Below are positions 1 to 64,000 of a DNA stretch of 64,000 nucleotides, in pieces. The position numbers were made by a program, and so were the translations under genes. This stretch comes from Schmidtea polychroa. Lineage: Eukaryota. The stretch is taken from assembly GCA_044892525.1 (NCBI GenBank), contig CM097886.1, forward strand, positions 114,948,001-115,012,000, written 5' to 3'. Each line of letters starts with the position of its first letter. Positions within the stretch are counted from its first letter, which is position 1. The notes beneath the pieces were generated by a model, which worked only from the letters and a program-made list of their open reading frames with translations, ran no database searches and was not told the origin of the DNA.

Positions 1-1200
1 TCGGTAGGATTTGTTGTAAAAAGTCTTGGTAAGTAGATAAATCATTTTTAAAAGCTAATTTTTGAAAAGGATAAGTTGAGCTTAAAAGCTCTTTATATTA
101 TTCCATAGCTCATCAATAAATTGATTTTTTCCTTGAAGTTTTGCATTTAATTTATCAAAAAATAATCAAAATCAAAAAAAAATCACTTTTGTAAATTTTT
201 TCGAGAAACATAACAATTTCATTTATTAACTTCCAAACCCTTTCGAGTACATTACCAGAACTTGACCATCACATCTTTGTTTAATAAATAAAGTCGCAAT
301 ACTATACATCTATAGAAACACAATTAAGACTGTGAATATTCTTTTTTGAAAATTCCTTTGAAACAATTACTTTTACTGACCAAAGCGTCAGTTGTAATAT
401 TGGTTAAATTATTAATAGTTAAATTTAAAGATGCAATGCTCTTTTTAAATTCGGAGAATATATCTAAATCTTTAGTAGTTCTTTCTATTGATTACACTGA
501 CATCACTTCTTCTGTAATATTAAAGTTTTCATTAACAACCCTGGGCTGTATCTCCGATATCCGTACTTTTACCCATGGTTACAAGAAAAAAATTAAAAAG
601 AGGTAGACTTTTTCAACAATTGAGAAAATAAGTTTTCATCTATTTTTTCTACTCTCTCAATGATAATAACAACGGCTGGAAATTTTATCCTTTCTCTACA
701 CAGATAATGTCACACAGTGCTTTTACAAATTTTCCCTCTAAGAAGGTATTGTTGATTTGCGCAAGTCCTTTATTTTTTTTTGTGGCCAATTTTGGTGATA
801 TTATCTGTTTACAAAATATATTTCGTTGTCCAAAAAATGACTTTAATAACTGGTAAATTCGCACTTCCTTTTATCTTAAGTTAAAGTCCCATATGCGGAC
901 GTTCCATGATTAGTATTGAAATACCCAGAAACCTTTTATTACTCTCACAATTTAATCCACCAATAAAATTAACCAATAAAATCCACATAGATAATCAGAT
1001 AATAAATTTCCAAAATTTGTTTCAAATCTGGACAATAATTTTTTACATCAATTTTTTGGATTGAAATACTGCCAATACACTCCATAAAGTTTTAACAATT
1101 TGCAACGTGGTCTAGTCAATGACTCTTAAAAACCATAAATTGTTTTGCGGATCAGATTAGTCATTATTTGGGTACAGTTAGTATATAAAATTTTTCTCAA
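1..1200 (-). pseudogene. Old, decayed hAT transposase (Buster/SPIN, GTF2IRD2-like), truncated by the window edge
   Basis: The minus strand gives broken motifs KSTDIGDTAQ (first catalytic region), SGNVLERVWKLINEIVMFLEK and LNAKLQGKNQFIDELWNNIRAFKLNL, with many stops and frameshifts. Confidence 0.7.
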
Positions 1201-1333
1201 AAATTAAAGATTTTTTTATTAAGTTTTTTAACATAATTTGAAGTATCCCCCGGGATCCACAACTGTCCGGCGAAAAATCACTACCATAGACTACAATTGT
1301 AGACACGGAAGAATAAACATGAATAAATCTAAC

Positions 1334-1521
1334 CAATTAATTCGAAAACGCTGGGTTTTAGATCCAAAAATACTTTGTACTGAAAACTCTTCAAATCATA
1401 ACCCAACAAGATGCCGAGTCTGCTGATCGAGAACAACATCAGTGAGTATCTTTCTATTATGATCATAGATTCGATAGATGAGCAGTAGTCCGAGAGCTGA
1501 CTCTCCTCCATTACTTGTAAC
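1334..1521 (-). CDS. MAPK8IP3: JIP3/4 exon (WD40 region)
   Basis: cag|G TTA CAA..ATT G|gttaga, phase 2 to 1. [34 protein letters not shown] parallels [33 protein letters not shown]. Confidence 0.75.
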
Positions 1522-4500
1522 CTGACAATAAATATCCAATAAGACTACCTCCATAATAAGATTTTATAAAAAAAATAATAATACACCTAATCCCGTGGGC
1601 CAAAATTAAGTCATCAGAATTGCCTTTAAATACCCGATCATCCAAAATAGTGAAAATTACAAATTAGGTTGCTTTTCTCACTGCCGATTTATTCAAAAAA
1701 AAACTAATCTAGCAGATAAATTGGGGAATAATTTGCGTACGTATGACTTTATGAACACACTGCGAAGTTTCAACGTGAACTGAAATGATTATTGGGTAAT
1801 TACCAAGAACTACATAACAGTTAGAAAAATACAGTAATACAAAAATTGATAATGTGTCCATGGTGTTATGTAATACATTTGTCTTCAAGGATATAAAATG
1901 ACAAATTCGATTTCTTGAAAAAAACACCATGATGTTACAGAACAATGACTAAACAGAACTGTGACAGAACATGGAAAAACATTTAAGTGGCTATGACGGA
2001 TATACGCAGGCCCGGCGTGAGGCGGGTACGATGCGTGATTTTCACGGAGGCGCCACGGCGGAAAAATACAAAAGGCGGCAAAATTGTACAGAAATTTGTT
2101 ATTTTCATAAGATTTTTATGTTTTTATAATAAATATGAATTAAATTAAAAGTAATAAAGTTATATGATTTTGTTATGTATGCATTTATCGTTTTTTTTAC
2201 TCTTATTATGGAATGCGAAGGCGGTAATATGCAATTTTTACACATCATCTGAAACTCTAGCGCCGGTGCTGGATATACGTCATCAACTAAATTGACAAAA
2301 TATGTTAAAAATATATCATAAATATTACTTTTGTTAACATATTATCTGAATAAATATCATCCAATAAGATATTATTTTATTTTTTGTAACACTATGCCCA
2401 AAACGTATATATACGCTAGCGGATAACAAAACTCGCCACTGAGGAGCGCATTTCGTTTGACGAAATAAACCACTATGGAGGTTAAATATTTAATTAAATA
2501 ATATTAAAATTATGAATCCGTTATTTTATAAGACGAAATTAAAAAAAGGATTAAATTTTGACTTTTTTACATGACATTTTTAAAAAAAATATTTAAATGC
2601 CATTTGAAGAGTTTGGGTTAGTTTTAACTCTTTTCTGCAAATCTATCGTTATGTCATGCACAAACACTGTATAAAATTATTGCAGGTTGGCCATTCGACG
2701 TAAAAACTTTAATTTATCCTCTCGATTATCGTAGTCCTGAACAACTATTGCTACCTGGTTTGAAAGTGTCGAATACTTTTTTTTAATTTCTTGGTGACCT
2801 GTTTGAACATTGGCTAATATTAGGTTCTGACAAGCTATGTATTTCCTCAATCTTTCGAATAGATTCCAAATGCTAGGGTGATTGCAACGAAACGAGCTTA
2901 AAGTGTTGTGAAAGCCTTCACAACAATTTGTAGTTTTATGACAATTCTCAGCAGCAGCATCAAAATAATTCCAAATTTGAATTGGAAAGAGATGTGATAT
3001 TCTGGGAACTCCTTCAATATAAGTTGAATAGAAATATGTGAGAATTTCATTGTAATGATCTTCATTCGGAAATGTGGCAGCTAGTAGGTCAAAAACAGTT
3101 CTTACGGATTGTATTGGCACAAAAGAAATAACAGGTAACTACTTAAGTTTTAACTTTACGTCAATATCTGGCTCGTACACTGTTTCCAAACCAACGCTAT
3201 TTAACTTCCTAATTAAACTCTGGCAAAGATGAAATTAGCACCTTTTATTTCTACGTGAGGTAAAGCAAATTTACATACATGACTTTTAAAAGCCCAACAT
3301 AATCTTTTCCGACACTAGACTAGGCAACAATTGTTTCAATATGTCAAACATTGTGTTGTATGTATCTTTATTTTTTCTTTGCAAAAGAAAATATTTACAT
3401 GGAGGATATGAATTACTAATTTTAGCATCCCATGTACACAACTGATAAAACAAAGGTGGAGCTTTATCAAAAGTTCCTTCTCCATAAATCACATATTTTC
3501 CTAATTCGGAGAGCATATCAGGATTTCCAATTGCCAGTATTCTTTCTACGTCATCAGCTCCCATTTCATATAAAATGAGGTCAGCATATTTACTTGGTAA
3601 AACAAAATTTGTAGTTGGATTTAGAATGTGACTCGTTTCTTTTTAATTAAAAAGACTTCGAGTACGTGAAGATTGGTTTGGCAAATGTTTCAAAATATCC
3701 ATATATACCTCCAATAAGACATTTCCAATGATATTACTTGGAGCTGCACAAACACCCTTCATTTGCTGTTTCATCATAGCCTTCAAACTGTTTGCTTGGG
3801 CCTTTTGAGGATTTGAATTAAGGCAATGATGTGGGATCTTTCCAAAAAAATATTTTCTTCATTTGTCTTCAAGAATGCCTTACACTCAAAGTAATTCATA
3901 TCAAAGTAATTTCTGCATCTCCATGTAATCACTCGACTCGTATTTGTTCTGTACTTTGTATATTCAAACTTGGTTTCCTTTCTGCGTCAACGAAAAATCA
4001 ATAATGTGTTTAATTGAAATTATATGACTTTTTTAAAAATAATTTTTAAAATTGTTAATGTTATATTAACCCAAATGTTGCCACCGTCCTTTTAAAAGAA
4101 CGCTCCTTATATATTTTTTTATTTTGCATACGCTAGTTATTTAGAGTTATGTTATATTAACAAGCATACGTGATTTTATGCAATAATTAAATGTTTTTTC
4201 ATTGTTCTGTTTAGTCATGGTTCTGTTATTTCACAGTTCTGTTCTTGCATTGTTCTGTTTTAATCGGTTTCTGATAAATTCGACTTTTAGTGTCTGGAAT
4301 CAATCTTCTATGTTTCTATGGGTACAATAACTTTTTTCAAACGATTAGATTTACGTTTATTCGAAAAACATCATCTCGAAAAAAAAAAATTTAGTTTAAA
4401 AAATTCTGAAAAGATGAATCTAAAAGGATAATTGTAATTTTTGAGTTATCAACTTAATAATCTTTTAATGCATTTAGTAAAATAATTTAAATTGATAACA

Positions 4501-7500
4501 GGATCAGTGGCCTAAAAATACATTATCAGAATTTCCTACTCTTTAAATACCAGTCATTGAATCCTAACTACGACACTACCTAAATGTATAATAAATTATT
4601 ATCACGACATTATTATCACAATTAACCTTGTTAAAAAAGATTAAATAACAATATTTATTTACATTTAATAAATTTCCAACCAGAACATGAAATTGTAATA
4701 CTATTTATAATGCTTTCAATTGCATAATCTAGAAAATGGAGTATTAGTCGTTTAACCATTATTTTGATACGGATTACATACATACACACTTCAGTTCATT
4801 ACACACACAAACAATCCAACATCAGTCATTAAATATCGAGGTCCTAGTGGATTATATAATTTGTTTATTCTACATTTTTATTTCATTACCTTTAACATTT
4901 TGACTTGTCTTCTCAATAAGCCACAGTGGTCATCTGTGATCAAAGATACAGTAAATTTTAGAAAAATTAAAACAAGGTGGCTTGATTAAATTACACTGAA
5001 GGAATTTAATAAATATTATAAACTAAAAACTTTTAAAAATCTAAACCATATGATATTTTGAAGCACGGGACAAAACACGCGTGGAAATTAACGTACTAGG
5101 AATTATTTTAGAATTCAAACGTATGAAATTTCAAACGAGTTCTTTAATAGTGGAGCCATAATATTGTAAATGCTAATTAAAATGAAAATTACTTTTTTAA
5201 TGTATCAAGGCCAGAGAGATCCAAAATGCAGCACGAAGTCGATGAACCAATCCATAGTCGAAGCAAATTTGAATCACAACATAAATCAGAAATCGGAAGC
5301 CCCCCTGTCACATCGATAAGCAAGCACTGGTTAAGTTCCCAGTGATTCATTTCTTTATTAAGCTCGAAAATTCCCAAAGATCCATTCTTTTCGATGACGA
5401 AAACTCTTCCGAAATTGTACCTAAAACAAAATTAAATACCTCAATGAATATATACAGAATCAAAAATACAGATCAAATTATTTACTGTTATTGTTTCAGC
5501 TCAAAGTGCACGACAAATCATCTATGAAGTATATATATTTTCCAGTAGTTTATTTATAAAACTTTTCTATATAAAATTACAAATTGTGAATTGCCAATAT
5601 TCACAATTTCATGATCTACACCAATCATTCTTTATCATCGCATTTAAAGTCGATATGAAGGTCAAAGGTCATTATTAGAAACATATAATTTATCTAGCAA
5701 AGATCAACCAGACCAAATATTAAGAAGTTGAATCTTATGTACAATTACATTTCCTTTAAAGTCATTTTAGAATCAACCTGTTGCTGATGATTTGCAGAAT
5801 AAAGGTGACCCCCCCCCAAGGAATACTTGAATACCTAAGCCATGAAAATGTGAATATAGACCCAAACACAGTATTTATATTTGAAGAAAATAATGACACT
5901 TTCACCTAGTACGGGAAAATCAGAAATTTAAGCATTTAAGGATTGAAAATGTTCAAAACATATAAATTGCAAAATTTATCCAGAAATTATAAAATTCAAT
6001 TGTAAAATAAGAAATTCTAAAATAGAATGTGAAGTTTATTTTTAAAATATTTTACTGAATGCAGTTATAAATAGCTCGGTTTAATGATATTGAAATTATT
6101 GTCTCTTAATTTGTTTGAATAGATAATGGAGATTGATGATGACATCAATTTGCATATTGAAATAAATATTGATTTGGAATAAATTGTTATGAATTCAGAA
6201 ATTAATAATTGCAAAGTTATTGCGACTAACAGCACATTATCTATTGAAGCGGATTTAACAAGGAAATTAATTTTCATGGGTACCGCGTCAAAATAGCCCG
6301 ACAAAACAACTCATTTTATTAGAATTGTCAACATTTAGTAATGAAATACAAAAATCTGAAATTATTGAAACGTATCCAAATCACTTCTGTATCGGTACAA
6401 TTGAGTGGAGAATAACAGGTAAAGGTAAAACAAAATTATAATCAACTAATCTATAATTAAGGAGACAAAGGTAAAATCTAAACATGTTATATTGAATAAG
6501 GATGTCTAAATAATGCAAGCAATGTCAAAGTTAAATTTATTCAATTCAATTTATCGACCTCAACAACTAATTATGGAAAAAACAGGTACTTCCGTGTTAT
6601 CTTACCCTCAAAAATTAAGTTATAAAATACAATTAAAATAACAATATAAAAAATGAGAGAATACATTATTGATGACGTTATTGAACATGAATTTATTAAG
6701 GCTATCTGTGATTTATGTGATTATGTGAGTTTATGTGGCTCAAACGTGGTCTAAGCAACAGTGTCGATGTGTTCGACACTATTCTCAACGACATTGTGGT
6801 TTTCTGGCCACCTGGATGACCATTTACAAACTCTTTACAAACATTTGCTGAGTTTGTAACTGTAATTTAGAAAATAAATATAATAATTATATGTGTTCTT
6901 TTTTAATTTAATTTTTTGGGGTAAGATAACACGGAAGTACCAAAAAATAATCTCAGAAAGGAAAAGAGTTGCTATTAAACGATGGATTTCGCTATCGCAA
7001 GGAGAGAGTCAATGCTGATGGAAGTGCATCGTGGAGATGTGTCGAGGCCAACTGTAGATTGAAGGTAGTTGAAGATTCTGCAACAGCGATTACTGGGCAT
7101 GGTCATTCAGCTCACTTTTCGAAGAACGAAGCTGCCAAGTCAGTTGCAAAGATGCGGAGACATGCTGCTGAGGGCGTTGAGAAACCTCGTCAGATAATTC
7201 AACACAGCACTGCAGGATTTCACTTGAGGCAGAACAACAACTACCTGCATATACAGCATCTCAAAGGGCAATCGAACGAAAACGGAAGAAAATCCAGCAG
7301 CCGTATCCGATTTCAACTACCATCGAAAATTGTCATCACAGATGCTTTCATAAGTACTATGAGAAATTCGAATTTCATTCTGTAGGATCCCGGAGAAGAT
7401 GATGTCAATCCAATAAAAGCTCGTGAATCTAGAGCAACATCGTCATTGGTTCATGGATGGAACTTTCAAAGTGGCACCAGAGATGTTTTTCGAAGTCTTC

Positions 7501-10500
7501 ACCATTCATGCATTGGTTGATAAATCAGCCCTATCTTTAATCTAGGTTCTTCTACAAGACATGAGTGAGGCATCATACATTCGTGTTTTCAGGAAGTTTG
7601 TCAACAAAAGCCAATACTTAACCCGCTAAGTATGATGGCAGACTTCGAAAAAGCTAGTCGGAATGCTGTGAGACATGTCTTTCAAGCAGTTCAACTGGTT
7701 GGATGCCTTTTCCTCTCAGCCAATGTTTATGAAGGAAAGTACAGGAGCTTCATCTGGCTGAAAGCTATCGTGACGACGAAAACTTCCGTGTACACGTCAA
7801 GATGGTATTGACCTTGAGCTTCGTTCCAAGTGTTGACGTCACAGATGAATTCGAAATGTTGGTAGAAAGTAATCCAAGGGAAATGGAAACAGTTGTCAAT
7901 TACTGGGAAGACAACTATATTGGACGACAAAGAAGGAACCGCAGAGCAGTACCTCTGTTTGCCATGGATCAATGGAATGTTTTGCCTGTTTTGGAATGTT
8001 TTGGATGGTTTGCTTCGAACGAATAATTCGGTGGAACGATGGCATCGCAGCTTCCGACAAACAATAGAATGTGTCATCATCCATCAGTCTTCAAACTCAT
8101 TGGACAGTTTCGAAAAGAACAGAATAAAGTGGAGATTGAAATAACCAGTTTCCAGGCTGGCACTAGACAACCGGAAGCATCGAAGGCTAAATAAGTGCAA
8201 CTGAATCGACGTCTCCGTAATCTAGTTCAAACTTACGACGACACAGAATGTCTCGAATATCTTCGCAGAGTTGCTTACAATCTGGCCATTTAATTTTTTA
8301 TTTCATTATTAAATTTTTACAATTTCAATAGCCTTTATTTCATTAATAAATGTTTTGTTGGTGCTATTTTGACGGGTCACGATTTTAATGAAACCATTAT
8401 TGAATTTTCAGCTTTTCAATCAAGAAAACTTAATAAAAAACTTTAATAACTGTAGACATAGCTATTTTCGTTGTACTCACATTATGTATTTATTACCTTA
8501 CTGCAAAAAATTGACTTTTTCGTGCTGGATACACTTTTCTTAACAAACGCGAAACTTTTGGTTCTTGCATAGTATACGTGTTTCCGTAGTTCCGCCCACA
8601 GAATCATGTATTAATAATTATATATATTTATTATCACATCAAAGACATCTACTATATTCGACGACAATTTTGCAGCATAAATTTTGAGATTAAAAGAGTT
8701 CAAAGAGTGAGGTGCGCATGGTCATATAAAGAAATTTCTCTAAAGTCTTATTTTAACACCTTGATCCTTTCCCGACATATTAAAACCGCTGTTGTAGCTT
8801 CGGCCGAGGCATTTCTGAAAATTCAAACCATATTTTGAAAGTTTTTGTAGTATTTCTAAACTTATCCTTCTCCAGTTTTTTCATTTATATTGATAAAATC
8901 AATAAATTTATTAAAAAGCTTGAAGACTATGAATCAGTAAATATATCTAAAACATCGATATTTTTACTGATTCATAGTTTTCAAGCTTTGTAATAAATAT
9001 AATGAAAAAGAAGTCAGTGGTGAAATTTGAAAAAAAAATCTTTTAAAATCAATATTCGTTGCTAGTCAGCTCGACAAAACGAATTAATTCCTAAATTTGC
9101 TCCTCCTTTGAAATATCAGTTGTTAAATCGAACATAATGGAGGAATATTTTGCATCTTGTATTTTAGAGATTATATAATTCCTAAATGTACTTGCCAAGA
9201 TATTAATAAATTCTTTTTAAATATCTTTAGAAATATATTTATTTCACTTTTTGCCTACTAAATGGTTTTTCGAAGTAAAATCATAACGACTAACTAATTT
9301 GATCAAATTCAAAAATATTCCACTATTTGAAGCTCCGATTCGATCAGTAGATTCACAAAAAGGCAAATGATTGAATTCACAATCTATTCATAATAGTTTA
9401 TCAATTGCAGACTTTGATGTTAGTCGTTGTTCCAAATCTTTCCAATCAAAATTTTTTCGATCCCACTTGAATTTTCATGTTCTCCTATTCTAGGATTTAA
9501 AATTTTCCAATTATAGAGTTTTATTGCAGTATTTTTAGAAACAAGTATGCAATTTAACACCATAAATAAACCAAGATCCTACAATTGTTTCCCCATTTGT
9601 TAATGTCTTTGTGAATCAATCATTTGAGAATTTTCTTTTTTCTGTATGCTTGTGCTTGTTGTATTCTATTCCCTGTGCTGACCCCGATTTAACTAAGTAT
9701 TCACGAATTTTGTTATTTATAACAAGCCAAGAGTTTGGACCATTATGGTCAGAATTTGAAATAATTCTTGATTTTCAAAGTCATCATATATCATCATCAT
9801 CGAAGTTTCCTTTCTTCTCATTACGATAGTCTATATGATATTGAGCCAAAAAATCCTCAGAAGATTTTTTGATTTCTGCATGCGTGATAATTCATCTTGA
9901 CAATTTTTTGTTAAAAATAATTTCATAATTTCATTTTGTTTGTTGGCCTCTGCTTCACGTTGGGCATTTTGCTTACGAAATTCGTGCCCAGATTTTATTT
10001 TTTTTCATTTCAGACATCATTAAACTAAATATATAAAATAAAAAATAATTTAAGCAAATACATATATAGCAAATATATTACTTTCTAATTTTAATTAAGA
10101 TAATAATAAAAATTAGAATTTACAACACTACTATGCAATAATACCTAATTAAATAGAATCAAAAGCGTACACCGATGAAATTTATTTATATACGAGTAAT
10201 ATTGATTTTCTAATTTCATCAAATAAGTAGTTACTTGGAAGTTTGCAACTTGATATATGTTTTGTAGCAATTTCTATATATATAGGGCGCCATAAATGAT
10301 AACCAATATAAATTTTAAAATATTCTGGTATTTCCCTTTTTTTAAAATTTATATTGGTTATCATTTATGGCGCCCTAGTAAGTGGTACTCTGTGCCAGTG
10401 GCGTATCTAGGGTTCACGGCGCCGGGGCAAAACTTAAAATTGCGCCCCTCTCCACGTGAATTTTTTCTTTTCCTTATTATTGGTATATTATTTTTGCACT

Positions 10501-13500
10501 AAAGTGACATTTCTTTTTTAAGAAAAAAAAATTATTTAAAAAAAATCAAAAATTTTCACTCTTTAAAATTGATTTGCAGCAGTTTTAAAAAAAATTAATT
10601 TAATTTTGCAACAAGTTAGTTTTAAACTTTATTTATTGTAATAATTTACAAACAAATTTTTCGTGCTTTAACACTTGCGAACTTGTCAATGACATCATCA
10701 AAGTTAATTTTGTTCACAGTGTTTTTCTCAATACTTAATAATGCCAAATTATTTAAACGTTCTTCACTCATTGTTGCTCGAAGATATGACAAAATTAATT
10801 TTAATTTGCTAAAGGAACGCTCGCATGTTGAAACAGAAATACCAATTGTCAAAAGAATTTGCAATGAAATTCTTAAATTTGGGAAAACATCTTCACCATA
10901 AGATATTAAAAATTTTAAAGATCTATAGGTGATTTTGGGATTTCATCTTTTCGAGCATTAAGAAGCATTTTACAGTCAGTAACTTCATTGCATAGTTCGT
11001 TTTCATCAATATCTGAATTGTAAAATTTTCCCAAATTTGAACATTTTTCTACTGCTCTGTGCATATGCCCTTGTCGTCCCTGATTTTCGCCGGCTCTGTA
11101 TAGGGTTGGGAAATCTCTGTCTTGTAAACAAGTTAGGGCTCATAAATTGTGGCAAGTAATTTCGTAAAATAAAATACCAGCAAAGAAACATTAAGCATTT
11201 TTTAGAAAAATGCAATAGTATACATTATTGAGACATTTATTGTAAAATGTTTTATGCGTGAAAATATTACTAAATCTAATTTTTATTGTTACTTACCTAA
11301 TGTTATCTAGAGGCCATCCATATATTACGAACGCACTGGCAAGGAGAGAGGGATGGTTGGATTTAGAATAATTTGCGTACCGGGAATTGCGTACAACGTA
11401 TTTTTCAAAAATATAATAACAACACTAAATTTTTATTATTACTAAAAATCAAATTTTCTCTGATACAAATTATCATTTGCTTGATAAAAGGAGCAGGCAA
11501 CTTTAAATGAAACTATTTCAAAAAAGAAACGAATCTGATTAACTCTGAAAAGAATCTCTATTCTCTTTTTTAAATCTCTAACGTTTCGCTTATTACTTTG
11601 CTCAGTTTTTATAAAACTTGATTAAATTTTGATTTACTTTTATAAGACTTTCTGATTGTTCGTCAAAAACTTATTGACCCTCGAGGAGCCGGCAATTTTA
11701 TTTGATTTTAGTTTAAAAGTCAAAATATCAGCCTGTCAAAGATCGGGTTCTTAATTTATTTCAGATGTTTTTCATTAATTAATTAGATTGTATTTTCTAA
11801 ATAAATCTGTTTGGGACCTCCAATTGATTTTATATTAATAAATTTCTTTTGTCTCCTCATTTGTCACTCACTCATATTGGTTTACGCCGAAAAATATTAA
11901 TTTTTAAATCTTAAATAAATTTTGCTCTTCAATTTTATTTTGCACTAACTGGTTACTTCTGACTACTCAAGTCTGTGAGTGCACACTTCTTCTTGCCTGG
12001 ATGCAGGCGCGAGTAGTCGAGTTTGAATTTTATTGGATTTCGTTTGTTCCTATCGATAGGTTTCTGGAATTTATTTATTGTTTATAATTGTTCTGGTAGT
12101 TTAAAAAATGAGAATTTATGCAATTTTTTAAAATAAAGATTTTCTGGAATTTTTCGAGTTTCATTTTGAATTAATTAATATGATTGGCATGAGAAAACCC
12201 AGATACCTATGTTGGTGATGAGGCTCTGTCTAAGAGAGATTTCAGAGATGGTAACTCACATACGATGTCAATTTATGAAGCATATACCCTATCTCATGCT
12301 ATTTGTAGAATTGATTTAGCTAGAAGACACTTAACTGATTATCTAATGAAAATTATGATAGTTTTACAACTACTGCCGAAAGAGAAATTGTTCGATATTA
12401 AAGAAAAATGGCTCTTGATTTTGAACAAGAAATGAAACTGCTACTCTTTCATCATTACTTGAAAAGAGTTATAAACTACCAGATGATCAAGTTATTACCA
12501 TTGGATATGAAATATTCAGATGTCTAAAAGCTTTGTTGCAGCAATCATTCTTGCGAAAGGAAACTGTTTGTATTCATGATGCGACTTGTAACAGCATGAT
12601 GAAATGCGATGTAGATAATCGTAAAGATTTATATAGTAATAGTCTTATCAAGTGGTTAGACAATGTATCCCAGGCAAAGATCAACCATGCAACAAGATAG
12701 GTTAGAGGGGAAGCTATTTTGTCAATAGAGCAGGAGGAAACAAAACAGATAAATTTTGACGATATTATCGAGGAATTAGCTGTAAAAAATATTTGTACGA
12801 AATATAAATAAAAGATATTATGCTTATGTATGTATATTATTGAATATATTGAAGAAATAAATATTTCATTAAATTGAAAAAATTATATTATAAAAATAGG
12901 CAAAGCAACTGATTGAATAGGAAAGCTTATTAAATATGTGCATGATATATGATACAAAATACAAGATCTAACGTAGAATTTGGAAATTGCCTAATCATTG
13001 GTGGAAATATTCTACTAGAATATTAACCAATGAAATCTCATTAAATAATAAAAATATATAAAAAATACTAAGCTCAACAATGAATAAAAACACTGAGAAA
13101 ACATTAAATATCGACATTGAGATTGATTTTACCTGATTGATTAAAAGAATCAAATGTAGAGATCTTGATAAAGAGTCATATATTTTTAATAAATAACAAA
13201 CAATACCTTATAAAATCAACTTCCGAATCCATTGTCACGATAGCCATTCGACTTTCGATTTTGTTATTGTCGAATAAGACGTATATGATAATGTAATTCT
13301 TTTCACATGCAAACCAAATGGTCTTGCTTCCGAGGTTGTGTCTGACCTTGGTCTTTACTAGAACAATATAGATTATAAACACGTTCAAATCGATAGAAAA
13401 CTGTTTTAATCATTGAATATTTAATTTGATGTAATATAATTCCGAGATCAAATGGAATGTCATAAATAATTTACGAGACTGTCAATTAGGAACTTGTACC

Positions 13501-16500
13501 AGGATCGTATTAGCAGTAATTTCATATTGTAAAAGGCTACCATCAAGAATATTGATGAACAAATTCGAAACACGAATAAAGAGTCCAATTTAATTATTTT
13601 ATTGATTAACCGCACAAGTTGTGACGCAATGATTTTATTGGTTTATATCGGAAAGCGCGCACCATTGAGGCAAAAATCAACTGTCATCAATTATTTGCGT
13701 CAATGACAATTATTATTGGCAGTTGGTAATTTAAAGTTAATATTTTTAATTAAATCTACATTTTTAAAAGTTTTTAAAAATAATTTTAATTTTTTAATGT
13801 TTATAATATTTTTAATGAAATTAGACTAGTATATTATGAATTTCATAATTAATTTTCAAAAATGTATGATTTATTAAATTTTTATTTAAATACATTTTTA
13901 AAGCTCTTAAATCTTTTTCACTAATAATTTCGGGAAATTTTTTATTTGATTATAATAATTTCCTACACACTTTTTGACTTCGATCAATCGTTTTTTATCA
14001 ATTTCTAAATACCTAAAAATGTAACTTTAAGTTTAATATTTTAATTATATATTACGTTTCTTAGTGGTTTTCTTCTTTATTTTTCATAATTTCCGGTAAT
14101 CTATCATCGTTTCCCAAATTTCTAAAAATGTTCTAAATTTGAAATTTGTTAAATTAATTATAATTTACATGGGTCCTTTATGCTGCTCTTTTACTTATAA
14201 AAAATGGGAATGTGATAAAGCGCTTGAAATATCCTTAAATTGTATATTTTTATAATTTAAAATGTTTGTAAAAAAAACATTCTTTTTGTCACTTTGCGTG
14301 TATTTGTGTTTGAATTTTATTATTCTCACTAAAATTAATTTTCTGTTATTCTATAGTAAATGCACATAATTTTTGTCACTATTTCAAATAGGTGTATTTT
14401 TTTCTATATATAAATTGGTAATAATGATAATAATTTATAAATATAAAGAAACTAAAATATGATTCTACTTTGAAGTTTTGTTTGAAAGATTCTTCTCTTT
14501 TTGTCAATTTCACTGATTTCGGATTGATTCTCATTTTGTCTCTTTTCATTTATTTTCATTCCGGATCTATTTTCATTGCCGGTAATCAATGAACTGAAGT
14601 GCTTAGTGGCTAAATTAATTGCTTGAAAATCAATATATTATTCGATTCAAACAAAAAATCAAACCAACAAACCTGGCACTTCAGTCATTGAGAATGGGGC
14701 TGCGAGGAATTGTAGACTAATAGAATATTTAATCGTCAATTCAGGAACTTTTTCTGTGAGGCACAATTGCTGCAAGTAGTAATTTTTATTGTTTTTTGTG
14801 TTGGACTGTATCAAACACCAGAGGTACTGTGCAGAGTCGTTACCAACTGTTGACTGTCAATACAAAAGGGATCATATATAGCCGCACTAATATGAATAAG
14901 AGCTTACCCCGTATCCAGTTGCTGTACAAATCACCTGGAATGATACAAACATTAGGGCATGAAATTAATAATTTTTTTTCAATGTGAAGATCACACATGA
15001 ATAAATACAGAGTATACTTCAAAAGTTAAATGATAATGATAAAATAAATATATTATACAAATTTTATTATTTGCTTCTTTTTTTAATAAAATGTGTTGTG
15101 TTGTAGGGAGTATAGGGATATGATTTTATAAGAAAAAGAATATTTTTTCAATTCCTATGTTCGCATCATGACATTTATAATATATTGACATTCGTTTATG
15201 GCGGAAATGTCCGTTATTTTTATTTTGAATTACAAATACAACAGTTTGTATATGATGTCTTAATTTCTTAGATATGTAAATCAAATTCACTGGTATTTTT
15301 ATATATGAGAATATAAACAGTACAAAACTGACGCTCCATTAAGCGACATCGAGCTGGCACTGTATGTATATAACTAAGTTGAATGAAATTATTTCATTAT
15401 TTGTTGAAATATTAATACTTTTTTAATAGATTTTGGAAATTCATTATTTCAATAACATACTTCTAACTTTGCAGAAATAAAGAATATAACACAATAAATG
15501 TTTTCCTTATTTTCCATCGTTTGGCAATTTATATTTTCATTACAGTCACTTTGTATTATAATTCATTTAAATTATAATAATAAATAAATTATAAATGCTT
15601 TTAAATGAATAAACACTTTATTAATAAATTAATATTATTAAATGAAATATCAACACTATTAAATGCAAAAGTCATACTAATAGATAGGAAATTTTAATAT
15701 TTAATATTGAAGAAAGTAATTAATTTTTTTACTTTCAAATTCGATTGAACTTTTCTAAAAAATCTTTACGATTGTTTCCCTAATCTAAATAAAAATTTAT
15801 TCTAATTCCATAGGCTATCAACAAACATATTTTGATACATGCGTTAATCTTCTCAAGGTTTTATCTAAATTCGATTACCGTATCTAGTTATTATGTTTCC
15901 TTACAGCCATGAGATTTACTAGCAAGTAAATTACTTTTTTCTTTATACAATTCATGCTAGTGTTTTGAACGAAATTGACAATTCCAGTAAATGATGAATT
16001 TGTATAACCCAAATAACTGAGTCTACAACAAATGCTTTAATAAATTATTATGAGTATTACAATAAGATAGTGAACCGTTATCACCTTGCAACAGGATTTA
16101 TCGAAAAAGGTCAAACTTCTACTTGAAAAATTTGAAGAAGACTATGGCAAATAATGGATAATATACTGTCGATAGAAACCCTTTACCAGCACGATATAAT
16201 AAAAGAATCATACTTTTATACATCATATACACCTCCTCCCCATCACTGCTTATAATATTACATTGGTCAATATTAGATGTGCACTTACTATGTCTTTTGG
16301 TTCAAATATTGTTTGGACCTTAATTGGAATCGGAATACGTTTTGGTAATTCTGATTCAACGAGACTTCTAGGCACCGACCAGCTATAGAGTTGAGATCTA
16401 TTACTCTCACGCTTGAACCTGAGTGAAAAGGTTATCATTTATATTATATACAATAAAATATCGACAAATTGATTTAATGTAATTTTGAGAACTGAGAAAT

Positions 16501-16988
16501 AAACAGGGAATTATGTATAATATAATATTCATGTATTGAATCCTTATAGTTATCGGTAAGTTCAACCTCCGTGCTATTAAATACAGAATTTAAGAAATTA
16601 ATAACTTTCGACATACCGGGATTGGTAAAATATTCCCCAATTACGAATACTATTTAGGAAAAATGATTTTTCATATAGATTTTTCATAGATTTTTATAGA
16701 TTTTTAAAAGAACAACTTCGTTATAAAAATTGGTAATCAGTTGACAATTATTCTGAAGATTCAGGAAATATTTCAATGGGGGAAAATGTAAAAGAAATAT
16801 TCAATAAGAGAGAAAGCAAAGTGAAAGACTTTCTAAATTTTGTATTAGAGTGAATAAGTACTATTTTAGGACAAAATATTTCATTTTATGAATAAACATT
16901 ATCATTTGCGGACAATTCGGTGCAGAAAATTCGGGGCAGAAATTTGAAATACATGTGAAAAAAATAAAATTATTTATTTATTGTGTTA

Positions 16989-17073
<85 letters not shown>

Positions 17074-18113
17074 CAAGCAAACTTATACTATTATGAATGT
17101 TATGCTTTAAGTTCAGATTTAATAATTATAATTTTTACCATAACCAGGCCCGACGCTAGAGTATTTGGCGCCCTAGGCAAACTAAAAAAATGGCGCCTCT
17201 AGTCTAGAAACAAACCCAATAATTAAAGAAGTAAATGAAAATAAAATAACTATACTTCATTTATTTATTACACAAAAATATATATAAAAACAAAAACCAT
17301 TTAAAATATAATTTTTCGTGCTTTTAGTTTAGGGAAATCTTCAAGCAGCAACTTCGTATCTATATCACGCGCCATTTCGTGTTCAATCGACAATATTGCT
17401 AATCCCACAAGCCGTTCTTGTGACATTGTAGATATAATATATATATATATATATATATACAAATTCATACATATGTATATATCAATATAAAGATAGAAAG
17501 TTTATAAAATATTTAATTTACTTGATAAAAAAAGCAGAACTATTTGGCGCCCGCTTGTAAATCGGCGCCCTAGGCTGCTGCCGACGTCGCCTATGCCTAA
17601 AACCGGGCCTGACCATAACTAAACAGGAATAAATTTTGTATACTGTAACTATCTATTCAATCTAGTCAGTTTTAATGAGTAATTATTTATTATTTTTATA
17701 ACTTTTGCCATTTTTTATCGATTAGAACGCAATTCCATTGCATAAGAAAAAATAATTTAAAAAATTAAAAAATATTATTATATTTTAATATTCAATTAAA
17801 AAATCGTACATGATTATTCAAACATTTTATTGTATCGACATTTATTTGTGTTAAATTAACTTACTTCGTATAATAACATTATATTTTATTTGTATTGTTA
17901 CTTAAGGTGTATGTGGCTCAATTACGTATTCAAGATTCTAAATACAATTAATATATTTTAATTGTCCTGCTCCCATATTTCCCTCCGAATTTCCCGCGCT
18001 GAATTGTCCGTTTTTCTGCACCGAATTGTCCCGCTATGAATTGCCTTAGAACCATTTATTTGTATTATAGTTTTATAAATGATTTCGCTATCGACAAGTT
18101 ATTTTAAAGTTTA

Positions 18114-18147
<34 letters not shown>

Positions 18148-21100
18148 AAATAAAAAAAAATTAAATTAAATTTTTATTGACAATTCTAAATATAACAAAG
18201 AAATTATTATATTTTACCTTGATAAAAGACTTTTTGATTTTTCTTTCATCTGAATTGATATTTCATCTTCTTTTTTAAACAGATTATTAAATCTGAAAAT
18301 TGTTTTTACAATTAAATTAATTTAATATTTCTAATAATAATAATAAAATAATGAGAATAATAAGAATCAATCAAGTCTATCTAATCAATGAGAGAAGACG
18401 AATACAAAACAATCATAAATACAAATTTTTAAAAAGAAAGTATTGGAGGTGAATAATAAACGAAGCATTGAAAATGGTGCTAGCAGCACAATGCCCATCT
18501 AGGAGGGTCCAAACCAATCAAAAATTCAATAACTATCAAATCATCACGAAATGCTGCCCAAACAAAACTATAATGACAGGAAAGTCAAAATTTTTATAAA
18601 ATAGTGCTCAGTAATTATCCATATTTTTAGGTAAATCAGCTCACGACGAGATCCGTCACTTTATCACTTACTTTTTATACGAAATTCGCCGACGTCGTCT
18701 CTTCTAAAATAAGTTTACTGTGACGAAATAATAAGAGAATGAATTGTATAATAGAGACTAATTAAATAGGGCGAAGTCAGTAAACAGGTTGCGCATTACT
18801 TGCGCACTTACTGCCCTATCGGTTAATAACGGGGATTATTGTTATTTACCAGATATGAACCACTTTAACTGTTCTAAATGCTCTAAAGTTATGCTAAATA
18901 TAAATTAATTTCCAAATTTTGTCCTTCAACTTGAACATCATCATATATCTGAATGTTTAAAATAAGGGATTTTATTATTCACTTAATCATTTTACCGATT
19001 CACAGATAAAACTTTCAAAACTTTTTAAAACCTTCTCCCAAAATAGAATTTTTTATTATAATGTATAAATAAATTTCAAATTGATGATAGAATTGATTCT
19101 AGCCAATTCCAAAAAAATTCCTATTATGTTTATCTCTTATAAAATTTTATTATCTTCATTTTGACTATAGATCAATTTATTCCCTATTTAACACCCATTT
19201 TAGACACTGCCGTTTTTAAATGTAATTATTGTTAATAAAAATTTTACACACTTGTAAACAAAGCAGTGTCGAATATTTGTGTAAAATATGAAAAAAATTA
19301 AACAAGTTCAAATAAAGATTTGAAAGTGAAATTTAAAAGGAACAAAAAACAAACCAAGCGTGAACAAAAAATGTTTTATTGTAATATTTTATTAATATCA
19401 TATTGTGCTGTAGTTTTGTGAAAATAATTACGAACCACGAATTTACTGGATTTCAATTTATTTATAAACTTTTCAGAAATATATTAAGAAAATTATTAGT
19501 TGAAATCAGTTTTGTTATGCATTCAATTTAGTTGTAAATTGCATCTGAGTTGCACAATTTATTTATTTATTTTTTGTATATATAATTTTCTTGAACTAAA
19601 TTGTGTTTTTTTAATAAAAGGTATTTTTTGGAATTAAAATTTTATTTTATGACAATCATACAATATAAATAAGTGTCGAGTTAGACTCGACATAGGACCG
19701 CTAAGGGTTAAATACATATTTATATTAAATATTTAAAAGAAATTTGATAAAATCAACGAAAATTGTCAAATTAGTGATGAGAATTGATAGTTGAATTATT
19801 TTAGGATTATTTGTGTTTTAGATTTTTGAGATTCAAGCACGCCTTTTAAAACATAATATCAAATTCTAATATTTTTCCGACAAATTTTTGGATTAATGAG
19901 TAATAAATTTTCAGAAAACGGATGTCAAAATTTTAGAATTACTATCGATTTTTCCGATTATTTACTTGGTAGTTTCCGAAGTACTTTTAGTTATTTATCA
20001 CAGAATTAAATTTTATACACATGCTGGAGTTGTCGGTGAAATTAAATATTATCAATTATTGATCTGACTCCAAAGCACGTCTTGTTTAACAACAATAACG
20101 AATTCCAGATAATATAAACTTTTATTGATTAGCACAATTGATTATCAATTTACAGCGATGCGATTAATTCAATATTTTAACAATGACTTGTGCTTAATGT
20201 AAGCCTTTGTGAGGAATAGGACGTTTACAATAAGACTTGGAAGTTTTACAAAAAACCCTACCTCTAATTTCCTTACAAATCCATTATTGTTTCAACTCTC
20301 ACTTCTGGACTTTTGAAAGACATAATACATATTTGTTTTCCACTAATTTACCTTTGATATTTTCATTTTATATCTAGGAGGTGGATTCATTATTATGTTA
20401 ATTCCCAATGTTTATTTCAGATTGAAACAGTTCATCGCAACATTTCTTCTGAACCAATTACCTATCCAAACATTGAAATTTACTGACACCTCATGTGATT
20501 TTGTAAAATCTTTTTTTAGAAACGGTTACTATTTTGATGACACTGTAAAAGTGTACGTTAAAAGAGCACTTTTCGTTCCAGTTGTAGTGATTATGGCATC
20601 AGATGAGCCTTTTTAGCCATTCTAAATTTTGATAGTATTACAAAACTCACCGCGATAAATAAAGAAATCAACCCAAAGCTTCAGGTAATTTTGATCGACA
20701 AATATAACCAGCTATTCCAATAAGATTACTGCATTATTAATAAACATAAAAAAATCTTTATGAAAGAGAAATTATTTTTCAAGTTCCTTTCTCTTCATTT
20801 CTTATCAAACTATAGCTCAATATTTGATCAATAATCTAAAAATAAATGAAGATAAAAGAAATTGAAAATGAAAATGAAAGTTGATTAATGGAGGAAACGA
20901 TAAAAGATTTTGTTAATAAATATTTATAATTCTATATTATTATATCCGAGTATAATCATTTATTATTTGTTAATAGTTAAACAGTTTAATGAAAAAAGTA
21001 TACTTGACTGTTTAAAGGTTTTGCCAATTTTCTTTTTTATTATTTTTTGATTAATCAAAATTCTTTTATTTTATAATTATTTGTAACCCTTTTACAATAA

Positions 21101-24100
21101 CCCACGCTCAGTCAATACACAATACATGGAAGGTATCAGATGTGCAGACATCATTAATGTGACTGAATGTATTCATCAGGTGGTCTGGAACATATGAATA
21201 CGGAAAAAATTCTGCATTAGTTTATTACTATGATTGCCAATTAAATTCAAAGACTTAAAACTTCTAAAAGTCAACAAAGAAAAGGTCTTATTTTCCATCA
21301 TCGGTCATATTTTGGAATCTTACACCACAATGTATCAAAAAGCCTATTATTCCTATTTAAAGAACTTAGCTGGTTATTTTAATTTATTTACCCTTCTATC
21401 ACTCAACACCATTCATCAAAATGGTAAGTGACTGATATCTATATCAGTAAATGGTAGACGCCTCAAACCTAATCTTGAAACCACTCCACAAACAATGATA
21501 TTGGGCGTGGATACCATTTTAACAATCTGTTTGGTGGATAAAAATGACTTAGAAAACTTTTCTTTTCAACTACATATTGTTTTCGTTTTGCCAACTGTTC
21601 TGTTTTCACGAGTAAAACTTTTCTGTCTTTCTACACTCGAAACTTCTCATAAAATTTCCAAGTTTCGAATTCCCATCGGGTGCTTGTATTTGCTTAATCA
21701 TTGCCCTCTTGATATTCAGTTTCATTATTCTTCACTTTTCTTTATAAGAAAAATATGGCGAGCCCCCAAAACATCGACTTCTAGATAATCAACAACAAAA
21801 TAATCAACTTCTAATTCATCTATTGGCGAAAACATCTACTGTCTAAAACAGGGGTCTCAAACTCAAACTGGCCTGCGGGCCGCATTAGACTAGTATCATG
21901 AGCAGGCGGGCCGCAACATAAATAATTGTTTTCCAGAACATGTGGAGTCTGAAAGACCGAAGTTAATATTTATTTAATTAAAAACTCAACAAAACTAAAA
22001 AACATTTTATTTTAATATTTTAGCATTCATTATGCTGCTTTCTTACATTAAAATACTAAAATTATAGTTACTGTGAAATCAATCCATGTTTTGCCCACTT
22101 ACCTGGCATCGTTTAGCATCAATGTTAGGTTTAATGTCCTGTGATGAAACCAGTCTTAGAGATGCTTGCAGATGTTCATCAGTAAGCCTAGATCTTAATG
22201 GCGATTTGATAATTTTCATGGAAGAGAAAAATTGTTCGCAAACATACGTACTTCCAAACATTGCTATCATCCTTGCAGCAGCAGAAAGTAACATAGGAAA
22301 CCTTTCTTTTGAAACAAACTGATAAAATTCTAGAATTCCAACATCTGAATACTTTTGCTTCAATATGGAATCACACTGAAGATCTACTAATTCCATCTGC
22401 AGTTCCTCTGCTATATTTTCAATCTCAACGGCGAATGGTGTTGCAAAAAGCTGAAAATGTGGTTCAAGTGCCTTAAAATCGTTAAAACGTAAAACAAATT
22501 GTTGATGCAAATCTGAAATTATATCTGCATATTCTTTCAGGGATTGGTTTTCGACTTTTCCTAAGGAATTCAAAGTTGAGAAATGGGCTAAGTTGCCGAC
22601 AATAAGCTGTCTTTGAAATAAAGACAATTTGACTTTGAATGATTTAACACTGTCATACATCTGTGTAATGACTTGTCTTTTGCCCTGAAGTTTTAAATTT
22701 AATGCATTCAAATGACCAGTTAAATCTGTCAGAAAGGCAAGGTCGCAAATAAACTTGGCATCAGTAAGCTGTGGAACCTCATTCTTTTTGAGTTTCATGA
22801 AAGAATAAATCTCTTCTCTAAGTGCAAAAAAACGATTCAGCACATTTCCTCGACTCAGCCATCTAACTTCGGTGTAATAAAGAATTTCCCGATATTCGCT
22901 TTCTATACTTGCTAGGAAAGAAGTGAACTGTCGGTGATTTAAGCCTCGTGAACGTATAAAATTGACCGTTTTCACAACCACATCCATGACACCCATCATT
23001 TTAATACTTTTGCTACACAGAGCTTCTTGGTGCACAATGCAATGTAAGCTAGTGAAATTATTATTTGGTATATTGAGGCTTTGTAGTTTGGTCTTCACCA
23101 ATCCAACAACACCGATTGTTTGTGAACACATAGCTGGCGCTCCATCCGTGACCATTGATACAAGTTTGTTCCATGGTAATCCAGCTTTTTCAAGACAATC
23201 TTCCAATCCTTTAAATAAATCACGTCCGTTGTGGTATTCTTCAATGGTACCAAGTCTAGAAATTCTTCCGTTACATTAAATTTACTGTCCACTCCTCTTA
23301 TAAAAATTGCGCACTGTGAAGTATCTACCAAATCAGTACTCTCATCAAGAGCGATCGAAAATGCTTCAAAATCTCCAGCCTTTTCAATAAATTGTTTTTT
23401 CACATTATCTGCTAAATCGGTTATTCTGCTTGCAACTGTATTAGCAGACAGACTTATGCTTTCGAATAGTTTCTTTTTATCAGGAATTAAAATTTCGCTG
23501 GCCTTCAAAAAACATTCTTTTATGAATGGACCTTCTGTGAAAGGTCGCGATGATTCAGCTATCATCAGGCTTAGCTCAAAACTTGTTTTTACTGAATTTT
23601 CTGCAAATTGGCTTAAATTCGAAAAAAAGTTTCGTTGCTTATCAAATTCTATTTTAAGCTTGTTAACTTTTTCATCTCGAATTTTTCCAGTATATTTATC
23701 ATATTTTTCACGATGCATAGTGTCGTAGTGCCGGCGAAGGTTGAACTCCTTTGGTACTGCGATAGTCTGCTGGCATATAAGGCACTGAATTTTATCTCTC
23801 GCCTCTGTGAAAAAATATAAATTCTCCCACTTCTCTTGGAAAACCCTTCTTTCATCAACGAGTTTTCTTTTTCTAGATAACAAAGTCATTTTGTGATGGG
23901 TATAAAAAATTTTAAATATGCCAATTATTATTTGTTGATTGAAATAACATTAAATTAAAATAAACAAAAATTTAAATTATGTAAAATATATGTATTTTTA
24001 ATATAACTTATATTTTTTTAATTTAAATAATTTAAATAATAAAATCAATAATTTTTAAAATAAATAAACTGTTTTCGATAAGATTCATAAGAAAGACGTA

Positions 24101-27100
24101 ATAAAGCCATTATTAAATTGTACTAGACGTCATATGTATAAATAAAAATAATTAAAAAGATTAGTTTTAATTTATACAGCCAATTATGATTTTAATTGTT
24201 AAATAAGTTTGGTTAAATTACAAATCTATGTTTTTTCGTTGCGGGCCGCGTGTTTGAGACCCCTGGTCTAAAACATCGAGTCCAAAACATCAACAACAAA
24301 TACATCGATTGTCAATAAAATCTACTTTTAAAACTTCTAAAACATCGAGTTTTAAAACATCTACAAATTAAAATTAAATTAATTGAGGTTAATTAAACTT
24401 TCATCTGATATTAAAATTTGTTGAATTAATTAAATGGATGAAAATATAACGAAAATGTTTCGCGGCACACTGGTTGGGAAGCTATGATATAAACATTTAC
24501 ATTTTGTCTGAGTTTATCCGACAAAATATTTTGACCCCCGAGGAGTACAGGTCACATGGGGACTGGTCGTACTCAACACACACACACCACGCCCGCACGA
24601 TTCGTGTAAAAGTCTTTTTTTAGGAAGAAAAGTACACACGAACGGTACTTTAAGATACAACAGAGGAGTATTAAAATTTGTTGAATTAATTAAATTGATG
24701 AAAATATAACGAAAAGAGATGGTTTCAAAATTAAACAAATTAAATAAAACTATTAAAATTAAAAAAAATGATGAGAGCATTTAATTCAAAATGGTTTTTT
24801 AAACTCGATGTTTTAGGCGATTGATGTTCTTGCCTTTTATTACTAAATGTTATTGACAGTTGATGTTTTTGACAGTAGATGTTTTCGACAATAGATGTTT
24901 TAAGGCTAAAAATAGATCTTTTCACACTCGATGTTTTAAAAATCGATGTACTAGAAGTCGATTTTATGAGGTGACCCGGAAAAATATACGAGTAATATAA
25001 AACATATAAAACTTGATTTATATTTACATGAATTTATATCTATGAATTTGTATTTATGGATTATATTTATGAATTTATTTATATGAATTTATATTATAAA
25101 GAATTTTTTAAATGTGCCAAGAATCAAATTTGATACAAATATTTTAAAGTATCGGGAGACCAAAAAACTAGAACAAAGTATTCTCTATGAGTGTTAAAAT
25201 ATGTGTTTTCGCATCTTCGTTGTCGCCTGAGTGACGAAAGACATTTTGCTGATCAAACTAAATAATAATTTTATAGAATGATTAAAAAATCTTTAAGACT
25301 TTATAATATTATTATTATTATAGTAGAACTAAATTTATGTTTTTTAATTTTAATATAAAATTTTCGTTTTTTTGTTAAATAAATACTAAAAAAACAAATT
25401 TTTTTATTAAATCCAGAACGATTTTTTTTAATGGAGCGGTGTCTGGAGCGGAGCGTTTTTAACCACCACTCAGAATCCCTGCCAATAATTATTAAATATT
25501 GAGCTAAACTTTATTTAAATATATTTCAAAATCTTGCCAGGACAATCTTTTTAAAAGTCTCAACAAATGAAATAGTCAAATTATTATTTTCCGCCAAAAT
25601 TTAATTAATTAATTTAAAATCAAACCTAACTTTAGTTCAACTCATGTCAAAATCAATTTATAGGCAAAATTATTTTCTTCGTAAGGGAAGGGGAGAGGGA
25701 GAGCTGATGGGTTAGATAAGAGACATCTTATTATTAACAGAATTTATTTGTTTTATTAAATATATAATTACAGCAATGTTAATTATATTGATTTATATTA
25801 TGAAAAAAGATGAAGATGAAAATGAAATTGAAAATAGATAAATGATGAAAAAGATAAAATCTGTTAATGAAATTTATTAGAAAAATATTGACAAACCGAA
25901 TCAATATTAACCCCTTATTATTGACATGAATAAAAAGCAGGGGGAATAAAAATTTTGGAATAATCGGTAGCCAATCAAAAAAAGCAATTAATAAAAATTA
26001 TAATAAATATCTATATAATAGAATCGGGATGAAGCGTGTCAAGTGCAATGGAGTTACGAGAGTCAACAGACGAGTCTCTGGAAAGCCGAGATTTGGATTT
26101 TGTCGATTTGCTAAGTTTGCTGAATCTAAATAGGATATAAAGTAGAAGTAAAATAAATAAAAAATTTTTTCATCAAAACGAAACCGCCAGATTATTCGTC
26201 ATAGTCAAAAATAAAGAAATTTCAAAAAAAAAATCCCGAAAAATAAAAATAAAAATCACAAATGTTTTTTTAATTAATATTGAGATCTAATTAATCTATT
26301 CTAGAAATATCATGAAATAAACCTTTTTCAATTTTTTATTTTTATCATATTTGTCGCCGCAACAAATCGGCTTGGGTCCACGCCTGAACGAGGTTAAAAA
26401 GACGAATGAATTTGAGATAGTTGCCAATAGACATTTAAACAAGATTTTCATAAAACCAAATCTAACAATTAAAACAATGAGAATTGGAAATGCCATTCAA
26501 ACAAAACAATTTAATAAAATAAATGATTGATATATAACATTTTGATTTATTTATATGTATTAATTACTAATATGTATTAATTATTTTTTCTGATTAGAAG
26601 CGCAATAAAAAATCAGTTAATTGGTTGTTAACAACTTTTAAATTTTTATTCACCTTTGATCTATTTCTATTTAATTTTAACATAGCATTTATTTTCAGTA
26701 GAACTATTGTTAAATTTTTTCCCCTCAGTAACCCAAATTTTATTAAGTTTATAATTTTTTAGAATACATAGGAAGAAAGGAAAATTGGATATTAGACAAT
26801 CACGCGTTTTGAATTCATAGATCCAAACCATTTCAAGTGAGTGGGAAAGAGCACGAATTAATTTCTGGAATCTCGGATACCAAATGGAGGTGGCGGACTG
26901 TTACGGTAGGACAAGTCAGACTACAGCAATGAACCTAGCAACAGGGTTACCCATGGTTGTCTTAAAGCGGTAACCCACTCTCGACTACGAATGACTGACC
27001 CAAGCGCAAGAAGTCAAGGCCGTACAGGACGCCAACTGGAATTTAATTAGGGTATAACGGGATATCCGAGAAGGTACGATCCCGGGATTCGACAGAGAAT

Positions 27101-30100
27101 ACCAAGACCTGGTAGACGCCTCCTTGCGTGAAGATCTCGCCCGTTGCTTAGACCGGGATTTACTGATATTAGCACCGTGGTCGCGAGCCAAGATGCATCG
27201 AGGATGTTCTGGCCCGCGCAGGTAGGCCAGATCAAGATGACGATCTAGATATTAACGAATCATCGTGTTTATTTCGCTTCATCTAATAGAAATTTTTAGT
27301 TTCAAATTGAATGGTTTTCGATGATTGTCTTATGATGGAGTCGAATGATGTATGTACAAAATGGTGTAGCGTCTAGGAGGGCGGTAACGATAGACACGCG
27401 AAGTGTAGAGACGTATATCGCAATCAATTTTTGTTATTCTTATTTTATCCCATATAATTCAAACAAAAATGAAAATGTTGTAACCCGTCTCTATAAAGCA
27501 ATAGACCCCAAACTTATACTTTCTAAGTCCAATTTTAACGTATTTTATTATTAGTGGTAAAACGATTGATGGAAAACTTCCGTATTCAAATCGAGAACTC
27601 AAAGGACAAACCTGTGAAATGGAAAGCACCTGCTTCCGACAAGAATAAATACAGAAGCGGATAAGGTTTATAAGCCAATTTCAAAATCAAGCCTCCCAAG
27701 ACCAAATGGAGAGTCCGATAGCTAGTCACCCAAGTGAACCAGACTAATGCGGAACAGTACGCAGCTAATCAGATCCAAGCTCTGGCCCTGGTAGACTTTC
27801 CATGAGAATAATCAAAGTGAGCAAGTCACGGGACTAGTAGCCGCGACCCATCGGCCAAAGAAGCACTCTGGAAACCTAGAGTGCACCATACGTTATGGAC
27901 CATTCAAGTCGCATTTTGACAAGCCTTGACTTGCCCGACCAAATGTAATGTAAATAAGGGAATAAATAGTTCAAATATTCGTTGTTTCTGTGTAGATTAT
28001 ATTTATAAATGGACTTTCCCATCCGGCTATAGTCTAGCATAATTATATCATGAGTCGTTAGAACTAATCAAACTATATTAATTTCAGTGGAGCAGCAAGT
28101 CCAAACGCTACGTCAGTAACTGCGAAACGCCCGTATAATTGCAATAGATACAGGTATTGCGTTGAGAAAAGGATACAAACTAGTGCACCGAGTACGCAAA
28201 GTGACGGTTGAAATATTGTATAACATCCGATAGTTTAGAAAATAAAAAAGAATCCTAAAACAAAGACGGACAATTACCTTCTAACGGTGGTACGCAAACA
28301 GGCTCGAATGCTCGACGATTATAATGTACAGAGGTACGCTCCTCTTTTGAGAGTATTCACCCATCCGACACAGTTCCAACATTGATATCTCAACGGGTGT
28401 CGAATGGTATAACAAATCATTGTATTCTGGGTTGCATTGGTGACAACACGGCAGGGTAAAATGTAGTTTACCTGCAACCCAGCAGTTTGATTAAATGTAT
28501 GATGTAACTGCTCAGACATTTATATAACTAACCATCCTCAAAAAGACAGAATAATATCGCTGTCTTCAATAAATANNNNNNNNNNNNNNNNNNNNNNNNN
28601 NNNNNNNNNNNNNNNNNNNNNNNNNNNNNNNNNNNNNNNNNNNNNNNNNNNNNNNNNNNNNNNNNNNNNNNNNNNNNNNNNNNNNNNNNNNNNNNNNNNN
28701 NNNNNNNNNNNNNNNNNNNNNNNNNNNNNNNNNNNNNNNNNNNNNNNNNNNNNNNNNNNNNNNNNNNNNNNNNNNNNNNNNNNNNNNNAACTATAATATT
28801 TCTGATACTTGTTATACTAATGACAATATTCTTTACTCAACTATAGATCCCAAAGAGTCTAATTACAAGTGAAGAGCAAACCAGAATGATTGAAATCTGC
28901 ATATAGATTAGAGCGTCAATGTTTATATTTTTAATCTCAAATTATCGAAATTAATTAGAAATAAAAAAGCAGTGAAATATCATAAACGGTTAAATCTGCG
29001 GCTAATTTCGTGACGATTGTGATAAAAATATTTTTATATTTCCAAAAATCTACTAACAAATTCCAAATTCCAGAGTTATGAGCCTTCATCGGTTTTGGAG
29101 ACTCTTTAAATTCTGGAAACTGTTTTTTCACTCGACACATTTCCTTGTATACGACAGCATCCTGCAACTCCATTAGTTTCTCTTTGTAGTGATTCTTTTC
29201 TTCCAACAGAATTGCCATTTCTGACCGAGAAAATGTTTTCTGCTGAAACAAGCAATTTAGATTTCAATCAACTCTTGAAATATTTATTAAATCTAAAGCT
29301 TTTTACTTGATCAGATACACAAATCAACTATACTAGTTGATACAGGCTGTGAATGAAGTCACTAACATATTTTAACATTCAGATTTTCAGTGGGGTGCAA
29401 AAGTTATACAAACATTAAAAATTACTATTGGGTCTTAATACATATTATATTGCCCCTATTTTTGTTCATTGGTTCTCAAATGAAGTTACCTAGATAGAAA
29501 ATTTTCCACGAAAAGAGAACCAACTTTCTTTTAAGGCAAATAGTAGGATTTTAGGATCATTCAACTAAAAACAATTCGACTAAAACTCAATTCGATTAAA
29601 ACAATTCAACGTTTGTAGGTGAACCTATCATCATTGTAAAAAGTATAATAAAATAAAATAAAAAGTAAAAAATTAAAATGATTAAAAAATATATTGCAAT
29701 TTAAAATTTTCATTTCTATCCAATTGTTTTAGATCAGGAGTTCCGAACCTGGGGGTAATTACACGCTGGGGGGGGGGGTAAACACGCTATTCTTCAGGGG
29801 TAACAGAGAACAATTTGTTAACCGAAGGCTGAATCCTGAGTCACGGCGCATCACGCATGCGGAATCCGTCGCGCTCGAAACAAATACTCGACATGTATAA
29901 ACCTGTCCGAACTGAGAGCGGGCAGTTTGAGATTCAAACAAGTTGTATACGTTCGCTTTCCAGTCTTGAAGTAATTACATATATTATTTACGTTTTTGAA
30001 GGTAAGTAGTAACAAATAATGATAATTAATTATAAGTAGTTTTTGTTTCTCAATATTCTTAAAAGTAAAATGTTTTTTTTTTATTTTTTCCTTATATATT

Positions 30101-33100
30101 TTTATAATTAATAAGCATTAGAATTCGCTTGCATTGAGTGTTTTTATAACATTTTAAAATTGGGGTAAAATTTGATTTCCTAACAGGTTACAGGGGTAGC
30201 AGTATTATAAAGGTTAGGTTTTAGATGAATTGTTTTAGATGAATTGAGTTTTAGTCAAATTGTTGTTAGTTGAATTAATTTAGTTAAAATAGTAGGTAAA
30301 TAGGGTTTTGTTTTTCTAATGACTAACTGATTAAAATTAAGTTTTTAATGTCATCTTCAATGCGTTTTCTAATGACAGAATAGTTTTCAGCTTGTTTGGG
30401 TTTCATCAATTCCACGTAAGAAACTGAATCTTGAGTTTATTTTAATTAGTAAATTATCGGAAAATCAAAATCATTTTATTTTATTGAATTACTTAATCCA
30501 ATTTTACGCCAATAATAATTTATTAAAAGTGTAATTCTAACTTCATTCAATGAAGAGTTTTCTGATGCCTCGGATTCAATTAATTTTTCTTTGCATGTTT
30601 TCAGTTCCTGCTCTAAATGGACCAATTTCCCTTTGAGATCAGCTTCTCGATTAGAATGCCGCCGAAGTTCTTCACGAAGCATATCGTTTTCACTTAAGCG
30701 TTAATAACTATTAATTAAAAGAAAAACATATTGAATTTTGTATTATTTATAGGTCATTTTTATGTAGAAACAGTAAACTATTGAATGTTTTATTTGTTCA
30801 CGCCATCTGGATCCAGTCTATTCATGCGCGATAGTCATCTGCTATTTTTCATTTTGTTAGACACGTTGCATACAAACATTATGTGACTTTTGTCCATTGT
30901 TCATTTTGATCTCCAAATTTAAAGAAAGACAAGGAAATACAAAAGTATAGAAATTAAAGATTTTAGAGCATATTAATAATCATGAATGAGATGTGATTGT
31001 ATCTTTGGAGAAGACAGTGCCATAAGAATATTGTTCAAGAAAGATGCAATAGTGAACTGTTCAAATGGAAGTATTGAAAGTATAGTCAAACGAAGCAATT
31101 TTTTGGTCACGAGCAAAGAGTGAAATATTTCTTCCTCTATTTAACGAAAACTTCCCTTTAACAAATGATTTTTCCTGTAACAACCGATAATTTTAGTGTG
31201 TGTGTGCGTGGTTTCACGTTATTTGAATTAATTTGAGAGCCAAAGGTTTGATAATTCTTTTGTAATCTCATATGTTTTATGGATGTTTTATGTTGTCAAG
31301 TCTGAGTANNNNNNNNNNNNNNNNNNNNNNNNNNNNNNNNNNNNNNNNNNNNNNNNNNNNNNNNNNNNNNNNNNNNNNNNNNNNNNNNNNNNNNNNNNNN
31401 NNNNNNNNNNNNNNNNNNNNNNNNNNNNNNNNNNNNNNNNNNNNNNNNNNNNNNNNNNNNNNNNNNNNNNNNNNNNNNNNNNNNNNNNNNNNNNNNNNNN
31501 NNNNNNNNNNNNNCAATTAGTCTCAGCTGCATTTTTCGATCATTTCTATATAGACTTTGGAAGACAAGATTATCATCCTTGTGAATGTAGATAATGCTAA
31601 GAAAAGAAAAGTTGACATTGCTTCAGAATATGAAATATATTAGTAAGTATATATATATTATATCACAACGAGAAAAGTTACAGGTGCAATGGTGAATTAG
31701 ACAATATTAAAAAGGTAATTAGCGATAACTTGGAAAGAGCTCTCATTTTATGGTTTAGTCAGTAGCGTTCTAAAAATATTCCAGTGAATGGATCACTTGT
31801 CACATCCTAAACTAAGCAAAATTCTTGGTATAAAAAAATTCCAAAGTATATTTTAAGTCACATTGAAAATACATTGTGGAATCGACGATTTAGTTATGGA
31901 CAAAAAATGTCAACTTTCAAATGATATATATCTATGTTATTTGTCCAGGAAATGCAAATCCTAATAAAATTGAACATTCGTCGAATATAAGATGTCAAAT
32001 CTGAAAACCCTAACAAGAAAGAAACAAACCAAATATGACAAAAGGATCCACCTTCCACATACTCTCAACACAATATAACAAAAATCAAACTCCAAATTAA
32101 TGTTAACCTAATAAATTTAGATTTTTCAAGTGTGAATAAATTTTTAAAAAATTTAATACAAACCAAATGAAAATCATTTGAAATAAAATATATTAATTAC
32201 AATTTAATCACCAAATGGATTGATATCAAAGGTCGTAAACATCAAATTGTGGTCATATATTTGTGATGTTTAAAACAAATCAGATCAGAAATCGATAAAA
32301 TTGTGCACAAATTATCAACAGGAATAAAAATAAAAAAGCATTGGACCTTTAAATGTTTAAAAGATTAAAAAACTCATAATAATATAAGTAGAGATGTGTG
32401 TACTCCAGAACAAAGAAATATTACGAAAAAAAATACATATTACATAATTATTTTCCGAGCCCCCACCACCGTTAATTAATTTTTTTTAAATAGTGATTAC
32501 GCAATGTAAAGATTTTAAATGTTGTTTTAATCATTATGTACGATAAAAAATATTTTTTATTTAAATCGTTGATGACGCAATTCAGAATATTTATTCTATT
32601 GTTTTCATCGACGATGCAATTCTATTTGCTTTGTTTTAATCGTTGATTACATCATCAATTTTAAATCTTTATAAGAACTTTGAAGACTTTAAAGCTTGAA
32701 ATTAAATTGTCTATTTAAATTATGACCTAATCAAAATTTTGAAATTTAATTTTCAATACACCATTTTTGAATTTACATATACACAGTAGCCCCTCGATTA
32801 TCCGGATTGTTAAAAATAAAAACACAAATTTTACGAATTTGCTGCTTTAGCGAATTGAAACTACTTTCAAATGTTTACGTACTTGGTAGATTGCATAATA
32901 TTGTTTGTGTAACACAACGCGTGTGTTACAACAAGATCAAGTTCTCTTTAGAAACTTAAGCTGAGATATGAGTCAGTACTCATCCAAATTCAATACTCGA
33001 CAGTTATTTCTTGAAAATTTGATGACACTTTAAATATTTTTTTTAATATTCTCAATATGGAAAAGGAAACGAAAAGAAAATGTGTTGTAGTATCATTAAA

Positions 33101-35650
33101 AGACAAATTAGACATAAAAATATTAGAAGTCTTCCGGTTGAATATGATCATCAGAAAAAAGCCTGGATGAATGGTGAAATTTTTAAACAATGGTATGAAA
33201 AACAGTTCATTCCAGAGTGAAAAAATATCAAAACTTTATAGATAAAAGGGGAAAACATTATTATTACTACATAATGCACTGTCCCACTCATCTATAGAAT
33301 GTTTGAATCAGATCGATGAAATGTTTACGGTAAAATTTCTTCGACCGAATGCCACGTCTGTAATACAACTGATTGATCAGGGTGTAATAGAAACATTCAA
33401 ACGCTTGTATAGAAAACAGATGCTTCGACGATTATTGCTAGCAGACGAAAACAATGAAGAAACAGTTATCCGTTTTCATAAGAAAATAAATTTAAAAGAC
33501 TGTTGCTACATAACAGTAAAAAATCGGAATTCTTTAGAAGTGTCAAAGGTAAATTGACAATATTTATTGAAAAATTACATAAAATATTAAAATACCACAA
33601 CGTTATAAATATTTATATTGAGAAATAAGTAATAATTTATTTATTTACTTTTATAAAATTACATTGATTTAGAAAATCATACTAAACGAGTTTTGGAGAA
33701 AGCTCGTCAAGTCAAAGAAGAACAAATTCAAAAAATCGATGGATGAAGTGTGCTGATTAAGAATATTGCTAAATCATGCATATGCCTCAATTGATCGATA
33801 TCATTAAAATAGGCAACGAATTCTCAACCAAATCAAAGAATTGCGTGTCAAAAACTCCAATTTAAGAATTGAGAGCCTACTTTTATTTTTCACTATTTTA
33901 AAATACCTCAACGTAATAAATGTTAATATATATATATCCATCTTTCTTGTATTTCATTTATTTAAATGATGAATAATAACAACACAAACATCAATGCTGC
34001 TGCGGATGAGGATAAAAAGAAGCCTATTTCAAGAAGATTACTAAATGATAGTTAATTGAAATGTTTTTAAAAATTTCGTTTCAACACGAATGGGATGCGG
34101 GGTCTGGGAAGATTATTATGTAATATGTCCGTTCTACTTTATACTGGCGCGTTTTTTATAAGGGTTTTGACTTAATTTGATGGAATAAACGATATGACCT
34201 GTTTTGTTACTTATCCTACACACGTGTTTCTTAGTGAAATATTGTTAAATAATATGTATAGCTTATGAAATTGTTAATTTATTTGATGTCCTTTTACAGG
34301 AAAAAAAAATTATCCACACATTATTTGAGTGAAAATATTTCAAGTGTTTCAATACTATGTATAAATTCTAAAATTGCGTATTGAAAATGAAATTTCAAAA
34401 TTTAAATTACATCATTGATTCATTAAATAGAGAATTTAATTTCAAACATTAGTCTTCAAAGTTCTCATAAAGAATTAAAATTTATGATGGATTCTGTGAT
34501 TAAAACAAAAGATTAAAGTTGAATAATCATCGATCAAAACAATAAAATAATCACTATTTAAAACAACATTTTAAAAAATTAGGGCGGGGAAGGGTGTCTC
34601 TAAAAATGACTACGTAACGTAATACAATATTCCTTTGTTGTGGAGTGCACACATCTGTCTACTAATATGCTCTTTTATTATAGATGGTTAATTCTTCATT
34701 CTTTCCTTTTGAATAGTGGATTTGGAATCGAAATCATTGAATTAGTGAAGTAAATAAAAATTGACAAAAAGAATAAAAAATTCACTCTCACCAGAACAAA
34801 ACTATTTATTAATATTCATTAACCTTTATCTTCATTTCACTTTAAGATTATCGATCAACATTTTCCTATTTCCGTTTCCAACTGGCTAGAATATATTCAA
34901 TATGAAATGCCTATCAACGGATATTCATGAGTAATATCAGATTTATTTCCTTTCTCTAGTCAGAACCAGTTTATGTTAATGTTGACTAATTTTGCGCTAT
35001 TCTCATAATTATGTGTATTTATTGTTTCTAAATAATGAATAATTTTGATTCTATTTATTTGAATTAATTGAAATATATTTTTAAAGAACAGTATTGTTGA
35101 GAATTTTATAGGGCCCCGAAAATTGACAACATGTTTTTTTTAATTAATTCCTGATATAGATAAGTCATAGGCTTGACATAAAGCTGAACCGATCTCCTGA
35201 TACATTTAAGAAAGTAAGCAATCCTGAATAAAAAATTAATTTTCAAAGCATAAAGACCAGTAAGGCCAGATTATAAATGTTATAACATCGCAAACTAAAT
35301 AGATAAAGTCATAGAATAAAATATTATCATTACGTATGACGAGCTATGTAATACCAATGCTGTTCTAATAGTAATTTGATCTAAACAAAACAAAATAGTG
35401 AAAAAAAGAGAAATAGTACATTTTTTCCGTACTTGAAAAATATTAATTTGCACGAAATTTCTCAATCGATATTACGCTTTTGGGCACATTTTAGGATCAA
35501 TTAAAAGCAATTATAATCAAAAAATTGAAATATAAATATTCCTGTTAACTAAAAACGTCATACTTGGTCATTATGTCCAATCGGTTTATCAGATCATCTT
35601 TGACTATATTCAAGGCATTCCTAATATAAAACTATTAATTAAAAAATAAA

Positions 35651-35698
<48 letters not shown>

Positions 35699-38600
35699 CA
35701 ACTATATGATAAGATAAGCTCTTTGCTGCAAAGTATGTATTAAATCAGGGGTTCTTAAACTTTTTCAAAACCCGCACCCCTTTGAATTTTATAAAGGGTT
35801 TTAGCACCTCTACATTTGTTGGTGGATTCCACGTTTAAATGAAACGCCATATCAAAAATTTATATGAATTTTAAGTTTAATATGACGAATTGCAACAATT
35901 TGAAATTTGAAAAATATTTTATAATAGCAATTAATTTACATACAAATTCACGATTCAAGACATCTGGTGTCGAAAATGGAACTTGTCAGATGAAGGGATC
36001 TGTGCTGCTGTCGGCATACAAGTAGCACAGCACTTAGACAACTATCACAACGTTAGTAAATGATTTCGAAATAGTGCGGTAAACTAAAATCACAATACCT
36101 ACTTCAATTTGATTGTTTCGCCCCACGCCCCCATAAATATTATCCCGCACCATTAGTGGTGCATGCACCCCTGGTTAAGAACCCCTGTATTAAATTAAAG
36201 ATATTTTCGATTATTAGATAATCCTTTTCAATTGCTCGGAATGATGGTGTTTTAATTTTCAAATGCTTTTATATTTTCCTTTTACATTCATTTTCTGCCT
36301 TTTTATTGGTTTAAAAATTTGAATAAATGAAATGAATAAAATTAACAATTTTTTTTAAAAATTTACACTCAATATTAAATAAAATAAAAATTCTAAATTA
36401 CTGCAGGTTTATAAAGAGTTTTTGCTTTTTATCAAAAAATTATAACTTTTTAAATATAATTTAAAAGATAAATATAATTATATTGCAATTTTTACTCCTA
36501 AAAGTTCTTAAATTTTCTATTTACTTTCTATTAAATTTAATCTAATTATAATTATTTATATTTTAAAAATTAAAAACTATTTTAAAAGCATATTTGAAAA
36601 ACCGAAAATTTTGTCAACGATATAAGAATGAAAAGAATACATTATCACTAAAATGAAATATTTAAAATTTATTCAAAAATGCTAATTAATTAAATAAATG
36701 CATAAAATATCTCCTGACTTTGTTGCCACGAGGTCCTGATTTTCACGAATTATACAGTCTATCTCTCGGCCGATACCTGCAACATTAACGTTAAATAAAA
36801 TGTAATTATTTTATTAATTTAACACAGTTGTTGTTGCCCTTAGAAAAGTATAGCCCTTCCTCGATTCATGGAACGATTCGTTCCCGAAAAGTTGTACGTA
36901 AATAATTTAATTATAATTATTATTATCATGAATTATAATACAAAATGACTTCAATGAAGGTGTTGGGTATGTCTGTGGAATTAAGTATTACCAATTATTG
37001 ATCTATTAATAACAATGACAAGTTCTCGATATTATCAACATTTATTTTCTATCACAATTACAATCGATTTGATTTTTTCTAATAAAATTACACAAAAGAT
37101 TCACCACTCAAAACTCAGGACTTCTCACCACACATATTGATTAACAGTCCAAATTGAGGATTGCTAAACTGCTTCTTCAGATGAACTTCCTCGATATTTT
37201 TATATAAATCGGTTGATTACTTTAATTTCTGTTGCCTTTTATTAATCCATGTTATACTGTTTGTACACTTCTAAAAAGTTATCCAAATGTTTCGTCTATT
37301 TTTCTTCTGTTTTCTCCACTTGTGTCTCCCTTTTCTAGGTTATTATTTGATGGTATGTAGAGATAATTATAGTGTTGTTTCGTTTTCTTTTTTTACAATC
37401 TCCGCCATTTCTACTCATTCCTGTTATTTCAGGCAGCTGTCAAGATATGCAATTTTGTTTGCTTTATTGGTTTTTTTATTCTCGCGATTTCTCCGGTGAT
37501 ATATTCGTTATCTCGGCCAAACTTTTCGAGATACAGCAATTTCATTTTAATTTTGCTGTTTGTTTTTCGTTTTTAAAATGCACCTAATAATTGAGAACGA
37601 CCTTTTCGTATTTTATTGTTTAATTTTATTGACTATGTTTTTTCCCTCTCATTTTAAATTTAAGCATTCATTGCGGTCCAATCATGGCGTTATAATTAAT
37701 TGAAACCATTCAAAACCGTGATTATCAACAAGGACGCCAAAATTATATTAAATGAGGTGCCATTAGCTACGTAGCATAATATACGATTATTATTTTTCTG
37801 CATTTATAAACTCGACTGTAATACAATGTCACTTTGTTGAACTTCCACCATTATTTTGGTTATACTCTTATAAATAACATCCTTACAACATACCTTTTTA
37901 TATACATAGTGCTATATTTTTGTCGTTTCCGCACATTTAAAATGCTATTTTTTGCAATATTATTGTTAAAAAGAGAGCTTGAAGACTATAAATCAGTAAT
38001 ATATCTGTTGGGTTTTTGTGCAAGTCGGTATCACGGTCTGACTCCTTTGTGTTCTTTATCAAAATCAAGATAACCCAACACAATAATTTTATTCAATACT
38101 AATACAAGTACACTTGTTGATTACACTCTTTATTGAACAATTTCAATCTTTAATAACTCTGATCTACACTTTTCAATAATACAATAAATCTCACGTAGGG
38201 ATAATCTTCCAACGGGAGATGTCCCTTTCTGGTACGTTCGATTTCTAAATATCTTATTATCACAACTGCTAAATCCTTTTACTCACTCGTTTAATCCTAC
38301 TAACTTTTCTTCGACCAACTGGCATTTTGTTTTCTTGCCAGTTGCTTTTATACTCGTTTGGTAATTGACTTTATTTTTGCCAATTATTTTTGGTCTTATT
38401 TCCCCCCGGGCTTCCTCTTGGAGGTCTAATTCAATTGAAGGGAATTGGCTCATTTTCTTTGACGGCGCTTATTACTTTTTATCCGGCTAAATTAATTGCC
38501 TTCCCAAAATTGGATTTATCAATTCGCTCGGGTTTTCCATTGTATCGGGTTTCCCATTAGCTCGGGTTTTCCATTAGTTAATTAATTTTTGTTTTTTGTA

Positions 38601-41600
38601 ATTTATTCCTTTTAGGGACCCCCCATTTATTTTATTTTATTATAGCTGAACTCGTCTCGTTATTTAGCATCCGCCCATACCAGTTTCCTCCAGAAAATAT
38701 TCATTTTTTAAAATTTTTGATTTTTAATTAATATTTTGTACTTTAAATTTTTATTTTGAATTTGGTGTTTTTGTCAATTTTCACCTCATTTTTGTGCCTC
38801 TCTTGTTGAACCCCAACATATCGATGTTTTTGATACTCACGAATTTATTATGATTCAATGGAAAAAAAATCAGTGGTGAAATCGGAAAAAATGTTCTTAT
38901 AATTCTTATAATATTATTTTATTTTTAAGTTAGATGATTAAGAACAGTCCTCGGAGTTAATTTGTAATTTTAATCATTATCATGGTAAATATTTTATTCT
39001 TTTATTAAGCAAGAGGAGTGTATACTTTGTCTATCCATTTCATATCAATTCAGCAGTCTTACAATATTAAATTAACAAGTTGACGACAATGCGAATTTTT
39101 TTTCATTTCTGCTTTGTGGAACGAAAGCTTTATTTAGTTTTTAAAATGTAACACGAAATAATAAACAAAATTTTGTTAAAATAGAATAGTTTTTCGGACC
39201 ATCATTTGTAGGAGGTACTCAGGGTTTCAAAAAGGTTAATAATCATATAAAAAACCCATAAAAAGTCAAAAAGTCATATGTGACTCACATTGTCGTTAAT
39301 GTATCACAGAATGATTAAAGGTATTTATTTTATCTATATACCCTTTGACAAAAGTTCTTGACCCCTGAAGAAAAACACGAAATTTATTAAGAGTAATAAA
39401 TGCATAAAGTATTATATCAGTTAGTCAAGCTGTCTCAGATGTCTTGAAAGTGCTTAAAAGTATAGAACATCAATTTCGAATGTGGATATCATCAAACCAA
39501 TTCCCCAAATAAGACTGTTTTTCATAAACATAATTAATATGTGGAATTTGGAAAGTTCAGTTTATCGTTTGGCCAATCTTTTCAATCCGCTTATTCAGTG
39601 GTTTCCAGCCTCTCTTTATTCAATTTTTAATGGTCGCGACTCCTCGACTCTTATTTTTTTAAATATTTAAAATTAAACACGTTTTAAGCTTTAAGTACAG
39701 AAAAGGCAATACATAAAATTGAAATCTACAATTAACAAAATGAAAAAAAAAGGTTTTGCTCTAACATATAAAAGCTTATATTAGGTTAAGGTTTTCAAAT
39801 GTTACGTGCCTCACAGATTGGAAGCCACTGCACTAATCTGATGTACAAACGAAACGATTTGATGTCGAAGTAAAACTGAATCTAGCATATTTCCTAAGTC
39901 TTTAGTATTCTGTCTTCCAACAACTGACTGTAATGCGAGTCCAGTTGAAGAATATGTGGTTTCATATGCCATCATTGTACTCAGGGCCCAGAAGAGGGGG
40001 GGGGGGGGGTCAGGAGGGACATTTGACATGGGCCTCTTAATTTTAATGAATCCACAATTGTTAGGTGCTGAGTATAAATCGAAGGGCTAATGACGATGTT
40101 AATTATTTATTTATAATTATTTCATTTAAACAAATAATGTCTTTAATGATTTAAACAAAAATACTAACCGAATTCATCATCAGTCACATCTGTGTCACTG
40201 TCGACAATGTCTAGATCAACGAAATATATTTGATATCTTCATAGAATCAGTGAACAAAAGTTACTTGTCTCAATTGAATGATCTTGATTCGTCCTTTGAC
40301 TGAGATCCTGGGGATCTATGAAATAGCTGGAGCAAATAGAAAGAAAGATTTCAATATCCATCTTGTTGTTCATTATAATATAGCTTACCTGCAATCGAAT
40401 TGTGGTGGGTTTTTTAGGTTATTAGAATGGACATGATTGCAATCGTTTACCCCGTCACAACAATCCGTCATCCAATGATCATTGGACAGAATATCTGCTA
40501 CCGTTTCTCCTTGATGCGACATGGAATCTGGACTGCCAGATTTTTCTAGGCAAAACCGATTATGAACAGCTCAGAAGGAATTCCAAAATGAAAATTAAAT
40601 TTGGAAACACGGGCTAAGGTCAGAGATAGAAAGGAGAAATAAATACAAAAATCTGATGGAAACATGGTAAGGAAGATTTTTAAAATCAAATTAATAATAA
40701 TAACTTATTTGTCAGAAAATTTTTCAAAAACCAATTTGTGAAAAGAACAAGAAATCTCATTGCTACATTTGTGATATTGCAATATTGAGTGCAGAAAAAT
40801 TGATTGAAAAACCACGCAAAACATGAAAAATGTGCTAAATCATTCATAGTGTGCTAAATCCAGGTTACCAATTCAAATGGTTTTTTCAATGGGGGGGGGG
40901 GGTTTACTGGAAAGAGTTCAAACAAAAAGACAAATTTATCGATCGATAATCTCGAAATTGGTTTGTAATTAATTAACCCCCCCCCTCTCTCTCTATCTCT
41001 CTCGGACTGATACAGATAAACCTGTCGACGTACACTGTATATTACATTCTGTATTTATTATTTGACTTTGAAATCAGTATTTATAAGCAGTATTTTTATT
41101 AGAAAATTAATGCAGCGATCGATTATTTTCAAAAATTATTTAAATTTAAAAATTAAAAATTTATTAAATTTTATCTATACGCAGATAACAGTGAAAATAA
41201 AGCAACCTTGCATAAATTGGAAATTATATTTGAATTTTCGAATTAAGAAAAGATTAAAAATCATCCATACTTTTATTTAATGCCATTTCATAACTCGAAT
41301 AAAAAAATTTGGTACTTCCGTGTTATTTTACCCCCAAAAATTAAATTATAAAATACAATTAAAATAACAATATAAAAAATGAGAGAATACATTATTGATG
41401 ACGTTATTGAACATTATTGAACATGAATTTATTAAGGCTATCTGTGATTTATGTGATTATGTGAGTTTATGTGGCGAAAACGTGTTCTAAGCAACAGTGC
41501 CGATGTGTTCGACACTATTCTCAACGACATTGTGGTTTTCTGGCCACCTGGATGACCATTTACAAACTCTTTACAAACATTTGCTGAGTTTGTAACTGTG

Positions 41601-44600
41601 ATTTAGAAAATAAATATAATAATTATATGTGTTCTTTTTTAATTTAATTTTTGGGGGTAAGATAACACGGAAGTACCAAAAATTTTTATCATCAAAAAAT
41701 AATTCACATTATTAAAGTTGTGAAGATCTTGAAATTGAAATAATACAAGAGAATGATGAATTTTGTTCTGCTAATTTTATGGAATCAACACCAACGGAAT
41801 ATGCGAACAAACTAGATATCAAGCCTTATGTAAAATGATTGAATACAATAGTTAGCATTGACATTTCTGTTCCAAACTGTATCTAGGGTGTAGGATAGAA
41901 AAGTAGTTTACATTGACATTTACTTTGATAAATCAAATTCAGAATCTGTATCACATGTATCTTATGACTACAAAGGTGGCATCAAAGATAGAATTAAAGT
42001 CATAGTCAAAGAAATAAGGTTGAATAATTTTCTAATAGGGAATAGAGAAGCAAGACCATAATAGGAAAAGCTAACTTATTACACTCATCGCAGAGACGAC
42101 ATCCCAATGTTGCACAGCGTTCAGAAAATTATTAAATAAAATAATTNNNNNNNNNNNNNNNNNNNNNNNNNNNNNNNNNNNNNNNNNNNNNNNNNNNNNN
42201 NNNNNNNNNNNNNNNNNNNNNNNNNNNNNNNNNNNNNNNNNNNNNNNNNNNNNNNNNNNNNNNNNNNNNNNNNNNNNNNNCTTAAGGGAAATCAAACAAA
42301 TACAAAAAGCAATACTTACCATTTTTTTCATCAAAAATGTCAAAGATTTCGTTATGTAAATGATTGAGATCGGGATTAGTGTCTTCAGGTTCTAGAAATT
42401 TGTTCGGAATAATTATGGAATTTTGGATGCCGGTCTTCAGTCGAAGATCTCGAATTAGAGATTTCGTCGAACGACTCTCCAAGTCGCGAATCGATAATGA
42501 CAAAGGAGGTGATATGTCTCGATAGGTTTCTGCTTTGATCTTATTCAATTGTTCTGCATGGGATTTCAGAACGTCCGTGTAACGATCATAAATTTTTACG
42601 TTTTCGTTTTTTAAAAATTCGACTTTTTCTTCAAGACGTGAAACTGGAATAAAATTTCATGATATAAAAAAGTGTATTGATATTCAGTTTAGAGTTTTCA
42701 TAAATCTTTTGAAGGATAACAGGTGCAACGATATTTTCTTTGGATTTTTATTCATCATGGAAGCTTTAGAGGCGCCCTTTTCTTTTGATTTTACTGATGG
42801 ACAAAAGATTCAGAAAAAAATTAAAGGAAATCCGACAAGAATTTCTGTCTTATTTATTCTTGAAACTTCTTCAATATTGCGATTCTCCTCTATATATTTT
42901 CTTAAATAATATTTCCTATCTTCGCTATAATTTTAATCTGCCATATTTAGCGGTTGTTTTTTTTCGTTTCTTTCTTCCAACTTAATCTATTTTTCTTTAA
43001 ATCCAATTAATAAGTCCATACAAATCAATAAATGTGCCTGGAATTTTCTGACTTCCAGGTTTCCTTGGAACCTGTTGTTCTTGTCGTTTTCCTACTGTTA
43101 GCAAGCAGTTCCATGACATTTTTTCCGTATTTTCAATTAGTAGTTTTTTGAAATTTAATTTATTCAAAACCTATTTTGGCTACCTCTGGTTTCTATATGC
43201 AAATAATTCAATAAGCCATGACCAGCACTAGGCATCAAGAATACATTTGTAAATTGAGAGAATATAAGTAAGTCCATTAAAGATAGAAATAATATTGTTT
43301 ACAAGTATTTTTATTTGTAAATCCTCAAAATTCAAGGTTTTTTATATAAATTAAGATTTATTTCGATAAGGCTCCGGAGGCGGCACATGAAGCTCCGGGA
43401 GGCCTCATGCGGCCTTTAGGCCGCATGTTTCCGACCCCTGTTCTAAACTATTCTGATTATCTATGTGAATTTAATTGGAAGTTTTTTCAAGACATGTAAG
43501 TTATTTTTAATTTTTTAATTTATTAAGTAATTTAATAAATATTATCAAGAGTAAAAAATATATTGACCCAATTTTTCATAATTTCCTCCTTAATCAAAGA
43601 TTTTGTAAAGAAAACTTTAATATGGTGAAAATGAATTAATAATAAACAATTAAAACTCACGAATCTCTTTTTTCGTTTTCCCAAAATGAAAATGTATTTC
43701 GAGTACTAGCTTCAAAAATATTTCCCAAGCTCATTTTAAAAAAAATTATTTGCTTAATAATGGGCATATGCTTGTTTTATTATAAAATTGCATGCGCCGT
43801 GTTTATGTTCCATTAAATTTTCTACCCTTTCTTGAAACCTATAATAAATTTGAAAGTGTATCTGCAATGAATTTTCATCACGCAGGTGAGTTGGTATGTA
43901 TCTTATAATATAATTTATTAATTATTTTTTTATATTATAAATGATTTTTATATTTTCGTGTCTCATTTTCAGTAAAGATTTCACGCATTCATTTAACAAA
44001 ATATATATTGTTTTTATTAATAATTATTTTAAATAATAAAATATATTTTTAGTCTAACATTCCAATAAAATTTCACTTTCTAAAATAAGTTTCTAAAGCT
44101 TTTTATGAAAGCATTAAATATATTTATTTCATTTTTTAAATTATATTCAATTAATTATCATTTTAAATTTATAAATTTTTATTTAATATTAAATTTTTTA
44201 AAACTTTATATTGTAAAATTTTTGAGATTTAATATTTTTAAACAAATATCACGTTGCGCGTGTAGAAATGCACGGACATGCAAAGTTATGAAAGAATAGT
44301 TTTCATTTGAAATACATATTATGAAGGAGTCTTTTTAGCATGATTTAGCAACATATTAAATTTGGTTCTTGGTTGCATTACATCTTCATTGTTTAGACTT
44401 TAGAGAATCGAACAGATATACATTCCTTTGAAACTTGTTGAGGGTTTTTACACTCAATAATCTGTAACTGTCTCCTGTAAAATATGTCATAAAAGAAAAA
44501 ATTTGTATAAAAATGAAGTAAAGGCAATTTACAATCTGATAGTTTCCAGAAAATACAATTTAAGAACATTAAAAATTTATTAATTTTAATACAAGTTAAT

Positions 44601-47600
44601 AAAATTCTTTAAATCTTCTTTTGTTTTTAGTTACATTAATTAATTCATGTGGAATGTCAGAGACGTCTTAAGAAATGTAAAGCCCCTCTGGTAAGAATTA
44701 TAAGACTACGGTCGAATCCCCCTCTTATATTACATATCAATTTTATTTGCTCAGCATTTTAAATGTTTTGCTGTTTAAAATAAAATAAAAAATATAAAAT
44801 AAAAAATAATTAAGTTTTTTTATTTTGCTAAAAAAATTATAAAATATTGCATGGTAAAATGAAAAAAAAATATTTGTGCCAAGTATTTATTCATTGATTA
44901 TTATTGTTAAATAAAATTATTTATTACAGGTAATTTTTTTAATTAAAATTAAATAATGCAAAATAAAAAGTATTAATTTTGAAATAATGAAAATAAAAAT
45001 TTTTTAAATAATGAATTTATTTGATCATCGTATTATGGGAACTTCCTCGCTTGAGCTTATGCTCTATTAACACATTTCTGGCTTGTGGTAGTAGTTTACA
45101 TGATTTTAATCAACTAGCCAAATAACCTAACCTAAACCCTAACCCAATGGTCTTGATCTTCTAAGTTTTCAGACTCAGGTTCATTAATTATTGAGTAAAA
45201 AATGAATAACAATTTTTGTTTATTGTAAAAACACTTAAAAATTAAATATTTTACATAAAATTAATTTTTTTATTAGATAAAAAAATATGATCAAAATCAC
45301 TTGAAAAAGGCAGAGCCGAAAATTCATGAATATAAAAAACATTGATATCTTTAATGATTCATAGTCAATATTTTTATAAATACAATGTCAATTGAAAAGA
45401 AATCAGAGATAAAAATCAAAAGAAGTTTTTATAATAAATAAAAAAACGTAAAAATTGAGCAAAAAATAAAGTTATATGCAATTAATAATATTTCTTTTGA
45501 ATAGGGCTTGTATAATTATTATTTAATTTTAAAAACGAACATTATGACTAGGGATTCAGATTTGGTTAAGGTTTTATATAGAGAAAACACAGTACACAGC
45601 TACATTGATGATACCATATATACGATGATGTAACTTATTGTTTACAATATCTTATATACACATTGAACTGCATTGCATTTCATAGTATCATTGTTTTTTC
45701 ATTATCAATCCTTGAAACATAAGATAATATCTGTGGGTTGCAGCCAACCTACCAACGTAAGCAAATGACATTTACAGAAAATAATGTTAACAAACTTTTT
45801 ATCTATTCAGTACCTATTATTTTCAACTGGTTCTACTTTCGTTTTTCACTTTCAAATAATTTAGATTGAAGAATTCACTGCAAATAGTTTGTTAAAATCC
45901 CAAAAGTACTTGTTTCATTCAATAGAAACCGAGGCCATAAATCGAAATTCTGCTCTTTGTTCCACCTATTAGTATTTCCTCAAACTTTACAGATACCATA
46001 AACTTTCTTATTGTCTTTTACCTACACCTTATATAAAAATAAAATAATCTTAGGATCTTTTCACATTGAAGTATAAATAAAAATTTGAGGAAAACCAAGT
46101 TTATATATGTTCAAATGTAAAAATTATAGATTTTTTTGTATGAGTTTAAGTCGCACTTTTTTCCAAATTTTTTCGAAAAAAATAAACACCCAACTTATAC
46201 ACTACAAGTTAAATTTTCTATACGCTGCAAACAAAAAAATGCGATTCCAACATTGACAATGTTGCAGAAAACTACGAAGGTGTTAGCAGTTCTATGTGTG
46301 ACGAGTTTCTTGCTAATTGTGATAATTAACTCGAATTTATACTAATCAAAAAGGAATAATAATATTTTTCAATAAGATATGCTTTCAAAAGATACCTTTA
46401 AATTTAGGATGCGACTTATACTCGTAAAAATAAGGTAACTTGCAATTATTTCATTCCGTTTAGCTTCACTTTTTAGACTATAAATCAATATTTTCTATTT
46501 AACACAAATTGTCAGCACTGTATAATTTAGGTGTAAATTCAATTGTTAACAACTTGAGAAAAATTTTCTAACTTCTTAACCGAGTTTTATGAAAAGTTGT
46601 TAATTTATTTCTTTGTTAATCAAATATAAAAAATAACATGGGAAATATATAAAATTCTACGAATTCCGTACTTGTTTCATTGGCATTTCGAAATTTTACT
46701 TCGAAAGTTCTATTTGAAGATTCAAGAATTATTATTTTTTCTTCCAAAGCTCTTTTCTCTTCTTCGTAGGCATATTCTACGTGAATAACTCTCTGAAAAA
46801 AATATTTATGTTGATTGTACAAAAATATATAAATATTAATATTATAAATATAATATAAAAATGTATGGGGTTGTCCACCAACTGAATCTGGTTTAAAGCC
46901 AGTTGGGATCATTCGCATTTTTATAGAATTATGAAATGGTATTAATAAATAAAAAAGATTTTTATAACAATTAAAATTTTAATTTATTAATTTTAATTTT
47001 AAATCATAATTATTTATTTAATTTTATCTTATTACAAATTTACATTTTACAATTTTACATAATTCTAATCTAGACCCACCTTTGACCTCTAAATTTGATT
47101 CCAAATACTCGATTAACTTGAAACTTTGCATACATACATAATTCCGATGACAATACAATAATATTTTATTTCGCAGTAAAAAAATAATATTGTATTGTAA
47201 GATTTCTAGTATTCTTACAGCATAATATTTTAATTTAAAATAACACAAATTATACAATTTCAAACGGCTAAAAACGATTGAATAATGTATAAATAAAAAA
47301 GTTTTAAAAACAAACTTTTATTAGAATGTAGGAAAAAGTAATAAATAATTTTTCTTAGTTCATTTAGTCAGAGAACTAAAGAAAAAGAAAATTATGGTTC
47401 GTAAATATTGTAGTTACGGTTATGATGCTACAGACAAAGTATCAAAATAGTAAAATTCTGAGGTTAACCCTTTCTAAGGCAAAGGAAACTAAAAGTGATG
47501 TAAAACTCAAAGTTTTTCTGTCAGCTGTCAATAAATATAGTGGGAAAACACATCAATGGTTTCAAATACTATAAACTTGTTCTCTTGTGGCTCAATATAT

Positions 47601-50600
47601 GTCAGTAGTTGTACCAAAAGTAAAAATGATTACCGACAGCGTTACACTTTTTATTTTTTTTTATTAGTTTAAAATGGTGTATAGTATATTGCCACCACCT
47701 TAGAAAGGGTTAAATGAACTAAGAATAAAGATTTTTTAAATTTTTTAATTATAATTTTTAATAGAATTTTTTAACATTATCAACGGTGGAGAGCAGTTGT
47801 TGTTTTTCATTAGATTTTATTTATGTGAAAGTCAAAATTTTGCCTTAAAGATCGAATATAGAATCTGTTTAGTATTGTAAAAGGAATTCCTGATAGCATT
47901 TTTATTGAAAATACCACAATTTAATAAACAAACCCATCAATTGCATAAAAAATGTGATTTATAAATATATAAACATAAATTTTTATTTTACAAATTAAAT
48001 ATTTTGTTATTTTACGTAGATTTTTTCACCATTTAAAAATGCGCATTTATATAGCATAATGTGGCACCAGGAATTTCGTAAATACCAAAACTTTTTTAGA
48101 AATAAATGTTTTGTTTTTATTTAAATTGCATTTAAATTTGTGTATAAAATGTCAAATTTTTATAATAATATTCAAATGACAATTAGTTACAAGCATAAAG
48201 AAATAATTCAATAACTGAAATTCATTTATTTTAAATAACACGTGATAAAGGTAGTGCCGAAAATTTGAGTTAAATTTATGCTGTATATTCTAATGAAAAT
48301 TAATGAAATAATTAAAGAAAACAGAATAAGAATAAATAAAAAATAAAATCTTTTATTTTTTTAAATTTTTCTATAATTGAATATAACGACACCGGTAATT
48401 ATTATGAAATACATGGTAAGAGAAAACGTTGTAAAATGTCAACGAAAAAATTAATATTTAGTCAAAGATCTCGTGAAATTACAACATTAAATGACACAAG
48501 TTGAGATAATATTAAAAAAAAATTTCGGAAAACATTTAAATGCGGATTTTAATCCCATCTAAATCGCAGTGACAAATTCATTGACTAAGGATGGCAAGAT
48601 CAAAAATACAAATCCGTAACATCTTTTGTATGAAATAAAATAATTTTCAAATATAATTCATTTACAACAAATTAAATAGAACTCTTTACAGGGGTTTTCA
48701 CTTAAATAAACTACTATTTCAAATAAAAAAAACTACTGGTTACCAAAATAATATAATATAGGGTGTGGATAATAATTGATATGAATTTCACATAAAGAAT
48801 AATTAAAACTATATTAAGCCGCTATGAAAACCGTACGTAAAAAACAACTATCAGATGAGATAATAAGCAAGATTATCGCAAAACATGAAGCCGGAAAATC
48901 ACCAACGCAAATAAGTACCGATTTAGATATCAAATATGAAGCAGTACGCAGCGTAATTAACACTTAAAAAAACGGGAAGAATACATGCTAAGAAGATTAG
49001 AGCGACAGGAACAAAGAAAATAACACCGGATGTCGAACAATTTATTAAAGAAAAAATTTCACTTGATTATTCATTGACATTAAATGCTTTGAAAGATTGT
49101 ATTTCGGCCGAAAAGAATATAAGCATGTCAGAGGTCACAGTTCTTCGTGCGATTGAAAACTCCAGTTACACACTTAAAAGATTAGTTCTGATACCAGAAG
49201 TAAGGAATTCTGCAAAAGTTATCGAAGAGAGATTTAATTATGCAGACGCCTATTTTCTATTGAATGAAGATGAGGTTATGTTTCTCGGTGAATTTGGGGT
49301 TAGTTACTCGACCCGATGCAATTATGGGAGGAGTGAGTGTGGCTCACCAGTACGTAAAGGTGTTAGAGCTATAAGAACAAAAAACATTTCCATTTCCGCA
49401 GCAATTACCAAGACTGGAGCGATATATCATGAAACATCGCATTCTGCTTACAATGGAAACTCATATGCTCTGTTCCTGAGACAGTTGATTGACAAAATGT
49501 AATCTATCGGTATGCAAAATTCTACAATAATAATGGATAATTGTTCTATCCATAAAGTTGCAGGAATCAGAGAATTGATTGAACAAAGCGGCCATCAGCT
49601 TTTACTACTTCCTCCATACAGCCCCCATCTTAATGCCATTAAATAATTCTTTGCAAAATGGAAAGGCTACATAAAAACAAGAAACTCGAATACGACTCAA
49701 GAACTTGGGAATGCCATTTTAACTGGATGTTCTACTGTTTCTGCTGAAGATTGTAGTGGGTTTTTAGGGATGTGAGGCGGTATGCTTTAAAAGAGGTAAG
49801 AAGATAGCAGTTCTGATTATTTGTGTAAAATAGTGGTTATATATACACTAAGAATAAAACTGAGAATAATTACGCAAATATAATTGAAGAAAATTAGTAA
49901 TCGAAAGAATGCAATTATAATTAAAGAATCATTGACAACAATTGTAGATTTATTCAGTGGTGTTACTGATATCATTGAAAATTGACAAAATATATTCAAC
50001 TGATGATTTATATCTAATTTGTTATCAATATACATTGGGGGATTTCGCTACTTATTCAATTTAATAATAATCAAAACGAGTCAGTACAATCAATGAATCT
50101 ACGGTGAGTTGATCAATAAATTTTAAAACATTGTTTGGAATTCGTTGTTATTTCTATTAAAAGACAATTGGAGAAAAATCAATAATTGGTAACATACTAT
50201 TTCAACGTCCAACCAAAAGTTATTAATAAAATATAAAAATTCCACAGAGTGTCTAACCAATAAGATAGCATTATTTTAGCCAATCAGAATTTAGAAAGAG
50301 AAAATAGAAAAAAATGAAAGTGATTGAAATAATGAGAACGAGAAATAAAATAGGATAAATTACAGACTGATCATAACTGGAGAGAATGGTTTAAATGCAT
50401 TTTAGCCTCTCCCATGTTTCTTTTTATATTATAAATTGTTTCCACATATTCCTTTTGTGGTTTGTAACCTGAGGTAAAATCAATACAATATAATACAACT
50501 TTGATCCTATTATTTTTTTACTAAGTTAACTTCCAATTATTTCGGGAAGGTGGAATAAATAAAGGAGAATTATATCATTTTGCATAAACGTAACTGAAAA

Positions 50601-50996
50601 TTTAATTGATGTTATTAAACTTTTATAAAATTGTATCAATTGAAATATTAATAAATTAAATAAAAAATGAAATACTTCCTCAGATTGCTTTTTAAGGTAC
50701 TTTTCTCTCTCGTATTGTTTATTTAATGTACAATTATCTTCCTTTAATATTTCAACTTCTATTTCATAAGCATGTTTATCACGATATAATTCTTCCAAAT
50801 TTTCCAGCACATTAACAATTAAAGGCATTAAATATTCTACTACATCGGATCCATAGAAAGATATCAAACGTTCAAATTCCTTATAAATTTTATTAGCAAG
50901 AATTTGTACTTTCTCTGTCATTCCATTATTAAGATTTTCATTATCTGAAGATTTATGTCTTTTATCACAAGTTTGCTCTCGTGAATGCTTGTTCAT
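1334..50996 (-). CDS. MAPK8IP3: JNK-interacting protein 3/4 orthologue (JIP3/JIP4, Sunday driver, UNC-16); multi-exon, 3' end beyond the left edge
   Basis: Hand-spliced exons with GT-AG sites and matching phases give RH1 ([32 protein letters not shown]), LZII ([35 protein letters not shown]), RH2 ([27 protein letters not shown]) and JIP-type WD40 segments in the correct order. About 877 codons lie inside the window. RILPL is excluded by the WD40 exons. Confidence 0.93.
1889..4301 (-). mobile_element. Mutator-like (MULE, FLYWCH-type) DNA transposon with decayed transposase and repeat-rich inverted ends
   Basis: ORF pieces 2677-3120 and 3286-3564 carry [12 protein letters not shown] and [10 protein letters not shown] motifs, with a FLYWCH-like start near 3990. 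ACAGAAC(A/C)ATG subrepeats at about 1925-1985 are mirrored at about 4190-4260. Outer limits are approximate. Confidence 0.85.
2007..2271. mobile_element. hAT-type MITE nested in the MULE
   Basis: Ends CAGGCCCGGCG / CGCCGGTGCTG; exact 8-bp TSD GATATACG at 1999-2006 and 2272-2279. Confidence 0.85.
5193..5420 (-). CDS. MAPK8IP3: JIP3/4 exon (WD40 region)
   Basis: tag|G TAC AAT..AA|gtaatt, phase 2 to 2. [39 protein letters not shown] matches GRVLVALADGTLAIF..QWDLSNYHLMDL..RVWCG. Confidence 0.85.
6573..8293 (+). pseudogene. Second MULE/FLYWCH transposase, disrupted by a MITE and frameshifts
   Basis: ATG at 6573. Motifs in order: [24 protein letters not shown] (FLYWCH), [28 protein letters not shown] (MULE D-D-E). 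Stop at 8291-8293. Confidence 0.88.
6585..6941. mobile_element. MITE with long TIRs, Merlin-like (copy 1)
   Basis: TIR GGTACTTCCGTGTTATCTTACCC at both ends; 8-bp TSD AAAAAACA/AAAAAATA (1 mismatch); near-identical copy at 41311-41677. The Merlin call rests only on GG termini plus the 8-bp TSD. Confidence 0.85.
8910..8990. repeat. Hairpin-forming dispersed repeat (related copies at about 37970-38900 and 45310-45430)
   Basis: AAGCTTGAAGACTATGAATCAGTAAA ... TTTACTGATTCATAGTTTTCAAGCTT, 26-bp arms with 1 mismatch. Confidence 0.75.
9050..10020 (-). pseudogene. 5' part of a ZMYM1-like hAT transposase
   Basis: Broken reading [16 protein letters not shown].., [25 protein letters not shown] and [23 protein letters not shown], with many stops. 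Confidence 0.7.
10283..10377. repeat. 95-bp perfect palindrome / tiny MITE
   Basis: 38-bp arms TAGGGCGCCATAAATGATAACCAATATAAATTTTAAAA with exact reverse complement at 10340-10377; 19-nt loop. Confidence 0.85.
10397..11000 (-). mobile_element. 3' end of a ZMYM1/Tip100-like hAT
   Basis: ORF 10646-10864 is a hAT dimerisation domain ([35 protein letters not shown]); terminus CAGTGGCGTATCTAGGG at about 10397. Confidence 0.85.
12184..12675 (+). pseudogene. Actin pseudogene fragment, antisense within a JIP intron
   Basis: Reads [73 protein letters not shown] and [15 protein letters not shown], colinear with actin. Deletions and frameshifts present; no introns seen. Confidence 0.93.
13207..13357 (-). 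CDS. MAPK8IP3: JIP3/4 exon (start of WD40 propeller)
   Basis: tag|TA AAG..ATA AG|gtattg, phase 1 to 2. [15 protein letters not shown] matches PTMWLGAQNGWLYVH. Confidence 0.75.
14469..14609 (-). CDS. MAPK8IP3: JIP3/4 exon (low-complexity linker)
   Basis: tag|CC ACT AAG after a 63-nt intron; open and phase 1 to 1. The donor gtagaa is less certain. Confidence 0.55.
14673..14853 (-). CDS. MAPK8IP3: JIP3/4 exon
   Basis: cag|TCA ACA..CCA G|gtttgt. [17 protein letters not shown] parallels RVWILTST..LCISSIP. Confidence 0.7.
14908..14934 (-). CDS. MAPK8IP3: JIP3/4 27-nt microexon (VICTATGYG)
   Basis: ttccag|...|gtaagc, phase 0 to 0; equivalent to LWCAAGVNL; followed by a 54-nt intron. Confidence 0.7.
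16289..16418 (-). CDS. MAPK8IP3: JIP3/4 exon
   Basis: cag|G TTC AAG..ATA|gtaagt. [25 protein letters not shown] matches LQACGWSLP..KNVPVPVYCRPLVEKD. Confidence 0.85.
16997..17070. repeat. (TA)n microsatellite
   Basis: Uninterrupted TA run. Other TA runs at about 17432-17458 and 53885-53926; (ATT)n at about 18115-18146; (AAT)n at about 35651-35697. Confidence 0.95.
17145..17611 (-). mobile_element. hAT deletion derivative
   Basis: Ends CAGGCCCG / CGGGCCTG; exact 8-bp TSD ACCATAAC. Internal minus-strand [25 protein letters not shown] is a hAT C-terminus. Confidence 0.9.
18672..18703 (-). CDS. MAPK8IP3: JIP3/4 32-nt microexon ([10 protein letters not shown])
   Basis: ttttag|AAG..AA|gtaagt, phase 0 to 2; joins the 16418 exon in frame and parallels RREQKREQYRQ. 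Confidence 0.7.
20170..21756 (-). pseudogene. Highly decayed piggyBac-like transposase
   Basis: Fragmentary minus-strand motifs YDR*WKIRPFL, ..[22 protein letters not shown] and a Cys-rich tail; many stops. Confidence 0.45.
21849..24265 (-). mobile_element. Near-intact hAT transposon (Buster/Charlie branch, SPIN/OC1-like), 2417 bp
   Basis: Perfect 14-bp TIR CAGGGGTCTCAAAC; exact 8-bp TSD GTCTAAAA at 21841-21848 and 24266-24273; transposase at 22079-23889. Confidence 0.96.
22079..23889 (-). pseudogene. hAT transposase with a single -1 frameshift (603 aa if repaired)
   Basis: BED-like [38 protein letters not shown] and TYVCEQFFS are all present. The two ORFs join if one G is added at about 23226 (ACG GGA CGT GAT). 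Confidence 0.93.
26058..26125 (-). CDS. MAPK8IP3: Probable JIP3/4 exon after RH2 (reading frame ambiguous)
   Basis: atttag|..|gtaact. Phase 1 to 0 reads [22 protein letters not shown] and fits the next exon; the phase-2 frame reads [11 protein letters not shown], also JIP-like, but does not fit downstream. Confidence 0.5.
26760..28575 (+). mobile_element. Decayed LTR-retrotransposon (Gypsy-like) pol region
   Basis: GC-richer block; weak RNase H-like IGRK..DNHAF and ADCYGR, then [10 protein letters not shown]..; many stops; ends at a gap. Confidence 0.35.
28576..28788. other. Assembly gap (N run); further gaps at 31309-31513 and 42147-42280
   Basis: Runs of n. Confidence 1.
29058..29242 (-). 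CDS. MAPK8IP3: JIP3/4 exon encoding the RH2 domain
   Basis: ttcag|CAG AAA ACA TTT..AAT TT|gttagt; [31 protein letters not shown]. Confidence 0.92.
29563..30290. mobile_element. Foldback-type element with AAAACAATTCGAC subrepeats
   Basis: Tandem subrepeats at 29563-29611 are inverted at about 29720 and 30220-30280. Confidence 0.55.
29735..30218. mobile_element. Non-autonomous hAT (Charlie-type), right end clipped
   Basis: Starts CAGGAGTTCCGAACCTGGGGGT and ends AAAGGTTAGG; TTTTAGAT on both sides is a possible TSD but lies inside repetitive host arms. Confidence 0.6.
30542..30692 (-). CDS. MAPK8IP3: JIP3/4 exon (coiled coil after LZII)
   Basis: taag|T GAA AAC GAT..GAA|gttaga; [21 protein letters not shown] matches EQEVLRGEL..IKELEEELKRVK. 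Confidence 0.85.
31570..31990 (+). pseudogene. Tigger/pogo CENP-B HTH fragment
   Basis: [23 protein letters not shown] followed by a degraded CGES-like motif. Confidence 0.55.
32784..33560 (+). mobile_element. Tigger-like deletion derivative
   Basis: End CAGTAGCCCCTCGATTATCCGG; [20 protein letters not shown]; [14 protein letters not shown]; [27 protein letters not shown]. Confidence 0.85.
35564..35620 (-). CDS. MAPK8IP3: JIP3/4 57-nt exon (LZII)
   Basis: attag|G AAT GCC TTG..ACC AA|gtatga; [15 protein letters not shown]. Confidence 0.92.
35746..36187. mobile_element. hAT MITE / deletion derivative, 442 bp
   Basis: 13-bp TIR CAGGGGTTCTTAA; exact 8-bp TSD TATTAAAT. Confidence 0.92.
36719..36776 (-). 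CDS. MAPK8IP3: JIP3/4 58-nt exon (LZII start)
   Basis: tgcag|GT ATC GGC..ACA AA|gtcagg; [20 protein letters not shown] matches [20 protein letters not shown]. Confidence 0.92.
38006..38818 (-). mobile_element. Solo LTR, 813 bp (Gypsy-like)
   Basis: TGTTGGG..CCCAACA inverted termini; 4-bp TSD TATC; minus-strand TATAAAAG at about 38350 with AATAAA downstream; three about 16-bp CGGGTTTTCCATT repeats; flanks rejoin into the hairpin repeat seen at 8910. Confidence 0.85.
40169..40210 (-). CDS. MAPK8IP3: JIP3/4 42-nt exon
   Basis: ctag|AC ATT..TTC G|gttagt; [14 protein letters not shown] parallels VIGDVDEGADLLGEF.G. Confidence 0.8.
40265..40326 (-). CDS. MAPK8IP3: JIP3/4 62-nt exon
   Basis: ccag|C TAT..ACA A|gtaact; open, phases fit, flanked by 62- and 54-nt introns. 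Confidence 0.7.
40389..40545 (-). CDS. MAPK8IP3: JIP3/4 exon (variable region)
   Basis: cctag|AA AAA TCT..TGC AG|gtaagc; open and phase 1 to 2; little sequence similarity. Confidence 0.65.
41311..41677. mobile_element. Merlin-like MITE (copy 2)
   Basis: Same TIR and body as 6585-6941; exact 8-bp TSD AAAAATTT. Confidence 0.9.
42320..42643 (-). CDS. MAPK8IP3: JIP3/4 exon 3
   Basis: ccag|TT TCA CGT..AAT G|gtaagt; [33 protein letters not shown] matches [33 protein letters not shown]. Confidence 0.9.
43370..43440. mobile_element. Isolated hAT (Charlie-type) end
   Basis: GCGGCCTTTAGGCCGCATGTTTCCGACCCCTG; partner end not found. Confidence 0.6.
45700..46010 (-). pseudogene. Possible piggyBac C-terminal remnant
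   Basis: [15 protein letters not shown] and a Cys-rich [13 protein letters not shown] tail; weak. Confidence 0.3.
46126..46435. mobile_element. pogo/Tc-type MITE
   Basis: TAAGTCGCAC near the left end; TGCGACTTATACTCGTAAAAATAAGG-TA at the right end. Confidence 0.5.
46672..46792 (-). CDS. MAPK8IP3: JIP3/4 exon 2
   Basis: ttcag|AGA GTT..ACA A|gtacgg; [19 protein letters not shown] matches EDALEQEKKEL..LELKAKNY. Confidence 0.9.
47468..47709. mobile_element. piggyBac-type MITE
   Basis: 12-bp TIR CCCTTTCTAAGG with TTAA on both sides. Confidence 0.88.
48689..49800 (+). mobile_element. IS630/Tc1-family DD34E transposon, pseudogenised (JIP intron 1)
   Basis: TA|CAGGGGTTTTCACTTAAAT left end; HTH ORF from about 48823; FLGEFG (D to G), IMDNCSIH and [12 protein letters not shown] with 34-residue spacing; right TIR not found. 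Confidence 0.88.
50676..50996 (-). CDS. MAPK8IP3: JIP3/4 first coding exon (RH1 domain)
   Basis: 107 codons ending QSEE|gtattt; textbook RH1 motif. Confidence 0.95.
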
Positions 50997-51254
50997 AACA
51001 AAATTGATTCGAAAAGATTTAAAATTTTAGTATTCATTAAATATACATCTCAGGAGAACAGAAAAATGCAATATTAAAGTATTTGAATTAACAGTCTTTG
51101 AAAATGATTATAATGTTGTATTTAAACCAATATCAGTAATATATATTAGAGTTTTAGAAAAATTTAAATATTATGAAAATCCATTACAAGAATAGTTTCA
51201 CTATTTATTAAATGTACAGCATTAAATATATTTTATATTTATCGTCTAAAATTA

Positions 51255-52010
51255 CAGGGTTTTTTACTTAATTAAATCCTTTTAAAATTTAATTTAATCC
51301 TTATAAAATTTATTTTAATCCCTTTAAAAATATTAATTTAATCTTTATAAATTTTCATTTAATTTCATTAATTTCAATTTCTTATAAAGTTTATAGAAGA
51401 ATATGGAAGCGAGACTTAACTTTGCTGGGAGACACTTGGAGTTGGATGAAAGTAACATTTTTTTTGTTGACGAATTTGGAATGAGTTGTTTAACGATGAA
51501 AAGATATGGGAAGAGCCTTGTCGGTACAAGACCTAGAAAACAAGTACGAAATTTGAGATTACAAAATTATTCTGTCTGTGCAGCAGTTTACAAGAAAAGT
51601 CTTATTTATCTTGATCTAAAATCTTTAGCATTTAAACGTAATAATTTAATGGAATTTCTTCGAAATTTGTTACAAAAACTGAACAACGATGGATTTACAA
51701 ATTCCAAAATCATACTGGATAATAGTATTCATAGAAAGAGAAGAAATAAGAAATTTAATTACTGACAGCGGGCATGAATTACTATTCCTACTACCATATA
51801 ACCCGCGATTGAATCCAGTCGAATAAGTCTTTGCGGAATGGAAGTCTTAATTTTAATACTTCAAATGAATTGTTCACGGCAATCAATACTACGGTTACTA
51901 AAATTTCTGAAAATTATTGTATTGGATTCTTTAACCATATTAAATCCTTTGCTGTGAAAGCACTTAGAAGGGAAGTCTATACCGAAAATAGAAACTTGGA
52001 TTTTACATTT
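51255..52010 (+). mobile_element. Second IS630/Tc1-family element, internally deleted
   Basis: TA|CAGGGTTTTTTACTTAATT end related to 48689; FFVDEFG, IILDN-SIH and LPYNPRLNPVE; HTH region missing. Confidence 0.85.
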
Positions 52011-52382
52011 TTTGATGTTTATTTTTGTATATAATTTAAAAATTTTTAATAACTTTAATGAATGGATTATGTATGATTGGATTAAATTAACTTTTAAAGG
52101 TATTAAATAAGGTTAACTATATTGTCTTCATCGCCCCAATCGTGTACTGATTCAAGTCTCGGGGAAATAACTACATAGACGGATTTACTGTAAGTCGTTG
52201 GCATGAATTAAAAATCTCAATTGTGCTTCGCACAGTAGCACACGTGGTAATGATACTACCTATAATAATAGTGAAATGATTGTATAAAATCTATTTGAGG
52301 TACCGTAAATAGGCGGTAAATCATAATAATAGCAATACTGCAACGCGTTAATAATGCTATACAGACTTTTGAAATAGTAATA

Positions 52383-53881
52383 CCGTATTACCTCGAATAA
52401 AAGTGGCCCTCGAATTTAAGCCGCAGTAAGGTTTTAACACTTTAAAATTGGAAAAAAAATCAACCTCGAATTTGAGCCAGAGGATAGGTATTTAAAATAG
52501 AATAAAGTAAAAATTAAAATGCTTTAATAAAAAGGTGTTAAAAAACGAACTTTATTTTGTAATAATATTTACATAATCTTCTTATTTAACCTTATTTAAT
52601 CTTCTTCAGAAGCATCATCACTTTCGACACCTTTACTTTCTGAGCTAGAATATTCATATTTACTATTACACCAGAGCACATTATCTTTGGTACCATTTAA
52701 ACTATTAGTTATGCAACATTTTAAAAATCAGTTTTTAATTACTTCTTCAGATACATCTTTCCACGACTGCAAAACCCACTGAACTATAGTTTATGGCGAT
52801 GATCGTTTTATTTTCCCAGTTGGTGTCAAAGAAAGTTCTTCTCGAATTAACCAGGCTTCATAATAGGTTCTCATTTTGTATTTGAATGGTTTATACATCG
52901 ATTGGTTATAGTTGACTCGTCATTCCTCCTGGGATTATTACGACATCACATTTTTTTCTCTTTACTTTTAGTTTAACGTTATCAGTGAAATGTCCTCACG
53001 CATCCATTACTAGTATGATTCGTCTCTTTAAAAGAGCACAAGGTGTCTTCTATCATACAGTTTCTACCCAATCTTTCATCAATTCTGACGTCATCTAGGC
53101 ATTCTTTTGTGCTCGAATTACAACACCCTTAGGAAAATTCTCCTTGGGTATGGTTTTCTGTTTAAAATAATGACAGATGGCAATTTATTTCCGTCAACAA
53201 TTATAGACAACATTACGGTAATGCGCGATTTTTGACATTCAGTAATTAATATTTCTATTTGTTTTTATCCTTTCTGGTTTACTGTATAGTTTCTTGGCAT
53301 ATCGAAGAAAGTTGCTGTTTCATCAGCATTTCTAAGTTGACTAAAAGAATAATCATGCTCTTTTCTCAAGTTGATAACATGACGCTGAAAACTGAGTAGT
53401 TTATCTTCGAAATTCGATGGTAACTTTTGGATGATTGTCGTCCTTCCTGTTTCATGAACTTTTTGCACTTGCTTTAAATATAACGCCAGACCTTTTAGCA
53501 CTCTCTAGCTTTAACCATAACTGAGACCCTCGTCACTGGTAAACCTTTACTTCGTAATTCATTCACATAAGACCAGACAACTGCGTCAATTGCATGATAC
53601 CTTCCGATTTTAGGCCCCGAGAAAGATTTACTGTGTATTTTACATTGAAATAATTTTTCTTTTATTACTCCCCAACGACGCACATTCTTTTCGTCGATAG
53701 TAATTCTTTTATCGGCTTAGCGATTTCCAATTTCTTCGGCACACAAAATAACTTTTCTTTTGAATTCAGCATCATACGTGAAGCGTTTATTCATGATAAT
53801 AATTAATGAATGTGATCGGTAATAAAAATTGTAATAAATAAATCAAAATTAAAACACGACCAGACACTATATATATGAGAA

Positions 53882-53934
<53 letters not shown>

Positions 53935-54302
53935 TTTTAATTCCGTTACAAAGGCTTTAACGCTCCTAAGAAAAAGAGGAAACAGATATAATATTGTTTT
54001 TATCTCTCGAATTCGACTTTTTATAAATTGCTTATTAAAACAATTTAGTGATAACTTAAGCCTTTTGCTGCGAATAATGTATTTAATTGAAATAAAAATA
54101 AGATAGTCGAAAATATTTTCATTAAATACATTATTCGCAGCAAAAGGCTTAAATTATCACTTTGTTGTTTTAAATAATAAATGCTGCTACCAAGAAATCA
54201 TCACTTTATAAATTGCTTATTACTTCGAATATAAGGAGCACCCTAATTTTGCAAATTAAAAATGTAAGTAAAAAGTGCCGCTTATATTTGAAGTAATTAT
54301 GG
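52383..54302 (-). mobile_element. pogo-family (POGK-like) transposon, full length but pseudogenised
   Basis: TA-flanked ends CCGTATTACCTCGAAT.. and ..ATATTTGAAGTAATTATGG; ORF from 53794 MNKRFTYDAEFKRKVI, ADETATFFDMP, LVMDA, IPGGMTSQL*PIDV. Confidence 0.88.
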
Positions 54303-54419
54303 TAATAATTTTTGCATCATGCAAAAAACTTCAATAAAATGAATTATGAAAAAATATTATTTTAAATTCTTTTATGACCACTTTAGAATCCAATGAATTT
54401 GGTCATAATTTCAACGTTT

Positions 54420-56300
54420 AAATTTTCAGTTTACGATTTCCTGTTATTCTGCTTATTTTCGAGCTTCATTTTTTTAATTCTACGTAATGGTGTTGAGTTT
54501 CTGTTGTTTTGAGCTTCTTTAATTGGATTTTTCTTTGGATTTTGGATTGAATTTAGGTTTCTTATTTAGGTTTCTTTTAAAATTTCTTTTTGGTCTTTCA
54601 ATTGATTTTTTCAGTTGACTGTAGGTTGACTTTCAATTGCCCAGTTGATTTCTCAATTGAATATTATTTTTTGATTTTTCGAGAATTTTCTCTATTTCGA
54701 TATAGCGATTGAGTTTGAGAAAGTTCTGTTAGAATTAGTGTTTTCTTTTTTAAGTTCTGTTGGGTTTCATTTTTTGTAGTATTTTTTAACTCCTGAAGGT
54801 GTCTTTCTATTTGTTGCCAATCCCTACAGAGTTTTATGGCAAATTTTCAGTGGATCAGCGTGAACTACCCAATCATCATTTTCAGTAACTTTTGTCGGTG
54901 CTGCTTACTAAGAACCTACAGGATTTTGAAAATCTTTTGTAGCCGGATTTCTTGTCCAGAGCCTGGTTTAAATATATTAATCTTATCGCTTCCTTTTCTA
55001 ACATTTTAATACTAATATATTTAGTAAATAACCGTTTGACTCATAAATAAATCTTTTAATAAATCTTTTGTGCATTATTTCTAAATTCCTTTTTATAAAA
55101 ATTAGCTTATTTGTTTGGTAATTACTTGTTTAAATCTAACTTTTTTATTATCCATTTTCCTTCTTTTTTCATTATTTTCTATAATTTCCTTATTCTGACT
55201 ATTTAGTTTAATCGATTGTTTTGTTTTCTCCTCTTTTGATTATTTTTTCGACTGAATCGTTTATTTGTAATTTAATTTTGACAAACAATTTTTATTTGTT
55301 TTTATCAGTTCTTCTTTATTCACGAAGTTATTCGCAAATATTTTGTTTTAATCTGACTTTTCACTCTTTCTTTTGTATTTCTTTGCGTTTCTTGAAATTT
55401 AAATTTGGTCGTATTTTTGCATCTTTGTTTTATTTATATTTCTATGTTTGATTTTCCTTAGTTTTCGTTTAATTTTTGTTTTAATTCTTCATTTGCTTTT
55501 CTTTTAATTATTATTCTTATTTTTACGTGTCTTTTGTATTTCCTAGCCTTCTCTTGATATTGAATTATCTCGTTGAATAAACAACAAAGGTTTTCCTGGT
55601 TTTTTTTCAGTTTACAAGTATTCAGTTTATGATATTCGTTTAATCATTTTATGATTTTCTTTGAGAACAGTGGCGTTTAGAAACCGGGTTTGGCCAACGG
55701 TGAAAGAGACCTTCAAATCTTCTCCTCCAATAGGTGAACTGGTGTCTTTAATCACTCAGTTGATTGGAGTTCGGGTTGGAGGGCCTCCGGTAAGTCCATC
55801 ACTGTTAAGCAGTTTTATGTATGGTATAAGCAGAACAATGATAGAGGTTTTAATCACTAGGAAGCCAAAGTCTGGAGGCAGATGATGTTTTAGACGAAAT
55901 AGTGACTGAAGCGTCCAGCGCACTGACGAATCCAGAAATTCAAACGACAATAGGTATGATCTTGCACAGCAATACATGTGGGTGGGATTTTCCTTTGAGT
56001 TCACGATACTATCGACAAATCTTTCTACAATTAAATCAGGAATTCCGATTTGTAGGGTCTACGCTACTGACAAACCGAGATCACAAAGTAGAACGAATGC
56101 GAGACGAATTGTTAAAACGACCTCATTCGAGAAAAACTGAATTTTCAGCAAAGATCACTAGCTTTCATAATAAATTCACCTTACATTATAAAGTTGCATG
56201 CGAATTAGTGCACGAATTAGTGCAGTACCGATTACTGCGATTAATCAACATAGAATTGAGATCAAAGTTACCAACTTAAACAGTTAATTATATGAGAATC
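54420..56300 (-). mobile_element. Decayed coding-like tract, possibly retrotransposon gag/ORF1
   Basis: About 1.1 kb strongly T-rich on plus (Lys/Glu/Asn-rich if read on minus), next to a GC-richer stop-poor block; no diagnostic motif. Confidence 0.25.
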
Positions 56301-56869
56301 CACAAATGTCACATCTGACTCGGCTTCATATGTTATAATTATCAATTATTCTAATGATTTGTTTCTCTCTGAAAGGTCGTTGCTGCTAACACTCTACAAA
56401 ATATAATCACACAGGATGATAGACGTCGAAAGCGAGAGGATAGAATCTGATAAAATCAACGGGGCAAAAGTCAAGGCACCTACGAAGGGCAGAATAATTG
56501 CAGGTGTTAATCGCCACATAATCAATGAAACAATTATATTTTTGTTGTTTAAAAATTCAATAAAAGCAATTTAATAAAAACTTAAGAAAATAATCACTGT
56601 CATCATCGGCATCGATCCGTCTTGCAATTTATTTTATTTCGTGACAACTTTTCTATAGAATTACTCGCCTTTCTTTACTTGTCCTTTTCTCAAAATACGC
56701 AATAAATAACAACTACAATCATGTTTTTCTTGTTCTTACAAGAACGCTAAGATACAAATGATGCAGAAGGAGATCGAGCTATTAAAGCGAAAAATAGGCT
56801 ACCTGAAAGGGACGCTGAAAGAGACACCCTCGCCCCTGCCACCCCAATACTCTAATTCTTCAATTATTT

Positions 56870-57287
56870 CTCACAATTTGTGTGTCTGTGACTTCATGTG
56901 AGCGGAACCTTTCAAAACTAAAGCTGATTAAGAATTATTTAGGATCCATCATGGAACAGTCAAGACTTTCTGATCTGGCTATACTATAAATTGAAAGTGA
57001 GACAGTGAAGGACGTAGACTTTGATGAAGTGATTGACAGGTTTGCAGCGCTTAAGACCAGGAGAGAAAAACTTTAAAGAATGTATTAATATCTATAACTT
57101 AACGTTATTATAGTTCTTTAATACTTGTGCACACTGACCTTCTATTAACTTGTTTTTCGTTTTTTTCATTTGATACTGTTGACTTATTACATGCTGAATA
57201 AATAAGAATAAATCTGTGGTCAAAATTTGGAGGGGTGACACCGTGAGTTTATCGCACTGAGTGACACCAACCCTAGCGATGCCACTG
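56870..57287 (+). mobile_element. 3' end of a ZMYM1-like hAT
   Basis: FLTICVSVTSCERNLSKLKLIKNYL..VDFDEVIDRFAALKTRR*, then terminus CCCTAGCGATGCCACTG. Confidence 0.88.
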
Positions 57288-57454
57288 CCTAAAGGTCGAT
57301 TTATCTATTTGCTTGATAATAAATTAAATAACTTTAAAACACACCCGACCACAAACATCAGCACTTCTGCCTGCTTTGTTATTGGTATTAAAATTCTAGA
57401 AGGGCTGTTATAGAAAACGAGAGAATGGAACCTACTGTTGAACCCATAAATGAA

Positions 57455-59790
57455 CCTTTAACGGAAACGGTTCCAGCAGTCGGATGGACCAATAGGAGCA
57501 ATGATATTGGTTGAAATGCAACATAAGATTTGACATACGTCCTCCAGTTCTTTTAATCAGGGTTGACCTTATTTGAAACGGAGGCCTAACACGACAATAT
57601 AATTATAAAAGGGATTGTATACTGGTAAACCGGTTAACCGGTAAATTGGCACAAAAAAAACTCGGAAAATTTACCGGTAAAATCGGTACATTAAAAATCC
57701 TTGCTAGAAAGTTTTATGTGTAAAATATCGTATTTACCTAAATACCTACAGGATACAGTAAATATTTTAAATTCCCAGTTGGAAATTTGCTGTTTTATTA
57801 CATGTTTGAGCATGAAAGAAGAGGAAAAAAAGTTTCACTTCATTTGACATCTCAGCTTGTGACTACTTGAAAGAAAGATAAATACAAAAGGGATACTTTT
57901 ATTTATTACTCTCATCTGTTGCAGACGTGACTAAATCAATAGAATATAGCTAAGTTCCCATATACTAGCCCGCCAAATTATCTAAAAATGCAACCAATTG
58001 AAAGTTTAGAGTAAGATAATAAAAATATTGACACTTCTACAGTTAATGTAGAAATGACTATGAAGCAGAAATTATACGATCTCATAACATAAAAGACAGA
58101 ATGCCAGGAAAGATCAGTTTCACAACAAAAAAACAAATATATTGGCAATATATTGTGAAAAAAGAATTTGAGTACTTCCGCCAAGAGAAAATACAAGGAA
58201 AGTATATTCAAATGGTATATGATTATTTGATGACAATTCGTTCAACAAGTGTTGATTCAGAAAGGGTATTCTCGGACTCTGGGTTATTTTGTACAAAAAT
58301 AAAAACAAAATTAAAGAATAGCACTTTAAATAATTTAAGTTTTTTGAGGAGCTATTTTTTAAAAAATGTTAATAAATAAAAAACTATTAGTTAATAAAGC
58401 TATTTCTGTGTCATTATTATTTTTTTACTTTATTTTATTTGTTTCTAAAATATTATTATAGTTTGTTTAGATTTATAAAGATACATTAATCTTTATATTT
58501 TTCATATTTTATATTTTGGAAATAAAAATCGTGAAATGGACATTTAAACTTGTTTTTTTGTCAACTTTATTTTATCTTTTAGAAAACATAAATTTCCCGG
58601 TAATTTATCAGTAGACCGGTAATTTTATTTTCGGTAATCGGTAAATTTACAATCCATAATAATAATAATAATAAAGTTCTTCTTTTACATGTAATTTGTA
58701 TATTACAAGAGATTGTTCCAGCGCTTCAACGCCCAAAAAGATGTTTTCATAGAAATTTGAAACTTTTCTGACAAAAAAATGGTGAGTCACATTTTCAATT
58801 ATTCCTTGCTAGATCACATAAATGCTTTTCTAGGCCCAAGATTAATAAAAAGCCGTAAAAAATGTTCCCCAACTGGCAATTTTCTCATTGGCTGTTATTG
58901 ATGCGTTGTTCTTGCACGTAAACAGATAATAAAATACGGATCAAAGATGAAATTTGAACATTAACATTAAATAAAATACAATTGACCTTGACCGTAATTA
59001 AACTATCTCAGTTCCGGCTAATCACAGACATGAAAGGTGCAAAAGATGTCAAAGTTCCACACAAATCCTCAATTGTCACAAAGTGATGCCCAGAATTAGA
59101 ATTGTAGCGTCCAATTCCTGCAATGCTTCTTTAATCTATTTCTACAGCTGAATTCTATTAAATTTATTAATGAAATTGAATTTAATAATAAATTTGTCAG
59201 CTTTGAAGGTTTTGTTTTACTGATGGATTCAAGTATTGTTTATTGTCGGACGGAAATGACTCCAGCAGTCAGATGGACCAATAGGACCTATAATGCAGCA
59301 TAAGATTTGATATGCGTCCTTCAGATCTTTTTATCGGGGTTGACTTTAATTGAAACTGAGGCCTGACACAACATAATTAAGATAATATTAATAAAGATTG
59401 CTCCAGCTATTCAACACCCGAAAAGGTATTTTCATTGAAATTTAAAAAATTTGCTGTCAAATAAATGCTGAGAAGCATTTCCAATTATTCCTTGCTAGAT
59501 CACAGAAATGCTTTGTTAGGCCACAACCTAATAAAAAGCGGTAACAATTATCCGCAACTGGCAATTTCCTCATTGGCTGTTATTGATGCGCAGTTCTCAC
59601 CTTTGCTGCTATATACTAAATGATGTTGAACATATGTGAAAGGTGCCGAGTGAAATGAAACAAAATTGCATTAATTGCATTCACATTATTGAATAATTCC
59701 CCATCAAATGGTGGATAATTTAAATATTTGACAAATTCTCCTCATCTGGCACAATTTTCACTGCTTTCAAATTTATCCTCAATTTTCACT
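57455..59790 (-). pseudogene. Two tandem diverged copies of an LRR-like relic (copy A 57455-59090 split by a hAT; copy B 59240-59790)
   Basis: Clear DNA duplication (for example CCAGCAGTC.GATGGACCAATAGGA and CAATTATTCCTTGCTAGATCAC in both). LRR-like fragments ELRINN, LEKHLCDLARNN and FNENTFSGVE*LE appear only with frameshifts. Confidence 0.4.
57609..58658 (+). mobile_element. ZBED-type hAT deletion derivative
   Basis: Degenerate TAGGGATTGTA-type ends, ACCGGT subterminal repeats, and ORF 58101-58379 TIRSTSVDSERVFSDSGLFCTK (dimerisation domain); TSD not clean. Confidence 0.85.
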
Positions 59791-59871
59791 TTAAATATTA
59801 AATTTTTGTAAATGAAATAAATGAAAATTATCAAATAAATAAATCAATTTATTAATAAAAATATTATTCAA

Positions 59872-61317
59872 TCACGAGTCAAGGTCAACAGAGCATTTGA
59901 TAAATATTTCATTGTTACGCATCAGATCTGGATTGCTTGATAAATCCGCCAGGCGTATAAATTGGTGATATCCCATTCCATTATTTCTATCTGTTGGTTG
60001 CATATATTCTTTGATATTTGGATGATCTGCATATTTCACAGTCTTACTGACATGAGCCAGTCCGGTGCGCTGATTTATCAATGCGAGTGTGACAGAATGC
60101 CTGAATGGCCATTGCAAAATGCTGTCAAACTCGCCCTTCATCAAACAAAAGTACACAGATAAATGAGTGCCCTTGCCCTTGCCATCACCATCAGGATCCA
60201 CACGCAAACACATTTGATAACCATTTGCATGCGTAAGAAATGATTTGCTATAAATGCTGCGGTTGATTCCCTTTTTTGCATCTGCCATTTTATCAGAGAA
60301 TTTGTCGAGCTTCCATAAATATTCTCCGCATTGCTTATTGTTGCTCATTTGCTCAGCTTGATCAGCACATTTCCTCTGCAATTCAGCAATTTCCTCCTGA
60401 ATAATAATAAAAATCCAAATATCAATCACATTAATATTGCAATTCATTCACAAACTTGATTCCTTTCCATATTTCCCCTCATCGTAACATTTTCACCATT
60501 CAGCTGGTTAATTGTGGCGGATTTCTCATCATATTTCCTCTGCAATTCTGCACATTTCCTATGCAAATCAGCAATTTCCTCCTGAATAATAATAACAATC
60601 CAAATATCAATCATATCAATATTGCAATTCATTCACAAACTTGAGTCCTTTCCATATTTCCCCTCATCGCAACATTTTCACTCTGCAATTCAGCAATTTC
60701 CTCCTGAATTCTCACAAATTATCCGTATCAAATACAATATTGAATCTTACTCGCACAAATTCATTCTCTGCTGTCAATTTATTGTTATTTGCCTTCAATA
60801 TCTGCACCTCATTATTGAAATTTGTAACGAAATTCATCAATAGTTTTGTGTGCTCCATTATTTCCAATTGCAAATGATCCGCAACTTTATCCTGAGATAT
60901 ATTGCTTTTGTCACAGCCTATATTCGCATATGGACATGCAACTGATCGACATTTACACATCCGTGAATGATCTTCCATTTTTCTTAATTCATCAACGTAA
61001 TCACAAGAAATTCCTGAGCATTTCACTCTCATCTTTAATATTTTGATATTTATCGCGTAATCTACAGCAACATTTTCACTCAAATTCAGCATTTCCAGCT
61101 TACAGTCCTCTGTGTTACCGGGACAAGTTTTATTCTCTCTTTCTAGATATACTGAAATACAAGAGAAACAAAATCTGCATCCGCATGGAGCAATTCGAGC
61201 ATCGATCAATAATTTTTTACACATTGAGCATATCATTTCGTGCTGAATTTCTGCTAAACTTTCATAATTATGATTTCTTATTATTTGCCAAACATTTGAT
61301 AATTTCGAATCAGCCAT
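59872..61317 (-). CDS. TRAF: TNF receptor-associated factor (RING - short Zn finger - coiled coil - MATH), 426 aa, 4 exons
   Basis: Exons 60751-61317, 60641-60703, 60456-60581 and 59872-60396; phase-0 GT-AG introns of 47, 59 and 59 nt; RING CSMC..PCGCRFCFSC; MATH YLWKLDKF..GYQMCLRVDPDGDGKGKGTHLSVYFCLMKGEFDSILQWPF; no stops after splicing. Confidence 0.95.
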
Positions 61318-61599
61318 TTATCATATAAATTTAAATTATGAAAAATTAAAAAAATTAAATTAGTGAAACTTAAAATTTGAAAATGTCAATTATAATCAAT
61401 AATTTATATTATTCAAATTATATTATTTAAACAAAGGTTCATATATATTAATATGATAACATTTGTCTCCAAAAATAATATTAATATATATTTTAAAATA
61501 TAAAATAATATTTTAGTATAATTAAAAAATTATTTATGATGCTTAAAGAAATTTTATTTCAATCTTTAAAAATCTTTTTTTATTTGATAATTATTTTTT

Positions 61600-61900
61600 T
61601 AAGAATGACTTTGTTCCTTTTGTTGGGTTGTTCACGATGTCTGAAAATTTTAAGCACAATAATTAACGAAAATCACATTCCACACTCTTAATGGAGTATA
61701 TAAACAGACAAGGTCATCATACTTGACAATCAATTTGGCTCTCGGAAACTACCACACGATTACTTCCTTAAGACAAGGCACCCATAGTTACCCATGTTGG
61801 TGATGTGTCAAGCCGGCGATACCCATAAGGCAGGTGAGCCCCTACCTAAGACTATTTCCCACTAGCGTTTCTAAACGGGTTTCTGACGGCCGTTAGAAGG
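61600..61900 (+). pseudogene. Possible non-LTR reverse transcriptase fragment
   Basis: CLKILSTIIN, IILDNQFGSRK and LRQG resemble RT motifs, but in different frames. Confidence 0.3.
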
Positions 61901-64000
61901 TCTTATGCCATCAAATATTTCACATTTTCATTGGGTCCTCAGAAAGTCATAAGAAAGTCTAAATCAGAAAGTATGCAATTTCTCATAACATACGCGTTAT
62001 ACTGTGGGTGTAGAAATTTACAACAAGAAATGAAGACGAAATATACTAAACTAAATTATGATTCTAAACATCAAAACATCATTTTAACATAAAAGTCATA
62101 GTGTGAGGAGTTTTCAGCTGAGAGTTAAATATTTCAATGATTTATCCAAATAATTTTAAATTGTAAATAATTGACTATTAAAATAACTTTTAAATAATTT
62201 TGAAATTGGAATTTTTAAGTTGAAATTTTTGAATTAAAAAATTAAAATAGCTTTTTAAAAAAGAAGTTTTAATAATGAAAAATTTTTAAATAAATATGTT
62301 TTAAATATTGAAATATTTTGATAAATGGTTTTGAAAGTATTTCATTCAACGCTGAAAATTTGTTTAAAATTATACAATATGTCAGATAATGAATACTTGG
62401 AATTATGTATTTAACTTTTGAACCGGATTTAAAAAATAATTTAGGAGATGTTTTAGCAGCTTCTAATACATAGTTTATAGCATTAGGTAGAATTCCCTTT
62501 TTTATGATTCAGTCAATATTTTAGTCGCATTGCGTTTTCTTTTGCAGTATAATTTTTGCTATATTGTGATCAGTATCAAGGATTAAATAATGTAAGACTC
62601 AATTACATTACACTAAAGCAATAGATAAATTTCGAGTTTACAAAGTAAATTCCTTTTGAAGAATGTAAATCATATTCCATTACAAATTTACTGTCTTGCA
62701 AAGTTTGATCAAGCTTCTGGTCAATGTCAAACCTGTCTTTCATATCAATGTCATAGTAGCTGTGTACGTTATTTTTTTTGTTCACCTTTGAACTTATTGC
62801 TGATATCCCGAATTTCATTTATTTTTATTTTGATAAATTATTAAATATTATTTGATTAAACTCAATTATGTTGAGTATAACAAAAAATATTTGATCTTTT
62901 GAAAAATTTGAAATAATTGATGTTGGGGTTCATTAGGAACCAGCGGAAAGAAAAATAATGAAAATAGAATTTTTTAGATAATAAGAATAATTAAATATTA
63001 ATATTTATAGAATTAAAAAATTTAAATATTTTTAAAACTAAAAAACAAATAAATAAAAATAAAAATAGTAATTAAAAATTACTATATTTAGAAAATAAAT
63101 GAAAATAGTAATTAATAAGTAAATATATGTATATTTAGTAATTAAATAATTTGTATAAATAGAATTGGTTAATTTTTGATAATATAAATAGAAATACACA
63201 AAGTTAGCGAGGGACACACATATTAGATAGAAATGTCATACAAGCAGAATCGATTCTTAAAAATAATCTTTAAGGCAGTTTGTATAACCGATTATCTTTT
63301 TTTTAGTAGCAACCGTGTTTGTGTAGCTTATTTTTATATATAAGTAAAATTGTATTCGTGTTATACAGCAATGAACTTTGGATAAAGCATATTTGTTATT
63401 TATTTATTAACCTTATGCTCAGTTGATATATAATTTGGAGTCAGTGATATCTGTGTTAGTTCGAATAAAAAACGAACCTAACATATATACATAGTTTTCG
63501 TAAATTATTGGTGTATACTTTCCTTTTAGATTAAATTTAATTACTTTATGTTTTGTTTGACTATTTTTACATAAACATGTGGTAACTAGTTGTCAAATTC
63601 TGAAGGATATGCGAAATAATTGAATTTCCAATAGCTGTTTCCATAGTGTTGGGCTAAAACCGAGAATTGAGAGTTGGTTTCAATAGATCGAAAAATACCT
63701 AACATAAAAACGCACAAAGTTGAATTAAAATTTATGATCATACACCAAATAATACGAAATAATGTACACAATACATGGAGAATAAATAAAACCCGTATTA
63801 TAAAATAAAGGAATAAATAAATTTAAAAAGTGAAACTAAAATTTCTATTAACGAATAAAATAATAAAAATTAAAATAAAATTAGTTAAAATTATGTAACT
63901 TATAACATTTATAGAATTAAATTGTTAAAATTAATAAAAATTAAAATCAAATTGGCTAAAATTATTGAAATTATAAAATTTATAAAATTAAATTATTAAA

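What the first reader, a model, noticed from the sequence alone, without database searches (positions are those of the whole stretch)
60390..60760. TRAF coiled coil built from tandem intron+exon cassettes in exact heptad multiples
Seen: introns 2 and 3 are both 59 nt and nearly identical (GTTTGTGAATGAATTGCAATATT..ATTATTATTCAG). Exons 2, 3 and 4 all begin GAG GAA ATT GCT GA. Exon 2 is 63 nt (21 aa, 3 heptads) and exon 3 is 126 nt (42 aa, 6 heptads), and all introns are phase 0. Known: the TRAF coiled coil drives trimerisation and partner binding and sets the RING-MATH distance. Inference: very recent unequal crossing-over is lengthening the coil while keeping register, and skipping either cassette would keep both frame and heptad phase. 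This could be a modular, tunable-length diversification system in an expanded TRAF family.
Basis: partly seen in the sequence, partly recalled or inferred. Interest (0 to 1): 0.7.

Follow-up and report, generated by a model that had tools for sequence, protein, structure and literature searches.

The report
TRAF stalk built from heptad-sized exons
A flatworm-type TRAF signalling gene builds its coiled-coil stalk from repeated exon-plus-intron units that are always whole multiples of seven amino acids, and about 20 sister genes carry 0 to 9 such units, so stalk length has changed repeatedly without breaking the coil, but there is no evidence yet that splicing varies it.

Summary
A minus-strand, four-exon TRAF gene (RING/zinc fingers, coiled coil, MATH) has phase-0 exons of 63 and 126 nt, each followed by a 59-nt intron. 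The two introns match at 56 of 59 positions, and exons 2-4 start with the same bases.

The pattern holds across the gene family. In 20 close paralogues on the same chromosome, all 37 internal coil exons are multiples of 21 nt (63, 105, 126, 147, 168). Cassette number runs from 0 to 9. The hydrophobic core sits at exon positions 3 and 6 of every heptad, and a trimer model of exon 3 uses exactly those residues.

"Very recent unequal crossing-over" is not supported for this gene. Its two repeat blocks differ more from each other (8 of 134) than from blocks in other genes (3-5). The 59-nt intron is about 98% identical family-wide, more conserved than the coding exons (about 90%). Truly recent duplications (99.5% identity) occur in a 9-cassette paralogue.

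Exon skipping could not be tested: only short contigs were available. They show canonical splicing in paralogues and no skipped junction.

The heptad rule has exceptions at the coil ends and in a distant subfamily.

Verdict: a real, neat, evolutionary modular architecture. Regulated tunability is unproven.

The parts
60751..61317 (-). Exon 1 (CDS from the ATG at 61317-61315). It encodes the RING finger, the TRAF-type zinc fingers and the first ~5 heptads of the coiled coil. It has the short-tail form, which lacks a 42-nt (2-heptad) tail present in most paralogues.
   Evidence: Translation is open over 189 aa. Pfam zf-C3HC4 scores 27.2 bits, above its cut-off, while zf-TRAF and Sina_ZnF are below theirs. 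The best solved relatives are TRAF6 RING-zinc-finger chains, E 3e-11 over residues 24-154. The 42-nt tail indel is shown.
60704..60750 (-). Intron 1: 47 nt, 'B-type' (gtaagattcaat...gagaattcag), phase 0.
   Evidence: The same intron type follows exon 1 and every B cassette in the paralogues, at about 89% mean identity.
60641..60703 (-). Exon 2: a 63-nt A-type cassette of 3 heptads (EEIAELQ SENVAMR GNMERTQ). It is the only 63-nt cassette in the family and looks like a 105-nt cassette with a 42-nt internal deletion.
60582..60640 (-). Intron 2: 59 nt, 'A-type' (gtttgtgaatgaattgcaat...ttattattcag), phase 0.
   Evidence: It is 98% identical to the family consensus.
60456..60581 (-). Exon 3: a 126-nt A-type cassette of 6 heptads. 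It contains a 21-nt tandem repeat (60533-60581) that encodes the extra heptad RKCAELQ.
   Evidence: A model of three copies gives a parallel, in-register trimer. The ipSAE is 0.72 against a best control of 0.04, pLDDT is 86, and the runs agree in at least 97% of contacts. Contacts fall at residues 3, 6, 10, 13, 17, 20, 24, 27, 31, 34 and 38.
60397..60455 (-). Intron 3: 59 nt, A-type, phase 0. It differs from intron 2 at 3 positions.
   Evidence: An RNA-like contig of run X2 (98 nt, of which 85 lie on 60455-60539) joins an exon-3-like end directly to GAGGAAATTGCTGA. This shows that this intron type is removed at exactly these borders. The contig carries paralogue-type bases.
59872..60396 (-). 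Exon 4: the last ~3 heptads of the coil (EEIAELQ RKCADQA EQMSNNK), then the MATH/TRAF-C domain, then the stop codon at 59874-59872.
   Evidence: Pfam MATH_2 E 1.8e-34 and TRAF-mep_MATH E 9.5e-33. The best solved relatives are TRAF5, TRAF3 and TRAF2 TRAF domains, E 1e-31 to 1e-27.
60362..60496 (-). Copy 1 of the 135-nt junction block: the end of exon 3, intron 3 and the start of exon 4.
   Evidence: repeat D1. The same block is conserved in 29 family copies.
60547..60681 (-). Copy 2 of the 135-nt junction block: the end of exon 2, intron 2 and the start of exon 3.
   Evidence: repeat D1, 94% identical to copy 1, spacing 185 nt.

Best explanation
This is an intact member of a lineage-specific, clustered TRAF subfamily in a planarian-type genome, probably Schmidtea mediterranea. 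Its TRAF-N coiled coil is encoded by self-contained exon-plus-intron cassettes.

There are two cassette kinds:
- A cassettes end ..GNMERNQ and are followed by a 59-nt intron. They are 63, 105 or 126 nt long.
- B cassettes end ..LDSERRR and are followed by a 46/47-nt intron. They are 126, 147 or 168 nt long.

Every cassette starts at the same heptad position, is phase 0-0, and is a whole number of heptads.

Cassettes have been gained and lost by unequal crossing-over between the near-identical junction blocks (exon end + intron + next exon start). Single heptads have been gained or lost by slippage on the 21-nt periodic DNA. Variants that break the heptad register inside the stalk are not seen, presumably because they are removed by selection.

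The result is a set of paralogues with similar RING and zinc-finger heads and fast-evolving MATH domains. Their trimeric stalks range from about 10 to about 62 heptads.

Shown: the gene structure, the heptad arithmetic and register, the family-wide variation, recent duplications in one paralogue, and canonical splicing of both intron types in paralogues.

Inferred: the recombination mechanism, selection for register, trimerisation in vivo, and any functional effect of stalk length. In the window gene the two cassettes are old relative to the family's background similarity, not recent.
For: - Gene model and domains.
- The 135-nt repeat with period 185.
- Family size: at least 22 close paralogues on C2 at 115-121.5 Mb.
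- Cassette lengths: 20 gene models hold 37 cassettes, 105 nt x17, 126 x11, 147 x5, 168 x3 and 63 x1. All are multiples of 21. All introns are GT..AG except in one pseudogene. Cassette counts run from 0 to 9.
- Independent length changes: at least 8, all multiples of 21 nt. They are two different +21 insertions in A cassettes, a -21 with a new acceptor site in L003, the -42 in window exon 2, +21 and -21 in B cassettes, the +/-42 exon-1 tail, and a 147-nt A cassette in a distant cluster.
- Heptad register: hydrophobic residues make up 78% of exon position 3 and 66% of position 6, and at most 16% of any other position.
- Trimer model of exon 3: ipSAE 0.72 against a best control of 0.04, pLDDT 86, at least 97% contact agreement between runs, with contacts exactly at positions 3 and 6 of each heptad and in register between chains. 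In the tool's calibration this mark was reached by 21 of 30 solved same-chain pairs and by 0 of 23 proteins solved as single chains.
- Recent events: units in L019 are 99.5% and 99.4% identical, and L006 has four 105-nt cassettes at 96-98%.
- Splicing: RNA-like contigs join B-type donors and A-type donors directly to GAGGAAATTGC.. at positions 60396, 60455/60456 and 60581.
- Context: the planarian TRAF/MATH expansion is published (PMC6109357; PMC7586133).
Against: - The heptad rule fails at the ends of the coil. The N-terminal coil of exon 4 has +4 aa (L016), +11 aa (L010) and a larger, non-heptad-multiple insertion (about 15-17 aa) in L023. Exon 1 of L006 lacks 4 aa.
- A more distant subfamily at C2:5.3 Mb has coil exons of 129 and 222 nt.
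- Many of the 37 cassettes descend from a few ancestral units, so they are not 37 independent tests.
- The 21-nt DNA periodicity alone would bias indels towards multiples of 21, so selection for register is not proven.
- Several paralogues are pseudogenes (L004, L009, L012, L013, L023).
- Expression of the window gene's own exon 2 is not shown. RNA-like runs X1 and X2 have no contig over 60610-60771.
- The organism name is inferred, not read from a record.
Confidence: 0.75

Rival explanations
1. Regulated tunable-length system. The cassettes would be alternatively spliced, so that one gene makes TRAF isoforms with stalks of different length. The ultra-conserved 59-nt intron and junction block would serve as the splicing control element.
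For: Every donor can be joined to every acceptor in frame and in register. The A intron and its exon flanks are about 98% identical across paralogues, while exons 1 and 4 are about 90% and the B intron about 89%. That would fit an RNA-level constraint.
Against: No skipped junction was seen. The only junctions recovered are canonical neighbour-to-neighbour ones, though short contigs make this a weak test. The intron has no fold signal, with z-scores of -0.16 and -1.13. About 250 nt of 3' flank is equally conserved, so high similarity is not special to the intron. A frameshifted paralogue (L023) keeps a perfect intron, while out-of-cluster copies (L021, L022) have decayed ones. That pattern fits homogenisation within the cluster better than constraint.
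Confidence: 0.12
2. Mutational bias only. The multiples of 21 would reflect nothing but replication slippage and unequal exchange on DNA that is already 21-nt periodic and flanked by identical junction blocks. Selection on heptad register would play no part, and stalk length would have no functional meaning.
For: TRF finds a 21-nt period in exon 3. The +21 insertions are tandem copies flanked by TTGCAGAGGAAAT motifs 21 nt apart. Whole-cassette changes automatically add multiples of 21. Pseudogenes also keep multiples of 21.
Against: The 42-nt deletions (window exon 2 and the exon-1 tail) and the L003 acceptor shift are not simple 21-nt slippage, yet they keep register. Introns of the same genes show 1-3-nt indels (46/47/48 and 57/59/62 nt). 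In contrast, 37 cassettes show no 3-, 6- or 9-nt indel. Non-heptad indels do occur, but only at the coil ends.
Confidence: 0.1
3. Assembly artefact. The second cassette in the window gene would be a false duplication made by the assembler in a repetitive family.
For: No read or contig spans the 185-nt repeat. The arrangement 63+126 occurs only once in the assembly.
Against: The two units differ in exon length (63 against 126 nt) and at 8 of 134 block positions. Both exons are open and in frame with good splice sites. DNA-like runs cover exon 2 and both introns at 95% identity or better. Other paralogues show the same kind of architecture independently.
Confidence: 0.03

Closest known systems
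TNF-receptor-associated factors (TRAF2/3/5/6), and the published TRAF/MATH expansion of Schmidtea mediterranea (PMC6109357; PMC7586133)
   Same: The domain order is the same: RING, TRAF zinc fingers, TRAF-N coiled coil, then TRAF-C/MATH. The best solved relatives are TRAF5, TRAF3 and TRAF2 for the MATH domain and TRAF6 for the RING-zinc-finger part. A trimeric parallel coil is modelled. The gene belongs to a large lineage-specific expansion.
   Different: The coil is encoded by repeated heptad-multiple exon cassettes whose number varies from 0 to 9 between paralogues, giving stalks up to about 62 heptads long. Neither of the two planarian TRAF papers read here mentions this. PMC7586133 contains no occurrence of exon, intron, tandem or splic-.
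Fibrillar collagen genes with 54-bp-unit exons (cited from my own knowledge, not checked here)
   Same: A long periodic rod is encoded by many phase-0 exons. Each is an exact multiple of the structural repeat and begins at the same repeat position. The classical explanation is amplification of an exon-plus-intron unit.
   Different: The repeat there is Gly-X-Y, with exons of 54, 108, 45 or 99 bp and a triple helix of a different kind. Exon number is essentially fixed within a gene family member. Here the unit is the 21-nt heptad of an alpha-helical coiled coil, and the number differs widely between young paralogues.
Length-variable coiled-coil stalks made by tandem repeats, such as streptococcal M proteins and the stalks of trimeric autotransporter adhesins (cited from my own knowledge)
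   Same: In-register gain and loss of heptad-compatible repeats changes stalk length while keeping the coiled coil.
   Different: Those are intron-less bacterial surface proteins. Here the repeat unit includes a spliceosomal intron and the protein is a cytoplasmic signalling adaptor.
Ig-MATH family with a TRAF-like coil in the same genome (earlier scan note s1-196446)
   Same: It is in the same genome and on the same chromosome arm region. It has a TRAF-like coil joined to a fast-evolving MATH domain. The MATH exon here has dN/dS of about 1.1.
   Different: That family carries Ig exons and no RING. Its coil exon structure was not examined here.

Membership tests
TRAF (TNF-receptor-associated factor) family | C-terminal TRAF-C / MATH domain | tested here: met
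   Pfam MATH_2 scores 119.3 bits (cut-off 32) and TRAF-mep_MATH 113.7 bits (cut-off 27.4). PDB TRAF5, TRAF3 and TRAF2 match at E 1e-31 to 1e-27.
TRAF (TNF-receptor-associated factor) family | N-terminal RING finger | tested here: met
   Pfam zf-C3HC4 scores 27.2 bits against a cut-off of 21.
TRAF (TNF-receptor-associated factor) family | TRAF-type zinc fingers between the RING and the coil | tested here: inconclusive
   Pfam zf-TRAF scores 20.9 bits and Sina_ZnF 24.3 bits, both below their cut-offs. However, the TRAF6 RING-plus-zinc-finger chain 5vo0 aligns over residues 24-154 at E 3e-11.
TRAF (TNF-receptor-associated factor) family | TRAF-N coiled coil directly before the MATH domain, forming a parallel trimer | tested here: met
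   The heptad pattern has hydrophobic residues at 78% and 66% of exon positions 3 and 6. The model of three copies of exon 3 has ipSAE 0.72 against a best control of 0.04, with in-register contacts. This is a model only, not a measurement.
Alternatively spliced cassette-exon system | mRNA isoforms that include or skip individual cassettes | tested here: inconclusive
   One reads call on four runs returned only short contigs and no joints. The loose ends show only canonical neighbour junctions, and they come from paralogues. The protein word search with exon 1 found nothing.
Alternatively spliced cassette-exon system | Cassettes are symmetric (same phase on both sides), so skipping keeps the reading frame | tested here: met
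   All 37 cassettes are phase 0-0 and multiples of 21 nt.
Recent tandem (unequal crossing-over) duplication within the window gene | The two copies are each other's closest relatives and more alike than copies in other genes | tested here: not met
   The two copies show 8 differences in 134 block columns, against 3-5 to the nearest blocks in other genes. They rank 16th and 21st of 27.

The most novel reading that the evidence does not exclude
The near-invariant junction block (42 nt of exon end, the 59-nt intron, and about 30 nt of the next exon) is a functional element and not just a leftover of duplication. It could be a splicing control module that lets multi-cassette TRAF genes produce stalks of several lengths. 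Alternatively it could be a favoured in-register recombination site that keeps generating stalk-length variants in an immune-type gene cluster. Either way, coil length would be a deliberately variable trait of an expanded innate-signalling family.
Probability: 0.12. Interest if true: 0.7.

Novelty: new variant of a known kind. Interest (0 to 1): 0.45.

Why it matters
TRAF adaptors work as trimers. Their coiled coil holds the receptor-binding MATH heads at a set distance from the RING/zinc-finger ligase part.

This family offers a natural series of otherwise similar TRAFs with stalks from about 10 to about 62 heptads, made by adding or removing ready-made exon units. It could be used to test how stalk length affects TRAF clustering and signalling.

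It is also a clean alpha-helical counterpart to the classical collagen exon rule, in which exon size equals a multiple of the structural repeat. It gives a concrete handle on how the large, poorly understood planarian TRAF expansion diversifies.

If splicing also varies cassette number, one gene could make several stalk lengths. That remains to be tested.

Tried and rejected
1. RNA junction test. One run search and one reads call were allowed. Only Logan contigs of 50-200 nt were returned. They gave no joints and no skipping evidence, and RNA-like runs had no contig over exon 2. The test is inconclusive, not negative.

2. Protein word search with exon 1, aimed at finding transcript-derived proteins that would show cassette use. 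It gave 15 candidates and none at E <= 1e-20. The length window of 104-330 aa excludes full-length relatives, so the blank says little.

3. Mirtron or structured-RNA reading of the conserved 59-nt intron. Fold z-scores were -0.16 and -1.13, and +0.57 with flanks. Rejected.

4. Dating the window duplication from intron identity. Rejected, because the intron is about 98% identical family-wide.

5. A generic GT..AG path search for gene models gave too many paths. A fuzzy-regex attempt and a per-pair MAFFT attempt both timed out. They were replaced by homology-guided intron mapping.

6. Other TRAF genes in the window: none at E < 1e-3.

7. A second, allelic or haplotig copy of the 63+126 arrangement: none in the assembly.

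8. Earlier scan notes near the place: none.

9. The joined (spliced) protein was never handed to any search, fold or complex tool. All such calls were made exon by exon, by reference. Full-length isoform structure predictions were therefore left out.

Full report
**What is there**

Reading the minus strand of 59800-61400 gives a compact four-exon gene.
- Exon 1 (61317-60751, 189 codons) has a RING finger. Pfam zf-C3HC4 scores 27.2 bits, above its cut-off.
- It also has TRAF-type zinc fingers. The Pfam matches are sub-threshold, but TRAF6 RING-zinc-finger chains are the best solved relatives, E 3e-11.
- Exon 4 (60396-59875, stop at 59874-59872) is a TRAF-C/MATH domain. Pfam gives E 1.8e-34, and PDB TRAF5, TRAF3 and TRAF2 match at E 1e-31 to 1e-27.
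- Between them lie exon 2 (63 nt, EEIAELQ SENVAMR GNMERTQ) and exon 3 (126 nt, six heptads).
- Intron 1 is 47 nt. Introns 2 and 3 are both 59 nt and differ at 3 positions.
- All introns are GT..AG and phase 0.
- The repeat finder gives a 135-nt direct repeat with period 185 and 94% identity. It consists of exon end + intron + next exon start.

**The genome and the family**

The window is C2:114,948,001-115,012,000 of a 781-Mb assembly with four very large contigs and about 28% G+C.
- These figures, and earlier scan notes about planarian "Burro" retroelements in the same genome, point to a planarian, probably Schmidtea mediterranea. This is an inference. I know the 2n=8, AT-rich, roughly 0.8-Gb genome from memory only.
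- A large TRAF/MATH expansion is published for that species (PMC6109357; PMC7586133).
- A six-frame search with exon 4 gave 150 scored matches out of 1472 candidates. At least 22 close paralogues (79-89% amino-acid identity) lie on C2 between 115.0 and 121.5 Mb, on both strands.
- The window itself holds no second TRAF.

**The cassette rule across the family**

I mapped both intron types by homology and read the exons between them in 20 paralogues. For the longest gene I first fetched more sequence. There are two cassette kinds.
- A cassettes end ..GENVAMR GNMERNQ and are followed by the 59-nt intron. They measure 63, 105 or 126 nt.
- B cassettes end ..NELK LDSERRR and are followed by the 46/47-nt intron. 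They measure 126, 147 or 168 nt.
- All 37 cassettes are multiples of 21 nt: 105 x17, 126 x11, 147 x5, 168 x3 and 63 x1.
- Every cassette is open.
- Every intron is GT..AG, apart from one pseudogene with GT..AA.
- Cassette number is 0 (L004), mostly 1-2, 3 (L005), 4 (L006) and 9 (L019 at C2:118.86 Mb, 364 aa or 52 heptads of cassettes, fully open).
- Most paralogues also carry a 42-nt (2-heptad) tail on exon 1. The window gene, L010 and L016 lack it.

I count at least eight independent length changes, all multiples of 21 nt:
- two different +21 insertions in A cassettes;
- one -21 with a shifted acceptor site in L003;
- the -42 that made window exon 2;
- +21 and -21 in B cassettes;
- the exon-1 tail;
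- a 147-nt A cassette in a distant cluster.

If in-frame lengths were free, the chance of this would be about (1/7)^8. That figure ignores mutational bias (see the rivals below).

**Register and oligomer**

I anchored heptads at the exon start. Hydrophobic residues then occupy position 3 in 78% and position 6 in 66% of heptads over 32 distinct cassettes, and at most 16% of any other position.

So every intron interrupts the coil at the same heptad position, and the end of exon 1 and the start of exon 4 fit the same register.

A complex model of three copies of exon 3 passed its controls.
- The ipSAE was 0.72 against a best control of 0.04.
- Partner pLDDT was 86 and the runs agreed in at least 97% of contacts.
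- In the tool's calibration the mark was reached by 21 of 30 solved same-chain pairs and by 0 of 23 proteins solved as single chains. The tool warns that this job, with three copies and a eukaryotic protein, is unlike its calibration.
- The contacts fall at residues 3, 6, 10, 13, 17, 20, 24, 27, 31, 34 and 38, with same-numbered residues touching.

That is a parallel, in-register trimer using exactly the predicted a and d positions. It is a model, and coiled coils resemble many solved structures, so it shows likeness and not binding.

**Is the window duplication recent?**

No evidence says so. Over the 134-column junction block, the window's two copies differ at 8 positions. The nearest blocks in other genes differ from them at 3-5. 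The sister copy ranks only 16th and 21st of 27, and the family mean is 5.4 differences.

The 59-nt intron has a mean pairwise identity of 97.8% across 15 paralogues and 98.3% across 29 copies. Exons 1 and 4 are about 90%, and the B intron is 88.6%. The genome holds 37 copies of the intron, all in this TRAF lineage. Intron near-identity is therefore a family property and cannot date the event.

Truly recent events exist elsewhere.
- In L019, units c2/c6 differ at 1 of 185 nt and c3/c8 at 1 of 164 nt.
- L006 has four 105-nt cassettes at 96-98% identity.

**An unexplained point**

The junction block and about 250 nt after the stop codon (97-99%) are more alike between paralogues than the coding exons are.
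- The MATH exon has dN/dS of about 1.1 with dS 0.10. Exon 1 has dN/dS 0.38.
- The intron shows no RNA fold signal.
- A frameshifted paralogue inside the cluster (L023) keeps a perfect consensus intron.
- Copies outside the cluster (L021 on C3, L022 at C2:27 Mb) have decayed introns.

This leans towards homogenisation by exchange within the cluster, but an RNA-level constraint is not excluded.

**Limits of the heptad rule**

The rule has exceptions.
- The coil segment at the start of exon 4 has +4 aa in L016, +11 aa in L010 and a larger, non-heptad-multiple insertion (about 15-17 aa) in L023.
- Exon 1 of L006 lacks 4 aa near the start of the coil.
- In the more distant C2:5.3-Mb subfamily the A-type cassette is 147 nt, but two other coil exons are 129 and 222 nt.

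The rule therefore holds for the repeated internal cassettes, not for every coil-coding piece.

**RNA and reads**

The single run search listed no run on record as RNA. Laying four runs gave only short contigs. The useful details are these.
- Run X2 has a 98-nt contig (85 nt of it on 60455-60539) that continues straight into TCAGCAATTTCCT on the plus strand. This is an A-type exon end spliced to GAGGAAATTGCTGA.
- Run X1 has contigs ending at 60396 and 60581 that continue into TCGCCTCCTC and TCGCCTCATC. These are B-type exon ends (..GAGGAGGCGA) spliced to cassette starts.

Both intron types are therefore removed at exactly the predicted borders. However, the contigs carry paralogue-type bases.

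- X1 also has exact contigs over 61238-61297 and 61300-61386 (5' end and leader), which suggests the window gene is transcribed.
- No RNA-like contig covers exon 2, and no joint (skipped or otherwise) was reported.
- DNA-like runs X6 and X8 cover exon 2 and both introns.

Cassette skipping and copy-number polymorphism remain untested.

The protein word search with exon 1 found nothing.

**Literature**

Searches for heptad, exon and coiled-coil terms and for planarian TRAF papers found the known TRAF expansion but no description of this cassette architecture.

The dedicated Smed-TRAF paper (PMC7586133) has no occurrence of exon, intron, tandem or splic-. Absence from this library is not proof of novelty.

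**Verdict**

The finding is real and extends well beyond the window. It is a clustered TRAF subfamily whose trimeric stalk is assembled from heptad-exact exon-plus-intron cassettes, with 0-9 cassettes per gene.

The most likely mechanism is ordinary unequal exchange between near-identical junction blocks, plus 21-nt slippage, filtered by the need to keep the coil in register (confidence 0.75).

The "very recent" claim for this gene is not supported. The "tunable by splicing" idea is open (about 0.12).

I rate it a new variant of a known kind (exon size tied to a structural repeat, in a known expanded family), of moderate interest.

Noticed in passing
window 59620-59870 (3' flank of the gene); the same stretch in L002-L020: About 250 nt right after the stop codon is 97-99% identical between paralogues whose coding exons are only about 90% identical. 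This suggests a conserved 3' UTR element or local homogenisation.
   Followed up: partly
L019 / L031 = G000:C2:118857297-118866000, minus strand: This TRAF paralogue has nine coil cassettes (105, 126, 105, 147, 126, 126, 126, 105 and 126 nt; 364 aa). All are open with GT..AG introns. Some units are 99.5% identical, so the duplications are recent.
   Followed up: yes
L015 and L017 = G000:C2:121336464-121336985 (+) and 121340021-121340542 (-): Two near-identical paralogues lie in opposite orientation, with their MATH-domain ends facing each other about 3 kb apart. Each has a single 168-nt B cassette.
   Followed up: no
L013 = G000:C2:119454018-119457539: This is a rearranged copy. Exon 1 runs into a piece resembling the start of the MATH exon (AAATTCTCTGATAAAATGCCAGC..) and then into a partial A cassette, with no B intron. 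It is probably a chimeric pseudogene.
   Followed up: no
L032 = G000:C1:199665500-199672000; L033 = G000:C2:117033500-117040500: These are truncated family fragments: exon 1, a B intron, a cassette, a perfect A intron, and then at most 30 codons of exon 4. One of them is on another chromosome.
   Followed up: partly
genome-wide, e.g. G000:C1:126548719-126549144 and about 40 similar places: Dozens of near-identical intron-less open frames of 478 aa are scattered over all chromosomes. Each carries a MATH domain about 35% identical to this gene's. Earlier scan notes ascribe such copies to giant Gypsy/'Burro' retroelements that carry TRAF genes.
   Followed up: no
L024-L028, L037 = G000:C2:5.28-5.37 Mb: This is a more distant TRAF subfamily (MATH 60-68% identical). 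It keeps a B-like intron and an A-like 59-nt intron (89-92% identical). It adds a different 50-nt intron and a further coil segment (KELIDKIDQMEKKHKIDL..) before the MATH domain. Its coil exons of 129 and 222 nt are not heptad multiples.
   Followed up: partly
exon 4 of the paralogues (alignment): The MATH exon alternates between conserved 30-nt windows (96-99%) and variable ones (81-83%), with an overall dN/dS of about 1.1. This is the pattern expected if binding surfaces are diversifying.
   Followed up: partly
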